Source of the DNA: Chloroflexota bacterium
GTDB taxonomy: Bacteria; Chloroflexota; UBA11872; VXOZ01
Length of the DNA stretch: 64,000 nucleotides
Direction: 5' to 3'
Assembly: GCA_965261635.1 (NCBI GenBank)
Contig: OZ253463.1
Location: 13,089-77,088, forward strand
Shown here: positions 1-64,000 of the stretch, piece after piece
Numbering within the stretch: position 1 is the first letter of the stretch
How the letters are laid out: each line of letters begins with the position of its first letter
Position numbers and translations under genes: made by a program
The notes under the pieces: model-generated
The model's database searches: none
Told to the model about the DNA's origin: nothing
What the model saw: the letters and a program-made list of their open reading frames with translations, nothing else

Positions 1-1346
1 ATAGCTGGGGCGACACGACGCTCGCGCTGATGAGCGAACCGAATTTCAAGGTGCATCCCGCCCGGCGGCACGAGCAAGCGCGGCAGGTGGGCCGCTTGGA
101 CTTCTGCTCGCCCGGACCGATGTCCGCGCCAAACGACGAAGACCGCCCCGAGGTCTGGCAGGCGCACCGGGATGCTTTTCACGCCAACGACGAGCCGGGG
201 ACCTACGTGCCGTTTCTGGCATACGAGGCGCATCCGGGCACAGGCGGGGACCGCAACGTCGTCTTCTACACGCACGAAGACACCCACATCCCCATGAAAG
301 CCCCTATGGACGACGTAATGGCCGCCTACAGTGGGCGCGATGACGTGCTCTTGGAGGCCCATATCGGCGGCGGCCCGCCCAACTGGACGGCATACCCCAC
401 TAAGGAAGCGCCCTTGCTGGAAGTCACCAGCGGCCACGGCGCCTTCGAGTGGGTGCTGCAACGGGCCCTCCGCCACGGCTACCATCCGGCGGTAATCGGC
501 TCCAGCGACGTGCACCTGCCGACCCTCGGTGCGCCGATGGCGGCCCACTGCTTCCGGGGACGCTTCAACAAAGAGCTTAATATCCGCGATTCTGGTTTTG
601 GGAGCGGACAGGTGGCCGGGGTCTATGCGGCAGCCTGTGAGCGGCAGTCCATTTGGCAAGCAATCCAAAACCGCCGCACCTTCGCCACAACCGGCGCCCG
701 CATCATCCTGGACGTGAGCGTAAACGGGGAAGCAGGCGGCAGCATTATCGAGTCGTCAGGGCCTGTTGTAATTAACATTCGCGCCCATGCCTGCGCGCCG
801 GTCGAGCGGGTAGACCTGATCAGAGGCGACCGCTGTCTGGCATCCTGGTTGCCCGACACGTTGGATACCACGCTTGACTTCACCGACGCGCAGCCGTTGC
901 GCGAGGGGGCTTACTACGTGCGCCTGCGCCAAACCGACGGTGAGTTTGCCTGGAGCACACCGGTCTGGGTCACCTGCGCCCACGGCAGCAATACACCCGA
1001 CCCAGACCTGTCGCTTTGGAACGCCCACGAGCCGGTTGACCTGGCGCAACTGCGCCCCAACGCCGCCGAGCAGTACAAATCCGCGCTCCTGGAGTACCTG
1101 GAAACCGAGGAAGACCCGGCGCTTTTCCAGGACCTGACGCCGGTGAAGCTGCTGGAAGAAGCAACGGGCCGCTCCGCCTTGTTCTATGCTTTCTTTGCAC
1201 CCGACGGCTGGCCGGTAAGCATCCGCTGGTATTACGAATTCGACCTGCCCCGACTGCACCTAGACTGGGGCTGGCGGGACTTCGGCGCACGTCCGACACC
1301 CACCAACATCACCGAACCGGCGGAAGTCAAACCGCCCCTAGCCTGA
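1..1346 (+). CDS. PHP/CehA-McbA-like metallohydrolase (DUF3604-like), 5' truncated by window edge
   Basis: Frame is open back to base 3; motifs YE..GDRNV, EAH, GSSDVH, RRTFATTGARI and C-terminal YYVRLRQTDGEFAWSTPVW. Confidence 0.6.
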   Translation, partial: SWGDTTLALMSEPNFKVHPARRHEQARQVGRLDFCSPGPMSAPNDEDRPEVWQAHRDAFHANDEPGTYVPFLAYEAHPGTGGDRNVVFYTHEDTHIPMKAPMDDVMAAYSGRDDVLLEAHIGGGPPNWTAYPTKEAPLLEVTSGHGAFEWVLQRALRHGYHPAVIGSSDVHLPTLGAPMAAHCFRGRFNKELNIRDSGFGSGQVAGVYAAACERQSIWQAIQNRRTFATTGARIILDVSVNGEAGGSIIESSGPVVINIRAHACAPVERVDLIRGDRCLASWLPDTLDTTLDFTDAQPLREGAYYVRLRQTDGEFAWSTPVWVTCAHGSNTPDPDLSLWNAHEPVDLAQLRPNAAEQYKSALLEYLETEEDPALFQDLTPVKLLEEATGRSALFYAFFAPDGWPVSIRWYYEFDLPRLHLDWGWRDFGARPTPTNITEPAEVKPPLA

Positions 1347-1644
1347 CGGAGACAATACTGGCCGGAATCTCGCCAAGAGGACCGTCATTCCTGTAAGTGT
1401 TGGCTAATTCGTTGACTAATTCGTCAATCCAGTTGACACCCCGGATAGTAGAAGACGGTCGGCTCCGTCTTTCCGGCGAAAAGCCTGCCCCGTACTCGAT
1501 ACGGGGCCGGAATCCATCTTCACTGCACCCTAGAGTCCGGCCCTGTACTTGATACGGGGCCTGATATTAGCGCTGGAGGAGTGAATCCGTAGGTTTTCCG
1601 TCATTCTCGCGCAAGCGAGAACCTATACTTAGAGGAACATACCC

Positions 1645-2721
1645 ATGAGTACCCCGTCATTCCCGCAGAGGAAGGAAATAAACGTCATGCGCCCCCTTGC
1701 TTTCGAATACGACCTCTCGCAGCACGTCGATGAAGCGGAGCCCGCCATGCTCTTTAACGGCTCCACCGCCGAGGAGCTTCGCGATTGGCAAGAACGCTTC
1801 CGCGCCAAGGTGCTGAGCCTGCTGGGTATTCTGCCCGAACGCGCCGCGCTCGTCGTCGAATTTGAATCAGAAACAGACTGCGGCACGTACATCCGCCACA
1901 AGATCCGCTACCAGACTGAGCGCGACGTCTGGGTGCCGGCCTATCTCCTGGTGCCCAAGGGTGTGTCTGCAACGCAGAAATCGGCGGCGATCCTCTGCCT
2001 GCACGGGCACGGGCGGTTCGGCAAAGACAGCGTCGTCGGCATTGACGATACGCCGGAGCGCGCGGAGGAAGTAGACCGCCTGCAATACGATTTCGGCCGC
2101 CGCTTTGCGGAGCAGGGCTACGTGGTGCTGGCGCCCGACCTGCGCGGCTTTGGCGAGCGCCAGCCGCACTACCCCGACCCCAAGCCCGATTACTGCTGCC
2201 GCAACTACATGGCCGCCACTCTGCTGGGCCGCACCGTGGTCGGCTACCAACTCTGCGACCTGCACGCGGCGCTGGACGTGCTGCAGTCACTGCCGTACGT
2301 CGATTCCGAAAAGCTGGCCGCGGCAGGGCTTTCTTACGGCGGACGCATGACCATGGTGATCAGCGCCATGGACCCCCGCATCAAGGTCTGCGTGCCCTCC
2401 GGCTGCCTGAACATGTACCAGGAACGCTTCCAGAATCTAAAACAGTGCGGCTCGCAACTCATTCCCAGCTTGCTCCTCTACGGCGACACACCGGAGATAT
2501 TCTCGCTCATCGCGCCGCGCCCGATGGTCATCGAGTGGGGCCTGCAGGATAAGCTCATCCCTCACGAGTGGGCCGAACGCGGCCTCGCCCGTATCCGCCA
2601 GGCCTACGCCGCTTCCGGCGAGCCGGATAACCTCACCCTGCACCAATTCGACAAAGGCCACGTCTTCGAAGGCACCGTAGGCGCGGAAATGCTAGACAAT
2701 TGGCGGGAAGGCAAATGCTAG
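1645..2721 (+). CDS. alpha/beta hydrolase (dienelactone hydrolase / acetyl-esterase-like)
   Basis: LCLHGHG, PDLRGFGER, nucleophile elbow GLSYGG, C-terminal GH; RBS gagga. Confidence 0.8.
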   Translation: MSTPSFPQRKEINVMRPLAFEYDLSQHVDEAEPAMLFNGSTAEELRDWQERFRAKVLSLLGILPERAALVVEFESETDCGTYIRHKIRYQTERDVWVPAYLLVPKGVSATQKSAAILCLHGHGRFGKDSVVGIDDTPERAEEVDRLQYDFGRRFAEQGYVVLAPDLRGFGERQPHYPDPKPDYCCRNYMAATLLGRTVVGYQLCDLHAALDVLQSLPYVDSEKLAAAGLSYGGRMTMVISAMDPRIKVCVPSGCLNMYQERFQNLKQCGSQLIPSLLLYGDTPEIFSLIAPRPMVIEWGLQDKLIPHEWAERGLARIRQAYAASGEPDNLTLHQFDKGHVFEGTVGAEMLDNWREGKC

Positions 2722-3179
2722 GTGCAGTCTTTGAGAGAAGAGCGCAGGGCGAGTTCCGGACACATTGAGTGAATGTCGCCTAGCAACTTGGGTAGAGCAA
2801 CAGCAGCGGCCTTTTGCGTCTTTAGCTGGCAATCCCAAATGACCAGCTGACTCCAGCCTACCTGCTTCAGTTTTTCTGCAACTGAGGAGTCTCTTTTCTT
2901 GTTGCCATCAATCTTAGCACGCCAGAATTCTGAATTGGTCTTCGGGGGTCTACCTCTAGAGCAGCCCTCGTGACCGTGCCAGAAGCAGCCATGCACAAAT
3001 ACTGCTAACTTGCACCGATAGAGGACTATGTCTGGCCTACCTGGAATATCTGTCGCATGCAAGCGGTATCGGATACCCTTAGACCACAGAAATCTACGCA
3101 CTAGCACCTCGGGGCCGGTGTCTTTGCTGTGAACTGCAGCCATATTCCGACTGCGCTTTTCTTTGCTAAGAGTATCCAT
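2718..3179 (-). CDS. vsr: very short patch repair endonuclease Vsr
   Basis: MDTLSKEKRSRNMAAVHSKDTGPE, PGRPDIV, FVHGCFWHGH, FWRAKIDGNKKRD; start placed at ATG 3179. Confidence 0.9.
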   Translation of the reverse strand: MDTLSKEKRSRNMAAVHSKDTGPEVLVRRFLWSKGIRYRLHATDIPGRPDIVLYRCKLAVFVHGCFWHGHEGCSRGRPPKTNSEFWRAKIDGNKKRDSSVAEKLKQVGWSQLVIWDCQLKTQKAAAVALPKLLGDIHSMCPELALRSSLKDCT

Positions 3180-3243
3180 TTCCTTGCAAAGAACCACTCT
3201 CAGAGTAAATCGGGGAAACCGATCGGAGGCTGCACGCTGCTCT

Positions 3244-3810
3244 CTAGTTTCTCTCGAACTTGTGTCGAAGCCAGTCAAGTGCTTTCCGTTGATCTGCTTC
3301 TGAAGCTCTCCTAATCTGGCTCATTAGCCAAACATGAGTTGGCGGTTCTTGAGTAACGTTCTTCGCCCCTTCGTTACATTGACTGCAGAGGGCGCGAAGA
3401 TTGCTTAGTATGTCGGCGCCGCCGTGGCTTTTGTCAACAATGTGTCCTACATGAAGCCTTGCTTTTCTTTCATCGTCCATTGGATCCCCTGCTGCAATCC
3501 CGCACATTTGACAGGTGTATCCGTTGCGTTCGAGCACTTGAGCGCGCAATCGCGCCGAAAGTGCCCTCGAAAAGCTATACACACCTGGTTCGGGTGGCTG
3601 TTCCTCAAGGACATATTCACCAGGCTTAAGGTCTGCACGGTCATTGTGGGTGGAGATGTTCCACCCTTCTTCGCGGCGCAACTCGCGCACTCTTCGCGCC
3701 CACTCAGTGACAGGGCCTGCAGCTTCCTGAAGCTCCGCACTAGTTACGACTTCACCAACTCGGGTTCGAAAGAATTGGCGTAGTTTCTCTTTTGCCGAAA
3801 TGCGAGGCAT
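3244..3810 (-). CDS. HNH endonuclease with N-terminal helical/wHTH-like region; putative restriction endonuclease
   Basis: CQMCG...LHVGHIVDKSHGG...NLRALCSQCNEG; lies between a C5 MTase and vsr. Confidence 0.8.
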   Translation of the reverse strand: MPRISAKEKLRQFFRTRVGEVVTSAELQEAAGPVTEWARRVRELRREEGWNISTHNDRADLKPGEYVLEEQPPEPGVYSFSRALSARLRAQVLERNGYTCQMCGIAAGDPMDDERKARLHVGHIVDKSHGGADILSNLRALCSQCNEGAKNVTQEPPTHVWLMSQIRRASEADQRKALDWLRHKFERN

Positions 3811-4501
3811 CTTCCACCACCCCAAGATGTCTCAAAATCTCGTTACCGATATACTGCGCGTAAGCTGGAGGTATCGCTTCATTCAGCTCCCGCTTAGTCA
3901 TCCAATCTATCCCCATAGCATCTCTTGCTGCAGCAACCGATGAGTTGCCACCACCAGTAACCTGCACAAAGTCCGTCCATTCGCAGGTCTTACCGTAGTG
4001 ATTCTTGCGCTTGTCAAGCGTATGCACTAGTGGATGTTCACCATGTGGAATGTGATAAGGCTGGGCAATTAGAAAGTTTGATTCAAATAGACGGTGCCGG
4101 ATAACACGCAGATTAGGAAACATAGTCCCGCAAAGGACAATGGGGAAAAGCAACGGGGCCCCTTCAACATTCTCAATTACCCATGGCTTTCCGGTTTCAT
4201 TCAACATTCGGCGAATCGGTTCAATCAGTCGGGGCCAATCATCCCCATTACCGTTTCGCTTCGCTAAGTCAGAATAGGCTTGGCAAGGAGGGGAAGCGTG
4301 AATCGCATCGAATTGTCCAAGGAATTTAGGGCTCAGTTCGAGCGCATCCGCTCTTATGAATTGATAGGAGTAATTTGGCTGTGGCTCAATATCGACGCCA
4401 GTAACCTCAAATCCGGCACGGTGATATCCAACTGCCGCTCCCCCTGCGCAAGAGAACAGGTCTAGCAACTTCGGTCGGTCTATCAGACTGTTGGAAGGCA
4501 C
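3752..4501 (-). CDS. compact C5-cytosine DNA methyltransferase
   Basis: Motif I LDLFSCAGG, motif IV SPPCQ, motif VI ENV, RHRLFE, motif X-like EAIPPAY. Confidence 0.85.
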   Translation of the reverse strand: MPSNSLIDRPKLLDLFSCAGGAAVGYHRAGFEVTGVDIEPQPNYSYQFIRADALELSPKFLGQFDAIHASPPCQAYSDLAKRNGNGDDWPRLIEPIRRMLNETGKPWVIENVEGAPLLFPIVLCGTMFPNLRVIRHRLFESNFLIAQPYHIPHGEHPLVHTLDKRKNHYGKTCEWTDFVQVTGGGNSSVAAARDAMGIDWMTKRELNEAIPPAYAQYIGNEILRHLGVVEDASHFGKRETTPILSNPSW

Positions 4502-4731
4502 GAGGTGATTTCCTTTTGCCAGCTACTTAATACACGTGGACCTCACACCACCCGTCCAACTCTCTCCCAAGTGTCTCTGACATCCCAGTATTGTACTTTT
4601 GCACCTAATCGTCAACAAAAGCACTATTTTGTTCGACCATGGCGTCGTGATGCTGACCGAAGACACTCACAGATTTCCATGATCAAAAGAATTCCTGTCG
4701 ATCAATGTAGAACCAACTGTGTCTACGATTC

Positions 4732-5571
4732 TCAACCCCTTAGCCAGCCAGCCATCCAGACGCTAATCTCCTGTGCCAACTCTTCCGGGCTTTCGCCGTG
4801 GCTGGGTCTGGTGACTTCCATCGTCCAGGGGCCCAGATAGCCGATCTCTGCGAACGCCGCGCGAATTGCGGGCCAATCAAAGTAACCCAGGGTAGGTGAG
4901 TGGTGGTCGCCGCGGTCCTCCCGCACGTTGAGGTCATGCATATGTGTGCCGCACAATCGATCGCCGGCGGCGCGGATATCATCTGCCGGATCGCGTTCGA
5001 CCCTGCCGACGTGTCCCAGGTCAATGATGAGGCCCACCGCCGCGCTGGGGTAAGGGTCGATTACCTCGCGGAGTTCCCGCATGTTGTTGAGCGGCATCTG
5101 TGGATAAGGGAGGTTCTCCAGCGTAACGCGCACGCCGGCCTCCTCAATAACGGGCATCAGGGCATCCAGCGAACGCTGTATCGCCTCTCGTAGCCGCTGG
5201 GGCAGCGTCGGATCATCCGTATCGGGCACTAGGGTAGGGCTTGGGATGGGATGAATGACTACCTCAGTCAATCCGAGATGGCCGGCCATGCGTACGAATT
5301 GGCTCAAGACGCCAACGCTCTCCCTGGCCCAATCCTCATCCAGGGCGGCGAGGATGGAGCGGCCTGATGGCGCGTGCATCGTCCTGGCGCGGACGGCGTG
5401 CGCAGCGAATAGCCTTTCGAGACGACGCTGCTCCTGCATGTCTGCCGCGCGCACATGAGGCTCTCTTACATTGATCTCGGCTTGGGGAAAGCCAACCGCG
5501 CCGATAGCGTCTAGGGCGGCAGCGAGGTCACGGTCAGTAAAAAGTGCTGTTGTACAGCTTGTATTCTTCAT
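4732..5571 (-). CDS. sugar phosphate isomerase/epimerase (AP endonuclease 2 TIM barrel)
   Basis: TLENL, IDLGH, THMHD, DHH, WTMEV. Confidence 0.8.
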   Translation of the reverse strand: MKNTSCTTALFTDRDLAAALDAIGAVGFPQAEINVREPHVRAADMQEQRRLERLFAAHAVRARTMHAPSGRSILAALDEDWARESVGVLSQFVRMAGHLGLTEVVIHPIPSPTLVPDTDDPTLPQRLREAIQRSLDALMPVIEEAGVRVTLENLPYPQMPLNNMRELREVIDPYPSAAVGLIIDLGHVGRVERDPADDIRAAGDRLCGTHMHDLNVREDRGDHHSPTLGYFDWPAIRAAFAEIGYLGPWTMEVTRPSHGESPEELAQEISVWMAGWLRG

Positions 5572-5751
5572 AAAATGGCTCCTCGTGCCCGCGCCATCGG
5601 GCCGGCTAAGTTACGGGCGACGACTGTGTGCGACCAAAATTCTCGGTTGAGATAGAACTGTGGGTAAGCAGACACATCTATTTCCGGCCCACGTAATCCA
5701 AGAGCCTTCTTGCGCAGAAAAAACAGGCCGTGTCCCGCCTAAACCTGGGAC

Positions 5752-5779
5752 GTAGGGGCACGACATGTCGTGCCCCTAC
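5752..5779. repeat. REP-like family D (gtaggggcacgacatgtcgtgcccctac)
   Basis: Perfect palindrome; relatives near 43955 and 56863. Confidence 0.7.
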
Positions 5780-5926
5780 GGGAATACGCTATTGGCAGCG
5801 GCGCGCGAAGCTAATCGCCACCGCCGGGGAGCGGCGGGCGCAGGTTACAAACCTACGCTACCGGAGTAAGAATCCCGCTATACTCCACAACTCGATATTG
5901 TTGGCCTAAATTACTAAACCCCAGTG

Positions 5927-6595
5927 CTACCCGTACCGTTCTTCGGTCCAGGGGTCGCCGCGCATGTGATAGCCGCGTTGCTCCCAGAAGCCGGGAGAGT
6001 CGGCGTTAACGAACTCCAGGCCGCGCAGCCACTTGGCGCTCTTCCAAAAGTAGAGGTGGGGTACCATCAAGCGCAGCGGCCAGCCGTGATCCAGCGCAAG
6101 GTTCTCGCCATTGTGCTTGTACGCCAGCAGCACGTCGTCGCGCAGGAAGTCCGCCAGCGGCAGGTTGGCGGTGTAGCCCTGCTCGGCATGGGCGATCACG
6201 TGGGTCGCATTTGGCTTGATTTTGGCCTGCTCCGCCACGTACAGGGCCGGGACACCCTCAAACACGTTGTCGAGCAGGCTCCACGTGGTGACGCAATGGA
6301 TGTCGCAGAGCACCTTCTTCGTGGGCAGGCCCATGAACGTCTCGTAGTCCCAGGCGAGCGGGTTCTCCACCATGCCGACAATGCGGATATCCCATCTGGC
6401 GGCATCGAAACGGGGTGTGGAGCCATACGTGAGCACCGGCCAACCGCGCGTGACCCATTGCCCCGGCGGTACGCGCGCTAGGTCTGTGGGTCGAGCGTCC
6501 AACGCGTCGGCGGCCTCCTGGCGCACGCTCTCCGGCATCGCCGTGTTGTCATCTCCCTGCCTACCAAGTCCTGCGAGAAACCGTCCCAAATCCAT
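5927..6595 (-). CDS. sulfite oxidase-like molybdopterin-binding oxidoreductase
   Basis: PPGQ, DIHCVTTWS, HGWPLRLMVPHLYFWKSAKW, GFWEQRGYH. Confidence 0.9.
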   Translation of the reverse strand: MDLGRFLAGLGRQGDDNTAMPESVRQEAADALDARPTDLARVPPGQWVTRGWPVLTYGSTPRFDAARWDIRIVGMVENPLAWDYETFMGLPTKKVLCDIHCVTTWSLLDNVFEGVPALYVAEQAKIKPNATHVIAHAEQGYTANLPLADFLRDDVLLAYKHNGENLALDHGWPLRLMVPHLYFWKSAKWLRGLEFVNADSPGFWEQRGYHMRGDPWTEERYG

Positions 6596-6731
6596 TGTGC
6601 TTCTCCCTCCTGTCCACACCTGCCGCAAGGCTAATCGATGTCTTCCCCAATTGGCCGCTTTCGAATAGCAACCGCATCTGCACTGTTCGTTCCGGCGCTG
6701 AAGGGTCCCACTCCCAATGTACCCGCTTACA

Positions 6732-6850
6732 TCCGTTCATCCTTCGACAGGCTCAGGACGAACGGATTCTGACTTCCTCAAGGCGCGCACGCCCAGGACG
6801 AACAGATTCCGACATCCTCAGTTGCACGCTCGCTCAGGACGAACGGACGC
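6732..6850. repeat. REP-like family A (ccgttc..ccttcgacaggctcagg..gaacgg)
   Basis: Three partial units here; relatives near 40354, 42285-42560, 48469 and 48724. Confidence 0.7.
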
Positions 6851-7108
6851 TCATTTTGCGCAGCCTGTCCGGCTCACTAGTCCGGCCGGATAAACACAAC
6901 CGGCTCCGGCCGGATGACCCCAACCGGCCCGTAAGCCCCATCCTTCCGGTAGCGCAGGTTTGCAACCTGCGTCATCCGGCATAGGCGCCGGTCAGGCGCG
7001 CTCGCCCTATCATTTAGCGTGGCAACATTGCCTAGCGTCTCCTGACCGCGCGAGGCACAGCCCCACGTATCTCCAGATTAGCACAGCACTTGCGGTTACT
7101 GTACCTGC

Positions 7109-8149
7109 TTACCCACAAACCTGGCGGAAGACGCGCAAGTGGTTGAGGCCAAGCATCTTGCGCAGGTCGTCCTCTTTCCAGCCGCGAGCGAGCAAGCCCT
7201 CAGTTATCTGCGGCACCACGGTGGCGTCTTTCAGCACGTCGCCGCCGCCATCGAAGTCCGAACCCAGGCCGATGCAGTCTGTGCCGCCTACCTGAGCGAT
7301 GTGGTCGAAATGGTCGAGCAGCCGCTCCAGGGTGCGCTTGCTTTCATCGGCATCCACGAACGCCGGCACGTACGTCACGCCGATCACGCCGCCGTTGGCG
7401 GCCACGGCCCGAATCTGGTCGTCGGTGAGGTTGCGCGGATGCTCGCAGAGGGCGCGGCAAGCGTTGTGGGAGCCGATAATCGGCGCGGTCGTGACCTCCA
7501 TCACGTCCCAGAAGCCCCGGTCGCTGATGTGGGAGATATCCACGATCATGCCGTGTTCGTTCATCAAGCGCACCAGGTCGCGCCCAAAGTGCGTCAGGCC
7601 GCCGCCGGTGACGTTCTCGAACGCGCCGTCGGCAGCATGGGCGCGGTAACTCCACGTGAGCGTCATGGAGCGCACGCCGAGACGATGGAGCACCGGTAGC
7701 ACCCAGAGGCTGCGTTCCAGCACCTCGGAGTTCTCAATGGTGAGTACAGCGGCGATCCTGCCGCTCGCCACGATCGCTTCTATCTCGTCTGCCGTAGTCG
7801 CCACCGCAATCTGATCGGGATAGGCATCCACCTCAGCCAGGAACCAGCCAAAGGCATCCATTGCGTACAACAGATGATTACCCCAGGCGCGGGTGACGTC
7901 CACTGCGCAGTAAACCACGTCGATGCCGCCGGCACGCAGCTTGGGCAGGTTGACCTGCATCTCGTGCCCCTCAGGTACCGCCGTACCCCGCAAGAACGCC
8001 ACGACGCTCTCCGGCTCCGTGCGGGCCGGCGCCTCGGGACCGGCAATACTCTCCCCGTTGCGCCGGATGTAGGCGACAATGGCGTCATTGTGGGAATCGA
8101 TGACAAGGGACGACTTGTGCAACGCAGAGGCGGTAGATTCAGTAGCCAT
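7109..8149 (-). CDS. membrane-type dipeptidase (peptidase M19)
   Basis: IDSHND, TIEN, DISH, SHNACRAL..HPRNLTD, GLGSDFDG. Confidence 0.9.
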   Translation of the reverse strand: MATESTASALHKSSLVIDSHNDAIVAYIRRNGESIAGPEAPARTEPESVVAFLRGTAVPEGHEMQVNLPKLRAGGIDVVYCAVDVTRAWGNHLLYAMDAFGWFLAEVDAYPDQIAVATTADEIEAIVASGRIAAVLTIENSEVLERSLWVLPVLHRLGVRSMTLTWSYRAHAADGAFENVTGGGLTHFGRDLVRLMNEHGMIVDISHISDRGFWDVMEVTTAPIIGSHNACRALCEHPRNLTDDQIRAVAANGGVIGVTYVPAFVDADESKRTLERLLDHFDHIAQVGGTDCIGLGSDFDGGGDVLKDATVVPQITEGLLARGWKEDDLRKMLGLNHLRVFRQVCG

Positions 8150-8449
8150 GCTTGCTCCTTATGCACTCAATGAGACACCCAGTGATTTTGAACGCGGCGC
8201 AATGCTAGAATGGAAACATATGAACCCATCGGCGGCATCAGTAACCCACTTCGGGCAGCTGCTGATAGTCTAAACCCCAAGGGGTGTAATAGAGTAATGC
8301 ACCCCTTGAATCACATCTGGGCCCATGGCTACCGCTTTCCGATGATTACCACACGGGAGAAATCTGCGCGGGAGTTCTCCTTGATTGTAGGTATATCCAA
8401 CCAATACCGTGCAACGCCCATGTCGCCAGACTATTCCTAACCAGCTCCA

Positions 8450-8478
8450 CTGGATTCCGGCTTTCGCCGGAATGACGG
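8450..8478. repeat. REP-like family B (dRS3-like ggattcc-N-ggaatgac)
   Basis: tggattccggctttcgccggaatgac; relatives near 1470, 29640-29690 and 50938. Confidence 0.7.
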
Positions 8479-8568
8479 TCGAGGCACCCGCGGCACTCAC
8501 GCACTGACCATTACCACGTCGTGCGCAAAATTAAACGGTGTTGCGGGAGCATTGGAAAGAAGTGTTCG

Positions 8569-9531
8569 CTAGTTGCCCTCTTTCGTCACCACGTCGATCA
8601 GCGCTTGGATGTAGCCGTTCGCAAAGGCGCGGCCCCGGTGGCCCCACGTGGAATCGCCGTCGGTCTGCGGCACGTGGTCGTCGATGAAGAAACCGTCGAA
8701 GCCGACCTCATGGTAGATTTGCATTGTCTTGTGCATGTCCACGTAGCCGGTATTGATGAACTCTTCCTGGAACTTCGGCACAGGACTTGAGACGTTGCGG
8801 AAGTGCACGTAGAGAATCTTCTTGCGCTCGCCAAAGTAGCGGATCATCTCGTAGATGTCCTCGCCCTGCATCTCGGCAAACGTGCCTTGGCAGAACTCGA
8901 CGGCGTTACAGTCGGATGGGTAAATTTCGATGAGGCGCTTATAAGAGTCGAAATTGCGGAAGAGCAGGGGAATTCCGCCAAGCCTTTCCATCGGCGGGTC
9001 GCAGGGATGGATGCCCAGGCGGATGCCTTCTTCCTCGGCAATGGGTGTGATGAGCTTGATCCAGTATTCGAGATTCTGCCAAACCTCCTCTTCGCTATAC
9101 TCGCGCCCATGGGAGATCGGCTTCTGCTCGGCCTCGGCGTAGTCGAATGCCGTCGCTACGGCTCCGCAACGGATCTCCGCGGGTGTGGTGCGCCAGACGT
9201 GGGATGGCATCCAATGATAGCCAAAGATGGGAATGCCCGCCCGTGCCATGTTGCGTATGGTGTAGACCATGTTCTCGATCTGCTCGTCGCGGCGCGGGCC
9301 GCCCAGCATCACGTCGTCGTAGAAGGAGACCGGCACGTTTTCGAGCGCAGCGAGCTTCAGCCCGTACTGCTCGATGTCCTTGCGAAGCTTCACGAGGTCG
9401 TCGAGTTCCCAGCGCCCGTTATCGCTTGGCAGATTCGCAGTGTTGAGTAGCACGTCCGTCGCGCCAAATTGCGCTGCGAATTGCAGATACTCCGGTAACG
9501 GATCACGGAATTGACCGAACCCTACTCTCAT
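8569..9531 (-). CDS. uxuA: mannonate dehydratase family protein
   Basis: GIHPCDPP, FCQG, YVHFRNV, DDHVP, AFANGYIQAL. Confidence 0.8.
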   Translation of the reverse strand: MRVGFGQFRDPLPEYLQFAAQFGATDVLLNTANLPSDNGRWELDDLVKLRKDIEQYGLKLAALENVPVSFYDDVMLGGPRRDEQIENMVYTIRNMARAGIPIFGYHWMPSHVWRTTPAEIRCGAVATAFDYAEAEQKPISHGREYSEEEVWQNLEYWIKLITPIAEEEGIRLGIHPCDPPMERLGGIPLLFRNFDSYKRLIEIYPSDCNAVEFCQGTFAEMQGEDIYEMIRYFGERKKILYVHFRNVSSPVPKFQEEFINTGYVDMHKTMQIYHEVGFDGFFIDDHVPQTDGDSTWGHRGRAFANGYIQALIDVVTKEGN

Positions 9532-9636
9532 TAGTAGTCCTCCTTAGCACTAAATCAAGCTTGACCGACGACGGCCTGCATGTCCATGCAATGCGCCGAC
9601 TGAAATCACCCTCACCTTAGCCCTCTCCCTCAACAG

Positions 9637-10853
9637 GAGACCTTTGCGTAACTAACAGTGTAGGGGCGAAAATAAGGTAAGACAACCCCAAGCTGAGAGG
9701 AGGGCGCAATGCAGCGCGATATGGGCCGACCGTCATTAGCGGAGTTTTTATTGCCGGAGAAATTGGGACACAACGAGCGGCTGGAACGGATCGATGAGGC
9801 GGTGGACTGGGAGCGGTTGGGAGGGGTGGTAGCGGGCATCTATGCATCACGAGAAGGCAGGCCGAGCTATCCGCCGTTGACAATGGTGAAGGTGCTGTTG
9901 CTGGAGCAGTGGTACAACCTGTCAGACCCGCAGATGGAGGAAGCATTGGGAGATCGGCTCTCGTTCCGGCGCTTTGTGGGATTGGGGCTGCAAGACGACA
10001 CGCCGGATCATGCGACGATCAGCCGGTTTCGGACGGAGTTGGCGCGGCGAGGGTTGAGCGAGCGGTTGTTTGGGGAGTTGGCCGCCCAGTTGGAGGAGCG
10101 GGGATTGCTGGTGAAGGCAGGGACGTTGCTGGACGCAACGTTGGTGGAAGCCCAGGTACGGCGACCGTCGACGGATGCGGGACTGGGAGCGAAGAGTGAA
10201 AGAGACCCGGATGCGGACTGGACGCGCAGTGGTAGATCGCGGCGGTCGCACTTTGGCTACAAAATGCACGTGGGAGTAGATGCAGGGACGCTGCTGGTGC
10301 GGCGGGCGGTACTGACGCCGGCGAAGGTGGCGGAGAGTGAGGTAGCGGACCGTTTGGTGTGTGGTGATGAACTGGCGGTGTATGGCGATCGGGCGTACGA
10401 GTCGAAGAAGCGGCGTGCCTGGCTGAAGTCACAGGGGATTGACGATTGTATTCTGCACCGTTCGCACAAGAACCAGAGCGGGTTACCGGCGTGGCAGGAG
10501 GAGCGCAACGCGGAGATCGGGCCGGTGCGGGCGTTAGTGGAGAAGGTGTTTGGCACGCTGAAGCGGAGCTACGGCTACCGGCGGGTACGCTACTGCGGAC
10601 TGGAACGCAACGCAGTAGAGATGTGGTTGAAACTGATGGCCTACAACCTGAGGAAGGTGGTGGCACTGACGGCATAGGCAGGATAAAGCGTAAAGATAGG
10701 GTAAAAGCAGCGGGAACTAGGTCGCCTAGACAGCACAGGGCCTGGATAAGACCGCCCTGGCGACGACTCTAGGCCGCCCGCAGAGACCACAAGCTGTCTT
10801 TCCCCGCCTCAAAAGCCATGCAGAGAGCCACACCAGAGTTATGCAAAGGTCTC
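9637..10853 (+). mobile_element. IS5-family insertion sequence, 17-bp TIRs, 8-bp target duplication
   Basis: Left end gagacctttgcgtaact (9637), right end agttatgcaaaggtctc (ends 10853); ctcaacag duplicated at 9629-9636 and 10854-10861. Confidence 0.92.
9709..10677 (+). CDS. IS5-family DDE transposase
   Basis: GRPSYP, QWYNLSD..MEE...DRLSFRRF, DAT, FGYKMH, GDRAY, RALVEKVFGTLKR. Confidence 0.95.
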   Translation: MQRDMGRPSLAEFLLPEKLGHNERLERIDEAVDWERLGGVVAGIYASREGRPSYPPLTMVKVLLLEQWYNLSDPQMEEALGDRLSFRRFVGLGLQDDTPDHATISRFRTELARRGLSERLFGELAAQLEERGLLVKAGTLLDATLVEAQVRRPSTDAGLGAKSERDPDADWTRSGRSRRSHFGYKMHVGVDAGTLLVRRAVLTPAKVAESEVADRLVCGDELAVYGDRAYESKKRRAWLKSQGIDDCILHRSHKNQSGLPAWQEERNAEIGPVRALVEKVFGTLKRSYGYRRVRYCGLERNAVEMWLKLMAYNLRKVVALTA

Positions 10854-10937
10854 CTCAACAGGGAGAGGGGACATTTGGTCTCAAGTCTAGACTGTGTAAT
10901 AGTTCCCTAAAGGAGCAAGAAATCGAAAAATAAAGTT

Positions 10938-11729
10938 TTACGCCATGCAGCTCTTCAAGTAGGCCGCCGTGGCGGGCAACGACTCTTCCGGATCGCCGGT
11001 AATGCCGCACTCCAGCGCCATGAAGCCGTCGAAGCCGATTTCCTGCAACGCGGCAAAGCCGGAGCGAAATTCCGTGTGACCGGTACCCGGTTCGGTGCGG
11101 TTGCTATCGGCAAGGTGGACGTGCTTGACATACTGCGCCGCCCCGCGAATGCTGGCCGCGATATCCGCCTCTTCGATGCTCATGTGGAAGAAGTCCGCCA
11201 TGATATTGACGTTGGGATGGTCAGCCGCCGCGCAGATGGCAGCGCCGTCTGCAAGTGTATTGGCCAGGTGGGTTTCATAGCGGTTGAGCGGTTCCACGAG
11301 GATGTTCGTACCCTCGCGCGCGGCACTCTCACCAGCCTCGCGCAGCAATTCGACGTAGAGATGGCGCTCGAGGTCCGCGCCGCTCTGATAGGGCGAAAGG
11401 TCGGGGAAGATCGGCGTGCGGCCCCTGACCGGTACGGCAATCACACCCACCAATCCCAGTTCGCCGGCCAGGGCCAGCAACCCTCTAAAACGCTCCATGC
11501 GCGCGGCGCGGTCATCTTTGGTCACACCCAGCAGATCGTGCTCGTTGCCGGTGCAGATCGTGCTGGCCTGTACGCTGCTATTACTGAGCGCCTGCTTGAC
11601 CTCCGATAGGCGCTCCGCCAAATGGCCGTGCATCAACTCTACGCCCGCAAAGCCAAAGCGTTCCAGGTTGTCGACTTTCTCCTGGAAGGTATCTCCAGGC
11701 ACTTTGTTTTCCTGACAGGCAATCTTCAC
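10938..11729 (-). CDS. sugar phosphate isomerase/epimerase
   Basis: VEPLNRYET, DFFHM, HVHLADSNR..PGTG, ALEC; GTG start with gagagga RBS. Confidence 0.85.
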   Translation of the reverse strand: MKIACQENKVPGDTFQEKVDNLERFGFAGVELMHGHLAERLSEVKQALSNSSVQASTICTGNEHDLLGVTKDDRAARMERFRGLLALAGELGLVGVIAVPVRGRTPIFPDLSPYQSGADLERHLYVELLREAGESAAREGTNILVEPLNRYETHLANTLADGAAICAAADHPNVNIMADFFHMSIEEADIAASIRGAAQYVKHVHLADSNRTEPGTGHTEFRSGFAALQEIGFDGFMALECGITGDPEESLPATAAYLKSCMA

Positions 11730-11873
11730 GAGACCAATTCTCCTCTCCACTATGGGCCCGCCGATGGAACCCAACTTGGAACCATCGGGCATTTACAGTA
11801 CATCAACTCTTTCAGATGCGGGGGACATGTCCCCCGCGCTACATTTTCATCATCCATAAGGCGGTTGAAGCCC

Positions 11874-12950
11874 TCACGGTACCAGCATCACCTTCATGCC
11901 CTCAGCACCCTTGTGTGCCGCTTCGATAGCTTCCGGGAAGGCACTGATCGGGAAGGTGTGGCTGATCAGTGGGTCCACAGTGACCTTCTCTTGCAGCAGC
12001 AGGTCCATTGCCAGCGGATAGGTGTAGGGGCTGAGATGCGCGCCGTGGATGTTCAACTCTTTGCGGTCGCCGATGATGGTCCAATCGGCTTTCACATCCT
12101 CTCCAAACACGCTGAACTCGACGAACGTGCCGAGCTTGCGGACCATGTCCAACCCTTGCGTCACGCCGGACGGGTGGCCGGTTGCCTCGATGTACACGTC
12201 GCAGCCGTAGCCGTCCGTCAGGTCGAGAACAGCCTCCAACGCGTCAGGGCCGGTGGGATCCAACACGAAGTCCGCACCGAATTCGGTTGCTAGCGCCCGG
12301 CGTTTGGGGTGAAGGTCTACGCCAATGAGTTTGGCCGGTGAATAGAGTCGCGCCGCCTGCAGCATGCAGAGGCCGATGCTGCCAAGTCCGGCGACCACCA
12401 CCGTATCGCCCACGCTGATCTCGCCGCGTTCCACCGCGTGGAGCGCGCAGCCCAGGGGCTCGATGTACGCGGCCTGTTCTGCGCTGAGACCTGCGGGCAC
12501 CTTGTGGACGATGGCGTTGCGCGGCACGCGCACGTGCGTTGCCATGCCGCCATCGCAGATTCCACCTTTGAAACCGAAAATGTGATTGACCTGGCACATC
12601 CAGTACTTGCCGCGCGTGCAGAAGCGGCACTGCCAGCAGGGCACGATTTGCTCCACCACTACCAGGTCGCCCTCTTGGATGCCCTGCTGTTCCGCCACAG
12701 CCGGATCGATAGCCTCTACGTACCCGCTGAATTCATGCCCGGGAACCACCGGCGTGATCACGTAGGGCCGGCGGGTATCGCTCCCCCAAAAGTGCCCGGC
12801 GCCGTCGTAACACTTGATGTCGCTGGCGCAAATGCCGCAAGCAGCCGTGCGCAGAATCATGGAGGCATCCGTCATGACCGGCATTGGGGCCTGTTCTACG
12901 CGATAATCATGGGGCCCGTAACAGACCACCGCCTCCATCGTGCCTGCCAT
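11874..12950 (-). CDS. Zn-dependent polyol dehydrogenase (erythritol/L-threitol dehydrogenase-like)
   Basis: GICASD, GHEF, CWQCRFC..G....C, GLGSIG, WTIIGDRKEL; resembles EltD-type enzymes from memory. Confidence 0.8.
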   Translation of the reverse strand: MAGTMEAVVCYGPHDYRVEQAPMPVMTDASMILRTAACGICASDIKCYDGAGHFWGSDTRRPYVITPVVPGHEFSGYVEAIDPAVAEQQGIQEGDLVVVEQIVPCWQCRFCTRGKYWMCQVNHIFGFKGGICDGGMATHVRVPRNAIVHKVPAGLSAEQAAYIEPLGCALHAVERGEISVGDTVVVAGLGSIGLCMLQAARLYSPAKLIGVDLHPKRRALATEFGADFVLDPTGPDALEAVLDLTDGYGCDVYIEATGHPSGVTQGLDMVRKLGTFVEFSVFGEDVKADWTIIGDRKELNIHGAHLSPYTYPLAMDLLLQEKVTVDPLISHTFPISAFPEAIEAAHKGAEGMKVMLVP

Positions 12951-13200
12951 GCTCTTGCTTTCCTTACGTTTGGCAACCTGCCGCGTGAATAGTCCGCCGC
13001 CTGCCACTTCTCAAACCGCAGCGACGTTCTCAGTATGGTAAGGGTCTGGTTGCGGTGTCAAGGCAACGGGGAACGCACAGCGATCCGGCGCGATCCTCCA
13101 CTCAAGCCTACAGAATCAACGCCGCTCTTCTCACCTTTTCACGAGGCAATCTGAAGTGCCGTGCAGGACAACCTCCGCACGCCGCCTGCCCCCAAAGCAG

Positions 13201-14022
13201 TCAACTATTCGCAGCGCGGACGCTCTGATACTGGCAGCCCTGTGGAAAGTGGTGCACGGGTATGCCCGGGAAGTGCACTTGGAGGTACGTTGCGAGCGAC
13301 TGCATACCCCACTCCTCGGCAGTGGCGTGGTTCACGACGAGCAGCGGCAAATCGCGGTCAAGCGCCCAGCTCCCGTCCGCCCAGAAGCGCATGCCGTCAT
13401 CGGTCACGAGCAGCGCATCGGGACCCGATCCGTTCGGTGCTCGCAGTTGCGCCATCTGGGGCACCCGGCAGGCGGCGCCCGTACCGATGGCGAGATGTTC
13501 TACCGTGCGCGTGGCGTCGCCAAGCACCTGCACCTGGTCCTGTCCGATTTCGCCGAGACGAGAGGCGAAGTGTTGCGCCAGGGCGTGGACCGTTTGGGGC
13601 AACACATCAAAGAGCCCGTACCAGCCGCGATCATCCGCGGCAAGCAGTGGGCCGCCAAGACCAAGACCGCGCGCCCAGCTATCGCGTATGCCGTGTTCCG
13701 GCATCACGTCCCAAACGTCGTGGCAGCGGTAGACGACCATGCCGGTCTCTGCCAGCCAGGCGCGTTTCGCTGCCGTGTGCGCGTCGGCATATGGACCGGG
13801 ATCATCGTCGCGGTGGACGTAGAACGTCGGCTCGTGGGTAACAAAGAGGTTGCAGCCGGCCGCATGCGCTGCTTTAAGGGCAGACCATTGACTCTGCCAA
13901 GCGACGGCAATGCCCTGCACGTCGGTGCCGGGCTCTCCCGACTTAAATGTATCCACGGTGTGGGACCAATCCACCCACGAACCGACCTGCCGCATGTGGT
14001 GATCGAGATCAATCGCGCGCAT
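13201..14022 (-). CDS. Nif3-like dinuclear metal-centre protein
   Basis: VTHEPTFY, YRCHD.WD, NHATAEEWG. Confidence 0.8.
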   Translation of the reverse strand: MRAIDLDHHMRQVGSWVDWSHTVDTFKSGEPGTDVQGIAVAWQSQWSALKAAHAAGCNLFVTHEPTFYVHRDDDPGPYADAHTAAKRAWLAETGMVVYRCHDVWDVMPEHGIRDSWARGLGLGGPLLAADDRGWYGLFDVLPQTVHALAQHFASRLGEIGQDQVQVLGDATRTVEHLAIGTGAACRVPQMAQLRAPNGSGPDALLVTDDGMRFWADGSWALDRDLPLLVVNHATAEEWGMQSLATYLQVHFPGIPVHHFPQGCQYQSVRAANS

Positions 14023-14138
14023 CAGAATCTCACCTCGTCGCACATTCTTATTGACAACAGCTACATTTTAACATTATACTACTCCCATCGAGCACCGCAT
14101 CGTGTCTAGAGTCGTTCCAACAAAGGGAGTACCCTACT

Positions 14139-15521
14139 ATGGAACATCCTCTCTCCGATGTTCACGTTTCGCGTCGGGCCGCTTTGGCTGGCGCCGGGCT
14201 GCTTGGCAGCGCCGTTCTCGTGGCCGCCTGCGGGGCTGCCGGGGCCGTTACACCCGGGCAGGAGGAAGCCGCGCCGGGGGCTGCGGCGGAGCAGCCGGCT
14301 TCATCCGGTGAAGTCACCACGGTCGTTGCCTACTTGAGTGTTTCGGGAGACTCGATCGCCCAATGGGAAGAGGGGATCGTAGCGCCGTTCGAAGCCGAAA
14401 ATCCGAACATCAATCTCGAGCTTTCGCCGCAACCGGGAGGCTCGGCCGGCATGCGCGAAAAGCTGCAGGTTCAGCTCGCGGCCGGCGTGCCGCTGGACGT
14501 GTGGGAGTATGCGGCCATTGCGGAGACGATGGCGGAGAACGACTGGCTGATTCCCATTGACACCTACGTGGCGCGTGATCAGTACGATCTCACAGTCTTC
14601 GCGCCGAAGCTCTTCGATTTCTATACCCGCTATGATGGCAAGCTTTGGACCATTCCCTGGGGGCACGGCGGCAATACGTTCGTCATGGCGCTCAACCGCC
14701 AGATCTTCGATGAGGCCGGCATCGGCATACCGAGCGCCGACCTGGCCCAAACGTGGAACTGGGACGATTGGATCGACACGGGGTTGCGACTCACCAAGCG
14801 CCAGGGCGACACTGTCGAGCGGTTCGGCATTGCTGATCAGGGCGGTTGGTGGAGTCATACGCTGCTCTGGGATACCGACTGGGTGAGCGAGGACTTGAAA
14901 ACGATCACGTCCGACAACCCGGACATGATCGAAGGGATGACCAACTACTTCGACATGGTAGTGAAGTATCGCACAGTTCCCAAGCCTGGCGAACTCGACG
15001 AAGTGCACGGCATGAACCGCTACGAAGTCTTCAATAACGGCCTTACCGGTGTGGAACGGATGCCGCCCTACGCCATCACGGAGTTTACGCGCGTCGAGCA
15101 GAAGGTGCCGTTGGTGCTCGCTCCCTCGCCAATCGGGAAGCGCTCCGTGCCTGATGTGAACTGGCACAGCTTCGGTATCATCAATGGTTCAAAGAACCCG
15201 GACGCGTCGTGGGAAGTCATCAAGTACTTGCTCGAAGACGGGCGCTACGCTATCTTCTTTGGCAAGATTCCTTCCCAGACCAGCTTGCACTTATCGTGGT
15301 TAGAGGAAGAGTTCAAGGATCTGCCGGATGTAAACCTGGCGGCAGCCACGAACAGCTTGGAGGCGGCGGTGCCGCAAACCCGGCTTTTCCGCCTCAATTG
15401 GTCGGCTGTATATCCGGTGATGCGCGACCAGTTCAATGAGCGCGTCTACACCGGCAAGGACGACGTGGCGACGGTGTTGAAGGAACTGAAGCCGGTCCTG
15501 CAGGCGATTGTCGAGAACTGA
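14139..15521 (+). CDS. ABC transporter sugar-type solute-binding lipoprotein
   Basis: SRR Tat motif, AAC lipobox, WNWDD, SKNPDASWEVIKYL. Confidence 0.85.
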   Translation: MEHPLSDVHVSRRAALAGAGLLGSAVLVAACGAAGAVTPGQEEAAPGAAAEQPASSGEVTTVVAYLSVSGDSIAQWEEGIVAPFEAENPNINLELSPQPGGSAGMREKLQVQLAAGVPLDVWEYAAIAETMAENDWLIPIDTYVARDQYDLTVFAPKLFDFYTRYDGKLWTIPWGHGGNTFVMALNRQIFDEAGIGIPSADLAQTWNWDDWIDTGLRLTKRQGDTVERFGIADQGGWWSHTLLWDTDWVSEDLKTITSDNPDMIEGMTNYFDMVVKYRTVPKPGELDEVHGMNRYEVFNNGLTGVERMPPYAITEFTRVEQKVPLVLAPSPIGKRSVPDVNWHSFGIINGSKNPDASWEVIKYLLEDGRYAIFFGKIPSQTSLHLSWLEEEFKDLPDVNLAAATNSLEAAVPQTRLFRLNWSAVYPVMRDQFNERVYTGKDDVATVLKELKPVLQAIVEN

Positions 15522-15582
15522 TCGCCAGCGCCGCACGTCCGACACGTGGACGGTCGCGCACGAATGAGTGGACACAAGTGAT

Positions 15583-15620
15583 AGAGGGGTGCGGTAAACC
15601 GCACCCCTCTTATTCTTTAT
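15583..15620 (+). terminator. intrinsic terminator
   Basis: agaggggtgcgg-taaa-ccgcacccctct followed by T-rich tract. Confidence 0.7.
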
Positions 15621-16027
15621 CTTCTGTTGGCAGGAATCCACCTCGCGTCGCTATAAATAGCACGCGGCCTGAACACGCCCCACCCGCCCGTTCTTTCTAT
15701 CCCACCTACCACCATCCTGGCTCAAGCAGATGATCGCCATTCAATGTATCGGCGGTCATGCGCTGAGCTAAGCTTTAGTAAGGGTCTTCCCGCCAACAGT
15801 TTGTTCGCCGCCTGAAGACGATTCTCACTACTGCGTGATGCTTTTGTGCGAGAGAGCTGGACTATCCCCGCTTCCCCCGCGGGAAAGCATTTCGCCGCGC
15901 GATAATCCTGTTTGGATATACCTGCCGCGGGCAGGCATCCGCCATGCGGGACGTGGAATGCGAACGGCGCGCCCATCTCTCGGTATAATGAAGTCACCGC
16001 CTAATACATTCCGTAATCGGACACGCC

Positions 16028-17878
16028 ATGGAACCGGATTCCAATTCAGCACTCTTTCGCTTCTCGCCGCGCCCCAACAGCGCCCGGCGCATTCCTTGGC
16101 GCGCGTGGTCGAGTGAAGCCTTTGCCGAGGCGCAAGCGCGCAAAAGGCCCATTTTGCTCTGCATCACTACGGCGTGGAGCCAATGGTCGCATCTGATGGA
16201 TGAGCGCGCCTATTCCGACGATACGGTGCAGTATCTCGTCAAGACCGACTTCGTGCCGGTCCGGGTGGATGCCGCCGAGCGGCCCGATATCGACCGGCGC
16301 TACAATCGCGGCGGCTGGCCCACCACGGCTTTTCTCACGCCGGAGGGCGAACTGATGGCAGGCGCCACCTACATCCCCGTGCAGGAGATGCGCGACTTTC
16401 TGGTGGAACTCGCTGAAGAGTACCGCAAGAATCGCGATATCATCCGCGAGAAGCTCGGCGCGTTGGAAGAGAAGCGGCGTGAGGCGGAGGCCGCGGAGAA
16501 AGCCACGGACGGCGTGCTGACACCCGCGATCCCCGCTGAAACAATGGCCTTCATCATGTCCGCGTTCGACCGCGTGAACGGCGGCTTGGGAGACGCGCCC
16601 AAATTCACGCATACCGAGGCGCTGGGCTTTGCGCTGGAGTGGTGCCAATACACGCTCGACTATGACTTAGCCGCCTTGGTCAAGCATTCGCTCGATATTA
16701 TGGCCCTTAGCAACCTCTTCGATCGCGAAGACGGCGTGTTCTTCCGCTTCGCCAACGATGCCCAATGGGAGAACCCGGAACGCGAGTGCACGCTAGAAGA
16801 GAATGCGGCCCTGGTCTCGCTCTACGTGGAAGCCGCGCATGTCTTTCGTGAGGAAGACTTTACCCAAACTGCTGTGCGTGTACTGCAATTCATGCTCAAT
16901 AAGCTGCGTGATCCCGCCACCGGCGCATTCTACGGGGGATTCTTTGCCCCGGAAGAGTTCTTCCGGCTGCCTGCGGCGCAACGGAGCGCGTATGGCGAAA
17001 CATGCGTTGACCCCGTAATCCACGCCAAGGAGAACGCGCTCGCAGCACAGGCATTGCTGGATGCCTACCGCATGACGGAAAATGCCGCGTACCGCGACCA
17101 CGCGACTACGGTCTTGGACCACCTGTGGCGGAGCATGTGGCATGCCGCGCGCGGTATGGCCCGTAATTGGAACGGGACAGCCTGCGGTTGGGGCTGGCTG
17201 CCCGACCAAACTGCCGCTGCCCGCGCCTTCGTGCACGCATATGAAACCACCGGCGAACGTAAGTATCTCGACCGCGCCCAGGCCGTTACCGAGCACATCC
17301 TGCGGGTCCATCACGATCCCAAGACCGGCGGCTTCTGGGATAGCGCACCTGACCGCGTGAAGACATCTGACAGCGACCGGTCCCAGGCGACGCTGGGGCT
17401 ACTGGCCCATCGCCAGGAGGTGATGGCGGATACGGCTGCGGCGGCTGAACTCCTGGTTCGGATGTGGCGCCTCACCAATAGCGAGCACTATCGCACGGTG
17501 GCGCAGGACGCCCTGGCGAACTATGCAATGACGTTTCGGCACTTTGCGCATTTCGGCGCGCTTTACGGACAGGCGGTAGATCGGCTGCTGCGCGCGCCCA
17601 CGCATGTCGTCGTGATCGGCTCCCACGATTCGCCTGCGGCCCAAGCGCTGTTCCACCAAGCCCTGCGCATCCATACACCGGCACAGATCATCCAGTGGCT
17701 TGACCCGGAGCATGACGCGGACTTGCTCGCGGCCCGCGGGATTGCGGTGGGAGACCCGACACCTGCGGCACGGGTCTATGAAGGCGAGAGGGAATTGGCT
17801 GGGGCTGCGACACCGGCGGAGCTCGCGGCTATCTTCGAGCAGGTGCAGCCGGAGCGGGAAGAGGACGAGGAACTCTAG
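16028..17878 (+). CDS. YyaL/SSP411-like protein (DUF255 thioredoxin-like + alpha/alpha barrel)
   Basis: IPWRAWS.EAF, ERPDID, GGWPTT.FLTP, GG.G.APKF; the usual WCHWCH reads WSQWSH. Confidence 0.8.
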   Translation: MEPDSNSALFRFSPRPNSARRIPWRAWSSEAFAEAQARKRPILLCITTAWSQWSHLMDERAYSDDTVQYLVKTDFVPVRVDAAERPDIDRRYNRGGWPTTAFLTPEGELMAGATYIPVQEMRDFLVELAEEYRKNRDIIREKLGALEEKRREAEAAEKATDGVLTPAIPAETMAFIMSAFDRVNGGLGDAPKFTHTEALGFALEWCQYTLDYDLAALVKHSLDIMALSNLFDREDGVFFRFANDAQWENPERECTLEENAALVSLYVEAAHVFREEDFTQTAVRVLQFMLNKLRDPATGAFYGGFFAPEEFFRLPAAQRSAYGETCVDPVIHAKENALAAQALLDAYRMTENAAYRDHATTVLDHLWRSMWHAARGMARNWNGTACGWGWLPDQTAAARAFVHAYETTGERKYLDRAQAVTEHILRVHHDPKTGGFWDSAPDRVKTSDSDRSQATLGLLAHRQEVMADTAAAAELLVRMWRLTNSEHYRTVAQDALANYAMTFRHFAHFGALYGQAVDRLLRAPTHVVVIGSHDSPAAQALFHQALRIHTPAQIIQWLDPEHDADLLAARGIAVGDPTPAARVYEGERELAGAATPAELAAIFEQVQPEREEDEEL

Positions 17879-17923
17879 CCACACACTGCGCCGCGCGCCG
17901 CTCTGCAAGGCGCGAGAGACCGG

Positions 17924-18361
17924 TCAAGCACGATCGGTTGCGTCGGTTTCGGGATCAGCATGCTGAATCGCGGTGCCCCCCTCTTTTCTGAGGATCATTC
18001 TCGCCGTGTCCAGGTCAGCGCCCTGTACGACCACAAGCACTTGCACGCTCGAATCTTCCACTGGTATCGGGGGTGCCTTTTGACGGGTCAAGCGAGTATT
18101 GAAAAGCGCACCGGCCGCGCCACAAATGACCATGACCGGCAGCAGGAATTCGCTCGGCACGAAGAATACTGTCGCCAGACCCAGCGCCCCGCCGATGACG
18201 CTCCCTTGCGCTCCGCGTAAGAAGACGCGGAACAGAGCGGCCCGTGAACCTTCGTGCTCGATCGGCACCATCTCCACGTCGAAGCCAAGCACCGCCAACT
18301 CCTCTACCGCTTGGAGCGCCGCATTCCGCGTGTGAAACGATCCGACGAGTTGGCTTGCCAT
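17924..18361 (-). CDS. hypothetical membrane protein
   Basis: Gly-rich hydrophobic pair GAQGSVIGGALG / ICGAAGAL. Confidence 0.5.
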   Translation of the reverse strand: MASQLVGSFHTRNAALQAVEELAVLGFDVEMVPIEHEGSRAALFRVFLRGAQGSVIGGALGLATVFFVPSEFLLPVMVICGAAGALFNTRLTRQKAPPIPVEDSSVQVLVVVQGADLDTARMILRKEGGTAIQHADPETDATDRA

Positions 18362-18572
18362 CAGGCACACCTTTCGACTTCATGGAGCAATCGCCGCCCA
18401 ATTAGGGTACTTTCCTTAGCCTTGTGACTCTGAGTCCGCTTGAAATAGCGTGACGTATGCTCTCACAATGTATATCCGTCAAATGTCGCAATGTGCTAGG
18501 CCGATAGGAGAACACGATTGGCAGATGTGCAATCGTGCCCGACATAGGGCAAGTGGCAGAAACTAAGGTACG

Positions 18573-19013
18573 TTAGTGAATTCTCCGGGCCCTTAGAGGT
18601 TTGCCGGGTTGGATAGTGTCAGACTGCAACGGCTTTAGGACCGGCCGCCTACCTGACAGGTATAGCATGAAGTGCCGTGGGCCGGTACTCTCCTCCAGTT
18701 TCTCAATGAGTTCTTCAAGTTTCACAGTCAGCATCAAGTGCACTTGCTGAATGGAGACGGCGTTCTTTCTGCCTGCAAGTCCGCGAACCCAAACGACCGA
18801 GACACCTGCTTGTCCAATCTGTCCAATATGCCTCTTTCTCGCATCATCGTCTTTCGTGACCCATACGAACTGGTTTTGGGCCAACCAAACAATGAGATCC
18901 GGGTCCTTTTCACCTCGCTTCCCGTGTTCATCGGGATGCGTAATCGGATAGCCCACCAGCGCCAGCGCACGTGCTACCTGAGGCGGCAGGTTTTCATCGA
19001 GAAAAAACTGCAT
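18573..19013 (-). CDS. PIN-like (DUF5615/VapC45-type) putative toxin
   Basis: FFLDENLPP, KDPD, WVTKD; overlaps upstream DUF433 gene. Confidence 0.75.
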   Translation of the reverse strand: MQFFLDENLPPQVARALALVGYPITHPDEHGKRGEKDPDLIVWLAQNQFVWVTKDDDARKRHIGQIGQAGVSVVWVRGLAGRKNAVSIQQVHLMLTVKLEELIEKLEESTGPRHFMLYLSGRRPVLKPLQSDTIQPGKPLRARRIH

Positions 19014-19755
19014 TGGTTTCGGTGGCCTCAGAGAGCCACTTTTCCCACTCTATCGCGTCTGTTACTTGCTCCTTTCGCAACTGAAACGCTTCGGCAAGAG
19101 TCTCTATGCTATCCCCAGCTTGGTTCAGCGACCAAAGCGAGCGTGTCTCAACGCGCGTGCCTTCAATGCACGGAGCTCCAAATTGGATTTCAGGATGAAT
19201 GAGCACTGCTGGGGAAGGCTGCCACTGCACAGGCTTCCCACCAGACGCAAACATGAGACCGTGATTGGCGGGAGCCAGAAACTCAGACATCAATTCCTCG
19301 AAGGCAAGCTGACCATACTGCGACGCCGCAATGAGCTCACTAGCAAATCGAACAAAGACGTCGGAACGTGCAGTCCACATTTCCTCGGCAATGAAGGGCT
19401 GTGGGATTCCACACAGGCGGCGGACATAGTCCTCGGCTGCCAAAATGGATTTGTAAGCTATTCCACGTGACCGGAATAAGGCAATCATGCGCAGACGCAC
19501 GAGATCAGCAAACGTAATCACCCGATCTATACTTGAAACCCTTACTGGTTCCTCCCATCCCATGCCGCGACGAATCCATTGAGCCAAGTGGTTGGCAGTA
19601 GCCTCAATGAACGTATCGTGGCGCCGCCTCCACAGACTCAGACTTGTGTCAGGGGGAGGTGTGGTTGCCCGCAGCAGCACCGCAGTTTCCCGCAAGGTAT
19701 ACGCCCCCGCGAAGAGTGCAGCTTCTGGACGATCTAACCTATCGATCTGAGCCAT
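18994..19755 (-). CDS. DUF433-domain protein with N-terminal HTH (VapB45-type antitoxin)
   Basis: YTLRETA, ITFADLV, IHPEIQFGAPCIEGTRV. Confidence 0.8.
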   Translation of the reverse strand: MAQIDRLDRPEAALFAGAYTLRETAVLLRATTPPPDTSLSLWRRRHDTFIEATANHLAQWIRRGMGWEEPVRVSSIDRVITFADLVRLRMIALFRSRGIAYKSILAAEDYVRRLCGIPQPFIAEEMWTARSDVFVRFASELIAASQYGQLAFEELMSEFLAPANHGLMFASGGKPVQWQPSPAVLIHPEIQFGAPCIEGTRVETRSLWSLNQAGDSIETLAEAFQLRKEQVTDAIEWEKWLSEATETNAVFSR

Positions 19756-19898
19756 AACCCCTATCCTCTATGGTGGACGAGAGAAACTGCTGATTAGTCT
19801 GAGGATGAATGCTTTCAGCCCAATTGCCCTGCAAGTCCGCTTGAAGGGCCTATTGAACCGCTTTGGAATACCTGGGCCCTATGGTGTAGCAATTGATG

Positions 19899-20264
19899 TT
19901 AATCGGCCCGACGAGAAAGCAACGTCACCGCGTAGACTAGTGCAATAAGCGGAACTGCCGAAAAGACCAGTGCCAGCCACCAATCGCCCTTCATATTCCC
20001 CGCCAGGATTGAAAGCGCGAGTGATGCATCGGCGATCACGTTGACCAATATAACTGCCGACCCAATCATGAGCAGCCGGCGGGAAGGCGTGTTCAGCACA
20101 ACCATATAGAGGAGCACAGCCGCCGTAACCGGATGGATAAGCATAAGCGTGAGGCGCGACCAGAGGTCTCCTCCATCAGCAAAACCGCCCGTAAGGGCTG
20201 TCAATCCTGCTAAGAGGGCATGGATCACTCCCAGCGCGAGCACTACGACCCGAAACATCCTCAT
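19899..20264 (-). CDS. hypothetical 4-TM membrane protein
   Basis: Four hydrophobic segments; aggag RBS. Confidence 0.6.
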   Translation of the reverse strand: MRMFRVVVLALGVIHALLAGLTALTGGFADGGDLWSRLTLMLIHPVTAAVLLYMVVLNTPSRRLLMIGSAVILVNVIADASLALSILAGNMKGDWWLALVFSAVPLIALVYAVTLLSRRAD

Positions 20265-20604
20265 GTTGGCTCCTGTACCTCGCTTTCTTCCTGCCGGTGA
20301 TGTACGACGGCAGACAATTCGTGCATTTCATCCTGCTGCTGCTTGCGAGATCGGGCGCCGGCACAGGATTCCATACATCGCAGGAGAACTACTCACTTGC
20401 AAAGTGGCACGTCTCCACACGAACAGCTAGAGACGTATCTCCGGAAAATCAGGGCATTCCGGTCAAAGAGAGAGCCACATAAAGCCCAATTGTTGAAGTG
20501 CTATGGCGCTCGTGCCAGAGCAGTTTTGATGCGCTGCCACGCTCTGGTATATAATGCCAGTCTTAAGAGCACTATACCTCTTTCTCCATGAAGGGTACAA
20601 CCGT

Positions 20605-22686
20605 ATGAAGGCGTATGCGACGAGTTCAATTCGTAATGTTGGGCTCTTCTCACATGTAGGCGCGGGCAAGACCTCTCTTGCGGAAGCGATGTTGTTTACT
20701 ACCGGTGCAGTCAATCGTCTTGGTTCCGTGGACAACGGCAGCACGGTGTCAGACTACGATCCAGACGAGGTCAAGCGCCAAATCTCTCTCAATCTTTCAC
20801 TCATTCCCGTGGAATCGGGCGACGCCAAGATCAATCTGCTCGACACGCCGGGCTACGCGGACTTTTCCGGAGAGGTAGCCAGCGCGCTCCACGTATCGGA
20901 TGGCGCAGTGCTGGTGGTGGATGTGTCAAGCGGTGTGCAAGTAGGCACTGAGGAGTCATGGGAACGGATTACGGCAAATGAGCTTCCTAAGTTGATATTT
21001 GTCAATCGTATGGATCGCGAGAATGCCGACTACTTTGCCACCTTGGAGAGCCTACAGGAGTTCTTTGGCAGCAGTGTGGCGCCACTCCACGTTCCCATCG
21101 GTTCCCAAGACGACTTCAAGGGCGTGGTAGACCTCTTGGCGAACACTGCCTATCTCTACACCGAAAACGAAATAACCGAGTCCCCCGTTCCCGACGATCT
21201 TGAAGATACTGTCGAGGAGTACCGGCAGACGCTCATCGAGAATGTGGTGGAACTCGACGACGCACTGACGGAGAAGTATCTTGAAGGCGAGGATATCACC
21301 GCCGAGGAACTTCAGGCCGCGGTCCACGAAGGTGTGCTCACCGGCCAACTAACACCGGTGCTGTGCGGCGCCGCAACCCGCAACGTCGGTGTGCAGGCGC
21401 TCATCGACGCCATCATCCGCTATCTCCCGTCACCGGCGGAGACTGCTGCCGCTACCGCAACCCATGCGGGTGAAGAGCAGGAGATTCCCGCTGATTCGGA
21501 TGGACCGCTTGCGGCGTTTGTCTACAAGACCCTGGGTGATCCTTACGTTGGCAAACTATCCTTTATTCGAGTCTACTCCGGCACGCTGCGCTCGGACTCC
21601 CGAGTGTGGAACGTCAATGCTGAATCTGAGGAGCGTATCGGTCAGTTGCTCTTTGTGCGCGGTCGCGAACAGGCACCGGCAGAGCACATCGCTGCCGGTG
21701 ATATGGGCGCGGTGGCAAAGCTGACTCAGACACTCACCAGCCACACGCTGGGCGAGCGCAAGCAACCGCTGGCGTTGCCGGCCGTCACGTTTCCACAGTG
21801 GCTCTTCACCGCCGCCATCGAGCCGACATCGAAGGAAGACTTGGAAAAACTCAGCAGTGCGCTGGCCCGCGTCACGGAGGAAGACCCCAGCCTACACGTC
21901 GAGCGGCAGCCGATCACGGGACAAACGCTCCTCTCCGGCATCGGGGAAACCCACATCAACGTTGCCCTGGAGCGTATGAAACGTAAATTTGGCGCCGACG
22001 TTAAGACGATCCCCGTGAAAGTACCGTATAAGGAAACGATCACCAAGACCGCAGCGGCGGAGGGCCGCTTTGTGCGCCAGACCGGCGGCCACGGACAATA
22101 CGCAGTCTGCAACATCGAGATCGAGCCCACGGCAAGAGGGGAGGGCTTCGAGTTCGTGGACAAGATCTTCGGCGGTTCGATCTCGGCCCCGTTCCGCGAA
22201 GCGGTGCACAAGGGTGTCCGCGAATCGATGAAAGAGGGCACGCTCGCCAGTGGCGAAGTGGTAGACCTGCGCGTGAGGCTGGTAGACGGCAAGGAACATA
22301 CGGTCGATTCCTCCGACCTAGCATTTCAGATTGCCGGCTCCATGGCGCTCAAGGAGGCCATGGACAGGGCGAGACCGGTCTTGTTGGAGCCGATCTTGCA
22401 GGTGCGGGTACGCGTGCCGGAAGACCGCATGGGCGACGTTATCGGCGACCTCACCAGCCGCCGCGCCAAGGTACACAGCATGGACATGGTGTCTCCCGGC
22501 ACGATGGAAATCCAGGCGGAAGTTCCCCAGGCAGAGGTGCTGCGCTACGCCACCGACCTGCGCTCGCTCACCCAGGGACGCGCTACCTTTTTTTCTGAGT
22601 TCATAGGCTACGAGCAGGTACCTGCCAGCACGCAGGAACAGGTGGTTGAAGCGCACAAGCGGGAGAAGGAAGAAGCCTCCTCGTAG
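20605..22686 (+). CDS. fusA: elongation factor G paralogue (EF-G2-like)
   Basis: SHVGAGKTS, DTPG, NRMD, RQTGGHGQY, VDSSDLAF, LRSLTQG; not in an rpsL-rpsG-tuf context. Confidence 0.85.
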   Translation: MKAYATSSIRNVGLFSHVGAGKTSLAEAMLFTTGAVNRLGSVDNGSTVSDYDPDEVKRQISLNLSLIPVESGDAKINLLDTPGYADFSGEVASALHVSDGAVLVVDVSSGVQVGTEESWERITANELPKLIFVNRMDRENADYFATLESLQEFFGSSVAPLHVPIGSQDDFKGVVDLLANTAYLYTENEITESPVPDDLEDTVEEYRQTLIENVVELDDALTEKYLEGEDITAEELQAAVHEGVLTGQLTPVLCGAATRNVGVQALIDAIIRYLPSPAETAAATATHAGEEQEIPADSDGPLAAFVYKTLGDPYVGKLSFIRVYSGTLRSDSRVWNVNAESEERIGQLLFVRGREQAPAEHIAAGDMGAVAKLTQTLTSHTLGERKQPLALPAVTFPQWLFTAAIEPTSKEDLEKLSSALARVTEEDPSLHVERQPITGQTLLSGIGETHINVALERMKRKFGADVKTIPVKVPYKETITKTAAAEGRFVRQTGGHGQYAVCNIEIEPTARGEGFEFVDKIFGGSISAPFREAVHKGVRESMKEGTLASGEVVDLRVRLVDGKEHTVDSSDLAFQIAGSMALKEAMDRARPVLLEPILQVRVRVPEDRMGDVIGDLTSRRAKVHSMDMVSPGTMEIQAEVPQAEVLRYATDLRSLTQGRATFFSEFIGYEQVPASTQEQVVEAHKREKEEASS

Positions 22687-22983
22687 ATCCTTAAGCATTT
22701 GACACGCGCTGTGCCACCAGCGCAAAACGGCAACCAACTCCCTGGGAGGCCCGTACCACGTGCGGGGCATGCTATACACATCCCCCAGGCCGACGAGCGA
22801 CAAGAGTCTCTCTCTTTGGGAGTCCATCGAAAAACCCTCGTCAGAAGCAAATGACTAACTCCCTCTCCTTGGGGAGAGTGCCGGGGTGAGGGGAAATCTT
22901 CACTGTTCCAGCCGGAATCCGCGTGTTCGTCAAAGTCTTGAAAAGATCTTCCGAGAGAGTGTCACTACTTGTGGAGGCAGAGC

Positions 22984-23304
22984 ATGAGACCGGTTAACGT
23001 CGCGCCGATTCTTGCGGAAGATTCGCTCTTTCGCATTGTTGCCGGCACAGCGCAGAGTCAGGTCGGCATATTGGTGCTGGGCCCAGGTGAGAAGACCGGC
23101 GGCCTGCACGCCAGCGACCACCCGCATTCCGACCAAGTGGTCTACATCGTTTCAGGAAACGGCGAGGCGACAGTCCGCGACCAAACAGCGCCCCTCGCCC
23201 CAGGCGACGTGCTCATCATCGAAGCCGGCGACCCCCACGAACTCCGCTGCACCGGCGACGAACCCCTACGCACGCTGAATGTCTACGCCCCAGCCGCGTA
23301 TTAG
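22984..23304 (+). CDS. cupin-domain protein
   Basis: HPHSDQVVYIVSG, GDVLIIEAGDPHEL, LNVYAP. Confidence 0.8.
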   Translation: MRPVNVAPILAEDSLFRIVAGTAQSQVGILVLGPGEKTGGLHASDHPHSDQVVYIVSGNGEATVRDQTAPLAPGDVLIIEAGDPHELRCTGDEPLRTLNVYAPAAY

Positions 23305-23525
23305 ATTGCAGCGCAATAGCGGAAAACCCAGCAGGATGTTGACTCTCCTCGCTTATCAGTGCGAGGACTCAAATTGCTGAGCCAATCCAGACAGAATTAG
23401 CGCAGTGCCTTCAATCCAAATGCCGGAGCAGGACAATAGAACCCATTGCTGTGGTAAACCCAGTGTGTTTCTTGAAGGCATTTCGCTATCGAATGGGATT
23501 CTAATCTAGCTTACAATCGTAACGG

Positions 23526-25169
23526 ATGGTTCAAAGCAATTATGGGATTGCTGTGGAGTGTGGTTCAATGAATGGAAGCACAACACGCGACACGTCAGCG
23601 ATTATGCGACGGGTCAAATCGCGCGACACGGCACCAGAGATTGCTATCAGAAAAGCTCTTTGGTTGCAGGGGATACGGTATCGACTGCACGTGCAAGGCC
23701 TACCAGGCAAACCGGACTTGGCGCTACTCAAGAAGCGAATTGCAGTCTTCATTGACGGTGACTTCTGGCATGGAGGACAATGGCGAAAACGTAATCTTAC
23801 GGCGCTTCACGAGCAGTTTCGGGCCACCTCGACGAAAAGCTACTGGATGAGAAAGATCAGGCGCAATATGGATCGAGACGCAAGAACCACGGCCTCTCTA
23901 TTGGAAGAGGGCTGGACTGTCTTGCGGCTTTGGGAGAGTGAGATCAAGGATGATCTAACCGGATCAGTTGAGACGGTCGTAGATGTGTGCCGAAACGGGG
24001 CTGAACCATCGAACTTGGCCCTTCTGCCGCAACGAACCGTCGCTGAATTCTTTGCGGGCATGGGGCTTGTGCGTTTGGGGCTTGAGCGTCAAGGATGGTC
24101 GGTCAAGTATGCTAACGATATTGCCCCAAAGAAAGCGGAGATGTATACGGCACAATTTGGGGATACTGCCGAGTGTTTGCAGGTCGGCGACATACACGAG
24201 GTTGACTCCGGGAAATTGCCGACAGTAACACTCGCTACCGCCTCATTCCCATGCAATGACCTGTCACTAGCAGGTGCGAGAAAAGGCCTCGCAGGCAAGA
24301 AGTCTTCAGCGTTTTGGGGATTCGTACGCGTCTTGAAAGACATGGGAGATCGGAAGCCGCCTTTAGTTCTTATTGAGAATGTGCCTGGTTTCTTGACATC
24401 GCACCAAGGCGAGGACTTTAGGCAAGCGCTCGCAGCACTCAATAGACTAGGGTATGCTGTTGATTCGTTTGTAGTAGATGCGTCTCACTTTGTTCCTCAG
24501 AGCCGCGCACGTCTGTTTGTGGTGGGTCAGTTGTGGAAAGAACGCCAGAAGCAAGAGGCTAGTCTGCTCCAAGACTCGGCCATAATCACTGCGCGGCCAA
24601 AACAGTTGCTCTCGTTTATCGCAGCGCATCCTGAAATATCGTGGAAACTTCGACCTCTACCAGCATTGCCCCGACGAGCACAAGACCTTGAAGCGGTTTT
24701 GGAAAAGCTTTCTGACGACGCTCCAGAATGGTGGAGTGACAAAAGGGCAACCTACTTACTAAACCAAATGAGCGAGCGTCACCGGGCGATAGCAGACCGC
24801 ATGATTGGCGATGATTGTTGGTCATATGGAACGGTTTTCCGACGGGTGCGCTATGGCCGATCCATGGCGGAACTGCGTACCGATGGAATTGCAGGCTGTT
24901 TGCGGACCACGCTCGGTGGGAGCGGTCGACAAATTCTCTTCAAGGCTGGCTATGGGCGCTATTTCGCACGATTGCTGACACCAAGAGAATGCGCTCGACT
25001 CATGGGAGCGGATGATTTCACCATTGACGTACCACAAAACCAAGCGCTTCACGCATTTGGGGACGCCGTGTGTGTGTCAGTGATTGAGTGGATTGCCGAG
25101 CACTATTTTAATCCAGTAGTCAATGAACTTATCCGCGGAAATCCCCTACGGCTAGCCCTAGAACCATGA
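23526..25169 (+). CDS. Vsr endonuclease / C5-cytosine methyltransferase fusion
   Basis: N-half IMRRVKSRDTAPE, LPGKPD, FIDGDFWHG, LRLWESE; C-half EFFAGMG, SFPCND, IENV, QSRARLF, FGDAVC; single continuous frame. Confidence 0.88.
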   Translation: MVQSNYGIAVECGSMNGSTTRDTSAIMRRVKSRDTAPEIAIRKALWLQGIRYRLHVQGLPGKPDLALLKKRIAVFIDGDFWHGGQWRKRNLTALHEQFRATSTKSYWMRKIRRNMDRDARTTASLLEEGWTVLRLWESEIKDDLTGSVETVVDVCRNGAEPSNLALLPQRTVAEFFAGMGLVRLGLERQGWSVKYANDIAPKKAEMYTAQFGDTAECLQVGDIHEVDSGKLPTVTLATASFPCNDLSLAGARKGLAGKKSSAFWGFVRVLKDMGDRKPPLVLIENVPGFLTSHQGEDFRQALAALNRLGYAVDSFVVDASHFVPQSRARLFVVGQLWKERQKQEASLLQDSAIITARPKQLLSFIAAHPEISWKLRPLPALPRRAQDLEAVLEKLSDDAPEWWSDKRATYLLNQMSERHRAIADRMIGDDCWSYGTVFRRVRYGRSMAELRTDGIAGCLRTTLGGSGRQILFKAGYGRYFARLLTPRECARLMGADDFTIDVPQNQALHAFGDAVCVSVIEWIAEHYFNPVVNELIRGNPLRLALEP

Positions 25170-26140
25170 CAAGTGCCAACTCCCATGAGTCTGCCCTCGC
25201 TGCCATAAAGGCATGGCATAACGATCTTCGCAACTATCCGGGTGGGAAAGCGCGAGGAAGCATCGCAGCGGCATTGGTAACGGTTGAGCACCTTAGAGAG
25301 AACTACATACTTAGCATTGACAATCATATTGCAGAAGGAAGAGCACAGGTTCGTGGGCTTTCGCCTGGAAGTGTTGCAAAGATTCTCGCGCGCTACGGGG
25401 AGACGAGAAAGTACCTAGCTGAAGGCGGAAGAACCAATCGAGGGTCACGACGCGCGGTGGAAGATCTCCTAGAGTCGCTGAAGCCTCTAGCTTTAGAGAA
25501 TTTGCCACACATGGAACGAAACGAGGTCCTCAATGCCGTGCAGATGTTTCTCGTCGAGCGCGTCGTGGAATACTTCAACAGCAGGCGTCTGGCGCCTCCG
25601 TACGATCCAGCGGCGAGCACTTGGCATTCTATCAATCAGATTCTGCATGAGGCAAAGGAATCAGGCAAGTCTGGGCCGGTGGCACAGCATCTTGTGGGAG
25701 CGAAACTGCAATTGCGTTTTCCAAAACTGAATATTCCCAATAATCCCGCGAGCGCTGCTGACCAGCAAACGGGTCGCGACGGCGACTTCCAGATTAGAGA
25801 CACCGCATTCCACGTAACAGTTGCCCCATCTAGAGACAACCTGTTCGACAGAGTCAAAGAGAACATCCAGCATGGCCTACGTGTCTATGTCATCGTTCCT
25901 GACGATAAAGTGGCCTTGGCTCGGGGTTACGCTGAAGAGCAACTTCTTAGTCAGTCCTTTCAGATTGCGGTGTGTGCCATTGAGGACTTTGTGGCACAAA
26001 ACATAGATGAACTGTCTCTTTTTGCGAAGGGCCAACTTTTGACAGGTTTCAAGGCGCTCCTTCATGAATTTAACCGGCGTGTTGACGAGGTAGAATCCGA
26101 TAAGTCCGTGCTCATTGAAATCCCTGCGACTCTGCAATAA
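25166..26140 (+). CDS. DUF4928-family putative restriction endonuclease
   Basis: EGGRTNRG, AQHLVGAKLQLRFP, ADQQTGRDGDF, FHVTVAP; ATGA overlap with the MTase. Confidence 0.7.
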   Translation: MTSANSHESALAAIKAWHNDLRNYPGGKARGSIAAALVTVEHLRENYILSIDNHIAEGRAQVRGLSPGSVAKILARYGETRKYLAEGGRTNRGSRRAVEDLLESLKPLALENLPHMERNEVLNAVQMFLVERVVEYFNSRRLAPPYDPAASTWHSINQILHEAKESGKSGPVAQHLVGAKLQLRFPKLNIPNNPASAADQQTGRDGDFQIRDTAFHVTVAPSRDNLFDRVKENIQHGLRVYVIVPDDKVALARGYAEEQLLSQSFQIAVCAIEDFVAQNIDELSLFAKGQLLTGFKALLHEFNRRVDEVESDKSVLIEIPATLQ

Positions 26141-26192
26141 TTGCTAGCAAGTATTTCGGCTTCGTGCGAGTTGGCAGCGTAGGATTGGCAGA

Positions 26193-26963
26193 TTGACTGA
26201 TACCATAAAGCGCATTGTGTGCCTCGCCAACTCACGCAAGGAGGGCGACCGCTGCATCGCGGGCAAAGAACTCTTGGCAGATGGACGGCCCGGCGCATGG
26301 GTGCGGCCCGTCAGCGACCGAGGGGATGAAGCAGTTAGTTCATTCGAGCGGCAGTACCGGGACCACAGCGAGCCGCGCGTGCTGGACGTTATCGACGTGC
26401 CGGTGCTTGAGGAGCGGCCAAACACGTACCAGTCGGAAAACTGGCTGCTTGACCCACATCCTGCTCATCCGCCCGTCTTTTGGAGTAAAGTGTGCCGCGT
26501 CACCCTGGATAACTTACCACAGTTCGCCGACCCGGCGGGCCCACTATGGATTAACGGACACAGCGGCAGCAATGGACAGAACGACAGAATCCCGCTCTAT
26601 CTTGCCAATGCCCTTGATAGTTCGCTGCGTCTCATCCAGGTTGACCGGCTGGAACTGTCCACGGCTAAGGCAGAATCCAAGCTGAAAGTGCAGGGGCGCT
26701 TCCTGTACAAAGTGCAGGGACGATTCCGGTATGATGGAGTAGAGTATCGGCTGAGCGTCACCGATCCCATCTATGAGCACGCGTACGGAGAACTGCCCAA
26801 CACCAGCTATGCGCTTGACACCTGCTTTCTTACCATTAGTCTCGGCGGGGCGCATAAAGGCTTTGCCTATAAACTCATCGCCGCTATCATTGCACCATCG
26901 GAGCTAACCACAGCGGACACGCCAATTGAGAACACAGCGCAGATTCCGCTGTTCACCCTCTAA
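26193..26963 (+). CDS. dual OB-fold domain protein, copy 1
   Basis: KRIVCLANSRK...RCIAG, WVRPVS, YQSENW, SSLRLI, YRLSVTDP, ISLG, YKLIAAII. Confidence 0.7.
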   Translation: MTDTIKRIVCLANSRKEGDRCIAGKELLADGRPGAWVRPVSDRGDEAVSSFERQYRDHSEPRVLDVIDVPVLEERPNTYQSENWLLDPHPAHPPVFWSKVCRVTLDNLPQFADPAGPLWINGHSGSNGQNDRIPLYLANALDSSLRLIQVDRLELSTAKAESKLKVQGRFLYKVQGRFRYDGVEYRLSVTDPIYEHAYGELPNTSYALDTCFLTISLGGAHKGFAYKLIAAIIAPSELTTADTPIENTAQIPLFTL

Positions 26964-27012
26964 CATATCGCGTTGGGTAGTCGCGTCGGAGCACTACGGG
27001 TAAGTTGCTGCC

Positions 27013-27699
27013 ATGGTAGACAACATGACAAAGCGCATTGTGTGCCTCGCCAACTCACGCAAAGAGGGTGACCGATGCATCGCCGGCATAGAACTGATGG
27101 AGGATGAAAGCCCCGGCGGGTGGGTGCGGCCCGTCAGCGACCGCGAAGATGAAGCGGTCAATGAAAGCGAGCGGCAGTACGAAGATGGGGATGAGCCGCG
27201 CGTGCTTGATGTTGTCGATGTGCCGCTGCTCAAGGCACGCCCGAAGGGCTACCAGCAGGAAAACTGGCTGCTGGATCCGAGCCAACGTTGGAAGCGAATT
27301 CACCAAATTGGGCCGGATGCACTACAGGATTTTGCTGAACCGGCTGAGCCGCTCTGGGTTAATGGCTACCACACGAATCACGGGCGGAACGATAGGGTGC
27401 CGCTTGACCCCGCCAAGTCGCTGGATAGTTCGTTACGACTTATACGCGTTAGCGCGCTGGAGCTCGACGTGTTTGCACCCAGGGTAGACGTTGGTGACTT
27501 TAAGCGGCGGATCAAGGGCCGGTTACAATATACTGGTGAGGAGTATCGGCTTTGGGTCACCGATCCTGTCTATGAAGAAATCTACTTGAACCGGCCGAAC
27601 AATTCCTATGCTCTGGGCAATTGTTTCCTTACGGTGAGTCTGGGCGAGCCTTACCAGGGCCACGCTTATAAGCTCATCGCCGCCATCATTGAGCTTTAG
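27013..27699 (+). CDS. dual OB-fold domain protein, copy 2
   Basis: Same motifs as copy 1; clear paralogue. Confidence 0.72.
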   Translation: MVDNMTKRIVCLANSRKEGDRCIAGIELMEDESPGGWVRPVSDREDEAVNESERQYEDGDEPRVLDVVDVPLLKARPKGYQQENWLLDPSQRWKRIHQIGPDALQDFAEPAEPLWVNGYHTNHGRNDRVPLDPAKSLDSSLRLIRVSALELDVFAPRVDVGDFKRRIKGRLQYTGEEYRLWVTDPVYEEIYLNRPNNSYALGNCFLTVSLGEPYQGHAYKLIAAIIEL

Positions 27700-27713
27700 T
27701 GGAGAAACATAAC

Positions 27714-28349
27714 GTGAGTGCAAAGCGCCATTCAGTGTTCACCATCGGCCATTCTAATCACGATTCCGATGAATTCTTGGCGCTGCTGCGGCAGCATGGC
27801 GTGAATGTGGTGGTGGACGTCCGTTCAGCGCCGTACAGCCGCTACCTACCCCACTTCAACAAGGAAGTCTTGCAAGCAACGTTGGGCAACGCCGGCATTG
27901 ACTATGCCTTTCTGGGCAAGGAGCTTGGCGGCCAACCGGGGGACCGCGCCTGCTACGACGCCGACGGGCGCATCATGTATGACAAGCTAGCGGAAACCGC
28001 TGCCTTCAGCAACGGCATTGAGTACGTCGTGCACAACGCCTCCGCGTCCCGCATCGCCTTGACGTGTAGCGAAAAAGAGCCGCTAGACTGCCACCGCACG
28101 TTGCTGATCAGCCAGGTACTTGTGAAGCGCGGTGTTGCCGTGGCGCATATTCGCGCAGACGGACACCTGGAGAGTCACGACGACGCTATGAACCGCTTGC
28201 TCGACTCATTCGAACTGCCGTACAACGGTGATCTCTTCCGCTCCCGTGAGGCGGTAATTGATGACGCCGTCGCGCGCCGGGCGCAGCGGGTCGGCGCGCG
28301 CTTGCGAGATCCGTCCGCGGGCGGCGCTGATTGGGGGCGTGCGCTCTGA
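27714..28349 (+). CDS. DUF488-family protein
   Basis: FTIGHSNH, VDVRSAPYS, ELGG, CSEKEPLDCHR; GTG start after ggaga. Confidence 0.85.
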   Translation: MSAKRHSVFTIGHSNHDSDEFLALLRQHGVNVVVDVRSAPYSRYLPHFNKEVLQATLGNAGIDYAFLGKELGGQPGDRACYDADGRIMYDKLAETAAFSNGIEYVVHNASASRIALTCSEKEPLDCHRTLLISQVLVKRGVAVAHIRADGHLESHDDAMNRLLDSFELPYNGDLFRSREAVIDDAVARRAQRVGARLRDPSAGGADWGRAL

Positions 28350-28816
28350 AACTTTACACCATCGGCTTTACCAAGAAGACGGCCGCAACGTTCTTTGACC
28401 TGCTCAGGACATCCGGCGCGAAACGCGTGGTGGACGTGCGGTTGCACAATACCTCGCAACTGTCGCGTTTTGCTCATGGCGACGACCTGCCGTATCTTCT
28501 ACAGAGGATTTGCCGGATGCAGTATATTCATGCGCCGGATTTTGCGCCCGCCAAGGCCCTGCTGGATGGCTACCGCGGCGGCGACATCGACTGGGAAGTC
28601 TACGAACGCGATTTCCTTGCCCTGCTGGACGAACGGCGCATCTTTGCAGAAGGCATACGCCCCACTGGAGGAAGACGCATCACGAAGAGATTAAAAGCTA
28701 CCATCGCCAACAGTTGCCTCCTGTGCAGCGAGCATGAACCCGATCACTGCCACCGTCGGCTGGTGGCGGAGTTATTCCAACGACAGTGGGGCGACGTTGA
28801 GATTCAGCACCTATAG
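28346..28816 (+). CDS. DUF488-family protein, second subtype
   Basis: KLYTIGFTKK, VDVRLHNTSQL, CLLCSEHEPDHCHRRL; start uncertain (CTG 28346 or TTG 28331). Confidence 0.8.
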   Translation: MKLYTIGFTKKTAATFFDLLRTSGAKRVVDVRLHNTSQLSRFAHGDDLPYLLQRICRMQYIHAPDFAPAKALLDGYRGGDIDWEVYERDFLALLDERRIFAEGIRPTGGRRITKRLKATIANSCLLCSEHEPDHCHRRLVAELFQRQWGDVEIQHL

Positions 28817-28841
28817 ACTCATCTGAAAGTCAAGAGACCCT

Positions 28842-29483
28842 ATGAATCCTATGGACCTTCTCCATGACCTCGTAGACTGGGTTCTCGCCTGGGCGGACTC
28901 GCCGTTTGGTGGGTTGGCCCTTTTTGTGCTGTCGGCTGCGGAGTCGATTATCTTTCCGATTCCGCCGGACCCCTTGCTGATTGCGTTGGGCGTGGGCAAA
29001 CCGAGCTTTGCCTTGGTCTTTGCCGCCATCTGTCTCGCCGGTTCGCTCCTCGGCGCCAGCGTCGGCTACGTCATTGGTATGTGGGGCGGGCGCCCGGTGG
29101 TGGACCGCCTCTTCTCGCAGGAGAAGATTCAGTTCGTCGAACAGAAATACCAGCGCTACGACGTGTGGGCGATTCTTATCGCCGCGCTCACACCAATACC
29201 CTATAAGGTGTTCACTATCACGGCCGGCATGTTTCGGTTGCACTTCGGCCGCTTCATGCTGGCGTCGCTGATCGGACGCGGCGCGCGCTTCTTCGCCGTG
29301 GGCCTACTGATCGCCTTCTTCGGCGAACCGATTGCGGCGTTCATCGATGAGTACCTTGACATTCTGTTTATTGTCTTTATAATTCTGCTTGTCGGCGGTT
29401 TCTTCGTCATCAAGCTAATGACGCGTTCGGCGAAGCCGCCGGGGCCGGATGGGGCGACGACTACGGAGGAGGCCGCTCCGTAA
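28842..29483 (+). CDS. YqaA/DedA (VTT) membrane protein
   Basis: AESIIFPIPPD, TPIPYKVFTITAG, GRGARFF. Confidence 0.9.
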   Translation: MNPMDLLHDLVDWVLAWADSPFGGLALFVLSAAESIIFPIPPDPLLIALGVGKPSFALVFAAICLAGSLLGASVGYVIGMWGGRPVVDRLFSQEKIQFVEQKYQRYDVWAILIAALTPIPYKVFTITAGMFRLHFGRFMLASLIGRGARFFAVGLLIAFFGEPIAAFIDEYLDILFIVFIILLVGGFFVIKLMTRSAKPPGPDGATTTEEAAP

Positions 29484-29765
29484 TCTAGTAACATAGGGCG
29501 TGCATCGCTAGGGGTTGGGTGTATGATTGCGGTAGGCACCGACGGCCCAAGAGTGCAACCGTACGCGCGATGGAAGTTGGCAAAGGGCTCCTCGCCGTCA
29601 CTCCGGCGGAAGCCGGAGTCTAGGGGAAAAGGCAACGGATGGATTCCCGCCCCGTATCACGTACAGGGCAAGCTTTCGCGGGAATGACGGAAACTAGGAT
29701 GCTCTGTCTTTACTAGCACACGAGAAATAGAGACACTAACAGAAGCGACTACCGAGCGTAGAGCT

Positions 29766-30176
29766 ATGCAAACGTACTATGACGTTCTCGGCGTCTCAGA
29801 GGATGCCGAATCCGAGGAGATCGAAGCGGCATTCCGGCGCGCGCTCGCGTTCGCACAGTCTGAAGCGGATGAAGCCGAGACCGCTGACGTCGCCGCCCGC
29901 ATGCGGATGTTAGCGGAAGCCTATGAGGTTCTTTCCAATCCCGCCTACCGCGCCGCCTACGATCTAAAGCGGGAGCAAAAGGAACCGTTTCCGGTACCGA
30001 AGCCAATCGCGGGATCAAAGCTCTTCCGCGCGTTGAAAGCGAGCGGATCCACCCTCGTCAAGGATGTGAAGGAACAGTACGAGAGCGATCCCACCATCAA
30101 GGAAGACTTTGACCGTTCCATCCAGCTTGGTCGCAAAGTCGCCCGTGCCGCACGCTTTCTCCGCTTCTTGCGGTAG
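29766..30176 (+). CDS. small DnaJ-domain protein lacking HPD
   Basis: YYDVLGV, EAYEVLSNP..RAAYD; no HPD motif. Confidence 0.7.
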   Translation: MQTYYDVLGVSEDAESEEIEAAFRRALAFAQSEADEAETADVAARMRMLAEAYEVLSNPAYRAAYDLKREQKEPFPVPKPIAGSKLFRALKASGSTLVKDVKEQYESDPTIKEDFDRSIQLGRKVARAARFLRFLR

Positions 30177-30426
30177 GGAAGCGCAGCTCTCACCCCTTGT
30201 AGCTGCGCGATCTTCCCAAATCGCCACTGCGCTTAGACGGCATACGCCGAATCTACGTAGTCCGTGACTGTACCTATACTCAGCTCTTGCCCGGGTCGGT
30301 GTATGCTTTTGGCGCCAAAGAGCGGGGGACAAGCCCCCGCGCTACGGCTAGTTAGCGGGGCTCGCCTTTGCGCAGGCAAGAGCCCATCAACCTAGTCCAG
30401 GCGCTTAGTATTAGCAACCAAAAAAG

Positions 30427-30462
30427 ACTCTCCTCCGCGCCACTGAGGACGCGGAGGAGAGC
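30427..30462 (-). terminator. intrinsic terminator of upstream SBP gene
   Basis: ctctcctccgcg...cgcggaggagag hairpin preceded by an A-run (U-tract on minus strand). Confidence 0.6.
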
Positions 30463-30493
30463 GGTTAGTCTACAAACCATGCGCCAAATGGGA

Positions 30494-31873
30494 TTACTTT
30501 AGTTCATCCGGACGCTCGCTCAAGACGGCGTTGGCGGCGTCTGCCGAGGCTTTCATCGCCTCCGGTACCGTCTTTTCGCCGGTGTACATCGGCACAAGCT
30601 CAGCACTGGCGGCCTTGCGCCATGCATCTACGTCCGGCGTGATGAAGAAGTCCCGGCCGTGCTGCTGCCATTGCTCAATGATAGGTGCGAAGTCCAAGTT
30701 AGGGAAGTTCTTCTGGAATTCACCGGTGACGCTCGCCAGGCCGGGATAGTTCTGGGTCGTCCAGAGCGTCTGTCCCACTTCACCGGATATGACCTTCATC
30801 ACCTCCCAGGCAGCGTCCGGTACCTTGCTCAGTCCCATAATAGACCAGGAGTTGCTGTGCACCTCTACCGTCCGCGCCGCGGGGCCGCTAGGAATGGCGG
30901 TCATGCCGAGGTCGTCGCCAATCTTTCCCACCACGTTTACGAGGGGATACATGTGGAAAGAGTCCATCGCGGCAACACCACTTCCCATCACCGAGCCGCC
31001 GCCCTGCGTCCGCAGTTCGCCCTGCTCCTCTCCCCAGGGAACGATCTTGTGCTTGAGGATGAAGTCCACGAATACCTGCGCGCCTCCAATGGCGAGTTGG
31101 TTCTCCCCATACACCACCATATCCCGCGCCTCATTCAAGACCTGGCCGCCATTGTTGAGGATAAAGGTGCCTAGTCCCACGTTTATCCCCCCGTAGCCGA
31201 AGTTGTAGCCCCATTGCTCGGTATCGTCACCCATGCGTTTGGTGAGCTTCGTCGCATTTGTGATGACATCGTCCCAGGTCCATTCGGGGGTGGGGTGCTC
31301 CATGCCCTCCTTATCGAAGATCGCCTTGTTGTAGAAGAGCAGTTCGCCGCTCACCTGGAACGGCAGCGCATAGAGCTTGTTCTTGAAGAGCCACGACGCC
31401 GTGTCCAGATACTCCTCACGCGCTATATAGTCCCTGGCCATTTGCTCGTCGAGCGACGCAAACGTGCCCCGTGCAGCGCCAACCTGCACCCAGTTGATTT
31501 GGTTTACGACAATATCGTAGGTTGACTGGCCGCCGGCGAACTCGGTCTGCAGCTTCTCCCACAGGTTGGTGCCCGGCGGGGTGATCACCAACTTGACGCG
31601 CTCACCTTGTAGGACGTCGTTTGAAGCGACTTCCATGTCGCCCAGGGTCTTGTTGCGCTCCTCGCCCAAGTTGTAGCAGGCCCATATGACTTCGGTGACT
31701 TCGGTCGCCTCGGGCGCCGCCTCTTTGGCTTCCGGCTCTGCGGCCTTAGGCGCTTCTTCCGGCGCCGCTACCGGCACCGCGCCACACGCCGCGAAGAAAG
31801 TACCGGCCATTGTCGTCGCCACAGCGAGGAAGCCACGCCTCGTGACAGAATTCGTCGCGCTTGCACGTCTCAT
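30494..31873 (-). CDS. ABC transporter solute-binding lipoprotein
   Basis: TRRGFL Tat motif, AAC lipobox, FYNKAIFD, WTWDD. Confidence 0.85.
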   Translation of the reverse strand: MRRASATNSVTRRGFLAVATTMAGTFFAACGAVPVAAPEEAPKAAEPEAKEAAPEATEVTEVIWACYNLGEERNKTLGDMEVASNDVLQGERVKLVITPPGTNLWEKLQTEFAGGQSTYDIVVNQINWVQVGAARGTFASLDEQMARDYIAREEYLDTASWLFKNKLYALPFQVSGELLFYNKAIFDKEGMEHPTPEWTWDDVITNATKLTKRMGDDTEQWGYNFGYGGINVGLGTFILNNGGQVLNEARDMVVYGENQLAIGGAQVFVDFILKHKIVPWGEEQGELRTQGGGSVMGSGVAAMDSFHMYPLVNVVGKIGDDLGMTAIPSGPAARTVEVHSNSWSIMGLSKVPDAAWEVMKVISGEVGQTLWTTQNYPGLASVTGEFQKNFPNLDFAPIIEQWQQHGRDFFITPDVDAWRKAASAELVPMYTGEKTVPEAMKASADAANAVLSERPDELK

Positions 31874-32181
31874 CGCTCACTACCTCCTGACAGATGCGGT
31901 CTGCCAACACAATATAGCGTGAGTATAGCCCTCTTATCTCACAGTGTCAAGAGTATGATTGCAAATAGAACCGGGGAATCTGATTAAGTAGTGTGCCAGG
32001 CCCTGTTGACATTTAATTTCATTACGAGGGAACGCGAAGAATCTCATGCGCTTGTGCGGCATTTACTGTCGCTTTGCTTCTCAGAGTGACAAGGAAAGCA
32101 TTTGAAAAAGATAAGACTTGCGTATGTGGTCGCTCGCCGCCCCGCGAAGCAGCAATACCTGACAGCAAATTAGGATGGATT

Positions 32182-32226
32182 TGCTAGACTCACAAACGAA
32201 GTGCAACACCATGCTAAGGTGTTGCC
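32182..32226 (+). mobile_element. isolated IS30 left-end fragment
   Basis: gctagactcacaaacgaagtgcaacaccatgctaaggtgttgcca matches 49903-49947. Confidence 0.8.
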
Positions 32227-32386
32227 AGAACCTAGTTACCGCTGTGCTTGATCCATATGCAGCGGTACGCTTGCCGTAAGGGGCCGGGCACTCGTAGCGG
32301 TAGCCAAGTGAACGCGCTCTTCTCCGCGCCACTGAGGACGCGGAGAAGAGCGCTGAGTCTGCAAACACTGCGCCAGACTAGGACTT

Positions 32387-32457
32387 ATTTAGAGATCATC
32401 CGGACGCTCGGCCATGACTGCGTCTGCAGCAGCTTTCAGTGCCTCCGGCACAGGGTG
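32387..32457 (-). pseudogene. 3' remnant of an SBP paralogue
   Basis: Translates PVPEALKAAADAVMAERPDDL*, matching VPEAMKASADAANAVLSERPDELK of 30494..31873; terminator hairpin also duplicated (32316-32352). Confidence 0.65.
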
Positions 32458-32591
32458 AGTATAGACCCGCCCCACTAGTGTCAAAAGTATAGGAGCAAAG
32501 AAGTGAGCGCAATCGATCAATTAGCCAATGCGAGAGCTAGGTACACGGCTCACCCACGGGAGGAACGCTAGAGAGGCTGACGCCCGCGGTG

Positions 32592-33464
32592 CTACGGGCT
32601 CGGGGTGGAATTGTCCTCCGAGCGCCCGTTGCCGTCGCGGATTAAGGCCATGAGGTTCTCGGCAGCTTGCGAGACCGTGACCGGCGTCTTCGCGTCGACA
32701 CCGCGTTGGCGTAGCTCGCCAAACAGTTCGCTCAGGATCGGCGGCGAGACATTAATTTCACGCAGCATCTCATCCTGCTCGAAGAGGTCTTCCACACAGT
32801 ACCGGCACACGATGCCGCGCTGCCCGTCCAGCACGTACACGCCGTCCGAAATCGCCGGGATCAGGTCCAGGTGATGCGTTGAGATGATGAGTGTCGTCCC
32901 GCGCTCGCGGTTGAGGGTGTTAAGCAGAGCGATAAGGTCGACGCGGGAGGCCGGATCGAGACCCTCGAACGGCTCGTCCAACACCAGCAAGTCAGGCTGC
33001 ATCACCAACGCGCCCGCCAGGGCCACGCGGCGCTTCTCCCCGGCCGAGAGGTAGTGGGGCACTTTGTCCTTGAGATGCGAAATGCGGAGTGTCTCCATGA
33101 CGGCGTCAGTCAGGCGTCGGACCTCATCCGACGGCAAGCCGTAGTTTCGCGGCGAAAATGAGACATCTTCCCAGACAGTCGGGGCCAGAATCTGGTATTC
33201 CACATTCTGCAAGACGACGCCGATGCGCTGACGGATCTTGGCGTAGTCCGCGGCAGGATCGTGACCCAACACCTCAACAGCACCGTTGCTTGGCCGCAGC
33301 ATGCCGAGCAATAACAGGAATAGCGTGCTCTTGCCCGCGCCGTTCGCCCCTACCACCGCCACGCGGTCTCCCGGCCAAATGGCAAGATCGCACCCCGCCA
33401 GGTCTACCTGCGTGCCGTCGGCATAGGCGTGACGGAGATTGTGAGTCTTGACGTGGGGCTGCAC
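32592..33464 (-). CDS. ECF/cobalt-type ABC transporter ATPase (CbiO/EcfA-like)
   Basis: GANGAGKST, LSAGEKRRVALAG, LVLDEP, STHH; start estimated. Confidence 0.85.
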   Translation of the reverse strand: MQPHVKTHNLRHAYADGTQVDLAGCDLAIWPGDRVAVVGANGAGKSTLFLLLLGMLRPSNGAVEVLGHDPAADYAKIRQRIGVVLQNVEYQILAPTVWEDVSFSPRNYGLPSDEVRRLTDAVMETLRISHLKDKVPHYLSAGEKRRVALAGALVMQPDLLVLDEPFEGLDPASRVDLIALLNTLNRERGTTLIISTHHLDLIPAISDGVYVLDGQRGIVCRYCVEDLFEQDEMLREINVSPPILSELFGELRQRGVDAKTPVTVSQAAENLMALIRDGNGRSEDNSTPSP

Positions 33465-33538
33465 GGTGACAATCCTAAAGATACAATCACATTCGCTCTT
33501 GTCATTATAGTACGCGTGGAATGGGTTTGGAAACGCAA

Positions 33539-35467
33539 AATTGAAAAGCGTGCAATACGGGAGCGCAGCATAGCAGCGCATTGCCACTGTTGGGATAGGG
33601 TGCCGTTTGCGGTGAAATGAGCAGTTGGCACAAAGAAGCCGAAATGCTCGAAGCAGGCATGGCTTGAGGTTCGGGCTAGTTCAAGCCAAGAGAGCGCGAA
33701 CCCAGGCGTCCCCATTGACCCAATAGCAATAGATTCCCCCAGAAGCCCAAATGACAAGCCTGGTATTCAAGGCTGCACTGCAAACCTCATCTTGGGTCCT
33801 TCAAGAAAGGGGAATAGGCCAAAATGCAACTTCATCAAAGCGATGGTCTCGGGCAGAACCACGCTCTTACCCGCGGATTTGACATTCTCTTGTGCAATGC
33901 TGCACAATCTTATTTTGGTGACGTGTTCGCATGCAAGGGCAAGGAGAATAATTGAATGGACATAAACACCTTGGTAAGTAGCATCACCCGTCGTAAGATC
34001 CTCGGTGGCTTTGCCGTCGGGGCCGGGGCCGTGCTCGCCGCAGCGTGCGGTGGCACGACTACCGCTATGCCTGCCGAAGAAAAGGCTGAGATGGCAGAGA
34101 AGGCCGAGCCCAAGGCCGAGACCGTGGCTCCTGTGGCCGAAGATGTCTCGATTCTCTATCTCACCTACACGCGGCCGGGCCGCAACGAGGCCGAGGCAGC
34201 GCTCTATGGCGCGTTCGAGGAAGCCAACCCCGGCATCAAGTTGGACATCAAGATCACTGATGGTGGCGGTCATGGAGTGCGCCAGAACATTCCGATTCTC
34301 TTCGCCGCTGGCACGCCGGTGGGTCTCTTCGAGAATACCTGGGGCACATGGCTGCAGTTCGTAGAAGGCGACCTCATCGTCTCCCTTACCCCGTTCATGA
34401 ATCGTGACGGGATCGATCCCTACGCTACCTTCATTGCAGAGGGTGTGGACTTTGTCTCCCACCAGGGCCAGACCTACGGCTTCCCGGCCAGCATGTCGGT
34501 CGACACGTGGGCGTACAACAAGACCCTCTTCGATACTGCGGGTCTGGAGTATCCGCCCACCGATCCAGACGATCCAAGCTGGACGATGGAGCGGTTCATC
34601 GACACTGCGGAGAAGCTCACCATCGGCACCGAGCAGTACGGCATGGGCCGGGGTTACACCGGTTTCAACACCTTTGGCATTGGTGACGGTACCTTCTTCG
34701 GCGGTCTGGCATGGGATGCCGAGAACCAAAAGGCGACCATGAACAACGAGCACTATCGCCAGGGCCAGAACTTCTGGGCAGACATCATCGACAAATTCCG
34801 CGTCATGCCGACGTCAGAGGAGCATGGCGCACTCACCGGCGGTAGGGCCGGTCACTACTTCTACTCCACCGGCGCCTTTGGCATGTCGGTGATGTTCGTG
34901 GTGCCGCCGGAAGCGGCCGAGGCTCCGTTCGACTGGGGTATCGGCGCGCTGCCGTACACGGGCGATCCGCCAAACCACTCCGGCCGTCACTACACGCACG
35001 CGACCTTCGTGGGCAACACCGATCACATCGATCAGACGTGGGAAGTGCTGAAGTGGCTGTTGGAGGGCGAGAACGGCCTTAGCTACCTCGAGCTGACCGG
35101 CCACGTAGTTACCCCGATGCTGCACCTCTTTGACAAGGCGAAAGCGCACTGGGAAGAAAAGCAAGGCGGCAAGGTGGACGCTTCTGCTTTCTTTGCCGAA
35201 GCGCAGCACACGCCGCAATCCGGCCACGGTATGCTGAAGTTCTCTAACTTCTTCGAGGTCAGAGACGTGCTCCAGCCGATCTACAACGAGATCCGCGCCC
35301 GCACGACAACACCAGAAGAATTCTTGCCCTTTGCCGACACCCACATCAACGAGAATCTCAAGGTCGAGTAGTACCGGCACCGGCTACCAGACGCTCACTT
35401 TCACGAGCGTTTGTAGGAGTTCGACAATAAAGGAGGGTCACCCAGTTGGGTGACCCTCCTTTGGTTT
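33539..35467 (+). repeat. tandem duplication unit, copy 1 (leader + SBP gene + terminator)
   Basis: Near-identical to 35751-37667. Confidence 0.9.
33956..35371 (+). CDS. ABC solute-binding lipoprotein, copy 1
   Basis: TRRKIL, AAC lipobox, YNKTLFD, WTME; aaggag RBS. Confidence 0.88.
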   Translation: MDINTLVSSITRRKILGGFAVGAGAVLAAACGGTTTAMPAEEKAEMAEKAEPKAETVAPVAEDVSILYLTYTRPGRNEAEAALYGAFEEANPGIKLDIKITDGGGHGVRQNIPILFAAGTPVGLFENTWGTWLQFVEGDLIVSLTPFMNRDGIDPYATFIAEGVDFVSHQGQTYGFPASMSVDTWAYNKTLFDTAGLEYPPTDPDDPSWTMERFIDTAEKLTIGTEQYGMGRGYTGFNTFGIGDGTFFGGLAWDAENQKATMNNEHYRQGQNFWADIIDKFRVMPTSEEHGALTGGRAGHYFYSTGAFGMSVMFVVPPEAAEAPFDWGIGALPYTGDPPNHSGRHYTHATFVGNTDHIDQTWEVLKWLLEGENGLSYLELTGHVVTPMLHLFDKAKAHWEEKQGGKVDASAFFAEAQHTPQSGHGMLKFSNFFEVRDVLQPIYNEIRARTTTPEEFLPFADTHINENLKVE

Positions 35468-35468
35468 A
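35428..35468 (+). terminator. intrinsic terminator
   Basis: aaaggagggtcaccca/tgggtgaccctccttt hairpin. Confidence 0.75.
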
Positions 35469-35520
35469 ACTCTTTGTACACACACGCCCTCATTGCAGGC
35501 TGACGGTTGCGCTTTTCGGT

Positions 35521-35746
35521 ATTAGTAGATTTTTGACTTGGGCCGTGCAGATAGGCGAGACATCGCGCGCACCTACACCCGAAGGGCTCCTCAGAGTGAG
35601 GAGCCCTTCGGCAGGCTCAGGATAAACTCCGCGACGAATAATCTAGAGTGCGGGGATTTCTAGATTCCTCGAACTCTGGTTCGCCGCTGCGCTTGGAACG
35701 ACAAGAACCGCTACCTCGCAAGGGCTTCAAGCCTAGGTCTACTAAT
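35521..35746. mobile_element. MITE-like element (~226 bp)
   Basis: Ends attagtaga...tctactaat; inverted homologue at 53328-53562. Confidence 0.7.
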
Positions 35747-35750
35747 TCCG

Positions 35751-37667
35751 AATTGAAAAGCGCGCAATACGGGAGCGCAGCATAGCAGCACATTGCTACC
35801 GTTGAGTAATGGTGCCGTGGGCAGTGAAATGAGCAGTTGGCACAAAGAAGCCGAAATCCTCGAAGCAGGCATGGCTTGAGGTTCGGGCTAGTTCAAGCCA
35901 AGAGAGCGCGAACCCAGGCGTCCCCATTGACCCAATAGCAATAGATTCCCCCAGAAGCCCAAATGACAAGCCTGGTATTCAAGGCTGCACTGCAAACCTC
36001 ATCTTGGGTCCTTCAAGAAAGGGGAATAGGCCAAAATGCAACTTCATCAAAGCGATGGTCTCGGGCAGAACCACGCTCTTACCCGCGGATTTGACATTCT
36101 CTTGTGCAATGCTGCACAATCTTATTTTGGTGACGTGTTCGCATGCAAGGGCAAGGAGAATAATTGAATGGACATAAACACCTTGGTAAGTAGCATCACC
36201 CGTCGTAAGATCCTCGGTGGCTTTGCCGTCGGGGCCGGGGCCGTGCTCGCCGCAGCGTGCGGTGGCACGACTACCGCTATGCCTGCCGAAGAAAAGGCTG
36301 AGATGGCAGAGAAGGCCGAGACCGTGGCTCCTGTGGCCGAAGATGTCTCGATTCTCTATCTCACCTACACGCGGCCGGCCCGCAACGAGGCCGAAACAGC
36401 GCTCTATGCCGCGTTCGAGGAAGCCAACCCCGGTATCAAGTTGGACCTCAAGATCGTTGATGGTGGCGGCACCGGCGTGCGCCAGAACATTCCGATTCTC
36501 TTCGCCGCTGGCACGCCGGTGGGCCTCTTCGAGAATACATGGGGCACCTGGCTGCAGTTCGTGGAAGGAGACCTCATCGTCTCCCTTACCCCGTTCATGA
36601 ATCGTGACGGGGTCGATCCCTACGCTACCTTCATTGCCGAGGGTGTGGACTTCGTCTCCCACCGGGGAGAGACCTACGGCTTCCCGGCCAGCATGTCGGT
36701 GGACACGTGGGCGTACAACAAGACCCTCTTTGAGACTGCGGGTCTGGAGTATCCGCCCACCGATCCAGACGATCCAAGCTGGACGATGGAGCGGTTCATC
36801 GACTCCGCTGAGAAGCTCACCAACGGCACCGAGCAGTTTGGCATGGGCCGGGGTTACACCGGTTTCAACACCTTTGGCATTGGTGACGGTACCTTCTTCG
36901 GCGGTCTGGCATGGGATGCCGAGAACCAGAAGGCGACCATGAACAACGAGCACTATCGCCAGGGCCAGAACTTCTGGATCGACATCGTCGACAAGTTCCA
37001 CGTCATGCCGACCTCAGAGGAACATGGTAACCTCACTGGCGGCAGGACCGGTCACTACTTCTACTCCACCGGCGCCTTTGGCATGTCGGTGATGTACGTG
37101 GTGCCGCCGGAAGCGGCCGAGGCTCCGTTCGATTGGGGTATTGGCGCGCTGCCGTACACGGGCGATCCGCCAAACCACTCCGGCCGCCACTACACGCACG
37201 CGACCTTCGTGGGCAACACCGACCATGTCGATCAGACGTGGGAAGTGCTGAAATGGCTGCTGGACGGCGAGAACGGCCTTAGCTATCTCGAGCTGACCGG
37301 CCACGTGGTGACCCCCATGCTGCACCTCTTCGACAAGGCGAAAGCGCACTTTGAAGAGAAGCATAGCGGCACTGTAGACGGCACGGCGTTCTTCCTGGAA
37401 GCCCAGCACACGCCGCAGTCCGGCCACGGCATGCTCAAGTATGCAAACTTCTACGAAATCAACGATGTCTTGGGCCCGCAGTATGCGGCCGTAAAGAATC
37501 GCGAGAATACCGTAGAAGAGTTCCTGCCGATTGCTGAGAACTACATCAACGAGAACCTCAGGGTCGAGTAGGAACGGCAACGGCTACCAGACGCTCACTT
37601 TCACGAGCGTTTGTAGGAGTTCGACAATGAAGGAGGGGCACCCACTGGGTGACCCTCCTCTGGTTTA
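35751..37667 (+). repeat. tandem duplication unit, copy 2
   Basis: Near-identical to 33539-35467. Confidence 0.9.
36168..37571 (+). CDS. ABC solute-binding lipoprotein, copy 2
   Basis: Paralogue of 33956..35371; lacks a 4-aa linker repeat and has a divergent C-terminus. Confidence 0.88.
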   Translation: MDINTLVSSITRRKILGGFAVGAGAVLAAACGGTTTAMPAEEKAEMAEKAETVAPVAEDVSILYLTYTRPARNEAETALYAAFEEANPGIKLDLKIVDGGGTGVRQNIPILFAAGTPVGLFENTWGTWLQFVEGDLIVSLTPFMNRDGVDPYATFIAEGVDFVSHRGETYGFPASMSVDTWAYNKTLFETAGLEYPPTDPDDPSWTMERFIDSAEKLTNGTEQFGMGRGYTGFNTFGIGDGTFFGGLAWDAENQKATMNNEHYRQGQNFWIDIVDKFHVMPTSEEHGNLTGGRTGHYFYSTGAFGMSVMYVVPPEAAEAPFDWGIGALPYTGDPPNHSGRHYTHATFVGNTDHVDQTWEVLKWLLDGENGLSYLELTGHVVTPMLHLFDKAKAHFEEKHSGTVDGTAFFLEAQHTPQSGHGMLKYANFYEINDVLGPQYAAVKNRENTVEEFLPIAENYINENLRVE

Positions 37668-37784
37668 CCTCAATGCAACTCTTGGTCTTGATAAATCCCT
37701 GTGCTCCGCGGCCTAACTGCCAGCCCCGTCGCGTCGAAGGATTAGCACCTGCGCTGGCCTGCCCGCACTAAGCAAGCCTCACCT

Positions 37785-38891
37785 TCAAAACAGCGCCACC
37801 TCTTGGGGAATGGTCCCCAGTCGCTGGAAGCCGTCGGCCTTCAGCACGTAAATGTCCTCCACGAGCCAGGAGGATTCCAGGGCGGATACATTATTCTCCT
37901 CAAACGTAATTTCCGGTTTAACCTCCAGGCTATGCGGCAACAAGCTGCCGAGTTGCGGTTCCTCGTGCACCTCCATGCCGACCCCGTGAATCCACCACAT
38001 GTACTCTTCGACATTCTTGAATTCTGCCCGGCAAGCGGCAAAGACCTCGCGTTTGCTCATACCGGGTCGGATGAAGTTTTCCATGAATATCTGGCGATCG
38101 CGGTGTTCTTGCCAAACGGCATAACTCTCCTTGAGCGGCGTGCCCAGGCAGAAATTAAACTTCTGGTCGGAAAAGTAGCCGCCGGCCACCGCTGAGTAGT
38201 CAACACGGTAGACCAACCCCTCTTCAACGACTTCCGGCCCGCGCACGAGCACGGAATCCGGCTGCTTGTACTGGCCCCGGCGCGGCACCATCCAGGATAT
38301 GGGGGCGGCATAGACGGGAAGCGCGTCGTGTTTGAGCACCGTTGCGGCCCAGACATTGTTCAGGTCCCGGAAGGAGATGCCGGCTCGTATCTCCTTCTGC
38401 ATCTCCCTGTATCCAGCCTCGGAGGCAGCGACGGCCTTCTCTATCCAAGCTAGCTCCCGCGGCGTCTTCATACTGCGCGCCCGCGCCAACAGCATGTCCG
38501 CAGCCTCGAACTGCACGTTTGGCAGGAGTTCTCGGAGCTTTGCCAGGTCGCTTATCGCAGCATAGTCCATGTCGAGACCCACCCGCGCCTGCCCAAGTTT
38601 TCGCGCCTGTATCTCCTCGGCCACGACCTGGAGTCGCGCGTCCCGCGTCTGGTCCGGCCGAAATCGGTCGAGCGGCATGTCGAAATCCGCCATGCGGCTG
38701 CCGCCGATCGCAAACGACTTGTCCGGCGGCGCGATGCACGTCATCCATGCGCCCAGGCCCTGCGGCTCGTTCAGCCACGGCTCTTCCGTAACATCTCCTG
38801 CTAAGTAGGCGCAGTTGCGCATGCCGAGCGTGAGCAACGCATCCAGACCCTGCTCTTCCATGAGCCGTGTGATCAAAGGAAAGTCAGCCAT
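37785..38891 (-). CDS. M24-family (Xaa-Pro/creatinase-like) peptidase
   Basis: ARSMKTPREL, VD.S....GYFSD, HGVGMEVHEEP, LE...VED. Confidence 0.8.
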   Translation of the reverse strand: MADFPLITRLMEEQGLDALLTLGMRNCAYLAGDVTEEPWLNEPQGLGAWMTCIAPPDKSFAIGGSRMADFDMPLDRFRPDQTRDARLQVVAEEIQARKLGQARVGLDMDYAAISDLAKLRELLPNVQFEAADMLLARARSMKTPRELAWIEKAVAASEAGYREMQKEIRAGISFRDLNNVWAATVLKHDALPVYAAPISWMVPRRGQYKQPDSVLVRGPEVVEEGLVYRVDYSAVAGGYFSDQKFNFCLGTPLKESYAVWQEHRDRQIFMENFIRPGMSKREVFAACRAEFKNVEEYMWWIHGVGMEVHEEPQLGSLLPHSLEVKPEITFEENNVSALESSWLVEDIYVLKADGFQRLGTIPQEVALF

Positions 38892-38918
38892 GTGTTTCTG
38901 CTCCGTGTTATGCCGGCT

Positions 38919-40280
38919 TCACGCGTTAGTATTGGAAATCGGCAGGCGCGCGGTTGCGCTAACACCGGCTGCGCCGCGATCCAAAGCGCTCACCTGCACC
39001 CACAATTTGGCCGGCAGAGTGTCGCCGTCCATCTCCACCGGGATGCGCACACGCTCCAACCCCGGCACGGGCGCAATTGCATGGCCCAGTTGGCGACGGA
39101 TTAGTATGTTGGGCTCTTCCATGGTGGCCGCGGGATCGGCCGGCGTGAGGGGATCGCCGGTGTACACGACCGCCAGCGCCCGCTTTATGTCAACCACGCC
39201 GCTATTCTCCACTGCCACGTCCAGAATAGGCCGTCCGGCGTCGCGTCGGAGCGCGCACTGTTCCGCGCGGACCTCAAGCCTGCGGCAGAGCTGCTCCGGC
39301 CGCAAGGAAACTCCCGCGTGGGCGTCCACAATCCCGTGACCCAGCCAGGGGTCCCAGCCCTCGCCCCGTGCCGTGTTACGTAGAATCTGGCGGATTTCCT
39401 CGTTAGAAAACTGTGGATACTGAGAGAAGAGAAGCGCGGCGACGCCCGCGCCGAAGCCGTTCGCCATACACCCTCCGTGAAACGATACGTACTCGCCGTT
39501 GCCGCCCGTGCCCCAAATGGTGTCACGGGGGTCATCCGTACCCTCGCCACTGGGAGCGGCGAATTCGGTATACGCGGTAGCGGGGGCAATACTGGCCGCT
39601 CTCCCGTGCCGGTTGGTAGAACCCACAGGGATTGAACTGTCAACGGCAGAGATGGGTGATACCATGCGGCGGCCGCGATTGTCGCCAGCACCGCGAAATA
39701 CCAAACAACCGGCGTCATATGCCCTGTCGAAGGCGTCGATGAGCGCGGGATTCTCGGTGGGATAGGTAAAATCAGTCCCTTGGTGGAACAGCGATTCACC
39801 GGATTCCCTATTCTTGGCAATGTAACAGTGGGAGAGCACGATGATCCGTGCGCCGTGGGCAACCGCATAGTCAATTGCACGCACCCAGCCGCCCTGATTG
39901 GTGCGATTATACGCAGCCCGCAGCGTCATGATGCGACAGTCAGGCGCAACCGCGGCAATCTCTCCCACGAGAAACGACCCGTGATCGCGGAAGTAGTGCT
40001 TCGTGGCATCGTATGGCGGGCCTTCGTACTCCAATGTGGCGTCCTCCTGGTCGAAGTCCCAGCCGTGCACGTCGCCGCGCAGCGGACGGGGATTGACCCA
40101 CAGGTGGCCCGCATGGTCCGGATGGTAGTGGTAGGCAATGTCGATAACGGCCACGATGACGTCCTTGCTGCCGCGCGTGACGGCATGCGCTTCCGGCACC
40201 CGCATCTGCTCGAGCGCCCAGTCATAGGGCGCGGTTACACCCTGGGGCAGTCCGTTCTTGCTCAATAGCGTAACTACCAT
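38919..40280 (-). CDS. S8 subtilase homologue with Cys at the catalytic Ser position
   Basis: VAVID (Asp), DVHGWDF, DHGS (His), GAGDN, AAPSG, FHGGCMANGFGAGVAALL, GHGIVDA. Confidence 0.8.
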   Translation of the reverse strand: MVVTLLSKNGLPQGVTAPYDWALEQMRVPEAHAVTRGSKDVIVAVIDIAYHYHPDHAGHLWVNPRPLRGDVHGWDFDQEDATLEYEGPPYDATKHYFRDHGSFLVGEIAAVAPDCRIMTLRAAYNRTNQGGWVRAIDYAVAHGARIIVLSHCYIAKNRESGESLFHQGTDFTYPTENPALIDAFDRAYDAGCLVFRGAGDNRGRRMVSPISAVDSSIPVGSTNRHGRAASIAPATAYTEFAAPSGEGTDDPRDTIWGTGGNGEYVSFHGGCMANGFGAGVAALLFSQYPQFSNEEIRQILRNTARGEGWDPWLGHGIVDAHAGVSLRPEQLCRRLEVRAEQCALRRDAGRPILDVAVENSGVVDIKRALAVVYTGDPLTPADPAATMEEPNILIRRQLGHAIAPVPGLERVRIPVEMDGDTLPAKLWVQVSALDRGAAGVSATARLPISNTNA

Positions 40281-40554
40281 AAGCTTCTCTCCTTGTCTCG
40301 AAATAGTGCCCGGCTAGTCAGATAGAGTGTGCAAGTAATCGGCAGCCAACCCATCCGTTCATACTTCGACAAGCTCAGCACGAACGGATGGGGCATTCCA
40401 ACGACACTCTACACGCAATCCTGCTTATCACACGGCGACACGGCGCTCTTGGCGTGTATCCAGTTCAGAGCCAAGAGCGCCGCATGCAACGCCCCACTGA
40501 CAGAGTCGTCAACACCGTGATAGGCCAGCGGCCCGGGTCGGCCAAAGCCTTCTG

Positions 40555-41973
40555 CTACTTACTTGCGTAGTATTCGTCGAGAAGCGCCTGCACTTCCTTG
40601 CTGGCATCGCGCATGGCTTCCTCGACCGTTGCCTCTTGGTTCCAGGCGCGCGCCCGATGCGCGCCGAATGCGCGAATGTACGGCAGCCACACGGCGTTAA
40701 TCTGGAAGGTGAAAAAAGCGCCGCTGCGCAAGGGCTCCAGATAGGCGTCCAGCTCCCGCGGCGGCCGGGACTTCTCGGTCTGCAACCGGGGATTGTCCCA
40801 CACGGTCCGCTTGACCGGCAAGCCATAGTTGTTGATGGTGTACTGGCCTAACTGCGACTCGTCGTCTGTGACGTAGAACTTCATCAGTTCCCAACCTTCG
40901 TCGGGCACTTTGGTCTGCGACCACAGATAGAAGCAGGCGCCGACCGCCGGCACCTTGTCGACCTTGCCTTTTACCATGGGAACCGCGTGTATGGGCAATT
41001 CCTCAACCTGAGGCGAACCCCAAGCGGATTCCTGACCGAGCAGGAGGTTCATCATCGCGGTGCGCTGGTAGGCAAAGGGCGCATGATACGCCTTACCCGG
41101 TTCAACATTCTCCGTGATGGCCGCAACGTCGTCTGCGGTGGGTGAGACGCGCCACTTGAATTCCAAGTTCCAAAGGAACTGGATGACCTCGATGAATTCG
41201 GGCTCGTGCATCGTGGATTTGGTATGGTCCTCGGAAAGGAACGTCGCCCCGTTCTGGCCCAGGAAGCCCAAGACGTCTGCGGTGACCTGCTTGTTGTTGA
41301 AGAAACCCCAAATCTGGTCTGTTTCCACGCTCGACCGTTGGGTAATCTCGCGAGCCACGTCAACGAACTCACCGCCGTCGTCCGGGTTCCAGGTGAGGGA
41401 GCCTCCGGGCGGATTCAAGCCGTACTTGTCGAAGATGGACTTGTTGTAAGCCGTGGCCGTAGTAATCTGGTTGATCTGAGTCACCCAGTAGGTACCGTCA
41501 GGGTCTTGACCCCAATCCTGCGCAATGACGTCCTCGAAGTCGGCGGCATCGCGCTTGTAATAGTTGGTGAGTTCAAAGCAGTGACCGGCGTCGCGGCGTT
41601 GCGGATAGAGCACGATGCCATGATGGAAAACGTCCGGGGCAGCACCGGCCGCAAGTTGTGTATTGACCTTCTCCGACACTTCACGATATATCGGGGCCGA
41701 CCAATTAACCGTGATGCTGGGGTTCTGCTCCTGGAAGCGGTCAACCACCGTTTTGCCCCAGAACGGCTCCACGGCGGACTGGTCGTTTGATATGAACAGG
41801 GCCGGGCTTCCATGGGCTTGGCCGCCTCTTCAGCGGCCTTGGGCGCGTCCTCCTTGGCAGCAGGCTCCACTGTAGGTGCCGCCACCTGACCGCACGCCGC
41901 GAGCCACACCGAACCTGCGCTTGCGGGCTGCCGATCCCCAAAGCAGGGAGCGACGCGAGAGTGTCTTTGCCAT
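40555..41973 (-). pseudogene. ABC solute-binding lipoprotein with two N-terminal frameshifts (pseudogene or sequencing error)
   Basis: MAKTLSRRSLL, then +1 shift near 41925 to ASAGSVWLAACGQ, then -1 shift near 41804 to ALFISNDQSAVEPFW. Confidence 0.7.
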
Positions 41974-42574
41974 AGCTAAGCCTCCATGAGTTCCGCACTT
42001 CGTATGCTCAGACTATTGAGACGACGCTAACTAACTCTCACTCGAGACTGGCTAGCGAATCCTCCCTTCCGTCAATCGGGCTACTCTTCCACACCTAGAG
42101 TAGTTGTACATCACGCCTCTACAAAAGTCAATCCCCCACCGAACGTTTGGAGCCCTCTTGACCTAACGGCGACGCGTAAGAAACTAGACCCAATTTCCTC
42201 TTCGGCACGTTCGGGGTAGGCTCTCTCGAAGTAAACACAGAGCGACGCGAGCCGAATATCGGCTATGCCGCCACCAAGGCTGTTCACCCTTCGACAAGCT
42301 TAGGGCGAACGGTTACGCTCCGCGCGGGTAGAGCTCCGCTCCGTGACGTTCCCCGCAAGCAAAGTCCTGCTCCGTTCGTGCTGAGCTTGTCGAAGCATGA
42401 ACGGAGTGAAATGTACTGATTAACCGCCATGCCGCTCCAGGGCTATTCACCCTTCGACCCTTCGTCAAGCTCAGGACAGGCACGTTTAGGGCGTACGTTT
42501 GCGCTCCGCATAGGTAGCGATACCTTAGGTTTGCGCTTCGACAGGCTCAGCGCGAACGGACATAGGCCGAAGAG

Positions 42575-42727
42575 GAGACCTTTGCGTAACTCGAGCCGGC
42601 GAGCGGGGTTTGGTCGTAATGACGAGGATTCCCCCTCACCCCCGTATCAAGTACGGGGCAGGCTCTAGCCCTCTCCCTCAATGGAGAGGGGATTCTGAAC
42701 CTCCGGGCCCGGTTATGCAATGGTCTT
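42575..42727. mobile_element. non-autonomous MITE with IS5-type ends
   Basis: gagacctttgcgtaact...gttatgcaatggtctt, same ends as the IS at 9637-10853. Confidence 0.7.
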
Positions 42728-42749
42728 CAAAAGGGAGAAAACCCAAGTT

Positions 42750-43880
42750 TTAGCCCGCTGCTGCGCTGACAGGCTGCAGGACCTCCTGCAAACGGGTAAT
42801 CACCGTCGGCACGTCATCGGGACGCAGCGTAATCGGGTCGATGAAGAGGAAGCCCTCTTCGGCGTAATGGTCGCGCGTGTAGATGGGCGGGCTGCCGTCT
42901 ATGAGCGCCTCGCACACGGCCACGGCATCCATGCCCGCGACTGCGGGATCAACCACGATCTTGGTGCGGGTCTGCGGATTGCCGGTGACGTCCCGCTCGG
43001 CAAAGACGTTGACGCCGGGTATGCCCTGCAGCGCCGCCACCATCACGTCCACCTTGGCGTTTTGCCCGGCTTCCCACGCGGCGTAGTCAAGGTTCGCCAG
43101 CCACTCCATGCGCTCGATGACGCTCACCACGCCTTCCTTGGAGGGCTTCATAGCGCGGCCGATGCCGGTGCCTTGCAAGGCCGCGGCCGCAACCAAGTCG
43201 CGCTTTCCGGCGATCACGCCTGACGTGAAGCCGCAGAGGTGCTTGTGGCCGCTGAAGCAGACGGCGTCCGCGCCCTCCGCCAGCAAGCGGTGAGCAAAGA
43301 ATGCCCCGGCAGCGGCGTCAACAATCACCGGAATATTGTGGCGGTGGGCAATCTCGGCAAATGCCGGCAGCGAGAGCTGACCGCTGGTGGCGGTCATGTG
43401 GGAGATGACGTATAGTGCCGCCGCGGTCTCCTCCGTGATTGCATACTCCATTTGTGCGGGCAGCGCGCGGTTGGCCTCGCCAAACTCCACAGCCTTCGCA
43501 CCGCTAAGGTGGACCATCTGCGTCACCGGCGCGCCAAACCCAACCGTGTGCCGCTTCTGAATGATGACTTCGTTCTTCATGCGGCTGGTATCGGGCAGGG
43601 CCAGCACTTTACCGAGATGCGTGCCGGTCATGGCACCCGCGCACAGCACCGTGATCGCCGAAGCCGCGCAATGGGTCACCGTGCCGGCCTCCGCGCCGGT
43701 GGCATGCGCAATCGCCGCGTTGGCGGCGGCCAGCAGCTCCGACATGCGCGCGAACTCCGGCGCCGCCTCGACAACCCGTTCAACCACTTGCGGGGGTATT
43801 GAAGATGCGCCGAGCGTCGTCTGTGTCCCTGCGGTGTTGATGATTGGCGTCAGGCCGTACCGCTCATGATATCTGGACAT
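42750..43880 (-). CDS. SelA-like PLP-dependent enzyme (DgaE-like ammonia-lyase family)
   Basis: IINTAGTQTTLG, VDAAA, FSGHK, GIGRAMKPSKE. Confidence 0.8.
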   Translation of the reverse strand: MSRYHERYGLTPIINTAGTQTTLGASSIPPQVVERVVEAAPEFARMSELLAAANAAIAHATGAEAGTVTHCAASAITVLCAGAMTGTHLGKVLALPDTSRMKNEVIIQKRHTVGFGAPVTQMVHLSGAKAVEFGEANRALPAQMEYAITEETAAALYVISHMTATSGQLSLPAFAEIAHRHNIPVIVDAAAGAFFAHRLLAEGADAVCFSGHKHLCGFTSGVIAGKRDLVAAAALQGTGIGRAMKPSKEGVVSVIERMEWLANLDYAAWEAGQNAKVDVMVAALQGIPGVNVFAERDVTGNPQTRTKIVVDPAVAGMDAVAVCEALIDGSPPIYTRDHYAEEGFLFIDPITLRPDDVPTVITRLQEVLQPVSAAAG

Positions 43881-44144
43881 AAGGGGCAATCTCCTCTCTC
43901 TTGGCTCCCCAACTGTTCTTATATCTCCAAATGTGCTGTGGCTCCCTAAAGTGCGTAGGGGCACGGCATGCCGTGCCCCTACATTGTAAATCGCTTTCTG
44001 CGGTAGGTTGCCGCTAGGGCTCACACCGAAACACTATCTGCGACCGCAATTCATCGACAAAGAGACACAATCTTGCCAAGTACTATCCCCTCGTCCTTGC
44101 ATCCGCAAGATGTCGCGCAAGTTGCATTTGCTATGCTGTCAGTC

Positions 44145-45572
44145 CTATCCCTTGTACTTCTCCTCCGTATCATCGAGGATGGCCTGAATTTGCGGCTTCA
44201 ACGCCAGCAGGCCTTCATCCACGCCAGCGGTACCGGCGTAGACCGCATTGACCCAGTCCTTCACCTCTGCAGAACCACTGAAAGCGAAATTGGGAACGAC
44301 CCAGCCGGGGTCGTAGCCGCCGGGGTAATCGAGAACGTCGATTATCACGCTCAGCCGGACCTTATCCTTCAGGTCGGGGAAGGTCTCGTTGGCCCAGGTC
44401 TCCATCAGGTCGGCGCGCGGCGGAATCGTGCCCTTACCCACGGCCCAGTTAAGGGTGCTGCCCTGCCACGCCACATACTGCCAGGCTTCCTCGGGGTGCT
44501 TCGCATTCGTCACGACCCCGTTGGCATCCGTCCATTGGAAGGAGGCCACGTTCTTCACAGTCGGCAATGGCGCGAAATCGATAGGCAAATCTTCGTCACG
44601 AATACGCTGCATCATATCGCCGAACGTGCCGCTGGAGAGCGTATTCAAGAACGCCAACTTGCCCTGGTAGAAGAGCTTGACGATGCTGCTCTCGCCGAAC
44701 AGGTCCGCGCCCTGACCGGGTTTGAGCATGGCGCCATGCTCGTGCACCATCGAGAAGTAGGAGCGGTAACAATCGATCGTCTCCGGACTATCGCAAACGG
44801 CACTCCGGCGGTCATCAGAAACCCACTGGCCGCCCCAGAGGAAGGGAAGATTGCCCACGAGCGCGCCGGTGCCCATGTTGGAAGCGCCAACAGTCGCAAC
44901 AGTACCGCTCTCGGTGACGGTGGTCTTCTTCGCCATGTCAATGTAGGCATCCCAGTTCCACTCCGGGTCGCCCCACGTGGCGGACGGCTCATTGAGACCG
45001 GCCTTCTCCAGGATTTCCCGGTTATACGGCAACGCCATCATGTTGCCGCCAGTCTGGTTGGGCAGACTGTTAATCTCATTGCGGATGCGACTAATCGAGT
45101 TGAAGATGTTCTGCGGATAGTGGCTCAGATCGAAGTTGTCGCGCTTGATATAATCGGCGAGATCAACAAAGTAGCCAAGCAAATAGGTCGCGTTATCCGC
45201 TTCCCAGGCAGCATCGGGTTGCTCTCCGGCCGCAAATGCCGTCCGGAATGATTCCTGATAGGCGTGCATATTGTGGATGACTTCCACCGTAACGCCGGGG
45301 TGCGACTCTTCGAACGGCGCTACGAGGGTGTCTGGGTAGTTCTCTAGCTGACGGGCATTGAGCCAGGTGCCGTAGCGGATGTGTACCGGCTCCTTCTCGG
45401 GAGCGGGCTCTTCGGCTTTCGGCTTGGCTTCTTCTGTCATTTCCTCTTTGGCAGCCTCGGGGCCCGCCATAGGCACCTGCCCACAAGCAGCAAGCAGCGC
45501 GCCGACACCGGTCACCCCAGCGCCCACAAGCACTCCACGTCGGGTCAAATGCAATTCATCACGCTCAACCAT
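44145..45572 (-). CDS. ABC solute-binding lipoprotein
   Basis: TRRGVL, LAAC, YNREILEKAG, WNWD, KHPEEAWQYV; aggagg RBS. Confidence 0.85.
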   Translation of the reverse strand: MVERDELHLTRRGVLVGAGVTGVGALLAACGQVPMAGPEAAKEEMTEEAKPKAEEPAPEKEPVHIRYGTWLNARQLENYPDTLVAPFEESHPGVTVEVIHNMHAYQESFRTAFAAGEQPDAAWEADNATYLLGYFVDLADYIKRDNFDLSHYPQNIFNSISRIRNEINSLPNQTGGNMMALPYNREILEKAGLNEPSATWGDPEWNWDAYIDMAKKTTVTESGTVATVGASNMGTGALVGNLPFLWGGQWVSDDRRSAVCDSPETIDCYRSYFSMVHEHGAMLKPGQGADLFGESSIVKLFYQGKLAFLNTLSSGTFGDMMQRIRDEDLPIDFAPLPTVKNVASFQWTDANGVVTNAKHPEEAWQYVAWQGSTLNWAVGKGTIPPRADLMETWANETFPDLKDKVRLSVIIDVLDYPGGYDPGWVVPNFAFSGSAEVKDWVNAVYAGTAGVDEGLLALKPQIQAILDDTEEKYKG

Positions 45573-46028
45573 TCTTCTGCCTCCTGTGGCTATTGTCGTT
45601 ACAACACCTGATGTCTCTACACTGTTGCGGCAAAAAACTCCCCCGGCGAACGCCGATGGGCACACACTTCGCGTCAGGCCGCACCGTTCAGTGCACGCTT
45701 CTTATACTCTAAGCCCTATCGCAAAGTGCAGTCAAGATAATCAGCAGGAAAGATACCGCCCGTGGAATGGTGCAAGCCGCTGCTGCGCCTGCGGCACACT
45801 CGACGCGGGACTTGCCGCATCACCAGATCCACACCGAGCGATCTGCAAGAGTGTTCGGGGAAATCGCCTGTGTTGCGCTTATTGAGAGAAGACGATTGCG
45901 GTACCGTAATCGCCGCTCAATCAGGTACTCGTTAGGTGCTTCTACACACGCAGACACGCCTGGGCAAAGTGCGCCCAAGGCGTGCTTCACATGTAACGTG
46001 GGAAAAACCTAGGTGTCGTTCGCGAGGT

Positions 46029-46259
46029 TCAGCCGCCAAGCGGGAGCAGTTCAGCGAGGCTAGATAACGCAACGACAGCAGCGCCGACTGAAAGGATCCA
46101 CCACTTTATGCCGCGAATCTCGCCGTCCATCCTGGCAACGTCAGCCTTCAGTTCAGCTTTCAACTGGGCAAGATCAGCCTTCGTCGCCAAATGTTCGTAG
46201 CCGCCTTCAATCCGGCTTACCCGTTCACCGAGTGAAGTTGCTTGCTCCGCCGTCGCCAC
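46029..46259 (-). CDS. small coiled-coil + C-terminal TM protein (DUF1640/CCDC90-like), copy 2
   Basis: LATKADL heptads, IKWW + hydrophobic tail; GTG start after aggag. Confidence 0.65.
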   Translation of the reverse strand: MATAEQATSLGERVSRIEGGYEHLATKADLAQLKAELKADVARMDGEIRGIKWWILSVGAAVVALSSLAELLPLGG

Positions 46260-46332
46260 GTGCGATCTCCTGAATGCAGGCCCTTCATGTCCCCATTGAC
46301 CACATGCGCGTTTTCTAAAATATTTCGGGGAT

Positions 46333-46563
46333 TCAGCCGCCAAGCGGGAACAGTTCAGCGAGGCTAGATAACGCAACGACGGCAGCGCCGACTGAAAGGA
46401 TCCACCACTTTATGCCGCGGATTTCACCGTCCTGTCTAGCAATGTCAGCCTTCAATTCGGCTTTCATCTGCGCAAGGTCGGCCTTCGTCGCCAAATGTTC
46501 GTAGCCGCCTTCAATCCGGCTTACCCGTTCACCGAGTGAAGTTGTTTGCTCCGCCGTCGCCAA
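46333..46563 (-). CDS. small coiled-coil + C-terminal TM protein, copy 1
   Basis: Near-identical to 46029..46259; TTG start after aaggagg. Confidence 0.65.
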   Translation of the reverse strand: MATAEQTTSLGERVSRIEGGYEHLATKADLAQMKAELKADIARQDGEIRGIKWWILSVGAAVVALSSLAELFPLGG

Positions 46564-46729
46564 CGCCTGACCTCCTTCTATGCACGATCCCGACATTCTT
46601 TATACTACATTTGTGCCATATGCACAAGTATTAAACAGTTCTATAGCGCGAAGGAGTCTTGTGCTTTAGAAAGCTCTTCGTCCTAGTGTTGTGATTTAAT
46701 TCCAGCGTGACACAAATTAGCGCTACTGG

Positions 46730-47668
46730 CTAGTTCATCTGGTAGCCGCGGTTGACATCCGGCAATCCCACCGGTTTGCCCAGCGCTTCCGCCATGGCAC
46801 GCACGTGGTAGGGGAGCGCGCCGCAACACGCGCCGATGAATTCAATACCGATGCCCTCCGCTTCCTTAGCGTACTCCGCCATGACAAAGCGGGTGACTAC
46901 ACGCGGCTCGATGCGCGGGTAGAGACCGGCGCGGCTAATGGCTTGATTGAATACCTCGCCCGGCTCCAGTTGATACGCCGTCGGCTGGACGCAAACAGGC
47001 ACCGAGACCGCATCCCGAATGCGCCGCGCCATGTCGTTCATGGTCTGCCAGGGGCGCATGCAGTTCACCCCCACCACGTCAGCGCCGTTATCCACCAGGC
47101 GTTGCGCCGCCTCCACCGGATCGTAACCGTCGCGCGTAAACTCGCTGTCGCGGAAGGTGAGCGTAACCACGGCCGGCACGCCCGCCTCCTTGACGAAGGG
47201 GATGACCAAGCTCGCTTCTTCTACCGAGTAGAAGGTCTCAATGATGAAGACGTCAACACCGGGGTCCATCTGCTCTGCAACCCGCCGCGCAAAGAATTCC
47301 TGTGCCCGTTTGCGGTCGTCTGCGTCTAGCCGCTCCCACTTGGATGAGCCGGAATAGATGAACTGGCTAACGGTGCCGGCCACGTAGCGGTCCGGCCCGG
47401 CGGCCTCGCGGGCCAATTCCACCGCTACTCTATGCAACTCCGCCTCGCGCCCAAAGGGTCGCACACCCCAGGACATGGCCTGCAAGAGCTCCGCGCCCGC
47501 ACGGGCGAACTCATGGTGCATTTCCAACACGGCTTCCGGATGGTTCAGCACGGCCATAGGGATATGCGAGGCATAGCTGCCCACTACCCGGCGCTCAAGC
47601 TCAAGGTAATATGCGCCGTCGCCAAGCAGCGGCCCTTGCGCGAGACGCTCGAGAAAATCCGCTTTCAC
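46730..47668 (-). CDS. homocysteine S-methyltransferase family protein (BHMT-like)
   Basis: GDGAYYLELERR, HHEFARAGA, GVNC, GACCG, YHVRAMAEAL. Confidence 0.85.
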   Translation of the reverse strand: MKADFLERLAQGPLLGDGAYYLELERRVVGSYASHIPMAVLNHPEAVLEMHHEFARAGAELLQAMSWGVRPFGREAELHRVAVELAREAAGPDRYVAGTVSQFIYSGSSKWERLDADDRKRAQEFFARRVAEQMDPGVDVFIIETFYSVEEASLVIPFVKEAGVPAVVTLTFRDSEFTRDGYDPVEAAQRLVDNGADVVGVNCMRPWQTMNDMARRIRDAVSVPVCVQPTAYQLEPGEVFNQAISRAGLYPRIEPRVVTRFVMAEYAKEAEGIGIEFIGACCGALPYHVRAMAEALGKPVGLPDVNRGYQMN

Positions 47669-47905
47669 CAGCCTACTCCTCATGGTTACAATTGCACGCA
47701 TGCATATCATACTGGAATAACGGCAGAGTACCTATTCTGCTTCTGCAGCGTAACCGCAGTCTTGCCCCGCCACACCCCCGCTGACCGGCCCTTCAGTGGT
47801 CATGGCAGTAAACGGAGGATGTAGCTGATGGCACGTGTGCCGGAAGGTGCGCGACCGCCCAACTATTGAGGAGAGCGGGCAAACCTGCTAGAATGACCTC
47901 GTGAG

Positions 47906-47982
47906 CGGGGCGTGGCTCAGCCTGGTAGAGCGCAGCGTTCGGGACGCTGAGGCCGGCGGTTCAAATCCGCCCGCCCCGACCA
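47906..47982 (+). tRNA. tRNA-Pro (anticodon CGG)
   Basis: cggggcg acceptor stem, D-loop tggta, cagcg-ttCGGga-cgctg, ggttcaaatcc, encoded CCA. Confidence 0.95.
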
Positions 47983-48136
47983 AGCAGTGAGACGAAGACT
48001 TCGTTAATTGCCCGTGTCGTCTACCATTGCTTATCCCACCGTCCGCATAGCGGTCATGTAGTACGCGCTCGCAGTTGCGCGCGCTCAGCGAGAGGCAGTG
48101 TAGCCGTTGCCGCTGATCAGCAACGGGAGGTTTGGA

Positions 48137-48448
48137 ATGCAGCAGCAACCGCAACAACCGGCAGTAGATAAGCTCGTCATTGCCGTGGTGCGCAACGATG
48201 ACGCCAACACTATCGTGGAAGAACTGGTCAAGCGGCGTATCGGCAATACGCGCATCAATACAGCCGGAGGCGTCCTGCGCCGGGGCAACGTGACCCTGCT
48301 CGTCGGCGTGCCGGCCAGCCAGGTCGATGAGACGCTTGACGTGATTCGCGAAAACGTGAGCGGCCAACCCCTCACCGGCCGCGGCCAAACCGGCAACAAT
48401 CGCGGCGTGGCCTTTGTCGTCGATGCCGGCCGCTATGTGCGGTTGTAA
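48137..48448 (+). CDS. PII-like cyclic-di-AMP receptor (PstA/DarA/YaaQ family)
   Basis: KLVIAVVRNDDA, TAGGVLRRGNVTLLVGV, GVAFVVD. Confidence 0.8.
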   Translation: MQQQPQQPAVDKLVIAVVRNDDANTIVEELVKRRIGNTRINTAGGVLRRGNVTLLVGVPASQVDETLDVIRENVSGQPLTGRGQTGNNRGVAFVVDAGRYVRL

Positions 48449-48860
48449 GCGGGCGTGAAATAAGAGCATCCGTTCATCCTTCGACAAGCTCAGGGCAGGC
48501 AGGTTCAGGACGAACGGGTAGCGATTCTTCTAACGGTCCAAATCTAATGGTCTCAAGTCGCAATCGCGATTTCGGCTCTGCTTAACCGTATCTCCTCTAC
48601 TCCCAGCTTGTTCTTATCTTCCGATTCGTTCTTTTTTTGTTCGTGGCGAGCCCGTATTCCGTTCGTAGTAAGCCCGCCGTCCTTTCGCGTTGAGCCCGTC
48701 TCCCGTTCCTGGCGAGCCTGTCTCCCGTTCGTGGTGAGCCTGTCGAACCACAAACTGCGATTGCCGAAAGGCCCTTCAAACATCCGCTCCGCGCAATACG
48801 CCGGCTAATTCAGCGCTCTCAACAAAGCTCCCAACAGTCCGCTGCGGGCACCCTCAAGGC

Positions 48861-49652
48861 CTACACGCCTTTTGATGTCAGGAACTCCAAACTTGACCGC
48901 AGGCAGTCGAAGGCATCGCGCCGACAGGTGTCTTGCTCTACGGCATACCACTCCACGCCCGCCTTATTTCCGGCCTCAATAATGCCGTCCCAGTCCAAAT
49001 TGCCCTCACCTACCGGGCACATGACCGGTCCCTCATCGGCGTCTACTTCCTTATCCTTGGCATGGATCACCGGCACCCGGCCGGACGCCTGCTCAAGCAG
49101 CCGCGCTGGATTGGCTCCGGCGTGCGCGACCCAATAGACATCAAATTCGAGCGTAAAGTCCGGCCCGCCTTCTTCAATGAAGATGTCGATCAGGGTCTTC
49201 GGCCCAGGCGCGATGCGCTCAAATTCGTGGGAATGGTTATGGTAACCGAAGGTCAGGCCGCCGGCCTTAAGCTTCTGGATAACCGGTCGTGCCGCCTCGA
49301 CAAAATCACGGTAGCCCTGCTCGCCCTGGCTGCGATAAGGTTGCGGAATGCCGCCGATCGCCACATAGTTGCAGTCCAAAGCGCCGTGAAAGTCGATTTC
49401 GGCCTGGGTATTCTGCGCCAAGTCTTCCCAACTGCGATGCGTGGCAATACAGCGAATGCCGACATCGTCCAGCATCTGCCGCGCTTCCTGCACGGTGATC
49501 TCAGGGTTTGCGCTTTCAAGGGCGCCTACCGCGGAGAACTGGGCAGCCTCATAGCCCATCCGGCTGATTTTCTTGAGCGATTCCGCCAGACCTTGTCGGG
49601 TCTTCGTGAAGTCCCGTACGGTGTACAACTGCGCTGCCACTTTGCTCGCCAT
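48861..49652 (-). CDS. sugar phosphate isomerase/epimerase
   Basis: QLYTVRD, YHNHSHEF, EFDVYW, IHAKD, VEQD. Confidence 0.88.
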   Translation of the reverse strand: MASKVAAQLYTVRDFTKTRQGLAESLKKISRMGYEAAQFSAVGALESANPEITVQEARQMLDDVGIRCIATHRSWEDLAQNTQAEIDFHGALDCNYVAIGGIPQPYRSQGEQGYRDFVEAARPVIQKLKAGGLTFGYHNHSHEFERIAPGPKTLIDIFIEEGGPDFTLEFDVYWVAHAGANPARLLEQASGRVPVIHAKDKEVDADEGPVMCPVGEGNLDWDGIIEAGNKAGVEWYAVEQDTCRRDAFDCLRSSLEFLTSKGV

Positions 49653-49841
49653 CGGTATCTCCTTGTGCTCATTTCTCCTAACGGAAGGGGTTGCTCACAC
49701 GTGATTATATACTCTTTGCGGTTTGCTTAAAGGAAGAGCGGCCAGACAACGCAAGTTCATAGTGGTCTGACCGGATGGCGCGCTAGTACAAGGGAGGGCA
49801 GAGGGGACCGCTGTATCGCTCACGCGCGTATTTGCTGACTG

Positions 49842-49867
49842 TAGCGCGGGGGACAAGCCCCCGCGCT
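49842..49867. repeat. REP-like family E (gcgggggacaagcccccgc)
   Basis: Relatives near 30321 and 11818. Confidence 0.65.
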
Positions 49868-49902
49868 TGTTGACGTTCAAGAAACGCAGAGCGGATGGAT
49901 TC

Positions 49903-50937
49903 GCTAGACTCACAAACGAAGTGCAACACCATGCTAAGGTGTTGCCATGGGAACACACTATCGTCAACTTTCCATTGAAGAGCGGTGTGAACTGGCCCGA
50001 CTTCACACCGCGGGGCACTCGTACCGGCAAATTGCTGCAGCTCTGGATCGCGCGCCATCGACCATTATGCGGGAGGTGAAACGGAATGGGTCTCGTACAA
50101 AGGGCTACCAAGCGACGTATGCAGATGAACAGGCATGGGCGCGGCGCTGGGTTGGCGGCAAGCTGGAACGGGATGCTGCGTTGCGCAAGACCGTGCTGGG
50201 GTACTTGCGACAGTGCTGGTCGCCGGAGCAGGTGGCAGGACACATGGCGCGGGATGCCGGTGGACCGGCCATCTCCCACGAGACCATCTATCGCTTTATC
50301 TACGGACAGGTGGCGCGCACCAAGGACTATAGTTGGCGGCACTACCTGCCGCGAGGCAAGGCGCAACGGCGACCCCATCGGCGCAGTGGGCGCAGTCCGG
50401 CCTCCTTCATTGCCAAGCGCCGTCCACTGGCGGAACGTCCCCAGGCGGCGGCCGACCGCCAAACCCCCGGCCACTGGGAGGCTGACCTGATGCTCTTTGG
50501 CAGAGGCGGCCACGCGGTGCTCGCCCTGCACGAGCGCCACTCGCGCTTGCTCATCGCTGCGCGCCAGCCCGGCAAGGCGGCAGACCCCATCGCCAGCACC
50601 ATGTACGATCTGCTCGCGGTCTTGCCTGAAGCCTGGCGACAGACCGTCACCTTCGACAACGGCACCGAGTTCGCGCGCCATTACCGCCTCCATGACTTGG
50701 GCATCCAGACCTTCTTCTGCGATACCCACGCCCCCTGGCAGAAAGGAGGCATCGAGAACGCTATCGGACGCATGCGGCGCATGCTGCCGCGCAAGACCGA
50801 CCTGGCGGAGATGTCTGCAGAGCGCTTTGCGCAACTTATCCAAGCCTACAATCACACCCCGCGCAAGTGCCTTGACTATCAAACCCCAGCCGAAGTATTT
50901 CTCAAACAAACGTTGCACTTGAAATGTGAATCCACCC
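49903..50937 (+). mobile_element. IS30-family insertion sequence
   Basis: Imperfect TIRs tagactcacaaacgaagtgcaac / gttgcacttgaaatgtgaatcca; probable 2-bp tc duplication. Confidence 0.85.
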
Positions 50938-50957
50938 TCCCGCTTTCGCGGGAATGA
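49947..50957 (+). CDS. IS30-family transposase
   Basis: YRQLSIEER, PSTIMREVKRN, WSPEQ, GHWEAD, FDNGTEF, PWQKGGIEN, PRKCL. Confidence 0.95.
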   Translation: MGTHYRQLSIEERCELARLHTAGHSYRQIAAALDRAPSTIMREVKRNGSRTKGYQATYADEQAWARRWVGGKLERDAALRKTVLGYLRQCWSPEQVAGHMARDAGGPAISHETIYRFIYGQVARTKDYSWRHYLPRGKAQRRPHRRSGRSPASFIAKRRPLAERPQAAADRQTPGHWEADLMLFGRGGHAVLALHERHSRLLIAARQPGKAADPIASTMYDLLAVLPEAWRQTVTFDNGTEFARHYRLHDLGIQTFFCDTHAPWQKGGIENAIGRMRRMLPRKTDLAEMSAERFAQLIQAYNHTPRKCLDYQTPAEVFLKQTLHLKCESTLPLSRE

Positions 50958-51037
50958 CGGGAGACGCGGCGTGCAACTTCTCGTCGCACGCCGCCTATTG
51001 TTGTCGGCCAGTATGAGAAGGTCAGACTGGGAAGTCT

Positions 51038-51322
51038 TCAGGCCATTCCGCCGGAAACAGCGGGCACGATGGAGACCTCGTCGCCGTCGCTGAGCGCAGT
51101 TGCCAGGCCATCCATGAAGCGGATGTCCTCACCGCGCACGTAGATGTTGATGAAGCGCCGCAGTTCGCCGTCTTCATCGCACATGCGCGCCTTGAACCCT
51201 TCGTGGGCCTCGTCCAACTTCGTAATCAGTTCTTCGATAGTGCTCGCGTCTTCCACAGTGACCTCGGCCTTGCCGCCGGCCAGGGGACGGAGCGGGGTGG
51301 GAATCTTCACGGTATTTGCCAT
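51038..51322 (-). CDS. MoaD/ThiS/CysO-like ubiquitin-fold sulfur carrier
   Basis: VKIPTPLR, RFINIYV.GEDIRF, IVPAVSGG followed by MA. Confidence 0.9.
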   Translation of the reverse strand: MANTVKIPTPLRPLAGGKAEVTVEDASTIEELITKLDEAHEGFKARMCDEDGELRRFINIYVRGEDIRFMDGLATALSDGDEVSIVPAVSGGMA

Positions 51323-51348
51323 TATTCTGTCTTGTCCTTCCTAGAAAC

Positions 51349-52611
51349 TCACACCGTTACGGGGGCGCGTTCCAGTCCGCGCACTGCCTCTTCGAACGAT
51401 TCTACGTGCGGCGTAATCCGAATCGTCAAATCGAGGGTATCTGAGACCGCCTCCTGCGCCTTGAGCCCATTGCCCGTGACATAAGCCACCGTGACCTCGT
51501 CGGGCGCGATCTGCCCGTTTTCGACCAGCTTCTTGAGGGTGGCAATCGTCACGCCGCCCGCGGGCTCGGTGAATACGCCCTCCGTCGATGCCAGTAGCTT
51601 GATTGCCTCCACCACCTCCTCGTCGGTGACGGACTCGATGATACCGCCGGTATCCTGCGCAATCTTCACGGCGTGGTAGCCATCGGCGGGATTGCCGATA
51701 GCCAACGAATGGGCAATCGTGGTCGGCATCTTCACCGGCCTGATGGCGGTAGTATTGGCGGCGAAGGCTTCCGCCACCGGGCTACATCCCTCGCCCTGTG
51801 CGCCGGAAATGCGCGTGTGCGGCGTGCCCGACAGCAACCCCACCTTGTACAACTCGTTCAGCCCCTTGTACACCTTGGTGTACAACGAGCCGGAGGCAAT
51901 GGGCGCCACGATGTGGTCCGGCGCGCGCCAGCCCAACTGCTCCACCACCTCGTACGCCAGCGTCTTCGATCCCTCCGAGTAGAAGGGGCGGATGTTGATA
52001 TTGACGAAGGCCCAAGCGTAGCGGTCGGCAAGCTCGCTGCAGAGGCGGTTCAGCTCGTCGTAGGTGCCTTCCACCGAGACCACCGTAGCGCCATACACCG
52101 CCGCGTTCACCACCTTGCCGTGCTCCACGGTGTGGGGCAGGAAGACGAAGGTGCGCAGGCCGTTGCGCACACCGGCGGCGGCCGTTGCGCTCGCCAGGTT
52201 GCCGGTGGAAGCGCACGCAAACGTATCGAACCCAAATTCCTTGGCCTTGGCTACCGCCACCGAGACCACCCGGTCCTTAAAGGAGAACGTTGGATTCACG
52301 CTATCGTTCTTGACGTAGAGTTCCTTCAGGCCCAGAGCCTTGCCCAGGTTGTGGGCGCGCTGCAAAGGCGTAAAGCCGACCCGCCAGTCCAGGTCTTCCC
52401 CATGCTCCACGGGGAGCAGGTCCTTATAGCGCCAAAGCGAAATCGGCCCCTGCGCGATCTTCTCGCGGCTGGTTATCTCGCGAATGGCATCGTAATCGTA
52501 TTCGACCTCCAGAGGGCCGAAGCAGAAGGAACAGACGTACGTCGGTTGCACGGGATAGCGCTCCCCGCACTCCCGACACTTCAGTCCCCGTATTCGTTCC
52601 ACATTGTTCAT
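51349..52611 (-). CDS. thrC: threonine synthase-like PLP enzyme
   Basis: CRECG/CSFCFG, NPTFSFKDR, ASTGN, EGSKT, EPAGG, TGNGLK. Confidence 0.8.
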   Translation of the reverse strand: MNNVERIRGLKCRECGERYPVQPTYVCSFCFGPLEVEYDYDAIREITSREKIAQGPISLWRYKDLLPVEHGEDLDWRVGFTPLQRAHNLGKALGLKELYVKNDSVNPTFSFKDRVVSVAVAKAKEFGFDTFACASTGNLASATAAAGVRNGLRTFVFLPHTVEHGKVVNAAVYGATVVSVEGTYDELNRLCSELADRYAWAFVNINIRPFYSEGSKTLAYEVVEQLGWRAPDHIVAPIASGSLYTKVYKGLNELYKVGLLSGTPHTRISGAQGEGCSPVAEAFAANTTAIRPVKMPTTIAHSLAIGNPADGYHAVKIAQDTGGIIESVTDEEVVEAIKLLASTEGVFTEPAGGVTIATLKKLVENGQIAPDEVTVAYVTGNGLKAQEAVSDTLDLTIRITPHVESFEEAVRGLERAPVTV

Positions 52612-53090
52612 AGTTCGGCGTCTCACTTGCTTCGACTAGCTCAGAACTAACATTTTTCACTCGTGCGCCGTCTCATGGACCAGCCCGGCGCCATCTCCGG
52701 TATGTCGTTTACCTAGCTCCCTCTCCCACCGCGTCTTGCTCCCTCTGCCATTGTCTCTTACTCCCTCTCCCCGTGGGAGAGGGTTGGGGTGAGGGTCTTG
52801 CGCTCATCTGCGTTCCGACACCTGACGTAGCTTCTCAAGAATTGTGTTCGCTAAGATATTGCCCGCAGCGGGGCATGCACGGCAACCCACCAACGTCCGT
52901 CGATGTCACGCTTCTGCCGTACGTGTGCGTCCCCGCGCGCCTGGCAGCGTGCCCATAGATTAAGCGAGTGCCGTCCAACGCTCCCGGTACGAACAGCCGT
53001 TCGCATTCATCCGAAATCAAAATTCCCATTAAATAAGAACAACCCCTTTCTCTTTCCTTATAGAGAGGGGTCGTATGTCGCAATATTTCC

Positions 53091-53206
53091 CCTTATCTTG
53101 CCCCAATGCGCATGGGGCCGGAATTGGCACCCTGTCGTGGACTCAAATAGCGTCCACCGGGATGCCGGGCTTCACAGGGCCGTTTCCCTCCACCTCTCTT
53201 GATAAG
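53091..53206 (-). ncRNA. SAM-I (S-box) riboswitch
   Basis: Minus strand: cttatcaagagaggtggagggaaacggccctgtgaagcccggca...ggtgccaattcc...aagataag. Confidence 0.9.
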
Positions 53207-53327
53207 GCACCGGTTATTCAATTGTTAACGAGCGCAGGCGTTCGGCTCACTCGCCACCTACCTGCATCTCAGTCACGGGATATGTTAACATAGCCCCGCA
53301 AGCTCGTCAAACGATACGTTTAGCGCA

Positions 53328-53562
53328 ATTAGTAGACCTAGACTTGATAGCTTTGCAGGACTGCATTTCATGTCATTCCGAGCGCAGCGGCGAACAAGAG
53401 TTCGAGGAATCTAGAAATTCCCGCACTCTAGATTCCTCGTCGCGGAGTTTATCCTGAGCCTGCCGAAGGGCTCCTCAGAGAATGACAGAGTGAGGAGCGC
53501 TTTGGGTATAGGTGCGCGCGATGTCTCGCGTATCTGCACGGCCTAAGTCCAAATCTACTAAT
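53328..53562. mobile_element. MITE-like element, inverted copy of 35521-35746
   Basis: attagtagac...tctactaat ends; interior matches in reverse complement. Confidence 0.7.
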
Positions 53563-53785
53563 CCCGACGGTTAGAGCACCCAACATAGGCAACATCCGAT
53601 AGACAAGCTGTACAATTAACTTAACCCATGCCAACTTGCCGACACGTACCTCTAGCGTAGCCATGGCATGGTAGTTGTATTCGGTAACCGCTTGGCCTCC
53701 GAACGCTCTTGGCTAGTGTAATACTACGCAGAACTCCCAATTAACATGATAGCGTGGCACCTTTCAAAGGAGAAAGAAACCCTCG

Positions 53786-54496
53786 ATGGCAACCGAAAAA
53801 CTCCCGGAAGGACTGGTTCCCAGCGGCAGTTCACTCACGTTCACGGAAGACACCATCCCAGCAGCCCTGCAAAAGGAACACACGTTGGCGGCAGGACGTT
53901 GGGGCGTCCTCCACGTGTTTGCAGGCAGCGTGCGGTTTGTGAACCTCGAGACCAGTGAAGAGAGCGACGTTTCTGCGCCCGATCACGTGATCATTCACCC
54001 GGAGGCTCCGCACAGAGTACATCTCACCGGGCCGGTACAATGCCGCGTTGACTTCTTTCGAGAGTTGGACGACGACTCCACCATGCGCACGCCGGGCAGC
54101 TTTGCCGGCGATGAGGTGCGGCAAAGTTTCGCGCGCTGCGAGGCCGCCGGCGATTTCGCTGAAACCTTCTACGAAGCCTTTATGAGTGCCTCTCCCGCGA
54201 TTGCCCCGCTCTTTGCCAAGACGGAGTTCGCACGCCAACGCACGCTGCTCCGGGATTCGGTGTATCTGATGGTGACCCAGGACATCTCGGACCCGGAGAT
54301 GCGAGCATTACTGAACAAACTTGGCGACCTCCACAGCCGCGCCGGGCGCAACATCGCGCCAATGCTCTACGAACTATGGCTGGACAGCATCTGCAAAACG
54401 GTAAAAGCCCTCGACCCGGAGTGGACCCAGTCACTCGAAGACCACTGGCGGGTACGCCTGCGCGCGGGCATGCAGATCATCACGGCGGCGTACTGA
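53786..54496 (+). CDS. DUF1971 (TehB N-terminal cupin-like) / globin fusion
   Basis: FTEDTIPAAL..EH....WG.L.V..G, PHRV; then SF.RC, FYE.F, F.KTEF.RQ, H, YELW. Confidence 0.7.
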   Translation: MATEKLPEGLVPSGSSLTFTEDTIPAALQKEHTLAAGRWGVLHVFAGSVRFVNLETSEESDVSAPDHVIIHPEAPHRVHLTGPVQCRVDFFRELDDDSTMRTPGSFAGDEVRQSFARCEAAGDFAETFYEAFMSASPAIAPLFAKTEFARQRTLLRDSVYLMVTQDISDPEMRALLNKLGDLHSRAGRNIAPMLYELWLDSICKTVKALDPEWTQSLEDHWRVRLRAGMQIITAAY

Positions 54497-54753
54497 CGGC
54501 GCTGAGCAAGCTCCGCAAACAGAGCGGCCATCGGACACATTGAGGTGCCTTTGAATTGAAAAAGCAATTGGCATATTGCGATAGATCGCTACAGTCGGGC
54601 TTTGACATGCTGCGACCGGTCACAGTGGTGCTACACGTGGCTCTTGTGAAAAACTGAGAGCTCTCATCGCACTGTTGAAGAATTGAATTGAGTAAGGGTA
54701 CAGGGTACACTTTCAAGTACAGCACATTTAGGAGCGTGTAAGGAGCAAAGGTG

Positions 54754-54990
54754 ATGGATGATCTTGCTCAAGAGTATGCCGTCTATGAGTCCCAACGAGA
54801 GGAGCTAGAGGCCGCTCATACAGGCGAGTATGTACTCATCAAGGGTAACGAGGTCGTTGGCACCTATGACTCCCTTGACAATGCGCTGCGCGTTGCCGTC
54901 AAGCGATTCGGCAGAGGCCCTTACCTCATCGAGGAAATAGGCTTGCCTGTGCCAGAGTCGGTATTCCCCACATTCTATAGCGCAAATTGA
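54754..54990 (+). CDS. small DUF5678-like protein
   Basis: H.GEYVLIKGNEVVGTYDS...A.....RFG..PYLI. Confidence 0.6.
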   Translation: MDDLAQEYAVYESQREELEAAHTGEYVLIKGNEVVGTYDSLDNALRVAVKRFGRGPYLIEEIGLPVPESVFPTFYSAN

Positions 54991-55436
54991 TGAAGCAGGT
55001 AAGTTGCGGGGCCGGCGACTCCCGTACTCTAATGGTAGAGGGCCCGATGTTGCGTGTGCGGATAGGCTTCGACCCGGATTATTTTCTTGGCAAGAATCCT
55101 TCTCCGTCTTTGCCGCCGACGGACCTTCCGGCGCTCGTAGATACCGGAGCGACGTATAGTGCTATCGATTCAGGACTTGGGGCGTATCTTGGCTTGCCGC
55201 GTGTAGGCAATACGCGCGTATCGGGCGCCCATGGCAGCGGCGAGCTTCCTCTTTACGCCGCCCAAGTCTACGTAATCGACTTGGATTACACGATGACCGG
55301 TCAATTCGCAGGGGCGCATCTTTCTAGTGGAAATCAAAAATGCTTGGCTGTGCTCGGCAGGTCTTTTCTCCGCGACTTTACGATGATCTACGAAGGTCAC
55401 TCTGGGCGCGTGCTCATCCACAGTTCACCAACCTAG
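54987..55436 (+). CDS. retropepsin-like aspartyl protease
   Basis: ALVDTGATYSAI and VLGRSFL. Confidence 0.8.
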   Translation: MMKQVSCGAGDSRTLMVEGPMLRVRIGFDPDYFLGKNPSPSLPPTDLPALVDTGATYSAIDSGLGAYLGLPRVGNTRVSGAHGSGELPLYAAQVYVIDLDYTMTGQFAGAHLSSGNQKCLAVLGRSFLRDFTMIYEGHSGRVLIHSSPT

Positions 55437-55708
55437 ACTCGACCCAAGTCTTCCGTCGTTAGCGGTAACTCTCGTGCTGCCGCGCAACCCTCAGGTCGCA
55501 CAAAACCGTCCCTCACACGCTCGTCGTCCATTCCTCACGCGGTGTCTCATGTAGCCGCATTTTGTCCTTGTGAGTCGCTTCGCTCCCGTGCGCCGCACGT
55601 CGCTTCCTGCAAATAAGCGTGGCATCGATACGGCATCTGCAAATGATTGCTTGTCTATGCTAGTATACGGTATCAATTGTCGCGCAGCGTAGGAGGCAGG
55701 ACTTTACC

Positions 55709-56782
55709 ATGCAGGTGCAAATTACCGCGCCAATTCATGGCGCGATCCTCAATCGGCACGACGGGCGGCAGGACGACTCGGGCTTGCACATCACGGTGCA
55801 GGGCGTGGTGAGCGAGGCCGATACAGTGACGGTGAACGGCGTGGCGGCCACCATAATCGGCGCCACGTTCACAGCGGACTATACCCTGGACGTCCACGAG
55901 ACGGTGCTTACGGCCGTGGCGGAACGCGGCGGGGAGACGCTAACCCACGCCGTAACGGTGCTCTGGGACCAGCGTTCGTTCCCGCGCTACCGCTTCTCGC
56001 TAGATGACGACGTGCTGTTCCTGCGCGATATCGCCTTGGAACGGCCGAAGTCGCTCTTCGACAACTTCTACCTGGGGTTCATGCGCGACCTCCGCAATCG
56101 CTACGGCACCAAGACCCACATCAACATCTACTACGCCTACGAGGACTTCGACCTGCGGCAGATGCCGGATACGTATAAGTCCGAGTGGCGCGACAATGCC
56201 GACTGGCTGCAGCTTTCGTTCCACGCCCGGACCGACCATCCGCGCGATCCGTATAAGGAAGCGTCTGCGGAGAAGATTCTTACGGACTACCGGCAGGTGC
56301 GCGACGAGACGCTGCGCTTTGCGGGTGAGGAAAGCTGGTCGCTCTTCACTACGATTCACTGGGGCGAGGGCACCCGCCTGGGCTGCCGCGCGCTGCGCCA
56401 GGAGGGTATCTGGGGCCTGGCGGGCTACTTCATTCCCGCTCCTGACCTGCGCGTGAACTACTACCTTGATCACGCTACCACCGCTTACCTGCACACCCAC
56501 GACTACTGGATGGACTACAGCGAGGATATTCTCTTCGTTACCCACGATCAGGTGATTAACTCGCACAAGACGCCGGAGGAAGTGACGGCCCATCTGGACT
56601 CCGTGGGGCAAGACCCCCACCGCAGTGAGATCATGGAGCTAATGGTCCACGAACAGTACTTCCGCAAAGAGCTGCGGCATTACCAGCCCAACGTGCCCGC
56701 AAAGACCGAGGCGGCCATCCGCTGGGCGACCGAACACGGCTACAAGTCGGTCTTGTACAATGAGGGCTTTCTGGGGGCGTAG
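55709..56782 (+). CDS. hypothetical protein (Ig-like N-terminus + deacetylase-like barrel)
   Basis: ITAP..G, VTVNG, FSLDD, LSFHA, HWG, MVHEQY; aggagg RBS. Confidence 0.55.
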   Translation: MQVQITAPIHGAILNRHDGRQDDSGLHITVQGVVSEADTVTVNGVAATIIGATFTADYTLDVHETVLTAVAERGGETLTHAVTVLWDQRSFPRYRFSLDDDVLFLRDIALERPKSLFDNFYLGFMRDLRNRYGTKTHINIYYAYEDFDLRQMPDTYKSEWRDNADWLQLSFHARTDHPRDPYKEASAEKILTDYRQVRDETLRFAGEESWSLFTTIHWGEGTRLGCRALRQEGIWGLAGYFIPAPDLRVNYYLDHATTAYLHTHDYWMDYSEDILFVTHDQVINSHKTPEEVTAHLDSVGQDPHRSEIMELMVHEQYFRKELRHYQPNVPAKTEAAIRWATEHGYKSVLYNEGFLGA

Positions 56783-56911
56783 CAGACCTCCACAAACTTC
56801 TGCGAGACTGTAGTGGGTGTGGCGGGTTTTCTTGGATTCCCACCCTCTAGGAATACAAATGTGTAGAGGCACGACATGTCGTGACCCTACTAAGCTGGGT
56901 CGAGAGGATTC

Positions 56912-56945
56912 GCCCTCACCCCGACCCTCTCCCCCGGGAGAGGGA
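56912..56945. repeat. REP-like family C (ccctcacc..ccctctccc-N-gggagaggg)
   Basis: Relatives near 9609/10861, 22860, 42631 and 52762. Confidence 0.7.
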
Positions 56946-57075
56946 GCCTTTTACACCCTCCTCGGTTTGTGCAAGGGTCTGCCCGGGAGAGGTTGAACTT
57001 TCTGTGCCAAGTGCTATGGTGACCGTCGTGTTCTTCGGTCAAAGCAACCAAATGGCCTCTTGGTAGGGGCCTTGC

Positions 57076-57324
57076 TTAGTCTCTATCGAGACCCTCTTCG
57101 CCGATCAGGGCGCTGAGCGAGGTATCGAGGGCTGCCGCGATTCTCGCCGCCGCGCCGATGGTGATGTTCTGCCTACCTTTTTCTACCGTGCTGAGGTAGG
57201 CACGGTCGAGACCAGCCTTCGCAGCCAGTTCCTGTTGGCTCCACCCTCTCTGCTTGCGCAGTTGCTGGACATTGCGTCCCAGGGCACCCAAGTAGTCTGC
57301 GGCGGTCTTCGGCTCCTCGCCCAC
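57076..57324 (-). CDS. XRE-family HTH regulator
   Basis: LRKQRGWSQQELAAKAGLDRAYLSTVEKGRQNIT; start uncertain. Confidence 0.8.
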   Translation of the reverse strand: MGEEPKTAADYLGALGRNVQQLRKQRGWSQQELAAKAGLDRAYLSTVEKGRQNITIGAAARIAAALDTSLSALIGEEGLDRD

Positions 57325-57586
57325 GCTCAGAAGGCGGTTTGCTACGCTAATTGCCTCCAAGGGATCGCCGGAAACGAGGTCCGCCGGAATCTCGGCACGC
57401 AGTGCGGGATCTGAAAGACCCGATGGAGGATACGCCCCCTCGCCTCCAGGGAATCGACTGCGCTCGCAGGGAGCTGATTGGATAGCACGCTGGCAGTGGA
57501 CAGCCTTCACGAGCGACCGCGTCGGCGAGAGGAGGAGGATTGGGTCTTAGAGATACGAGTTGCACGCAGACTTAAGGAGTAAAGTA

Positions 57587-57802
57587 GTGGAAACTCTGCA
57601 ATTGGTGGCCCTCGTCGTAGCGGCTATCGGCGCCATAAACTGGGGCCTGGTCGGCCTTGCTAAGATCGATCTCGTAGCTCTCATCGCGGGCGGCCTCAAG
57701 TTTGGTGAAGTCAACAGCATATCCCGCGTTCTGTATATCGTCGTCGGCATCGCCGGAATTCTCGCCATTGTGTTGGAATTCACCGGTGGAAACGGCGCAT
57801 AG
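57587..57802 (+). CDS. DUF378-family small membrane protein
   Basis: IGAINWGLVG...DLVA, YIVVGIAG; taaggag RBS. Confidence 0.85.
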   Translation: METLQLVALVVAAIGAINWGLVGLAKIDLVALIAGGLKFGEVNSISRVLYIVVGIAGILAIVLEFTGGNGA

Positions 57803-58106
57803 TCTTGCCGCGGGGTATGCGGAGCCGCAGGAGTTGCAATGGCTATGCTTGTAGCTTCTCACTGCGCTCGTCTTCTGCTCGTCGATCGAACGAAGTCAAT
57901 GAAGAAGCGAGGACACACTATGATGTGTGTCCTCGCTTTCGTCTGCGCAAAAATGGGACGCAGGCCTCTTTACTTGACGCCCGCTGTCTGTCGGACCGGT
58001 CACGACCCTGAGCGCCTATGCCGCAAAGACCGGCTCTGTAATAGCCCGTGAGGCGCGCCGATTTAGGAAGTATGGATGTGCGTACACGCGTAGTCGAATC
58101 AGCGCA

Positions 58107-58826
58107 CTACGTACACTGCCAGGCCGGATCGATATTCACCGCGCCAAGACTCCAATCCTGCATTCGCCAGCCATCGCCTTCGCGTGCAAACGTATATTGC
58201 TGACCGGGATAGGTCACGACTTCTCGCGACGTTTGTTCTTCATCGCTGGCCGTACAGTTCAAGACAGCTTCGTAGGTCCACACCTCTTGGGTCTCGACCA
58301 CCACTTCACTCTCGTCTTCTGAGACACTTTGCACAATGCATGTATTCAACTGCAGGACGATGGCGGTGATTCGGTTTACGCTATAAGTATCGGTACTTTT
58401 GCCCACCAGATATGCAGCAGAGGCTTGGGCGCGTGCCGTCACCTCTCCCCACGTGGCACTGAGTTGTGCCGCATCCAGCTCACCGCGCATGACCGCGGCC
58501 TGGCTCTCGTTTGCCGCAACAATCGCGCCGCTAAGATCAGATGTACAGGGATCGCCTACCGCAATTGCCGTTGCCGGCGTCCCTTCCGGTTCCGGCGTTG
58601 GCGCAGGCGGCGGCGTTGGTATTGGAAGAGGCGTCGGAGTCCCAAGCGTAGGAAAGGGAGCAACTGAGGGCGTCGGCTCCAACTCCATAGCCTCCGTCGT
58701 TGGCGTGGCTTCTACCACCTCATCGGCACCGGGGTCTGTCAGCCGCAAAGCCACAGCCGTTCCGGCAACCACCACCAATACAACAATCAAAATGATGAGC
58801 ATTCGAATGACCCACGTCCAACTCAT
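58107..58826 (-). CDS. hypothetical membrane-anchored protein with Pro/Thr linker
   Basis: N-terminal TM helix, PTP repeats, Cys-containing C-terminal domain. Confidence 0.65.
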   Translation of the reverse strand: MSWTWVIRMLIILIVVLVVVAGTAVALRLTDPGADEVVEATPTTEAMELEPTPSVAPFPTLGTPTPLPIPTPPPAPTPEPEGTPATAIAVGDPCTSDLSGAIVAANESQAAVMRGELDAAQLSATWGEVTARAQASAAYLVGKSTDTYSVNRITAIVLQLNTCIVQSVSEDESEVVVETQEVWTYEAVLNCTASDEEQTSREVVTYPGQQYTFAREGDGWRMQDWSLGAVNIDPAWQCT

Positions 58827-58917
58827 GTTCCCCCTCCTATACTCTACTACCTGCTACCATACTACTCTGAATCACTACATAATGCACAAGACGCCAACGC
58901 CGCTGATGAATGCAAGG

Positions 58918-58962
58918 TGCTATAATGAGTGTGTTTGCGGAAGTGGGAAAGCCCACTTTTCT
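58918..58962 (+). promoter_or_regulatory. nusA operon extended -10 promoter and leader terminator hairpin
   Basis: TGcTATAAT at 58918-58926; aagtggg-aaag-cccactttt hairpin like the rimP-nusA leader. Confidence 0.65.
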
Positions 58963-59016
58963 TAATTCTTGGCGGCAGACCCAGGATATTGTCGGCAGAC
59001 GGGGAAGGTATCGCGA

Positions 59017-60198
59017 ATGAAGAACGACTTTGGATCCGCGATCGCGCAGATTGCCAGTGAAAAAGGATTGAACCAAGAGGACGTGATCAGCGCGTTGGAG
59101 ACTGCGATTCTTTCTGCATATCGGAAAGTCAGCGGCGACCCGGTGCCGAATGCCGTAGCGTATTTTGACCTGCAATCCGGTGAATCGAAGATATACGTGC
59201 CCAAACTGGTTGTAGAAGACGTAGAGGACCCCGAAGCCGAGGTCAGCCTGGCCGAAGCGCAAGTAATTGACTCCGAGGCAGAAACCGGCGACGAAATTGA
59301 AGTGGAGATAACGCCTCCCAACGTGGGACGCATTGCCGCCCAAGCCGCACGCCAGGTATTGCTGCAATCGTTGCGGGAGAAGGAGCGCGACCACGTCTAC
59401 GATGAATTTATCGATCGCGTGGGCGAGGTTGTGAGCGGAAGGGTGCAGCGGGTAGACAATCGCGGCGTGGTGCTCGACTTCGGCCGGGCAGAAGCCCTGA
59501 TGTCGTCCGCAGACATGGTACCGGGTGAGCGTGATCGCTACCGCTTGGGCCAGCGGCTGCGCGCTTATATAGCTGAAGTGCGGAAGGACCTGAAGGGACC
59601 CGTGGTTCGCGTTTCGCGCGCCCACAAGGACTTCATCCGGCGACTCATCGAACAGGAAGTCCCCGAAGTGCAATCCGGCACTGTAGAAATCAAGGAGATT
59701 GCCCGCGACCCGGGATCGCGCACAAAGGTGGCTGTATTCGCTAAACAGGAGGGGCTTGACCCGGTTGGGTCATGCGTCGGCATGCGGGGAACGCGCATCC
59801 AGAACGTGCTGCGGGAACTTGGCAATGAAAAGGTGGAAATCATCGAGTGGAGCGCGGATACCGCCACGTTCATCAAGAATGCGCTCTCCCCCGCTGAGAT
59901 TCAACTGGTGGAACTCATCGAGGTTGACGATCAGCAAATAGCCTCCGTACAGGTCAGGGCGGACATGGTGTCGCTGGCTATTGGCCGCGACGGCCAGAAC
60001 ACACGGCTCGCCAATAGACTCACCGGGTGGAAGATCAATATCCATTCACTAGAAGAAGAGAAAGCCGCCGTCGCACCGGCCGCGGTCTCAGCGGAGGCGT
60101 CAGCCGAGGTAGAAGACGCGCCGGCGCAAGCAGCGGCCGCACAGCAGGATGCTGCGGAATCTCTTGAGACAGAGGAGTCAACGAGTAGCACTAGCTAA
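59017..60198 (+). CDS. nusA: transcription termination factor NusA
   Basis: GRIAAQAARQV, EVPE, RDPGSRTKVAV, PVGSCVGMRGTR, SLAIGRDGQN. Confidence 0.97.
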   Translation: MKNDFGSAIAQIASEKGLNQEDVISALETAILSAYRKVSGDPVPNAVAYFDLQSGESKIYVPKLVVEDVEDPEAEVSLAEAQVIDSEAETGDEIEVEITPPNVGRIAAQAARQVLLQSLREKERDHVYDEFIDRVGEVVSGRVQRVDNRGVVLDFGRAEALMSSADMVPGERDRYRLGQRLRAYIAEVRKDLKGPVVRVSRAHKDFIRRLIEQEVPEVQSGTVEIKEIARDPGSRTKVAVFAKQEGLDPVGSCVGMRGTRIQNVLRELGNEKVEIIEWSADTATFIKNALSPAEIQLVELIEVDDQQIASVQVRADMVSLAIGRDGQNTRLANRLTGWKINIHSLEEEKAAVAPAAVSAEASAEVEDAPAQAAAAQQDAAESLETEESTSSTS

Positions 60199-60326
60199 AC
60201 TCTGTGCATGACACGCAGTGAGGAAGTTCCTTAAGCGCGCCTTGCACAGCAGCCGTGGCCGGCAGCATGGTGACGGCCACTTGCACGAGAACAAAAGGGA
60301 GAATGCAGTCTTTGAGGGTGGGTGCG

Positions 60327-60617
60327 GTGAATCTGACAGCGACGTCACAGCAAAAGCACATACCCCAGCGTACGTGCCTCGGCTGCCGGGCAACGAAACC
60401 TAAGAGAGCTCTGGCGCGAATTGTGCGCACGCAGGAAGGGCGCGTAATAATTGACACCACAGGCAAAGAGCGTGGTCGCGGCGCCTACCTATGTCCCGAT
60501 GCTGACTGTGCGAGAAAAGCGCTCAAAGCAAGCACCCTTAACCGGGCGTTGCGAACCAGCGTAGATGATGCGGCGCTGGCAGAATTGCTGGCGTGGGCCG
60601 AGCAACTAGCAGAATAG
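60327..60617 (+). CDS. ylxR: YlxR/RnpM RNA-binding protein
   Basis: PQRTCLGC, GRGAYLC; between nusA and infB. Confidence 0.9.
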   Translation: MNLTATSQQKHIPQRTCLGCRATKPKRALARIVRTQEGRVIIDTTGKERGRGAYLCPDADCARKALKASTLNRALRTSVDDAALAELLAWAEQLAE

Positions 60618-60705
60618 GTCGACGCACCCTCTAAACCGTCCAAATCCTGGAACGCTCCCTCCGTCCACTGCAGTGAGAGAGCATTCCGCGAGAGGTGGAA
60701 CAACA

Positions 60706-62598
60706 ATGAGAACAGGTTCTAGATATAGAGGCGGGGCGCGCAGGCGATCTTCCGGCCGTAAATCGTCGGAGCAGCAAGACCGCACCGCAGGCACCTTACA
60801 TGGGACTGCCGCCACCATAGCGGAGCCGGCACGCAAGATTAAGCTCCCGCAAGACATTACCGTCGCCCAACTCGCAGAGCGCCTTGAATTGAGCCCTACA
60901 GCCATAATCAAAGAGCTCTTCACACGCGGTACTGCCGTCACCATTAATCAAACACTCGACTACGCCACCGCATCAGTTGTCGTTGAGTCGTTGGGTCATA
61001 GCGTAGTAAAAGAAGAGGTCAGACCGGCAGCGGCCAAGCCAAAAGAAGACGTGTTGCTTGAAATTGCCAAGCAGACGGGTACAACCGAGCGGCGGCGGCG
61101 GCGTTTTGAAAAGCGCTCTCCGGTCGTCACCGTGATGGGCCACGTCGACCATGGCAAGACCTCACTCCTGGACGCGCTGCGTGAGACCAACGTGGCGGAA
61201 GGCGAGTCGGGCGGAATTACGCAGCGCATTGGCGCCTACCAGGTAACCAACAACGGCGCCACCGTTACTTTTATCGACACGCCCGGTCATAAGGCATTTA
61301 CGGCCATGCGCGCACGGGGCGCAAAGGTAACGGACCTGGCCGTGATCGTGGTCGCGGCTGACGACGGGATAATGCCACAGACCATCGAGGCCATCAATCA
61401 CGCGCGGGCGGCAAAGGTCCCGTTCCTCATCGCTCTCAACAAGATCGACCTACCGAACGCCAACCCGGATCGCGTGAAGCAACAGCTTACGGAACACGAA
61501 ATCGTCATTGAAGAGTATGGCGGCGAAACGGTGCTGGTAGAGGTCTCCGCCCAGACGAGAGAAGGCTTGGACGACCTCTTGGAAATGATTGCGCTCCTCT
61601 CCGAACTTGAGGGTGTACGCGCCGATCCCCGTATTCCGGCGCGGGGCGTTGTGATCGAGAGCAACATGGACAAAAGCCGCGGCCCTGTGGCAACGGTGCT
61701 TGTGCAGGAGGGCACACTTCACGTGGGCGATACGGTGGTCTGTGGCAAGACTTCCGGTCGTGTGCGCGCACTCTTCGGTGAAAGTGGCGCATCTGTATCC
61801 GAAGCCGGCCCTTCCGTGCCGGCCGAGATACTTGGACTCAGCGCGCTGCCCGCTCCCGGAGATACGATCATCGTCGTGGTCGACGAGAAGGCCGCGAAGA
61901 CTCTGCTGCAAGAACTCACGGAGCGCGAGCGGGTTGATACGGAGCGCATGTCGCTGGATACGCTCAGCGCGACTGCCGGTGAGGGCGTGGAAGAGTTGGA
62001 TATTGTCCTTAAAGCCGATATCCGCGGCTCAGTTGAAGCCATCCAACAAGCCTTGGAGCAACTCTCAACCGAAGAAACTCGCGTACGAGTCATTTACAGC
62101 GGCGTCGGCCCTGTGAGTGAGACAGACGTGCAACTGGCCATCGCCGGGAACGCATTGATTACCGCATTCAACGTGCGCCCAGACGTCGCTGCTCGTTCGC
62201 TGGCGGACTCGGAGACTATTGAAATCCGCTACTACAACGTGATTTACACCCTCATCGAAGAAATGCAGAAAGCCTTGCTCGGACTACTTGATCCTTTGAT
62301 CATTGAAGTGATAGATGGGCAGGCAGAGGTGCGGGCAGTTTTCAACCAAGTGCGTGGGCAGACGGTGCTTGGCGCAATCGTCCGTGAGGGCACAATGCGC
62401 CGCGGGGCCCAGGTGCGTGTGCTGCGCAATAAACGGCAATTGCTCAAGAACACTGTCACAAGCCTGCGCCGGTTCAAAGATACCGTGCGCGAGGTGACTA
62501 GCGGTTACGAGTGCGGTATCGGCATTGGCGAAATCTATGACGTGCACGAAGGCGATGTGCTCGAGACATTCCATATCGAAGAGAAGGCACGCGTCTAG
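60706..62598 (+). CDS. infB: translation initiation factor IF-2
   Basis: [37 protein letters not shown]. Confidence 0.97.
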
Positions 62599-62637
62599 CG
62601 TCATAGGAAAGGGGCTTGCTCTTCTTCGCATGGAGCA

Positions 62638-62677
62638 AGCATAAAGCTGCGGGCCTCGAGGCCCGCAGCTTTATGCT
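62638..62677. repeat. perfect 40-bp palindrome
   Basis: agcataaagctgcgggcctcgaggcccgcagctttatgct equals its own reverse complement. Confidence 0.85.
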
Positions 62678-62812
62678 ACGTAGCGGCGAGCAAACCCAAG
62701 ACTCGCTCTTGCAAACCGCGCCGAATTGGCCGCAACGGTACAGCGAATAGCGAAAGATGCGCGAGACGGGCCGCTGTTGCGCGGCATTCCGTGCACGTGA
62801 AGGGAGTATCGT

Positions 62813-63238
62813 ATGGACTTGCGAAAGTTGGAGCGGTCAACCGCTTTGTTGCGCGAGGAATTAACCGATATCTTGCGCTCGGAAGTGCGCGATCCCCGGC
62901 TTAACGAAGTAACGGTCTCGGCGGTGCGCCTCTCCCGCGACCGGCGACACGCCCGCGTGTTTGTGATCGCGGCGCAACAAGGACAGGAAGAAGAACAGGC
63001 CGTACTCGCCGCCCTGCGCCGCGCTGCGGGCTATGTGCGTCGCTGCTTGGCGCAACGGCTCTCGTGGTACAAGGCCCCGGAGGTAACATTTCAGCTTGAC
63101 GAGGGTATGAAGCAGGGCGATCGCGTTCTCGCTTTGTTCAACGACCTTGAATCAGAGGAACCTGCACAAGCAGACGGTTCGGGACCTGTTGCCGGCGAAT
63201 CCGGTAACGAGCGCCCCGAGGAGCATTCTCCCCAGTGA
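62813..63238 (+). CDS. rbfA: ribosome-binding factor A
   Basis: EVRDPRL, LSRD..HARVFV, AAGYVR, PEVTF..D; follows infB. Confidence 0.92.
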   Translation: MDLRKLERSTALLREELTDILRSEVRDPRLNEVTVSAVRLSRDRRHARVFVIAAQQGQEEEQAVLAALRRAAGYVRRCLAQRLSWYKAPEVTFQLDEGMKQGDRVLALFNDLESEEPAQADGSGPVAGESGNERPEEHSPQ

Positions 63239-64000
63239 TGGATAGTCGTTTGGCATATGCAACGCAGTCGGATGCGGCGACTCCTGCGGCTCTTGCAGAA
63301 CCGCGGGACTCAGCGTTTTCATCCGTGGATTGGGGAAAGGCCTGCGCGCTGGTGCTGGAGGCGCAACGCATCCTTCTCACCACCCACGCCGGCCCTGACG
63401 GCGACGCCATCGGCAGTATAGTCGGGCTCTCTATCGCGCTGCGTGCAATGGGCAAGACGGTGGCAATGGTCTGCAGCGATCCGGTACCGCAAGATCTCAC
63501 CTTTGTGCCGCTTTCGGACCAAGTCCGGGCTTTGCACGATCTCGCCAAACTACCCTTTGTCCCCGACCTTATCATCGTATGCGATGCCGCCAGCTTGGCA
63601 CGCCTCGGCGCAGTGTATACCGAGAGTCAGTCATGCTTTGAAGCATCGCCGATTCTCAACCTGGACCACCACCAGACCAATTCGCGGTTCGGTCGGGTCA
63701 ATCTTGTTGATTCGACCGCAGCCGCAACGGCCGAGATCGCCCACGAGCTGTTGGAGCGGTTGCACGTAACGATTACGCAGGAAATCGCCACGGCGCTGAT
63801 GACCGGCCTGGTTACCGATACGTTGGGGTTTCGTACGGGTAACGTTACGCCGCGCACGCTAACACTTGCTGCGCACCTACTGGAACACGGCGCGCCGCTC
63901 AACGAGATCGGCTATCGCGTATTTCACGCCACGCGGTACGAGAAACTAAGGCTCTGGGGATATGGCCTCTCCAACCTGCAACGCACGGAAGACGGGCGCA
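63238..64000 (+). CDS. nrnA: DHH-family phosphoesterase (NrnA-like), 3' truncated; not in the ORF track
   Basis: ATG overlaps rbfA stop; THAGPDGDAIGS, NLDHHQTN, AATAEI, TDTLGF. Confidence 0.85.
   Translation, partial: MDSRLAYATQSDAATPAALAEPRDSAFSSVDWGKACALVLEAQRILLTTHAGPDGDAIGSIVGLSIALRAMGKTVAMVCSDPVPQDLTFVPLSDQVRALHDLAKLPFVPDLIIVCDAASLARLGAVYTESQSCFEASPILNLDHHQTNSRFGRVNLVDSTAAATAEIAHELLERLHVTITQEIATALMTGLVTDTLGFRTGNVTPRTLTLAAHLLEHGAPLNEIGYRVFHATRYEKLRLWGYGLSNLQRTEDGR

Follow-up and report, generated by a model that had tools for sequence, protein, structure and literature searches.

A predicted m5C restriction-modification cassette beside a separable PDC-M45-type DuOB/DUF488 module in a Chloroflexota genome

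The window, a stretch of 64,000 nucleotides from a Chloroflexota contig, carries six genes (g1 to g6) on the + strand. The layout of the open reading frames confirmed the six co-oriented genes described in the first-pass annotation, which lie between a cupin gene (22969-23304, + strand; Pfam Cupin_2 PF07883, 3.8e-18) and a gene encoding a VTT-domain (DedA/YqaA-type) membrane protein (28842-29483, + strand; Pfam VTT_dom, 1.7e-18). The latter had been called YqaA, which is a member of the VTT_dom family. These two genes are the conserved left and right flanks of a variable slot, the cupin gene being 82-97% identical across 11 loci that occupy the same site, and the VTT gene 85-98% identical across the same-site loci. 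All Pfam matches of g1 to g6 and of the flanks exceed the curated cut-offs, and Pfam, PADLOC and NCBIfam agree on the gene identities read at first sight, namely a Vsr-methyltransferase, a DUF4928 protein, two dual-OB proteins and two DUF488 proteins.

Along the locus, g1 and g2 overlap by 4 nt, gaps of 52 nt and 49 nt separate g2 from g3 and g3 from g4, and overlaps of 1 nt and 19 nt join g4 to g5 and g5 to g6, respectively. Orientation and spacing cannot delimit the six-gene operon proposed earlier, because the genes of EF-G, cupin, VTT and a DnaJ-like protein around g1 to g6 are also on the + strand, with the VTT gene starting 25 nt past g6. Promoter and terminator scans of the locus gave no signal exceeding the shuffled expectation: no terminator was predicted in the gap between g2 and g3, and no convincing promoter in the intergenic stretch 5' of g1 (23305-23525). 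This stretch is AT-rich, with a GC content of 0.475 versus 0.585 window-wide, and lies at the left edge of the inserted restriction-modification (R-M) cassette. In the RNA libraries of two studies, contigs span the g1/g2, g3/g4, g4/g5 and g5/g6 junctions, which is not proof of a single transcript, as such libraries can contain DNA; contigs from two runs track the cupin gene to position 23297 and are divergent beyond.

The product of g1 (23526-25169, 547 residues) is a Vsr-Dcm fusion composed of a very-short-patch mismatch endonuclease (Vsr) domain (residues ~22-142) and a C5-cytosine DNA methyltransferase domain (residues ~172-526). It matches Pfam Vsr (3.3e-25) and DNA_methylase (2.6e-46), NCBIfam vsr (119.2 bits, cut-off 97.85) and dcm (169 bits, cut-off 100.65), and PADLOC MTase_II (1e-114); sequence search against the PDB revealed E. 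coli Vsr (1cw0, 1.8e-15) and M.HhaI (8.7e-25). The DUF4928 protein g2 (25166-26140, 324 residues; Pfam 1.1e-87) matches PADLOC REase_II PDLC03543 (1.5e-52) and is predicted to be a type II restriction endonuclease, the partner of g1. By family assignment, g1 and g2 constitute a type II m5C R-M cassette. Judged from family membership, the Dcm domain of g1 would methylate cytosine within its target and g2 would cut targets without methylation, whilst the Vsr domain would nick T:G mismatches arising from 5-methylcytosine deamination and thereby compensate for the mutations that methylation brings about.

In composition, the R-M genes look foreign to the locus. Their GC contents are 0.524 (g1) and 0.515 (g2), and their GC3 values of 0.513 and 0.520 compare with 0.64-0.73 in g3 to g6 and 0.69-0.75 in the flanking genes, which bears out the earlier remark that the R-M half is more AT-rich than its flanks. 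Moreover, Dcm+DUF4928 pairs occur on plasmids, where 25 records were matched and the pair was present in both of the two inspected. In these cassettes from Enterobacter and Pseudomonas, as in g1-g2, the methylase gene lies directly 5' of the DUF4928 gene and overlaps it, and the DUF4928 proteins share 34-35% identity with g2. However, the two inspected methylases, at ~380 residues, have no room for the N-terminal Vsr domain present in g1. The cassette was probably inserted into the variable slot that separates the cupin gene from the DuOB genes.

Both g3 (DuOBa; 26193-26963, 256 residues) and g4 (DuOBb; 27013-27699, 228 residues) belong to the DuOB family, with Pfam E-values of 3.1e-57 and 1.8e-68 and PADLOC PDC-M45A E-values of 5e-77 and 2.2e-89, respectively, and they share 58% identity. 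Of 3451 candidate homologues, 3229 pass E<=0.001, and the family displays a nearly invariant N-terminal C-L-A-N-S-R-K...R-C motif. All 56 invariant columns of a 16-sequence DuOB alignment are retained in g3, the orthologues of which form a single clade of 8 rows (support 100 in a quick tree) and occur in 11 of the 17 genomes of the genus. On sequence grounds, g3 is an extra, lineage-specific paralogue, and g4 is the canonical DuOB of a trio that it forms with g5 and g6. The AlphaFold2 model of g4 (pLDDT 92.3) has two OB folds and resembles RPA, CST, SSB and HIN domains (best Foldseek E 4.5e-4; VIA Z up to 7.8). The best structural matches of this two-barrel model are the eukaryotic and archaeal tandem-OB ssDNA binders RPA70, CST/CTC1 and POT1, and HIN-200 domains, at middling scores (Z 6-7.8) and a sequence identity of 5-13%. 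A set of 39 longer DuOB homologues includes 24 fusions to a RecQ-type helicase, one to a DEAD/Helicase_C_2 helicase and four to DUF488. One protein joins DuOB to RecQ and a uracil-DNA glycosylase domain, and in one Chloroflexota genome the genes are arranged as DUF488-DUF488-DuOB::RecQ.

The two DUF488 proteins, g5 (DUF488B; 27699-28349, 216 residues) and g6 (DUF488C; 28331-28816, 161 residues), are 29% identical. g5 matches Pfam DUF488 (2e-24) and PADLOC PDC-M45B (4.8e-74); g6 matches Pfam DUF488 (4.1e-18) and DUF488-N3a (4.3e-10) and PADLOC PDC-M45C (4.4e-57), and falls into the 'active DUF488-N3' subclade of Pfam. The C-x-E-x5-C-H-R motif noted before in both proteins was located at C123-x-E125-x5-C131-H-R133 of g5 (nt 28065-28097) and C132-x-E134-x5-C140-H-R142 of g6 (nt 28724-28756), and it is kept in all readable orthologues (74/74 and 73/73, respectively). 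Structural similarity search with the predicted model of g5 (pLDDT 86.2) returned the CbiL methylase N-domain (VIA Z 9.4), the laforin DSP domain (9.2), KAP (8.7), SsoPTP (8.5) and the baculovirus RNA 5'-phosphatase (7.8), the matches of g4 and g5 being middling (Z below 10; Foldseek E ~1e-3 to 1e-4). DUF488B is thereby predicted to be an enzyme with a cysteine-phosphatase-like fold.

The first-pass annotation had read all six genes as a single system, with the DuOB/DUF488 module coupled to the adjacent m5C R-M, whose DNA ends it would process or heal as a backup antiphage or self-repair function. DuOB is encoded by 16 of the 17 genomes of the genus and DUF4928 by seven, and the six genomes holding both (G000, G008, G009, G010, G011 and G016) always have the two units adjacent and co-oriented. 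Given this adjacency and the g2-g3 gap devoid of a predicted terminator, the units may be co-transcribed and show some functional interplay. Coupling would also agree with the recurrence of the trio inside or beside other methylase-based systems, and with the way PDC candidates were defined, as genes embedded within BREX, DISARM and type I R-M systems (10.1101/2024.01.29.577857). However, ten genomes have DuOB without DUF4928, and G005 has the R-M genes at the same site without DuOB. In G005, VTT directly follows the R-M in the order VsrDcm-DUF4928-VTT-DnaJ, with no DuOB or DUF488 match at E<=1e-3. Across the 11 same-site loci, R-M is found in five and DuOBa in seven, and all four combinations occur. 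The R-M proteins of L001, the closest relative, share 78% and 73% identity with those of the window, compared to 85-98% for the flanks and the trio; the R-M thus diverges faster. We further surveyed the neighbourhoods of the best-scoring 80 of at least 583 loci, which are related to one another and comprise the 11 same-site loci and 69 elsewhere. Among these 80, this R-M is confined to five same-site relatives, and the pair is found in 0 of the 69 other loci. Together with the foreign GC3 of the R-M, its separate travel on plasmids, and two loci (L007 and L010) in which the trio stands alone amid housekeeping genes, these distributions define two separable units that are not obligately coupled, and make the coupled system very unlikely.

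Of the anticipated recurrence of R-M, dual-OB and DUF488 genes, the DuOB-DUF488 part held: 75 of the best 80 of at least 583 loci, from many phyla as judged by record titles, have DuOB-DUF488B-DUF488C on one strand in this order. In a neighbour scan that covered just the nearest ORF per side for 61 of the loci, and with no matched control, a defence, toxin-antitoxin or mobile-element neighbour was found at 34 of the 69 loci outside the window's site; the other 35 have only metabolic or unannotated neighbours. This upholds the link of DuOB and DUF488 with conflict-type loci, methylation-based systems included. At seven loci, genes of a DUF1156 methylase (PADLOC HmaB, 1543 bits) and a HEPN-DUF499 ATPase (HmaC, 1165 bits) enclose or adjoin the trio, with gaps of 10-19 nt inside these Hma systems. 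Other restriction neighbours are a type IIG enzyme (L021), a type III methylase (L060) and a type I S subunit (L077). The trio has a real, general affinity for restriction systems.

The trio might instead be a housekeeping DNA/RNA repair module of the genus and no immune system, its defence neighbours elsewhere being a by-product of horizontal transfer via variable regions. Sixteen of the 17 genus genomes carry it at a single chromosomal site, with GC3 values like those of the host, and its 50-60% identity across phyla and 56 invariant DuOB columns are atypical of fast-evolving sensors. The DuOB::RecQ fusions, including the one with a uracil-DNA glycosylase domain, and the 35 loci with metabolic or unannotated neighbours point in the same direction. 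However, the trio is patchy at the phylum level (42 of 301 genomes, a tally that takes in one unpublished genome, G270, and 25 of 166 genera), the DuOB tree intermixes phyla, and 19 plasmid records carry the trio. Weighed with its tight embedding in Hma systems and the 34 loci with defence-type or mobile neighbours, these data render a housekeeping role unlikely.

In 13 loci, the trio directly follows a Schlafen/AlbA_2-HATPase_c_4 gene, and the E-x4-E-x-K motif is kept in all 13 of these neighbours. According to 10.1101/2025.07.24.666596, Schlafens of prokaryotes are tRNA-cleaving proteins with a role in phage defence. The trio could act on RNA: where Schlafen or HEPN RNases have cut tRNA or mRNA, it would either heal the resulting ends or prevent their repair, as part of abortive-infection immunity. 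The HEPN-fused DUF499 ATPase at seven loci and the fold matches of DUF488B to the RNA 5'-phosphatases BVP, PIR1 and the human capping-enzyme triphosphatase domain (Z 6.6-7.8) would suit this reading. By contrast, DuOB fusions are overwhelmingly with RecQ-type DNA helicases (24 of 39), the OB-fold matches are mostly ssDNA binders, and the two Schlafen-type genes in the window's genome lie >500 kb from the locus. We consider an RNA substrate quite unlikely overall. As the Schlafen and HEPN neighbours are RNases, an RNA substrate would fit them equally.

Altogether, the locus is probably composed of two independent neighbours, a mobile m5C R-M cassette and a PDC-M45-type module predicted to process ssDNA ends. 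The second unit (g3 to g6) is a widely transferred, strongly conserved trio in which one DuOB is combined with two paralogous DUF488 enzymes, here bearing an extra DuOB paralogue. Sequence and models make binding to single-stranded DNA and processing of its ends the probable function of the module. We propose that the tandem-OB DuOB recognizes the single-stranded DNA of ends, gaps or forks and positions the two cysteine-phosphatase-fold DUF488 enzymes on it, perhaps in a complex, and that these would perform successive phosphate or sugar-phosphate transfers on the terminus; an antiphage role is conceivable. The nucleic-acid binding and end processing suggested at the outset fit the tandem-OB model, the RecQ fusions and the phosphatase-like model of DUF488B, as a predicted function. 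Since, in other genomes, the trio is plugged into nuclease- or methylase-based defence systems or DuOB is fused to RecQ, it looks like a portable DNA-end-processing accessory and not the partner of one particular R-M. In line with the first-pass annotation, our literature search found no experimental characterization of the combination, nor biochemical or phage data for any member.

PADLOC and Pfam typed g1-g2 as R-M and, by sequence match, g3 to g6 as proteins A, A, B and C of the already catalogued candidate system PDC-M45. The A-B-C order on one strand is shared, and the window differs in having two A-type genes. PDC systems are described as candidate, experimentally unproven phage defence in 10.1101/2024.01.29.577857, in the main text of which the name PDC-M45 is absent. 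Hma (helicase, methylase, ATPase; 'type-1 BREX-related'), the components of which are described in PMC12839542, has the same trio adjoining its HmaB/HmaC genes in seven related loci, corresponding to the 'embedded' architecture of the former source. Unlike in these loci, no Hma gene lies beside the trio in the window; its neighbour is a two-gene type II R-M, which it follows instead of sitting inside. Burroughs and Aravind reportedly predicted in 2023 that the RapZ-C/DUF488/DUF4326 clade of the rhodanese-phosphatase superfamily processes DNA ends within conflict systems. Two Pfam names found here (DuOB and 'Active DUF488-N3 subclade'), the phosphatase-like and tetrapyrrole-methylase-like fold of DUF488B, and a plasmid variant with the order DuOB-DUF488-DUF4326 are all consistent with this prediction.

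The arrangement that the first-pass annotation had described as a six-gene defence-like operon (23526..28816) is confirmed as an observation: six open reading frames lie on the + strand at the positions proposed, and the gene identities were right, every one of the six having a strong family match. They encode a Vsr-Dcm protein (g1), a DUF4928 protein (g2), two dual-OB (DuOB) proteins (g3, DuOBa; g4, DuOBb) and two DUF488 proteins (g5, DUF488B; g6, DUF488C). Pfam places a Cupin_2 gene on one side and a VTT-domain gene on the other. The restriction-modification (R-M) half is indeed AT-richer, with a GC3 of 0.513 in g1 and 0.520 in g2, whereas GC3 is 0.64-0.73 in g3-g6 and 0.69-0.75 in the EF-G, cupin, VTT and DnaJ-like genes. 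The co-orientation of the six genes stands, but their delimitation as an operon by spacing and strand does not. The EF-G, cupin, VTT and DnaJ-like genes are likewise on the + strand and the VTT gene starts 25 nt past g6, so that orientation and spacing cannot define a six-gene operon. Scans of 22600-29800 were not informative, giving five promoter-like sites against 3.5 expected and six terminator-like sites against 7.1 expected. A perfect 12-of-12 sigma-70-like match (TTGACA, 16 nt spacer, TATAAT) is found at 29356-29383, inside the 3' end of the VTT gene and ~380 nt upstream of the DnaJ-like gene.

The R-M half is ordinary and routine. The g1 protein (23526-25169, + strand) combines a Vsr domain with a C5-cytosine methyltransferase domain, both past the NCBIfam curated cut-offs. 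The methyltransferase domain scores 169 bits against TIGR00675 (cut-off 100.65) and 159 bits against PF00145 (2.6e-46, cut-off 22), and the Vsr domain 119.2 bits against TIGR00632 (cut-off 97.85) and 88.2 bits against PF03852 (cut-off 27). PDB sequence search matched g1 to M.HhaI at 8.7e-25 and to E. coli Vsr (1cw0) at 1.8e-15. The g2 gene (25166-26140, + strand) overlaps g1 and encodes a DUF4928 protein (1.1e-87), a predicted restriction endonuclease according to the PADLOC type II REase_II model PDLC03543 (1.5e-52). PDB sequence search gave no solved relative for DUF4928, g2 yielded no recognisable nuclease motif, and g2-g6 match no NCBIfam model. Homologues of DUF4928 are present in 25 plasmid records; in both plasmids inspected (two of the 25), the gene comes immediately after a Dcm methylase gene and overlaps it.

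The other half is already catalogued as a 'phage defence candidate', since PADLOC-DB assigns g3 and g4 to PDC-M45A, g5 to PDC-M45B and g6 to PDC-M45C (E 4e-57 to 2e-89), with all three components adjacent and on the same strand in the window. The g6 protein also matches the 'active DUF488-N3' Pfam model. The preprint that introduced the PDC candidates (10.1101/2024.01.29.577857) terms them untested; it lists 145 of them, some of one gene and others of several, all drawn from genes found inside BREX, DISARM and type I R-M systems. The name PDC-M45 is absent from its main text. A full-text search by that name gave nothing, and a whole-word full-text search for DUF488 gave no functional study of such a module among the matches listed, judged by titles and abstract openings. 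The first-pass annotation had known of no experimental characterisation, and our literature searches likewise gave no functional study and no paper assigning an activity to the DuOB-DUF488B-DUF488C trio. The names DuOB and DUF488-N3 reportedly come from Burroughs and Aravind 2023, who are also said to have predicted DNA-end processing.

GTDB species genomes were scanned with a 16-sequence DuOB alignment, and the window's eight proteins were compared by tblastn with the best 80 of the at least 583 loci confirmed. With 3229 homologues of DuOB at E≤0.001 and at least 583 loci, the trio is common across genomes, and its conservation is strong; defence catalogues already include it as a candidate. 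Among the best 80 of the at least 583 loci, 75 keep the order DuOB-DUF488B-DUF488C on one strand. The exceptions are L030, with divergent DUF488 genes on the opposite strand; L043, cut off by the end of its contig; L071 and L076, with DuOB only; and L075, with no C gene. Eleven of the 80 share the cupin...VTT site of the window, all of them Chloroflexota MAGs by record title. At this site the Vsr-Dcm and DUF4928 pair is present in five loci (L001, L002, L005, L008 and L048) and absent from six, the extra DuOBa gene is present in seven, and all four combinations of R-M and DuOBa presence occur. Outside the site, the pair is found in none of the 69 remaining loci of the best 80; L035 and L044 have merely weak Dcm-like matches, >5 kb off. 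In three same-site loci, all without R-M, a DUF6338 gene takes up the slot bounded by the cupin gene and DuOBa (L003:6261-6851, L006:6296-6886 and L009:6255-6782; PF19865 down to 7.9e-41), and the L003 copy has no PADLOC match at 1e-10.

Whole-genome searches of 17 species genomes of the genus agree with the same-site picture. DuOB is present in 16 and DUF4928 in seven; six have both, adjacent in every one, ten have DuOB without DUF4928 (one of these genomes being just 69% complete), and one, G005, has DUF4928 without DuOB. The gene order in G005 is VsrDcm-DUF4928-VTT-DnaJ, and a 16 kb region centred on these genes has no DuOB, DUF488 or cupin match at E≤1e-3. Moreover, the R-M proteins of L001 are 78% and 73% identical to those of the window, compared to 85-98% for the other six proteins. 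This faster divergence of the R-M genes than of their surroundings counts against coupling to the trio, as do the DUF4928 and Dcm pairs on plasmids. Altogether, the GC3 contrast, the presence/absence pattern, the divergence and the plasmid pairs indicate that the R-M genes are a mobile cassette, not an obligate partner of the trio. The proposal that an m5C R-M system is coupled to DuOB/DUF488 as one system is not supported, as the two halves are not gained and lost together among the 17 genomes; the comparison shows that an R-M cassette inserted into a variable slot next to a trio already in place. The trio itself is an already known candidate; the version found here carries a duplicated DuOB and has become fixed in a single genus, adjoining a slot that takes up insertions.

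RNA-library coverage was compared over 22900-29500 using contigs of four metatranscriptome libraries from two studies; such contigs report presence only, not a single transcript, and DNA may occur in RNA libraries. Single contigs bridge g1/g2 (25104-25264), g3/g4 (26766-27423 and 26766-27704), g4/g5 (27432-27925) and g5/g6 (28280-28504 and 28216-28367). The g2/g3 junction has no bridging contig in these libraries, in which uncovered stretches prove nothing. Contigs of two runs depart from the window sequence at 23297 and one contig departs at 26207, which fits strains with other slot content.

Both DuOB proteins of the window match PF22557 over all of its 210 profile positions (1-210), and the 16-sequence alignment has 56 invariant columns, including an N-terminal C-L-A-N-S-R-K...R-C stretch. 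The AlphaFold2 model of DuOB (pLDDT 92.3) consists of two OB barrels. Structural similarity search using Foldseek gave CST/CTC1, RPA, HIN-200 and POT1 as best matches (best E 4.5e-4). A search independent of Foldseek aligned the N-terminal barrel (residues 1-100) with OB domains of SSB, RPA, PriB, CST and MCM (Z 6-7.8), and residues 105-228 with the OB region of BrxL (Z 6.3). The scores of this predicted fold are middling yet consistent. PDB sequence searches with the DuOB profile, DUF488B and DUF4928 gave nothing at E≤1 apart from a single chance-level match.

Fusions add to this picture. Among 39 longer DuOB proteins, 24 carry a fused RecQ-type helicase domain (one of them also a uracil-DNA glycosylase domain), one a DEAD/Helicase_C_2 helicase and four a DUF488 domain. 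The Chloroflexota genome G053 (L088:2082-6255) has the permuted order DUF488-DUF488(N3a)-DuOB::RecQ, with a complete RecQ helicase (996 aa), and G129 (L089:1439-4023) has DUF488-DUF488-DuOB::NHL-repeat/beta-propeller region (527 aa), likewise permuted. These domain fusions suggest DNA, notably single-stranded or forked, as the DuOB ligand, and the DuOB::DUF488 fusions indicate a physical tie between the two families. In one relative, a 393-aa open frame over the cupin and DuOB genes was considered as a further fusion and rejected, its translation being an out-of-frame, arginine-rich read-through.

The g3 protein is 58% identical to g4 and keeps all invariant DuOB columns. In a quick maximum-likelihood tree of 88 sequences with SH-aLRT support, the eight DuOBa sequences form one clade (support 100) and 11 of the 12 DuOBb sequences another (support 99), both nested in a larger Chloroflexota clade (41 rows, support 99). 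The placement of DuOBa in a single clade argues for an old paralogue of single origin rather than a recent tandem copy. In the same-site relative L048, the copy at the DuOBb position (8806-9477) is just 53% identical to g4 and sits on a long branch (0.64) outside the DuOBb clade of the genus.

The C-x-E-x5-C-H-R motif claimed for the two DUF488 proteins holds in g5 and g6, and the full motif is kept by 74 of 74 readable DUF488B and 73 of 73 readable DUF488C orthologues, counts that leave out two orthologues of each with a stop in the extended frame. The predicted model of DUF488B (pLDDT 86.2) has a cysteine-phosphatase-like fold. Over residues ~10-198, it matches the cysteine-dependent dual-specificity/PTP phosphatases laforin DSP, KAP and SsoPTP with VIA Z of 9.2, 8.7 and 8.5, respectively, in addition to TpbA (Z 8.0) and a baculovirus RNA 5'-phosphatase (Z 7.8). 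A second group of folds is also matched, namely the tetrapyrrole methylase N-domain (CbiL, Z 9.4). In the model, the strand 119-123 ends at C123 and the helix 132-143 begins at H132-R133, a placement of Cys and Arg that corresponds to the P-loop topology of phosphatases with a longer loop; the PTP loop is the shorter C-x5-R. DUF488B has no PDB sequence match at E≤1. Two DUF488B genes, each of which may carry an insertion or be a damaged copy, depart from the rest: that at L009:8851-9696 aligns as two pieces ~115 nt apart, and that at L010:8744-9532 aligns with 56 surplus residues and runs into an in-frame stop when extended. The g6 protein (28331-28816) has a 12-residue insertion at residues ~111-122, shared only with L003 among 20 aligned sequences.

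The neighbourhoods of DuOB were tallied as raw counts over the 69 loci outside the window's site (from the best 80 of at least 583). All ORFs of at least 100 aa within ~4 kb were scanned by Pfam in L001-L018 (135 ORFs), and in the other 61 loci the scan took in the closest ORF of that size to the left and to the right, with one second neighbour added (118 ORFs). A co-oriented Schlafen/AlbA_2 and HATPase_c_4 gene lies directly upstream in 13 of the 69 (L036, L038, L040, L044, L047, L049, L050, L055, L058, L068, L071, L076 and L080), and all 13 neighbours keep the E-x4-E-x-K motif, described as catalytic in the pSlfn preprint (10.1101/2025.07.24.666596). In the Latescibacterota loci L071 (4309-6242) and L076 (6673-8663), this gene is followed by DuOB without DUF488 genes, which indicates that the Schlafen-type protein can be the sole partner of DuOB; in both loci, DuOB is followed by PhyH, encoded on the opposite strand. 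The window's own genome has two Schlafen/AlbA_2 genes, C1:979423-979788 (open frame of 586 aa) and C1:589816-590160 (458 aa), both far from the locus.

In seven of the 69 loci (L024, L041, L051, L062, L063, L069 and L070), the trio is preceded by a DUF1156 methylase gene, followed by a HEPN_Swt1-DUF499 ATPase gene, or both; the two occur together in L062, L063 and L070, at gaps of 10-29 nt. In L063, PADLOC scores the methylase as HmaB at 1543 bits and the ATPase as HmaC at 1165 bits, components that PMC12839542 names 'type-1 BR'. We considered the window's module as an Hma-embedded cassette and rejected this reading: its flanks are the cupin and VTT genes, and Hma embedding occurs only in relatives. 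The six proteins have no match to Hma models at E≤0.01 among the best 25 listed for each (for g1, the best 25 of 51). Other restriction- or defence-type neighbours occur in eight loci, namely a DEAD helicase plus MZB (L016), a type IIG/ISP enzyme (L021), HEC-03B at 7e-163 (L025), GmrSD_N (L026), AAA_15/21 (L057), AAA_11/12 (L059), a type III methylase (L060) and HsdS plus an Xre-MbcA antitoxin (L077). Toxin-antitoxin or mobile-element neighbours are found in six (L018, L028, L029, L032, L033 and L073), and in the other 35 the adjoining genes are metabolic, housekeeping or unannotated. A rough outside yardstick comes from the pSlfn preprint, where two genes for ribosomal proteins have 0.13-0.19 defence genes no more than 10 kb away.

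DuOB has a patchy distribution within the phylum, where 42 of 301 genomes carry it, from 25 of 166 genera, counting the unpublished genome G270. It is found on 19 plasmid records and is absent from 50,697 phage records (E≤1e-3). On a Rhodovastum plasmid (L086, 4989-10663), after a run of short hypothetical genes, the trio precedes a small gene for a zinc-finger protein and a giant SNF2-related gene of >9 kb. The small, mobilizable A. baumannii plasmid pB8300 (L087, 4001-5689) carries DuOB-DUF488-DUF4326, with a DUF4326 protein in place of the second DUF488 and an adjoining RelE/ParE toxin pair.

In the proposed mechanism, DuOB would bind ssDNA, and the two cysteine enzymes, positioned by DuOB, would act in succession on a DNA terminus. 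A complex prediction of DUF488B, DUF488C and DuOB scored 0.00 against a mark of 0.32 and speaks neither for nor against binding. ssDNA binding with cysteine-dependent end processing is a reasonable proposal for DuOB/DUF488, and these two activities are the leading hypotheses. The genus is a natural presence/absence matrix, in which the R-M occurs both with the trio and without it and DuOB is either single or duplicated, and the locus is most useful as such a variant set, which suits clean heterologous tests. The range of biochemical hypotheses is narrowed by the fusions of DuOB to RecQ and DUF488, by the Schlafen genes next to it and by its embedding in Hma systems; together with the variant set, these make the hypotheses concrete for a first biochemical test of PDC-M45. 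If a new DNA-end chemistry proves true, it would be relevant to phage-defence biology and to enzyme tool development; if these are ordinary repair enzymes, PDC-M45 should leave the defence catalogues.

A broader reading, which we consider improbable as a whole, is that DuOB serves as a prokaryotic ssDNA platform recruiting interchangeable effectors (the DUF488 pair, a Schlafen-type tRNase or a fused RecQ helicase) to ssDNA exposed by phage replication intermediates or resected breaks. In this genus, the trio could then turn breaks made by whichever restriction system occupies the neighbouring slot into non-religatable ends, a loose, exchangeable partnership like that imagined in the first-pass annotation. 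Such a platform would be a bacterial counterpart of the vertebrate RPA-SLFN11 axis.

Follow-up and report, generated by a model that had tools for sequence, protein, structure and literature searches.

A probable natural thiol-subtilisin: a conserved protein family of subtilisin fold with cysteine at the nucleophile position

A gene from a Chloroflexota bacterium encodes a protein of the subtilisin (S8) fold that carries cysteine where subtilisins carry the nucleophilic serine. The product is probably a functional cytoplasmic Cys-His-Asp amidohydrolase or peptidase with an imported substrate, that is, a natural thiol-subtilisin. The gene lies in the window (the whole 64,000-nucleotide stretch of DNA that was analysed), and its features are the following:

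38919..40280, minus strand: coding sequence of the Cys-nucleophile subtilase, 453 aa (P0001; ORF and PF00082)
40289..40294, minus strand: AAGGAG, Shine-Dalgarno-like, 8 nt 5' of the ATG (read from the sequence)
39291..40229, minus strand: subtilisin-fold catalytic domain, approximately residues 18-330 (Pfam, AF2, Foldseek)
38943..39278, minus strand: C-terminal beta-sandwich, approximately residues 335-446 (strands in the AF2 model)
40140..40142, minus strand: Asp47 codon, equivalent to subtilisin Asp32 (HMMER alignment; Asp in 104/110 homologues, 6 gaps)
39981..39983, minus strand: His100 codon, equivalent to His64 (alignment; His in 106/110)
39678..39680, minus strand: Asn201 codon, equivalent to the oxyanion Asn155, within a conserved D-N-R-G-R-R (Asn in 110/110)
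39468..39470, minus strand: Cys271 codon TGT ('aca' on the plus strand), equivalent to the nucleophile Ser221 (Cys in 106/110)
39456..39458, minus strand: Gly275 codon, equivalent to Pro225 (HMMER alignment to solved subtilisins)

The 453-aa ORF described in the initial annotation was confirmed on the minus strand with a full-length Peptidase_S8 domain, as PF00082 matched residues 39-316 over profile positions 2-288 of 288 (E 1.7e-17; 64.1 bits, cut-off 21.8). The AF2 model had a pLDDT of 90.9 and a pTM of 0.92. The top Foldseek matches were all subtilisins, the best of them a peptiligase (7am7_A, S221C; E 6.8e-20, target-normalised TM 0.84), and the solved subtilisins were approximately 22-25% identical to the protein (TM 0.78-0.85, target-normalised). 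No NCBIfam family scored above its cut-off for the 453-aa protein, and the ESM Atlas returned generic subtilase clusters only, with CARDB on some clusters of relatives. The C-terminal beta-sandwich contains a Q397-x-G399-H400 motif (Gln in 107/110, Gly in 106/110 and His in 106/110 homologues), which is present also in a distant third paralogue. The domain match, the fold and the oxyanion Asn are thus those of family S8, and the Asp-His-Ser triad with G-T-S-x-A is absent; judged from its sequence, the protein is an S8 homologue by descent, yet not a serine peptidase.

Neither an inhibitor_I9 prodomain (Pfam search of the 453-aa protein) nor a signal peptide, both typical of S8 proteins without being universal, was found, as had been proposed. 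The frame measures only 464 codons from stop to stop and the N-terminus of mature subtilisin aligns approximately 17 residues past the protein start (HMMER alignment), so that there is no space for either element. The Bacillus intracellular subtilisin proteases (ISPs) are cytoplasmic S8 proteins that lack both a signal peptide and a classical prodomain, and they use Ser. By this description the protein resembles the ISPs, differing in its Cys. A signal-peptide-like N-terminus occurs in about 12 of 100 family members, and the family is therefore not uniformly cytoplasmic.

The motifs of the active site were located at residues 43-47 (VAVID), 99-102 (DHGS), 150-152 (SHC), 198-201 (AGDN) and 268-279 (HGGCMANGFGAG). 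The Asp and His motifs are intact and align on D32 and H64, and the strand that reads SLG in subtilisin reads SHC, both as first noted. Alignments to solved subtilisins place Cys271 at Ser221 within G-G-C-M-A, with the Met222 equivalent retained, and bear out the change of Pro225 to Gly; Phe276 aligns with H226. The initial annotation had also read the oxyanion AGN as AGD, and this proved to be a register slip by one residue: Asp200 is a one-residue insertion beside Asn201 in the HMMER alignments to solved subtilisins. Asn201 falls on Asn155 and is invariant, and the oxyanion Asn is therefore kept. The following residue, Arg202, aligns with Glu156 of BPN', which we take to be a residue of the S1 rim. 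Arg204 and Arg205 are invariant in a 66-sequence alignment (Arg204 in 110/110 homologues), and Arg202, Arg204 and Arg205 together hint at an acidic or carboxylate-bearing substrate. At several cleft positions the window protein differs from the family consensus (SHC for PHG, HG for HH and AGDN for TADN). In summary of these alignments, the protein shares with subtilisin BPN' and the S8A subtilases the fold, the catalytic residue order Asp-His-Asn-nucleophile and Met222, and it differs from them in having Cys for Ser, Gly for Thr220 and Gly for Pro225, in lacking a signal peptide and an I9 domain, and in its extra beta-sandwich with QxGH and the Arg-rich D-N-R-G-R-R loop that follows the oxyanion Asn.

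The cysteine is conserved. In a MAFFT alignment of 110 homologues the nucleophile position held Cys in 106, Ala in one, Leu in one and a gap in two, and all of the 46 genes read from genome contigs encoded Cys (TGC in 36, TGT in 10). The closest orthologues differ synonymously at this codon. Cys115 is also a conserved residue. A contig from an independent run (X5) was identical across the Cys271 codon, an RNA-library contig (X15) had the synonymous TGC, and no variant at 39469-39470 appeared among the differences listed from contigs of other runs. Three RNA-library contigs (X15, X16 and X19) covered the gene at 90-99% identity, the cover by X15 and X19 being partial and DNA carry-over being possible; as the runs were compared as assembled contigs, expression level, strand and transcript ends are not readable from them. 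Comparison with four orthologues gave a dN/dS of 0.083-0.119, and six further pairs gave 0.069-0.141. By these ratios the gene is under purifying selection and would encode an adapted enzyme, and the earlier suggestion of an adapted active site rather than decay is upheld.

Homologues of the protein form a conserved family of approximately 445 aa, predicted to consist of an S8 domain and a C-terminal beta-sandwich. Two further positions change together with the nucleophile. Of the 130 Cys domains, 128 have Gly at position 220, while among the 113 Ser domains Thr occurs in 104 and Gly in one. Position 225 in the core Cys domains (n = 115) is Gly in 95, Ala in 13, Ser in six, Glu in one and Pro in none, in agreement with the small residue originally pointed out, compared to Pro in 103/113 Ser domains. 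Relatives with Cys in the wider clade retain Pro225-His226 in 12 of 15 cases, so a Cys nucleophile does not require the change at 225. All sampled members of the wider S8 clade but two have Cys, a few clade rows have Ala, Leu or Gly at the nucleophile site, and one subclade has Glu instead of Asp32. In a quick, unrooted IQ-TREE tree (LG+G4; 22 of 103 core and 50 of 100 Ser sequences), a branch with an SH-aLRT of 97 had all 32 Cys-bearing S8 rows on the same side; a single origin of the Cys clade is compatible with this tree and is not shown by it. One database search matched at least 109 clusters (90% identity), and another gave 6895 matches, of which the analysis covered the best 150. Going by the sequences sampled, the Cys lineage is found in many uncultured bacteria of ten or more phyla.

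We propose that Asp47, His100 and Cys271 would form the catalytic set, with Asn201 in the oxyanion hole. The fold, the residue mapping and the conservation point to Cys271 as the nucleophile in vivo. The protein would then act through a covalent acyl-thioester as a hydrolase, presumably a peptidase or amidase, and the bond attacked may be an amide in an imported small peptide or amino-acid-decorated sugar compound, whose breakdown the adjacent M24 peptidase-like enzyme would complete. That a Cys subtilase would hydrolyse amides cannot be taken for granted, since engineered thiol-subtilisin is a poor amidase, with drastically lowered activity and no cleavage of common esters, according to PMC7921005 and PMC6642262. 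In engineered enzymes a small residue at 225 relieves the crowding by the thiol (PMC7921005). By analogy with subtiligase, the changes of Thr220 to Gly (whole clade) and of Pro225 to Gly, Ala or Ser (core) may make room for the larger sulfur.

The genes on both sides of the subtilase were confirmed as first described, with a spacing of 27 nt to the M24 gene:

37785..38891, minus strand: M24 (Creatinase_N + Peptidase_M24) peptidase-like gene, downstream, 27 nt past the stop (Pfam)
40555..41772, minus strand: SBP_bac_1 solute-binding protein gene, upstream (Pfam)

The 5' end of the solute-binding protein gene in the window is out of frame with its own lipoprotein signal, and related contigs have a 10-nt insertion at 41802-41804. 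Five SBP_bac_1 genes lie nearby in the window, together with a DgaE-family lyase-like gene (285.6 bits, under the cut-off of 385.3). Neighbours within 8 kb were counted in 46 of 48 loci, L007 and L022 being left out as an antisense ORF had been kept there instead of the S8 gene. The recurring neighbours were CE4-like (23 loci), M24 (18 loci, every one in Chloroflexota), DUF3604/CehA-McbA-like metallohydrolase (18), Gfo/Idh/MocA (17), enolase-superfamily (13), DegT (10), URO-D/MtaA-like (10) and AraC (8) genes, counts that rest on naive longest-ORF calls, some possibly spurious, with one representative per cluster annotated. One enolase-superfamily neighbour scored 325.8 against the cut-off of 311 of the NCBIfam galactonate dehydratase model; other neighbours were dienelactone-hydrolase/glucuronyl-esterase-like, BNR sialidase-like and GHL6/GH42-like. 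As predicted from these annotations, the neighbourhood is catabolic and transport-linked, with enzymes of sugar acids and amino sugars as well as solute-binding proteins among the neighbours. The 'uptake and processing module' of the initial annotation stands in its M24 part, in the Chloroflexota loci, and its solute-binding part does not hold outside the closest orthologue group.

The context varies by phylum and speaks for the breakdown of sugars or amino sugars no less than for that of peptides, so that an ester or a non-peptide amide is also conceivable as the substrate. The protein might be an esterase, thioesterase or deacylase whose substrate is not a peptide but, for example, a sugar or cofactor that carries an O- or S-acyl group. 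This would agree with the CE4 deacetylase-like genes in half of the counted loci and with the frequency of carbohydrate-active or esterase-like neighbours, and thiol-subtilisin keeps activity on activated esters. However, the S8 substrate-binding architecture is suited to peptide backbones and the presence of an M24 peptidase as partner, in Chloroflexota, suggests chemistry on peptides or amino-acid amides, and we regard this alternative as rather unlikely.

The thioester might instead be resolved mainly by an amine, the protein being a transpeptidase, peptide ligase or macrocyclase. The family shares its two-site solution, Cys221 with a small residue at 225, with the engineered subtiligase, peptiligase and omniligase (S221C + P225A/N) and, in its Cys221, with chemically made thiol-subtilisin, and the best Foldseek match is a peptiligase, partly owing to the shared Cys. 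Thioester intermediates favour aminolysis, and in a position-225 library of peptiligase Gly was one of the residues with better synthesis than the parent variant with 225Pro (PMC7921005, for both statements). Against this, the natural protein is only approximately 23% identical to the engineered ligases, carries the additional T220G and sits in a catabolic, transport-linked context, and most Cys-bearing relatives in the wider clade keep Pro225. No RiPP, ATP-grasp, precursor-peptide, ester-forming or ligation genes were found among the 95 nearest ORFs of 28 non-Chloroflexota loci or among the annotated representatives. The best NCBIfam models matched were the mycosin (TIGR03921, 98.2 bits, cut-off 278.75) and PatA/PatG (TIGR03895, 25.1 bits, cut-off 421.05) models, both far under their cut-offs, and both mycosins and PatA/PatG use Ser; the latter score also argues against a macrocyclase. 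The initial preference for a ligase, cyclase or acyl-transferase thus finds no support in the context, in which the recurring neighbours are catabolic, and a natural subtiligase is quite unlikely. A broader proposal, also unlikely, is that the core family is the natural counterpart of subtiligase and an ancient, first Cys lineage of the subtilisin clan, in which Cys221, Gly220 and the small residue at 225 were selected for an amine-resolved thioester; the enzyme would then be a transpeptidase or ligase that might, for instance, re-link or exchange amino acids on peptides or glyco-amino-acid compounds taken up by the cell.

A non-catalytic binding or regulatory protein in which Cys is tolerated at a dead nucleophile site has precedents in the S8 pseudoproteases CspA and CspC of C. 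difficile (PMC7200643), and the few clade rows with Ala, Leu or Gly at the site would fit it. It is nevertheless very improbable, as conservation covers the four catalytic positions as a set and, although Ser is one base away from TGT or TGC, Cys was invariant among the genes read from contigs, at a dN/dS of about 0.1. A sequencing error or private mutation of an ordinary serine subtilase was rejected and has practically no probability, since Cys occurs throughout the family with both codons in use and an independent run has the same codon.

Since 1966 thiol-subtilisin has served as the textbook example of a 'chemical mutation', and commercial peptide ligases are based on S221C/P225A subtiligase; the two enzymes have been regarded as artificial. 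No prior description of a natural Cys subtilase was found in the literature searched, from which subscription journals are largely absent, and we know of no report of a Ser-to-Cys exchange in the subtilisin clan; to our knowledge, MEROPS clan SB contains serine peptidases only. The viral 3C-type cysteine proteases of the chymotrypsin fold offer a natural precedent of the exchange in a serine-protease fold (PMC6642262), and they differ from the Cys subtilase in fold and clan. It thus seems that the thiol-subtilisin first built by chemists also exists in nature. If the thiol-subtilisin reading is true, the subtilisin clan would, like the chymotrypsin clan, have crossed between serine and cysteine catalysis, and the automatic label 'S8 family serine peptidase' would need correcting for the Cys family. 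The natural changes (T220G clade-wide, P225G/A/S in the core and D32E in one subclade) would be evolved templates for the engineering of ligases and thiol-hydrolases. The family would also indicate that the catabolic loci of uncultured Chloroflexota, Planctomycetota, Verrucomicrobiota, Armatimonadota and other phyla include an amide-cleaving step that is still uncharacterised.

As a separate observation, an exact 41-nt hairpin is single-copy, the repeated part being its 33-nt core only.

The gene for the Cys-bearing subtilisin-fold protein (S8-Cys) is intact and preceded by a ribosome-binding-like sequence:

38919..40280, minus strand: S8-Cys coding sequence, intact ORF, 453 aa
8 nt upstream of the S8-Cys ATG, minus strand: Shine-Dalgarno-like AAGGAG, read from the sequence

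Because the stop-to-stop frame comprises only 464 codons, there is no room for a hidden upstream prodomain, and no family member has room for one. Most members lack a signal peptide; in about 12 of 100 the N-terminus carries a signal-like extension, which in one case resembles a twin-arginine signal. The Pfam Peptidase_S8 profile aligned over its full length (positions 2-288 of 288) to residues 39-316 of S8-Cys, E 1.7e-17. The AlphaFold2 model, built with 66 family sequences, was confident (mean pLDDT 90.9, pTM 0.92); in it a beta-sandwich (approximately residues 335-446) comes after a subtilisin-like alpha/beta domain. The first 50 Foldseek matches in the PDB were all subtilisins except one lanthipeptide protease, and the top match was an engineered S221C peptiligase (7am7_A, E 6.8e-20, TM 0.84 on target).

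To map the active site, both S8-Cys and the family profile were aligned by HMMER with subtilisins of solved structure; the two agreed on the following subtilisin BPN' equivalents:

Asp47: BPN' Asp32
His100: BPN' His64
Ser150-His151-Cys152: BPN' Ser125-Leu126-Gly127
Asn201: BPN' Asn155
Cys271: BPN' Ser221
Gly275: BPN' Pro225
Phe276: BPN' His226

This mapping was consistent, and therefore the active-site motifs and the TGT Cys codon at 39468-39470 read in the initial annotation are correct. Its change of the oxyanion-hole AGN to AGD was a misreading: Asn201 follows "AGD", and Asp200 is a one-residue insertion. Asn201 was present in 110 of 110 proteins aligned with MAFFT and is the most conserved residue of its region. 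In the HMMER alignment Arg202 falls on BPN' Glu156, an S1-rim residue, and the Arg-rich loop after Asn201 is invariant in the family. This loop suggests that the P1 group may be acidic or carboxylate-bearing.

Searching 5.8 billion proteins by word index gave 109 relatives (E <=1e-59, 44-96% identity, mostly 430-500 aa); scores then fell abruptly to those of ordinary S8 proteins, at E ~1e-13. The proposed Cys motif proved to be conserved. In the MAFFT alignment of 110 proteins Cys271 was present in 106 (1 Ala, 1 Leu, 2 gaps), Asp47 in 104 (6 gaps), His100 in 106, Met272 in 108 and Gly270 in 107, and all 46 genes read directly off genome contigs encode the Cys (36 TGC, 10 TGT). The Cys271 codon differs synonymously among the four closest orthologues. 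Contigs from a sequencing run of an independent study (X5) were identical to the window across the codon, and an RNA-library contig (X15) carries TGC. A sequencing error is refuted by the family-wide Cys, the use of both codons and the X5 contigs, and its probability is negligible. The dN/dS was 0.083-0.119 against four orthologues and 0.069-0.141 in six further pairs; the gene is under purifying selection, neither decaying nor miscalled.

When 1.84 billion cluster representatives were scanned exhaustively with HMMER, 6895 matched at E <=1e-3 and 27 at <=1e-30; the best 150 of the 6895 were examined. In an alignment of all fetched proteins to the family profile, Cys occupied the nucleophile column in two groups, 115 core-family domains and 15 more distant ones (E ~1e-37 to 1e-16, mostly G-G-C-M-A-x-P-H), 12 of which kept Pro225-His226. 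In the profile alignment the closest correlate of Cys was position 220, Gly in 128 of 130 Cys domains; Ser domains had Thr there in 104 of 113 and Gly in one. Position 225 in the 115 core domains was Gly (95), Ala (13), Ser (6) or Glu (1), never Pro, and in Ser domains it was Pro in 103 of 113. A quick maximum-likelihood tree (LG+G4, 86 rows, 303 columns, nucleophile column excluded) contained a branch with SH-aLRT 97 that separated all 32 Cys rows, together with one Ser and one Gly row, from the remaining 52 rows, 49 of them Ser. A single origin of the Cys form would fit this tree, which does not prove it.

Core-family genes were found only on contigs of uncultured organisms. Chloroflexota contributed 20 loci, and at least four Chloroflexota genomes hold orthologue-type and paralogue-type copies together. 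Other hosts were Armatimonadota, Planctomycetota, Verrucomicrobiota, Kiritimatiellia, Lentisphaerales, Gemmatimonadota, Spirochaetales and Clostridia; Bathyarchaeota and Paceibacterota were represented by one bin each, with labels possibly due to wrong binning. In one subclade of the Cys clade, Glu replaces Asp32 (AVIE...). The 3.63-Mb genome from which the window comes has three thiol-subtilase genes: S8-Cys, a 58%-identical core-family paralogue and a Glu-type gene:

G000:C1:1099629-1101113 (locus L082, 1393-2877): Glu-type thiol-subtilase, 494 aa, distant paralogue

The Glu-type protein reads AVIEKGF (Glu for the catalytic Asp), canonical DHGTH, GGNQ and GGCMAIPHV, with Cys and Pro225-His226 retained, and shares the C-terminal QLGH motif of the family. 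These residues suggest a possible Cys-His-Glu version of the S8 triad.

On the minus strand of the window an SBP_bac_1 gene is followed by S8-Cys and, after 27 nt, by an M24 gene (Creatinase_N + Peptidase_M24). A DgaE-family PLP lyase-like gene and further SBP_bac_1 genes lie nearby. Within 8 kb of S8-Cys-type genes at 46 loci we found:

CE4 polysaccharide-deacetylase-like: 23 loci
M24: 18 loci, Chloroflexota only
DUF3604 / CehA-McbA-like metallohydrolase: 18 loci
Gfo/Idh/MocA oxidoreductase: 17 loci
Enolase-superfamily protein (representative scores as galactonate dehydratase): 13 loci
DegT aminotransferase: 10 loci
URO-D/MtaA-like: 10 loci
AraC regulator: 8 loci

In Chloroflexota, M24 adjoins S8-Cys in both paralogous loci, the gene order of one being reversed in the other. 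Among the 95 nearest ORFs of 28 non-Chloroflexota loci, the most frequent Pfam families were Gfo/Idh/MocA (9), CE4 (9) and URO-D (8), followed by DegT, AraC, BNR sialidase-like and DUF3604 (3 each). The neighbours, these 95 ORFs included, contained nothing that looked like a RiPP precursor, an ATP-grasp ligase or another component of ligation machinery. The theme of the neighbourhood is the breakdown of nitrogen-containing carbohydrate or peptide material taken up from outside.

PMC7921005 and PMC6642262 describe that Ser-to-Cys exchange cripples subtilisin, that a small residue at 225 makes space for the sulfur and restores activity, that the thioester intermediate favours aminolysis, and that the chymotrypsin fold offers natural examples of Ser-to-Cys exchange. 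Members of the S8-Cys family have the S8 fold, an Asp-His-Cys-Asn constellation that is conserved, and steric-relief substitutions beside the Cys. Evolution would have re-optimised the active site through T220G first and P225G/A/S afterwards in the core family. S8-Cys is very probably a genuine, selected Cys-nucleophile subtilase, and Cys271 would be the nucleophile of a working hydrolase acting via an acyl-thioester. Amide hydrolysis is the probable reaction, held with less assurance. Given the gene context, our preferred reading is an amidase or peptidase that works inside the cell on an imported substrate, whose product the M24 enzyme would trim. The class of substrate is a guess; candidates are acidic peptides and sugar acids that carry an amide-linked amino acid.

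S8-Cys might instead be an esterase or deacylase of a non-peptide substrate, which we consider unlikely. The initial annotation preferred an acyl-transferase, peptide ligase/cyclase or thioesterase to decay; a ligase or transpeptidase would parallel engineered subtiligase but finds no support in the gene context, and is less likely still. The adapted enzyme that the initial annotation proposed is upheld by the conserved Cys and purifying selection; the catabolic context makes a hydrolase likelier than a ligase. A pseudoenzyme is very improbable, as all four catalytic positions are conserved jointly.

Family proteins are automatically annotated as "S8 family serine peptidase", and no NCBIfam model captures them. 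Full-text searches, with limited coverage of the literature, turned up no account of a naturally occurring cysteine subtilase, and to our knowledge MEROPS clan SB comprises serine families only. S8-Cys belongs to a well-known fold and family, with a new class of catalytic nucleophile. The Cys clade is marked by G-G-C-M-A, D-N-R-G-R-R and C-terminal QxGH, and the family is of high interest to enzymologists and protein engineers.

Several further features were observed. In the paralogous Chloroflexota loci (L005-L018, L031, L045), 2-3 tandem ~600-aa DUF3604 / CehA-McbA-like metallohydrolase genes precede M24, S8-Cys and CE4-like genes. In the window the following genes together suggest a catabolic island for amino-sugar acids or amino-acid derivatives, the latter two flanking the locus:

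42750-44024, minus strand: DgaE-family (D-glucosaminate-6-phosphate ammonia-lyase-like) PLP enzyme, 285.6 bits, under the subfamily cut-off of 385.3
46730-47710, minus strand: homocysteine S-methyltransferase-family
51349-52626, minus strand: PALP-family

Five SBP_bac_1 genes and one ABC ATPase gene lie within ~15 kb, with no permease among the nearby annotated ORFs of at least 200 aa outside 26193-28349. Two of the five form a tandem pair (33956-35371 and 36168-37571, plus strand) with identical N-terminal ~50 residues and close similarity throughout. In the SBP_bac_1 gene upstream of S8-Cys, a lipoprotein-signal-like start (ORF 41481..41909) is out of frame with the body (40555..41772; region 41772-41909). 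Related-strain contigs from three RNA-library runs have a 10-nt insertion at 41802-41804; therefore the window copy is frameshifted or mis-assembled there.

A palindromic intergenic element lies between this SBP_bac_1 gene and S8-Cys (40351-40391) and also at 42372-42404 and 6733-6765. The surrounding 71 nt (40335-40405) fold at -32.3 kcal/mol (z -4.86). The 33-nt core, whose translation reads F-D-K-L-S-T-N-G, was matched by many unrelated contigs of sequencing runs. It has 41 copies in the 3.63-Mb genome at <=3 mismatches, versus 0 for the reversed control, and looks like a REP-like repeat family.
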